Positions 1-7,927 of a DNA stretch of 7,927 nucleotides are shown here, one piece after another (the stretch's first letter is position 1; the number at the start of each line of letters is the position of its first letter). The notes beneath the pieces were generated by a model that had not been told where the DNA came from, did no database searches, and saw only the letters and a list, made by a program, of their open reading frames with translations. Made by a program: the position numbers and the translations under genes. Source of the stretch: a virus (Monodnaviria; Loebvirae; Hofneiviricota; Faserviricetes; Tubulavirales). The stretch is taken from IMG/VR virus record IMGVR_UViG_2663762849_000002; one strand, given 5' to 3'.

Positions 1-181
1 CCATCATCGCGCCGCCAACGCCCTGTAACGCGCGTGCCAGCAACAGTTCGTTCAGCGTGCCGGAAAGCGCGCAAAACAGTGAACAGAGAGTAAACAGCAC
101 GATGGCGGTAAAGAAAATATTGCGCACGCCGACTTTGTCCGCCAGCGGACCAGTAAAGCTCCCCGTCCTGTACGCCAGAAT
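1..181 (-). pseudogene. MFS transporter gene fragment; runs off the window at its 3' end and is cut off at its 5' side by an in-frame TGA at 182-184
   Basis: Minus-strand frame translates to ...[70 protein letters not shown] matches MFS motif A (G-x-L-a-D-r-x-G-r) in the TM2-TM3 loop and is followed by a hydrophobic helix. The ~60 N-terminal residues expected upstream are absent; that DNA is phage sequence. Confidence 0.5.
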
Positions 182-213
182 TCAGTGCGGATAAAACACC
201 GCTGAAATCAAAT

Positions 214-354
214 TCAGTCATAATAACGCTGAACAGTAATGCTTTGTGAGTCACAGGCGCGAATCAGTTTTATTCCGATGCCAAAACCTGAAGAAAATAA
301 AATCATTGCAGGCGCAGCAAATAAAACAAAGTTCAGAAAATCAGCGTCAGACAT
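214..354 (-). CDS. small coat-like protein, 46 aa (pVII-like by position and sequence)
   Basis: Internal ATG at 354..352 of the 214..408 ORF, 4 nt after the stop of the upstream 141-aa gene; weak AAGG SD. MSDADFLNFVLFAAPAMILFSSGFGIGIKLIR... has an acidic N-terminus, one hydrophobic helix and a basic tail, and resembles M13 pVII (MEQVADFDTIYQAMIQISVVLCFALGIIAGGQR, recalled). The C-terminal 14 aa may be junction-derived. Confidence 0.45.
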   Translation of the reverse strand: MSDADFLNFVLFAAPAMILFSSGFGIGIKLIRACDSQSITVQRYYD

Positions 355-358
355 ATCA

Positions 359-784
359 TCAGCCTTTTTCTTTACCTGCGGGCAGTGCACCCAGCGGCTG
401 ACCGTCAAAACGTTTCATGGAGCCTGAAATAAAACGATACCAGACACCATGACGTTCTGAGCCTGTCGCCCATGAGTTAACATCCACCGTGAGATAAACA
501 GGTTTGCCCTGCAAATCAGGACATGAATTAAAAAATTTAAAATCCTCCTCAGTACAGGAAAAGCGCTCATGCTCCTCACGGCGGACTTTTAATTTTCGGT
601 CTTCATACGGATAGGCAATAACAAGGGCATATTTGGGTTTAGCCTCAGGGTTATAATGAGAACCCGTGGGTTTTACCTCCTCATCATTTATGACAGTGGC
701 GTGAATAAAATATCCCGCCATTGTCATGCCTGAGGTAAAACCCTCAGGGGAAGGAAACGGAAAACTGTCGTAAATTTGATTCAT
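359..784 (-). CDS. hypothetical protein, 141 aa; candidate ssDNA-binding protein (gV analogue) by synteny only
   Basis: Strong SD GAGGAG 8 nt upstream of ATG at 784..782; lies immediately after Rep and before the small coat-like ORF, as gV does in Ff. No motif I can recognise. Confidence 0.7.
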   Translation of the reverse strand: MNQIYDSFPFPSPEGFTSGMTMAGYFIHATVINDEEVKPTGSHYNPEAKPKYALVIAYPYEDRKLKVRREEHERFSCTEEDFKFFNSCPDLQGKPVYLTVDVNSWATGSERHGVWYRFISGSMKRFDGQPLGALPAGKEKG

Positions 785-814
785 AAATCAGACTCCTCAA
801 TGTTAAAAATTCAG

Positions 815-2929
<2,115 letters not shown>

Positions 2930-2962
2930 TTAAACTAAGCCAAAAGAACAGGAGAACAAAAA

Positions 2963-3151
2963 ATGAGCAGGAAAAGTATTGGTATAAGCAACGAGAGATA
3001 TCTGAGAATAGAAAGAGCAGCCGTAGATATCACAGCCAAAACAGGAAAAGTCACAAAATGGTCGGAGATCGTGAATTATCTGATAGATGAATATTTAAAC
3101 GATGCAAAACAAGATATGATTTCGAAAAATGAAATTACACAAAAAAAATAG
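2963..3151 (+). CDS. small DNA-binding regulator, 62 aa, probably ribbon-helix-helix
   Basis: SD AGGAGA 2950-2955, 7 nt before ATG 2963. KSIGISNERYLRIERAAVDITAKTGKVTKWSEIVNYLIDEY fits a beta-strand/helix/helix RHH pattern. Divergent from Rep across the repeat array, as rstR is from rstA in CTXphi. Confidence 0.6.
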   Translation: MSRKSIGISNERYLRIERAAVDITAKTGKVTKWSEIVNYLIDEYLNDAKQDMISKNEITQKK

Positions 3152-3242
3152 TAATCACAAAACGATTTGGCGATTGCTAGAAGAGCAAAAAGTACCACCC
3201 GTGGTACAAAAGTGCAGTATTACATGATTGCTAAAAAGCAAT

Positions 3243-3398
3243 ATGCAGACAACCAGTGACTTAATTCTTGACCTGCTGATAAAGCATTTTGTTGTTGGCA
3301 GCATCACAGGCATGACAATATTCAGCCTGATAACGCTTGTCCTACCGTTGGTGATGACCATACACAACAAACTAAGTAAGGACACTGAAATCCTTTAA
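3243..3398 (+). CDS. possible small hydrophobic membrane peptide, 51 aa
   Basis: ATG 3243 to TAA 3396-3398, below the 60-aa cutoff of the ORF track. MQTTSDLILDLLIKHFVVGSITGMTIFSLITLVLPLVMTIHNKLSKDTEIL has one predicted TM helix. Weak SD; preceded by perfect palindrome gtaccac-cc-gtggtac (3192-3207) and followed by the terminator at 3432-3468. Confidence 0.25.
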   Translation: MQTTSDLILDLLIKHFVVGSITGMTIFSLITLVLPLVMTIHNKLSKDTEIL

Positions 3399-3431
3399 GG
3401 TTCAGTGCGCACAATGACGTTATGTATAAAA

Positions 3432-3468
3432 AGGCCGCTGCGGTGGAGAGTATCGCAGCGGCCTTTTC
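3432..3468. terminator. bidirectional rho-independent terminator
   Basis: Perfect 11-bp stem aggccgctgcg / cgcagcggcct with 11-nt loop, flanked by aaaaa (3427-3431) and tttt (3465-3468), so it reads as stem plus U-run on both strands. Confidence 0.75.
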
Positions 3469-3550
3469 AACATAACGCGTGTCACATTATGCGCACTGAC
3501 GTTGTGGTAGGTAAACTGAGATGCCGCGTCCTGATAATCCCGGTCGGCAC

Positions 3551-4125
<575 letters not shown>

Positions 4126-4182
4126 GTTAATCAATCTCATCATGTTATACCGTTAAGTGCTGTTTTTCAGTCATGAAGATAT

Positions 4183-4916
<734 letters not shown>

Positions 4917-4929
4917 AGTGTCCTCTGTC

Positions 4930-6144
<1,215 letters not shown>

Positions 6145-6157
6145 TTACCCCGCAAAA

Positions 6158-6517
6158 TTACTTGCCAACATTAAGCCCATTTGATTTAAATAAATCATAA
6201 ACCAATCGATACACTCTATCCTTATAAAGATATATGTATGAAATAAATTGAACATGGAGGATGATATTAAAGCAGTACTGAATATTTAAAGGCAGGTAAC
6301 TGAATGCAACTACAATAACATCGAGTTTATTAACATCGGAGATTTGACGAATAATAAAATTGACGGCAGATACAAGAGCATAATATGAAGTGTAGCAAAG
6401 ACCAAGATAAGAAAGGAGCTTAGCCCATGCAACAGCTTTATCACCGATAACTCCTGCAATGAAACGTAGTGATTTTAAAACAACATCAACAAAAAAAGCA
6501 CCTAAAATGGCCCACAT
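6158..6517 (-). CDS. pVI-like minor coat protein, 119 aa
   Basis: Hydrophobic multi-helix protein between pIII and pI, the position and size of Ff pVI (112 aa). Start ATG overlaps the pIII stop (TGATG), suggesting translational coupling. Sequence similarity to M13 pVI is weak. Confidence 0.7.
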   Translation of the reverse strand: MWAILGAFFVDVVLKSLRFIAGVIGDKAVAWAKLLSYLGLCYTSYYALVSAVNFIIRQISDVNKLDVIVVAFSYLPLNIQYCFNIILHVQFISYIYLYKDRVYRLVYDLFKSNGLNVGK

Positions 6518-7794
6518 CAGAGTTTTACCTCACGTTCAAATAATGTACGGCGAGAAATAACAAAAACGCGTAACATGGTTATCATATAAATAGCATATTC
6601 AAGAACAGAACGAACATAATCGTCATAAGCTTTTGCAAAATGGCTTGTATCAATCTTGAAATTAATCGCGCCAATCAACGGAAGATTAAAGCTAAACTGT
6701 AAAGTAAAAGGAAGAGCAGTTCCATTATTTGTATTTACCAGTTTGTCAATATTAACTGTAAGCCAATTGTTATTATCATGACTCTCACTTCCCTGTCCTG
6801 GCAAATAATGCGAAAGCTCCCCTAAAGGGAAATCCCCATCAGGCAAAGAAGAAGCTATATTCTGACTAATATCTTTAATACCATTGTCCAGTGAATTTAA
6901 TGCATTATTCATATCAGCCTGAGAAACAGAAAAAGCATTATTTAAATCATTCACTGACACCCATATTGTTTTTAACCAGCCCAAAATACCATCAAGCCAG
7001 CCATTGTCATCGCCGGATGAGCCACCGGATCCTGAACCTGAACTACCGCTACCGGATGAACCGCCGGAGCCCGAGCCGGAGCCACCGCTACCGGATGAAC
7101 CACCGGAGCCAGAACCTGAACCACCACCGGAACTGCCGCCGCCTGGGTTACCACCACCGGAACTGCCACCACCTGAGCTACCGCCATCCTCCTTACCATC
7201 GGAGAATGCAGGATCTACAGCAACTGGTTTCCAGTCGGCAGTACAAACTGTATCATCATCGGGATTACAAATAAGAGGATTACCGGTTGCCTCATAAATA
7301 CACCCCTGCACATTAACATAACGGGTCCCGTCATCACCTTTATAAACATCAGAAAAAGTCATACCATCAAGAACCGGACGAGAAAGACAAATCTCGTCAG
7401 TTGGCGGCTTATTATATTCAGGTGTCAAATCCCCCTCACCACCCTGAAAAGCAAGGGAGCAGGCTGTCCACTTTTGCTTGTCTGAATCCCAGACTTTATA
7501 TGCTGACCACCGGGCACGGACAAAAGACCCGACAGTCGAAGGTGCATTAACAGGCGTTGAAAGTGGCACACCACAATAATGAATTATTCCGGAACATGCG
7601 TCATAACTGCCCGAACCACAGAAAAGATGACCGGACGCCCTGGCTAATTTAATCGACGTCCCCGCGTCCGAATAATCTGTCCTGCAGGATGAATGGCCTG
7701 CACACTGAACAAGTGCATCCGGATTTTCTTTCTCTTCAGCGAAAGAAAACGAGGAAAAGAACAAAAACAGAAGCGGAATAATAAAGTGAATCAA
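6517..7794 (-). CDS. pIII-like adsorption/attachment protein
   Basis: Signal peptide (M)IHFIIPLLFLFFSSFSFA, Cys-rich N-terminal domains, long Gly/Ser linker, C-terminal membrane anchor. The frame is open to GTG 7803 but the AGGAG SD at 7807..7803 overlaps that codon, so TTG 7794..7792 (8-nt spacer) is taken as the start. Confidence 0.85.
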   Translation of the reverse strand: MIHFIIPLLFLFFSSFSFAEEKENPDALVQCAGHSSCRTDYSDAGTSIKLARASGHLFCGSGSYDACSGIIHYCGVPLSTPVNAPSTVGSFVRARWSAYKVWDSDKQKWTACSLAFQGGEGDLTPEYNKPPTDEICLSRPVLDGMTFSDVYKGDDGTRYVNVQGCIYEATGNPLICNPDDDTVCTADWKPVAVDPAFSDGKEDGGSSGGGSSGGGNPGGGSSGGGSGSGSGGSSGSGGSGSGSGGSSGSGSSGSGSGGSSGDDNGWLDGILGWLKTIWVSVNDLNNAFSVSQADMNNALNSLDNGIKDISQNIASSLPDGDFPLGELSHYLPGQGSESHDNNNWLTVNIDKLVNTNNGTALPFTLQFSFNLPLIGAINFKIDTSHFAKAYDDYVRSVLEYAIYMITMLRVFVISRRTLFEREVKL

Positions 7795-7814
7795 ACAAAA
7801 CACTCCTGGTATGA

Positions 7815-7839
7815 TTAAAAAAGCGCCCCGGAGGGCGCT
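7815..7839 (-). terminator. rho-independent terminator between the coat-like gene and pIII
   Basis: On the minus strand: 7-bp stem AGCGCCC / GGGCGCU with a 4-nt loop, then UUUUUUAAUCAU. Same position as the terminator after gene VIII in Ff phages. Confidence 0.7.
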
Positions 7840-7854
7840 GTCATTAAATAACTA

Positions 7855-7927
7855 TCAGGTTGCGCGGGAAAGGAAGCCTTTAATGATACCGATACCCAGA
7901 CGGGCAGCGAGTGAAACACCAAGAACG
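7855..7927 (-). CDS. major-coat-like protein (pVIII-like), C-terminal 23 codons plus stop; 5' end outside window
   Basis: Minus frame gives ...VLGVSLAARLGIGIIKGFLSRAT*, a hydrophobic helix with a short basic tail, comparable to the M13 pVIII C-terminus (...IGIKLFKKFTSKAS, recalled); sits directly upstream of the terminator and pIII. Confidence 0.5.
   Translation of the reverse strand, partial: VLGVSLAARLGIGIIKGFLSRAT

Follow-up and report, generated by a model that had tools for sequence, protein, structure and literature searches.

A filamentous phage of Escherichia coli with a double-dif attP and a one-off, non-specific join to mdtD at a contig end

RESULTS AND DISCUSSION

An inovirus contig with a short mdtD tail

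The window, by which we mean the whole stretch of 7,927 nucleotides analysed here, was traced by an exact look-up of its Zot protein to the fragmented draft assembly GCA_000936105.1, in which it makes up the entire contig CCBY01000495.1. Exact look-ups of gIII, Zot, g5, the pVIII homologues and the secretin deletion product described below returned this contig alone from that assembly. An inovirus fills bases 147-7927, with 98-99% identity to a filamentous prophage present in a few E. coli genomes (about 23 of the 5426 complete ones); megablast against the phage collection gave no near-identical DNA match. Bases 1-146 match E. coli mdtD at 145 of 146 positions and encode MdtD residues 68-115, and because the window is the whole contig, these 146 bp are the only host DNA present. 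The window spans the phage circle except for 289 bp, and its right end, position 7927, corresponds to position 12003 of the closest complete relative, the prophage of E. coli 100416 (L001), inside the pVIII-like gene. The features are, from left to right:

1..146, minus strand: mdtD fragment comprising base 3 of codon 67 and codons 68-115; cut off by the contig end
146..147, no strand: true host/phage breakpoint (three-way alignment; blastn against L001 and L002)
147..221, minus strand: initial 25 codons of a phage gene for 56 aa (g9 position), joined to mdtD out of frame; 23/23 complete phage-bearing genomes have the gene intact
179..218, plus strand: two aattcagt copies (179-186 and 211-218) and the stop at 182-184 (minus strand), inside phage DNA
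214..354, minus strand: 46-aa gene (g7 position); annotated in relatives, no family match
359..784, minus strand: 141-aa gene in the g5 position (phrog_30648, E = 1.6e-94), a presumed single-stranded DNA-binding protein by position only
815..2815, minus strand: replication endonuclease of the HUH type, Phage_GPA (PF05840, E = 1.7e-48; phrog_91)
2963..3151, plus strand: 62-aa small protein, divergently transcribed, in the regulator position (phrog_2503; annotated in relatives)
about 3404..3497, no strand: canonical attP, a GC-rich stem-loop between two inverted dif-like sites (sequence; fold; crossover mapping)
3551..4143, minus strand: secretin (g4) remnant; the reference gene is a PF00263 secretin
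4182..4916, no strand: 339-bp unit, a tandem duplicate between the secretin remnant and zot (sequence)
4930..6141, minus strand: Zot / pI-like assembly ATPase (PF05707)
6158..6517, minus strand: 119-aa gene in the g6 position (weak phrog_1944 match; position)
6517..7803, minus strand: pIII-like attachment protein with a Gly/Ser-rich linker (PF05357 Phage_Coat_A; phrog_4150, phrog_8482)
7855..7926, minus strand: last 23 codons and stop of an 80-aa pVIII-like major coat gene; the contig ends here

The core modules of an inovirus are thus in place: Phage_GPA, Zot and Phage_Coat_A in the window, and the secretin in its relatives. In E. coli 100416 the genes run Rep, 141-aa, 46-aa, 56-aa, 80-aa pVIII-like, pIII, pVI, Zot and secretin; this order, II-V-(46 aa)-(56 aa)-VIII-III-VI-I-IV, is that of M13. 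The Rep protein shares 29-31% identity with those of fs2 and VFJ and with RstA of CTXphi, to which it is distantly related. A pVIII-like gene at the far right, as proposed in a reading of the letters that preceded this analysis (below, the sequence-only reading), is indeed there, in partial form. The linker of the pIII-like protein (window 6900-7200) is length-variable, the protein having 428 aa here when counted from its first start codon (425 as called) and 451 in 100416. The 339-bp repeat units are 96% alike, carry plus-strand ORFs of 93 aa and vary in copy number among relatives.

The host tail belongs to MdtD by its identity to mdtD and by MFS motif A, between TM2 and TM3. Its reading frame and motif A are those of the MFS transporter MdtD of the E. 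coli mdtABCD-baeSR locus, whereas the window holds codons 67-115 only, and with one substitution. This sole mismatch in the tail is a C-to-A change at position 85 that results in Gly88Cys, an allele found in 0 of 5329 complete E. coli genomes.

Position and sequence of the join

Three-way alignment of the window, mdtD and the phage, together with blastn against L001 and L002, puts the host/phage breakpoint at 146|147. The host parent reads ...GTCCGCCAGC|CAGCC at the break, the phage parent ...AAAGAAC|GGACCAG, and the window ...GTCCGCCAGC|GGACCAG. The overlap is 1 bp, C146 being the sole base common to the mdtD and phage parents. mdtD is disrupted between W67 and L68, within motif A, so that the sequence-only reading was right that a phage-to-MFS join exists and that it falls at this motif. 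It had set the junction at the TGA at 182-184, which is 36 bp from the true break. Position 147 corresponds to L001 12293, and bases 147-184 are already phage, identical to L001 from about 12294 on; this TGA (TCA on the plus strand) is just where the frame first meets a stop, after 36 bp of phage DNA. Alignment of the flank to an intact mdtD, the check proposed at the time, yielded the exact breakpoint, and the frameshift that had been named as the alternative does not apply: the join is a true sequence discontinuity.

The 8-mer aattcagt had been read as a direct repeat on either side of the junction. Its copies lie at 179-186, 211-218 (not 210-217) and 808-815; all three are phage-side and occur in the dif-integrated relatives as well. 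They are therefore not a target duplication. An 8-mer direct repeat within 60 bp arises in 14% of shuffles of bases 1-260. At the 146|147 join itself we found neither a target duplication nor a dif-like sequence at either parent site. No transposase is encoded in the window, and aattcagt does not flank the join in the manner of a transposition-type insertion; the element's far end lies outside the contig. The P2 gene A ori nick sequence, sought as a possible Rep nick site at the break, had no match there. A template switch through the 9/10 likeness between host 136-145 (TGTCCGCCAG) and phage 169-178 (TGTACGCCAG) was also considered and rejected, as it would delete bases 146-178, which are present.

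The join is not a recurrent one. The 801 bp spanning the phage break are uninterrupted in 23/23 complete phage-bearing genomes, and the break is therefore not a recurrent phage end. The 32-nt junction sequence is absent from genome, metagenome and viral contig collections, the join is spanned in none of the 5426 complete E. coli genomes, and the predicted 153-aa g9-mdtD fusion protein is matched among 5.8 billion proteins only by frameshifted mdtD alleles.

These results bear on site-specific integration, either through a second, unusual attP in the 56-aa gene or by Rep joining at its nick site, with mdtD as the target. The family does have alternative integration modules, as the IS110 variant between ybiB and hcxB attests (see the last section). 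The window, by comparison, has no recombinase; neither parent site has a dif-like or repeated motif, and the P2 ori nick sequence has no match; and the junction is seen once only, at a place intact in every complete phage-bearing genome. We regard this mechanism as exceedingly improbable, and it is very improbable that the mdtD join represents a new attP. The mdtD tail is not a prophage boundary; it is a non-specific one-off.

A canonical attP and residence of relatives at dif

The phage has its attachment site elsewhere. The canonical attP, at about 3404-3497, is intact, with the dif-like sites AGTGCGCACAATGACGTTATGTATAAA and the complement of TTTTCAACATAACGCGTGTCACATTATGCGCACT. They were located by eye and by a best-match scan and are more diverged than E. 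coli dif, which itself, with up to 3 mismatches allowed, has no match in the window. Folded as single-stranded DNA, the attP region reaches -40.9 kcal/mol (z = -9.8). The attL/attR crossover of L001 maps to window positions 3484-3496; its left border (attL) regenerates dif with a 27/28 match, and its right border is a hybrid site. An unusual attP position, as had been suggested, is thus ruled out: the site is in its canonical place, and the gene broken at the join is whole in 23/23 genomes.

In E. coli 100416 two phage copies stand in tandem, with the ydeQRST fimbrial genes on one side and hipA on the other. Strain 600029 carries a single copy at the same dif locus, and E300010 also carries the phage there. 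Residence at dif was observed in relatives only, namely in L001, L005 and L006, between ydeT and hipA. The phage normally integrates at dif, in the CTXphi mode of XerCD-mediated integration. Its attP is uninterrupted in the window, which therefore shows a permutation of the replicative form or of a tandem junction. The mdtD join, in turn, is not an attP x dif product: 146|147 is 3.3 kb away from attP and interrupts both a phage gene and mdtD.

The likeness to the CTXphi-type XerCD/dif phages extends to the two inverted dif-like sites, the forked hairpin and the relatives' residence at dif, often in tandem; the difference is that the mdtD join here lies away from attP and lacks a dif-like target. 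YpfPhi/CUS-1 and the UPphi phages of Enterobacterales also use XerCD/dif integration. Dif-integrated tandem inoviruses of E. coli (UPphi) have been described whose copies could not be resolved in short-read assemblies (PMC7307601), and the organisation of UPphi, as described, resembles that of the present phage (PMC7307601). ECONIH2, a UPphi host, is absent from the E. coli genomes that match this phage.

Secretin deletion and heterogeneous tandem arrays

In the window, 906 bp are missing from inside the secretin gene; this deletion, with no more than 2 bp of microhomology, brings the final 136 nt of the gene up against its 5' part, of which the first 152 nt occur in three copies with a period of 145. 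The 100-aa product of this deletion is also encoded on 14 contigs that come from at least 9 other draft assemblies, whose accession prefixes are related. Since it recurs in at least 9 other assemblies, the deletion is certainly real, and the lineage therefore undergoes illegitimate recombination.

In the sister contigs L012 and L013, a deleted-secretin copy stands in tandem with an intact-secretin copy, a pair that looks like a defective and a helper copy in one array. Several sister contigs extend past the dif-side (attL) phage border. Because the sister contigs pair deleted with intact copies and reach beyond attL, the lineage lives as heterogeneous tandem arrays at dif, an arrangement beyond the resolution of short reads. 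The earlier suggestion of a tandem or truncated copy therefore stands, in that the window is truncated in a small structural gene and circularly permuted and the sister contigs show such arrays. The g9 region, broken in the window, is uninterrupted in L012-L014.

Both the secretin deletion, beside an intact helper, and the mdtD join resemble the deletion variants of Ff phages (miniphage-like) in being joins with 0-2 bp of microhomology. Classical Ff/M13 events concentrate in the origin, at the gene II nick site. Here, unlike in the Ff cases, the break lies within a coding gene with no recognisable origin motif, and the join to host DNA is putative.

Signatures at the contig ends

The contig halts 146 bp into a single-copy host gene, and its two ends have a common property. 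A85 is placed exactly 85 nt from the left end. Exactly as far from the right end is 7843, the last position at which the window differs from every complete-genome phage reference. In the sister contig L018 a private mismatch is also found 85 nt from the end. A7843 and the same end point are shared with CDRQ01000495.1 (L021), a contig that also bears the number 495 but belongs to a different assembly. Within 100 nt of an end, the sister contigs have private mismatches at 7.4 times the density of their interiors (7/1334 against 45/63406; Fisher p = 9e-5); such terminal clustering is seen at 85 and 7843 in the window and in L015, L017, L018 and L020. Contig ends in the sister set are unreliable. 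Moreover, contig numbers in the sister assemblies run up to 2676, which indicates that these assemblies are poor or tangled.

The 85-nt spacing would be the mark of an assembly graph of the de Bruijn type built with k = 85, whose contigs run on for k-1 bases past the base that separates two paths. If so, wild-type mdtD k-mers should also be in the data. The window contains exact internal repeats longer than 85 nt; the contig is therefore a resolved path through a tangle rather than a simple node.

Origin of the mdtD tail

We infer that the join is technical rather than present in cells, and we assign a probability of roughly 0.5 to the tail being a spurious or low-coverage join at the end of a contig. 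On this reading a Xer/dif filamentous phage came out of assembly circularly or tandemly permuted, its source being a heterogeneous tandem array or the replicative form; the 146-base mdtD join at the contig end would then not represent the main chromosome, and the tail would most likely be a chimeric or low-coverage path at a frayed contig end in a tangled short-read graph. An artefact is favoured because the contig stops 146 bp into mdtD and 289 bp short of the phage circle, because the join has a 1-bp overlap with neither target duplication nor dif-like sequence, and because the canonical attP is intact with relatives residing at dif. It is favoured further since the break cuts a structural gene that is intact in 23/23 genomes and in L012-L014, since Gly88Cys in the tail is private and coincides with the 85-nt end signature and the enrichment of end mismatches, and since the join is found nowhere else while the sister assemblies are poor or tangled. 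The tail resembles the chimeric or frayed de Bruijn contig ends of multicopy elements in being a read-sized foreign stretch at a contig end with a private substitution.

Against an artefact, reads must cross the join before a de Bruijn assembler can build it. Were k 85 and the reads 100 nt long, about 10 or more reads with independent starts would have to carry both the join and A85, so that one chimeric library molecule would be insufficient. In addition, the lineage has another join with near-zero microhomology, the 906-bp secretin deletion, that is certainly real. Real illegitimate recombination, taken overall, is a serious contender, somewhat short of an even chance.

One form that it could take is a real secondary molecule, produced by non-Xer, RecA-independent recombination between replicating phage DNA and a segment of mdtD, with intact mdtD coexisting; the molecule might be carried in a subpopulation, as a hybrid replicative form or as one copy of an array. 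The contig could not exist without junction-crossing reads, and from the 85-nt signature at its left end it follows that the data also contain a second mdtD allele, both of which suit such a molecule, as does the record of other real illegitimate events in the lineage (the secretin deletion and the 145-bp triplication). The other phage ORFs are intact and their differences from L001 mostly synonymous (27 synonymous to 9 non-synonymous); the lesions are thus recent, again as a secondary molecule would have it, and this also tells against a pure artefact. A secondary molecule demands, however, an extra private substitution 61 bp from a recent junction, its join has never been seen in any other sample, and a hybrid without the C-terminus of g9 and part of g8 would be defective. 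We hold it to be unlikely, though deserving of some weight.

A clonal chromosomal event is the other form, in which the only mdtD copy would be disrupted, either by insertion of linearised phage DNA or by an inversion of about 0.56 Mb between the dif prophage and mdtD. The assembled sequence, in which mdtD is cut at codon 67 and joined to phage, is what such an event would leave. Orientation constrains it. In strain 600029 the dif prophage is found at 0.25 Mb, its genes reading on the minus strand, and mdtD at 0.82 Mb, reading on the plus strand; in the window the phage genes and mdtD are both on the minus strand, and the retained part of the phage is the hipA-proximal one. A simple deletion between the dif prophage and mdtD is excluded by this comparison. 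Therefore only the inversion beside dif, an insertion of free phage DNA or a chimera can yield the join, and the relative orientation does fit an inversion or an insertion. The sequence-only reading had held that the element either inserted into mdtD or deleted part of it; deletion in its simple form falls on orientation, and the rest goes beyond what a 146-bp tail can establish.

A single-copy junction should have assembled on through baeS and baeR, yet the contig stops after 146 bp, and A85, exactly as far from its end as the right-hand variant is from the other, suggests that a wild-type path competed with it. The unique non-synonymous change in the tail also tells against a clonal insertion, as does a unique and non-specific join that falls in an essential phage gene. 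An inversion beside dif would, moreover, reverse the polarity of about 0.56 Mb near the terminus and should be deleterious. Dimer resolution at dif is directed by FtsK and KOPS, for which a polarity reversal near the terminus should be costly. Clonal disruption of mdtD is, in our judgement, unlikely.

The preferred reading of the tail, a spurious or low-coverage contig end, carries a caution: a 146-bp host tail on a draft phage contig should not be read as an insertion site or as a disrupted efflux gene. Were the join real, it would be ordinary illegitimate recombination with a local effect on mdtD only. We consider it distinctly unlikely that it is real in the sense of Xer-independent illegitimate recombination that gave either an mdtD knock-out or a hybrid replicative form with host DNA. 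If true, this would offer such phages a Xer-independent route to rearrange or mobilise host genes, and an mdtD knock-out would hit the Bae-regulated mdtABCD efflux operon. Nothing seen here lies outside known biology or known assembly behaviour.

Variants and neighbouring elements in related genomes

The useful result is the anatomy of a little-described E. coli inovirus lineage with a double-dif attP, tandem arrays at dif and an IS110 sister variant. This variant lies in E300010 between ybiB and hcxB (L004, 13420-14385) and has an IS110-family transposase directly after the Rep gene. The transposase replaces the regulator/attP module, and over most genes the variant is about 97% identical. 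It occupies a non-dif site adjoining dinG-ybiB, a location that several genomes share.

L005 (16445-18610) and L008 (6239-8327) contain a second, small element that resembles filamentous phages and has a Rep_trans (PF02486) initiator. It is found at dif, with the phage on one side and hipA on the other, or on a contig that also carries the phage, and may represent a satellite or another dif-integrating element. Finally, L007 (Logan SRR11281194, 5544-6825) has a phage copy truncated in the pVIII-like gene, of which 55 aa are left, and adjacent to an HTH regulator beside hipA; truncated copies therefore do occur within dif arrays.

Follow-up and report, generated by a model that had tools for sequence, protein, structure and literature searches.

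The window, a stretch of 7,927 nucleotides (7.9 kb), corresponds to one unit of an E. coli prophage of the filamentous (inovirus) type, and a small ORF next to its attachment site is very probably a genuine translated gene. The ORF encodes a 51-aa peptide with the features of a single-pass inner-membrane protein. The explanation that best covers the observations as a whole, with a probability of about 0.4, is that this inner-membrane gene is the last gene of a lysogeny unit that borders attP, with superinfection exclusion as its likeliest role. The existence of a real single-TM peptide downstream of a regulator, as an earlier note on this DNA had proposed, is supported because the reading frame is intact and constrained across four alleles. 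The family of the peptide is uncharacterised and narrow in distribution, lies within a known kind of protein, and matches no described family.

The prophage and its lysogeny-side unit

The minus strand of the window carries a gpA-like Rep, small structural ORFs, g3p-like and g6p-like genes, Zot/pI and the remains of a secretin. The plus-strand unit diverges from the rep gene. Four genes of the prophage are listed here with their positions.

2914..815, minus strand: replication endonuclease, gpA-like, 699 aa
2963..3151, plus strand: putative repressor-like gene, 62 aa, opens the plus-strand (lysogeny-side) unit and runs divergently from the endonuclease gene
6141..4930, minus strand: Zot/pI assembly ATPase
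7803..6517, minus strand: g3p-like adsorption protein

The region around the small ORF is 99.4-100% identical to the chromosomes of three E. coli isolates from human stool, where the prophage is present as tandem copies. Related genomes show the prophage integrated at dif, adjoining hipA. The Rep is only ~30% identical to the Reps of Vibrio phages VFJ and fs2 and to CTXphi RstA, and blastn of the region against the GenBank phage collection gave no DNA match; the phage of the window is therefore uncharacterised.

In the E. coli locus with 99.4% identity, the 62-aa gene carries the annotation hypothetical protein. Its product matches phrog_2503, a group of unknown function (E 1.1e-28). The AF2 model has an extended N-terminus and two helices, compatible with a ribbon-helix-helix protein, and a Foldseek comparison of this model with the PDB gave no significant fold match. 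We infer that the gene is a regulator from its position and from the operator-like repeats at 2842-2920. The placement of the small ORF downstream of a regulator and on the same strand thus holds for position and strand, but the word regulator describes where the gene lies and has no counterpart in its phrog_2503 match or in a known fold. No plus-strand terminator was found between the two genes, and for this reason the small ORF would be co-transcribed with the 62-aa gene. It would then be the last gene of the repressor-side (lysogeny) transcription unit, wedged against attP. The two genes are co-oriented and divergent from rep, which is the arrangement of a CTXphi-like repressor-side unit.

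The divergent intergenic region between rep and the putative regulator contains repeated and inverted TGCAATTGTGCA-type motifs at 2842-2920. These motifs are likely operators of the immunity switch.

The small ORF and its product

The earlier note had reported a 51-aa hydrophobic ORF on the plus strand at 3243-3398, and it is present as described. The ORF and the two features immediately upstream of it are as follows.

3192..3207: inverted repeat GTACCAC-cc-GTGGTAC, 7-bp arms with a 2-nt spacer, probably incidental
3223..3245, plus strand: RNA hairpin CAUGAUUGCU-AAAA-AGCAAUAUG, which pairs the start codon (-6.3 kcal/mol, z -2.6)
3243..3398, plus strand: small membrane-protein gene, 51 aa, allele A, with ATG at 3243 and TAA at 3396-3398

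The product of the ORF is MQTTSDLILDLLIKHFVVGSITGMTIFSLITLVLPLVMTIHNKLSKDTEIL. An ORF listing stretches the frame upstream to a TTG at 3228 (56 aa). We set the start at ATG 3243, since this codon aligns with the start codons of all other alleles. In allele A, the uncharged span comprises residues 15-42, that is, 28 residues between K14 and K43. The best 19-mer has a mean Kyte-Doolittle value of 2.13, and Lys and Arg are commoner on the C-side of the core. The AF2 model is one continuous helix from residue 2 to residue 50 with a pLDDT of 87, so the single TM segment that had been read from the sequence is borne out. The other alleles share this character: across all of them the uncharged core measures 24-28 residues and the best 19-mer reaches a mean of 2.1-2.6. 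A hydrophobic segment of at least 19 residues, charged flanks and a helical model are what is found in a generic single-pass small inner-membrane protein. Each allele encodes one long helix, and the positive-inside rule, applied to the K/R-richer C-side, predicts an N-out/C-in orientation.

The product has three parts: an N-terminal amphipathic segment with the motif (I/V)(L/M)DLL(I/M)K(H/Y), a TM helix that contains G19xxxG23 and P35, and a C-tail that is short, polar and richer in K/R. In an alignment of eight sequences D10, K14, G23 and P35 are invariant, and the N-terminal motif and G19 are largely conserved. In P0012, a variant that is more distant, Val replaces D10.

Translation initiation differs among copies. 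The window copy has no Shine-Dalgarno sequence, and its AUG is paired in the hairpin at 3223-3245, from which initiation in this copy appears to be weak or regulated. The weak ribosome-binding site that had been noticed earlier is therefore a true property of the window copy, and GAGG or AAGGGG is present in other copies. The ATTGCT/AGCAAT stem is kept with variable loops in four loci (L004-L007). L008 and L024-L027 lack this stem and have GAGG or AAGG in its place. Upstream of allele B the sequence is AAGGGG or GAGGGG, and some allele-A copies have GAGG or AAGG.

The upstream inverted repeat had been described as a perfect 16-bp palindrome. An inverted repeat does lie at 3192-3207, but its two 7-bp arms are separated by a spacer, it is as frequent as expected by chance, and it is not conserved. 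Repeats of this quality number five in the window versus 3.2 +/- 2.0 in random sequences. The repeat is absent in 9 of the 12 allele-A genomes, where homology starts at window position 3226. The hairpin it can form is weak (-7.1 kcal/mol, z -2.0; another fold gives -6.8 kcal/mol), and, read on the minus strand, it resembles a weak terminator, with TTTTT after the hairpin. A role as an operator or terminator linked to the ORF was rejected on the grounds of chance frequency and lack of conservation.

A short direct repeat, GATTGCTAGAAG (3172-3183) and GATTGCTAAAAAG (3225-3237), brackets the 53-bp segment that bears the palindrome. In other prophages a single copy of the GATTGCTAGAAG/GATTGCTAAAAAG-type repeat abuts the ORF. 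The bracketing here and the single copy elsewhere suggest that the segment may be an insertion or recombination scar at a module boundary.

Evidence for a translated gene

The pattern of substitution argues for translation of the plus-strand frame. Between alleles the synonymous sites are saturated (pS 0.7-0.9) and pN is 0.3-0.5, and in every divergent pair the differences at the codon positions are ordered 2 < 1 < 3. The two sublineages of allele A, A and A2, have a pS of 0.208 and a pN of 0.032 over codons 1-41, with seven of nine differences at third positions; the ten-residue tail of allele A evolves freely between them. In all eight divergent pairs the replacements have a higher mean BLOSUM62 score when read in the sense frame than when read in the antisense frame that shares its wobble position. 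The pS and pN values and the conservative replacements in the sense frame point to protein-level purifying selection across the homologues. The earlier note had made the fate of the frame in homologous regions decisive for its proposal, and in every homologous filamentous prophage examined, with four alleles among them, the frame is unbroken and constrained at the protein level.

All four alleles also have an open antisense frame that shares the wobble position, with a pN/pS similar to that of the sense frame. The dN/dS ratio alone cannot pick the strand because of the shared wobble position, and it was rejected as a strand discriminator. The choice of strand rests on the conservativeness of the replacements, the order of the codon positions, the aligned starts, the Shine-Dalgarno sequences of other alleles and the TM architecture.

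It is very improbable that the region is non-coding on the plus strand, with its conservation due to a DNA or RNA element that acts in cis beside attP, or to the antisense ORF at 3385..3155 (76 aa). Such a reading can draw on the open antisense frame with a pN/pS as low as that of the sense frame, on the lack of a Shine-Dalgarno sequence in the window copy, and on annotation, since PGAP misses alleles A and C in RefSeq and, in one plasmid record with allele D, annotates a CDS on the antisense strand instead. However, an open wobble-sharing antisense frame is expected, by inference from the codon table, opposite a hydrophobic ORF that is poor in Tyr, His and Gln. In every divergent pair, the sense frame is favoured by its more conservative replacements and by the ranking of codon position 2 below position 1. 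Neither the start nor the end of the antisense ORFs is conserved, and these ORFs lie behind a bidirectional hairpin, with no promoter found for them. Synonymous saturation together with a retained TM architecture is unlike a nucleic-acid element.

The attP hairpin

Directly 3' of the ORF lies a long imperfect hairpin, the parts of which are as follows.

3402..3499: long imperfect hairpin with two inverted dif-like sites, CTXphi-type attP, 98 nt
3404-3414, plus strand: XerC-like arm AGTGCGCACAA, at the base of the hairpin
3420-3430, plus strand: XerD-like arm, in the middle of the hairpin
3429..3467: GC-rich apical stem-loop of the hairpin, 17-bp stem with 14-nt perfect arms
3465-3475, minus strand: XerD-like arm, in the middle of the hairpin
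3487-3497, minus strand: XerC-like arm AGTGCGCATAA, at the base of the hairpin

The DNA fold of 3402-3499 has an energy of -36.8 kcal/mol (z -8.45). The arms match the half-sites of E. coli dif with 1-3 mismatches, and the two central regions are unequal, 5 and 11 nt. In four genomes (L004, L007, L008 and L012) the prophage ends in ACATTATGCGCAC at the right-hand XerC-like arm, adjoining hipA, which begins within ~150 bp of the prophage end. The dif site of E. coli lies in this place. Judged by its sequence, with paired inverted dif-like sites and integration at dif, 3402-3499 is a CTXphi-type attP.

CTXphi attP(+) consists of two inverted dif-like sites in a forked hairpin, which XerCD integrates at the host dif (Val et al. 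2005; reviewed in PMC3089051). The attP of the window resembles it in its paired XerC/XerD arms, its unpaired central region, its integration at dif and its location by repressor-side genes. It differs in sequence and spacing, with ~34 nt between the XerD-like arms that are filled by the GC-rich apical stem. CTXphi infects Vibrio, whereas the host of the window phage is E. coli.

The earlier note had taken the structure downstream of the ORF for a strong terminator. A very stable stem is indeed present at 3429-3467, but it is primarily the apex of the 98-nt dif-like attP hairpin, it is followed by few U residues, and a terminator scan did not call it. On the plus strand the stem has an energy of -30.1 kcal/mol (z -7.9) and is followed by UUUUC (four U); on the minus strand the energy is -28.1 kcal/mol and UUUUUAUAC follows (five U). 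Since the stem separates the plus-strand unit from the convergent secretin gene, it may act as a bidirectional transcription stop between this unit and the convergent minus-strand assembly genes. An Rfam search of 2700-3700 gave sub-threshold hairpin noise only. Reading the supposed terminator as a CTXphi-like attP hairpin helps to delimit prophages of this kind.

Alleles and distribution of the family

The family consists of four diverged alleles of 46-57 aa, which align with common start and stop positions. Allele A (51 aa) occurs in 12 of 5,426 complete E. coli genomes, and the ORF is intact in all 12. Allele B (57 aa) occurs in 22 genomes, including ETEC E24377A, and is annotated by PGAP as the hypothetical protein WP_001409659.1. 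Allele C (46 aa) is present, unannotated, in ~16 genomes. Allele D (50 aa, GTG start) is intact in an IS-flanked remnant on nine IncF plasmids, from which the dif-like hairpin has been lost. In plasmid p14EC033c the allele D fragment (L017 5020-5172) stands without the rest of the phage, and it has 77% nucleotide identity to allele C. The earlier description of the ORF as unannotated is accurate for allele A in RefSeq E. coli genomes, with a diverged allele annotated. Intact copies are also found in 13 IMG/VR contigs and in several metagenome contigs.

Every family member found comes from a dif-integrating filamentous prophage of E. coli or from the remnant of one. Protein searches, both word-indexed and exhaustive, recover a small family only, and an exhaustive profile search of 1.84 billion representatives returned the family's own three clusters and no distant relatives. 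Among GTDB species-representative genomes there were 175 pattern matches, none of which was confirmed, and tblastn of the peptide against the GenBank phage collection gave no match. Comparison of all alleles with Pfam, PHROG, NCBIfam and PADLOC gave nothing above threshold. A sequence search of the PDB with the family profile gave chance TM matches only. Annotation routinely misses small membrane proteins, and this small family, with alleles A and C unannotated in RefSeq, is carried by ~1% of complete E. coli genomes, many of them from human stool isolates. The peptide fits the generic class of prophage accessory small membrane proteins.

A variable slot between the putative regulator and attP

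The stretch from the 62-aa gene to attP is a variable cargo slot among the relatives of the window phage. In L002 the slot holds a signal-peptide protein with a TolA C-terminal domain, followed by allele B. In L003 it holds the TolA-like gene alone, and the small ORF is deleted. Because of this deletion, the ORF is dispensable rather than essential. Phages with an RstA-like Rep have allele B or C alone in the slot, and lineages with a II/X-type Rep have a DUF2971 or STM4504-family protein. The peptide alleles occur in shuffled combinations with the types of Rep and regulator, and the 5' end of the ORF coincides with recombination break-points. The 3' side is constant: the same dif-like hairpin lies directly 3' of the ORF across phages with different replication and immunity modules, and in prophage copies with an intact 3' flank the stop codon is 5-14 nt before the first XerC-like arm. 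The small ORF has the behaviour of a dispensable accessory module that is mobile and stays linked to attP.

Small ORFs in a comparable position are known from other inoviruses of E. coli. The h3-h5 ORFs of UPphi901 and the accessory genes of Ypfphi/CUS-1 are oriented in reverse by dif (PMC7307601). Like the window ORF, they belong to dif-integrating filamentous prophages of enterobacteria, are small, have no assigned function, run opposite to the core genes next to dif/attP and are variably present. UPphi is IKe-like with a gene II/X-type Rep, whereas the window phage has a gpA-like endonuclease, and the likeness described here is one of position. The II/X-Rep loci that we examined carry the DUF2971 and STM4504-family cargo instead of the small ORF.

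A ~120-nt C/G-rich element in AT-rich surroundings lies upstream of alleles B and C (L002 5770-5880, L009 300-480 and L019 110-230) and is absent upstream of allele A in the window. An origin, a packaging signal and an RNA are possibilities for it.

The TolA-like protein has 121 aa (L002 5372-5737 and L003 5372-5737; Pfam TolA E 2.4e-13). In Ff-type entry g3p uses TolA domain III as its co-receptor, and TolQ and TolR are needed as well (PMC10424213). Given this part played by domain III, a secreted mimic of it looks like an exclusion decoy, and the secreted TolA-C protein is, by its sequence, a candidate decoy that would meet the g3p of incoming filamentous phages in the periplasm. A literature search found no description of such a TolA-C decoy.

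Possible functions of the peptide

Among the roles considered, superinfection exclusion is placed first, ahead of the alternatives, and is put forward tentatively by analogy. From the window copy the peptide would be translated at a low level as part of the lysogeny unit, and it would insert N-out/C-in into the inner membrane. The conserved GxxxG/Pro face of its helix would bind another membrane protein. As an accessory protein expressed in the lysogen, it would guard the cell against further infection by filamentous phages, by disturbing their entry at the membrane, for example at the step that depends on TolQRA. The position of the ORF in the accessory slot on the lysogeny side fits such a role, as does the neighbouring secreted protein with a TolA C-terminal domain in relatives. 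The shuffling of alleles against the regulator and Rep types counts against it, being compatible with hitch-hiking cargo as much as with a specific exclusion function. Searches of Pfam, PHROG, NCBIfam, PADLOC and the PDB gave no homology to any known exclusion protein.

The closest precedent is PfsE (PA0721) of the Pseudomonas phages Pf4 and Pf5, which brings about superinfection exclusion by binding the inner-membrane protein PilC, needed for receptor function (PMC8764522). PfsE has 30 residues with an aromatic YAWGW motif, suppresses type IV pili and confers resistance to Pf infection (PMC8764522). Like the window peptide, it is a very small hydrophobic protein of an inovirus prophage. However, PfsE is encoded in the core block of structural genes, whereas the window peptide is encoded on the opposite strand, in the repressor-side unit by attP. 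The window peptide has 51 aa, none of its alleles has YAWGW or a Trp-rich motif, and it has no sequence similarity to PfsE; the host and the likely receptor system also differ. By length and by lack of the YAWGW motif, it is not a member of the PfsE family at the sequence level. If the peptide controls superinfection or the physiology of the host envelope, it would join PfsE as a second illustration of how polylysogeny is managed by filamentous prophages. Within Enterobacteriaceae it would be the first, and it would provide a handle on the Tol-dependent entry step. If it has no phenotype, it is an ordinary hypothetical cargo gene.

An extension of the exclusion proposal, which is speculative and rather unlikely, is that the slot between repressor and attP is a dedicated anti-superinfection cassette against Tol-dependent entry, built from two interchangeable parts. 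One part, the secreted mimic of TolA domain III in L002 and L003, would titrate the incoming g3p in the periplasm. The other, the GxxxG TM peptide, would dock on the TM bundle of TolQ-TolR-TolA or on phage pI/pXI and block DNA import. Such a cassette, if real, would mean a new family and a new exclusion mechanism in filamentous phages of enterobacteria.

The peptide could instead be a modulator in lysogenic conversion, which binds a host inner-membrane protein unrelated to phage entry (a sensor kinase, a transporter or an efflux pump) and alters physiology to the benefit of the prophage. MgrB, AcrZ and SafA are regulatory small membrane proteins, and the peptide has the architecture of this group: one TM helix that bears a conserved GxxxG/Pro face, joined to a tail that varies. 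The placement of the ORF in an accessory slot by attP agrees with this as well. However, searches of Pfam, NCBIfam and the PDB gave no homology to such proteins, and the family is confined to one group of inovirus prophages. We regard this role as unlikely, next in rank after superinfection exclusion.

The size and hydrophobicity of the peptide had led the earlier note to think of small membrane toxins or superinfection-exclusion peptides. A type I-like, abortive-infection or addiction peptide would depolarise the membrane if over-produced, and the occluded start would keep it silent. Type I toxins such as Hok, Fst, TisB, Ldr and Ibs are, like the window ORF product, shorter than 60 aa with a single hydrophobic helix and a poorly accessible start, the latter seen in the window copy as a missing Shine-Dalgarno sequence and a paired AUG. 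The ORF differs from them in having no profile match above threshold and no mRNA fold-back architecture conserved across alleles. The NCBIfam toxin profiles gave no match for alleles A, C and D, and Pfam gave none. Allele B matches the Fst model with E 0.039 and 13.8 bits, below the cut-off of 26, and this match covers the hydrophobic stretch only. Rfam gave no match. A consensus scan of 3200-3480, which a weak promoter could escape, found no minus-strand promoter-like site, and the sole minus-strand feature over or beside the ORF is the unconserved weak terminator-like hairpin. Other alleles and copies have a good Shine-Dalgarno sequence and no visible partner, and the ORF persists intact in IS-riddled plasmid remnants. 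The peptide is not recognisable from its sequence as a type I toxin, and a toxin function of any of these kinds is quite unlikely.

A part in the virion or its assembly is less likely still. The peptide would then resemble the Pf3 coat, which has no signal peptide, with an acidic N-terminus outside, a hydrophobic core and a basic C-terminus inside, and would be carried in particles or would aid assembly near the packaging/attP hairpin. Allele B, with its acidic N-segment and very basic tail of 9 K/R, does look like an inovirus coat protein, and the gene abuts a large hairpin. In coat proteins of this type a conserved basic tail contacts the ssDNA. The charge of the tail is not conserved in the peptide family, though: the net charge of the C-segment is +9 in allele B but 0 in A, +2 in C and +1 in D. 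The ORF lies inside the repressor-side unit, on the strand opposite to all structural and assembly genes and outside the gIII/gVI/gI-strand structural block. Upstream of g3p the phage already has its own small structural ORFs (46, 56 and 80 aa), and the deletion in L003 also counts against a structural role. A holin was rejected, because inoviruses do not lyse their host and no lysis genes are present.

State of the window prophage

The secretin (pIV/GspD-like) gene is internally deleted in the window copy (3554-4143 and 4182-4916), where residues 1-56 and 359-402 are all that remain. A tandem repeat of 145 bp (3687-4128) has residues 1-56 in three copies, and another, of 339 bp x 2.2, fills the intergenic region up to the Zot gene. 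The prophage unit of the window is probably unable to export virions on its own. A 9,613-bp 'plasmid' record from an E. coli assembly, NZ_AP045060.1, carries allele B and the attP hairpin and probably represents a related filamentous phage in its episomal replicative form.
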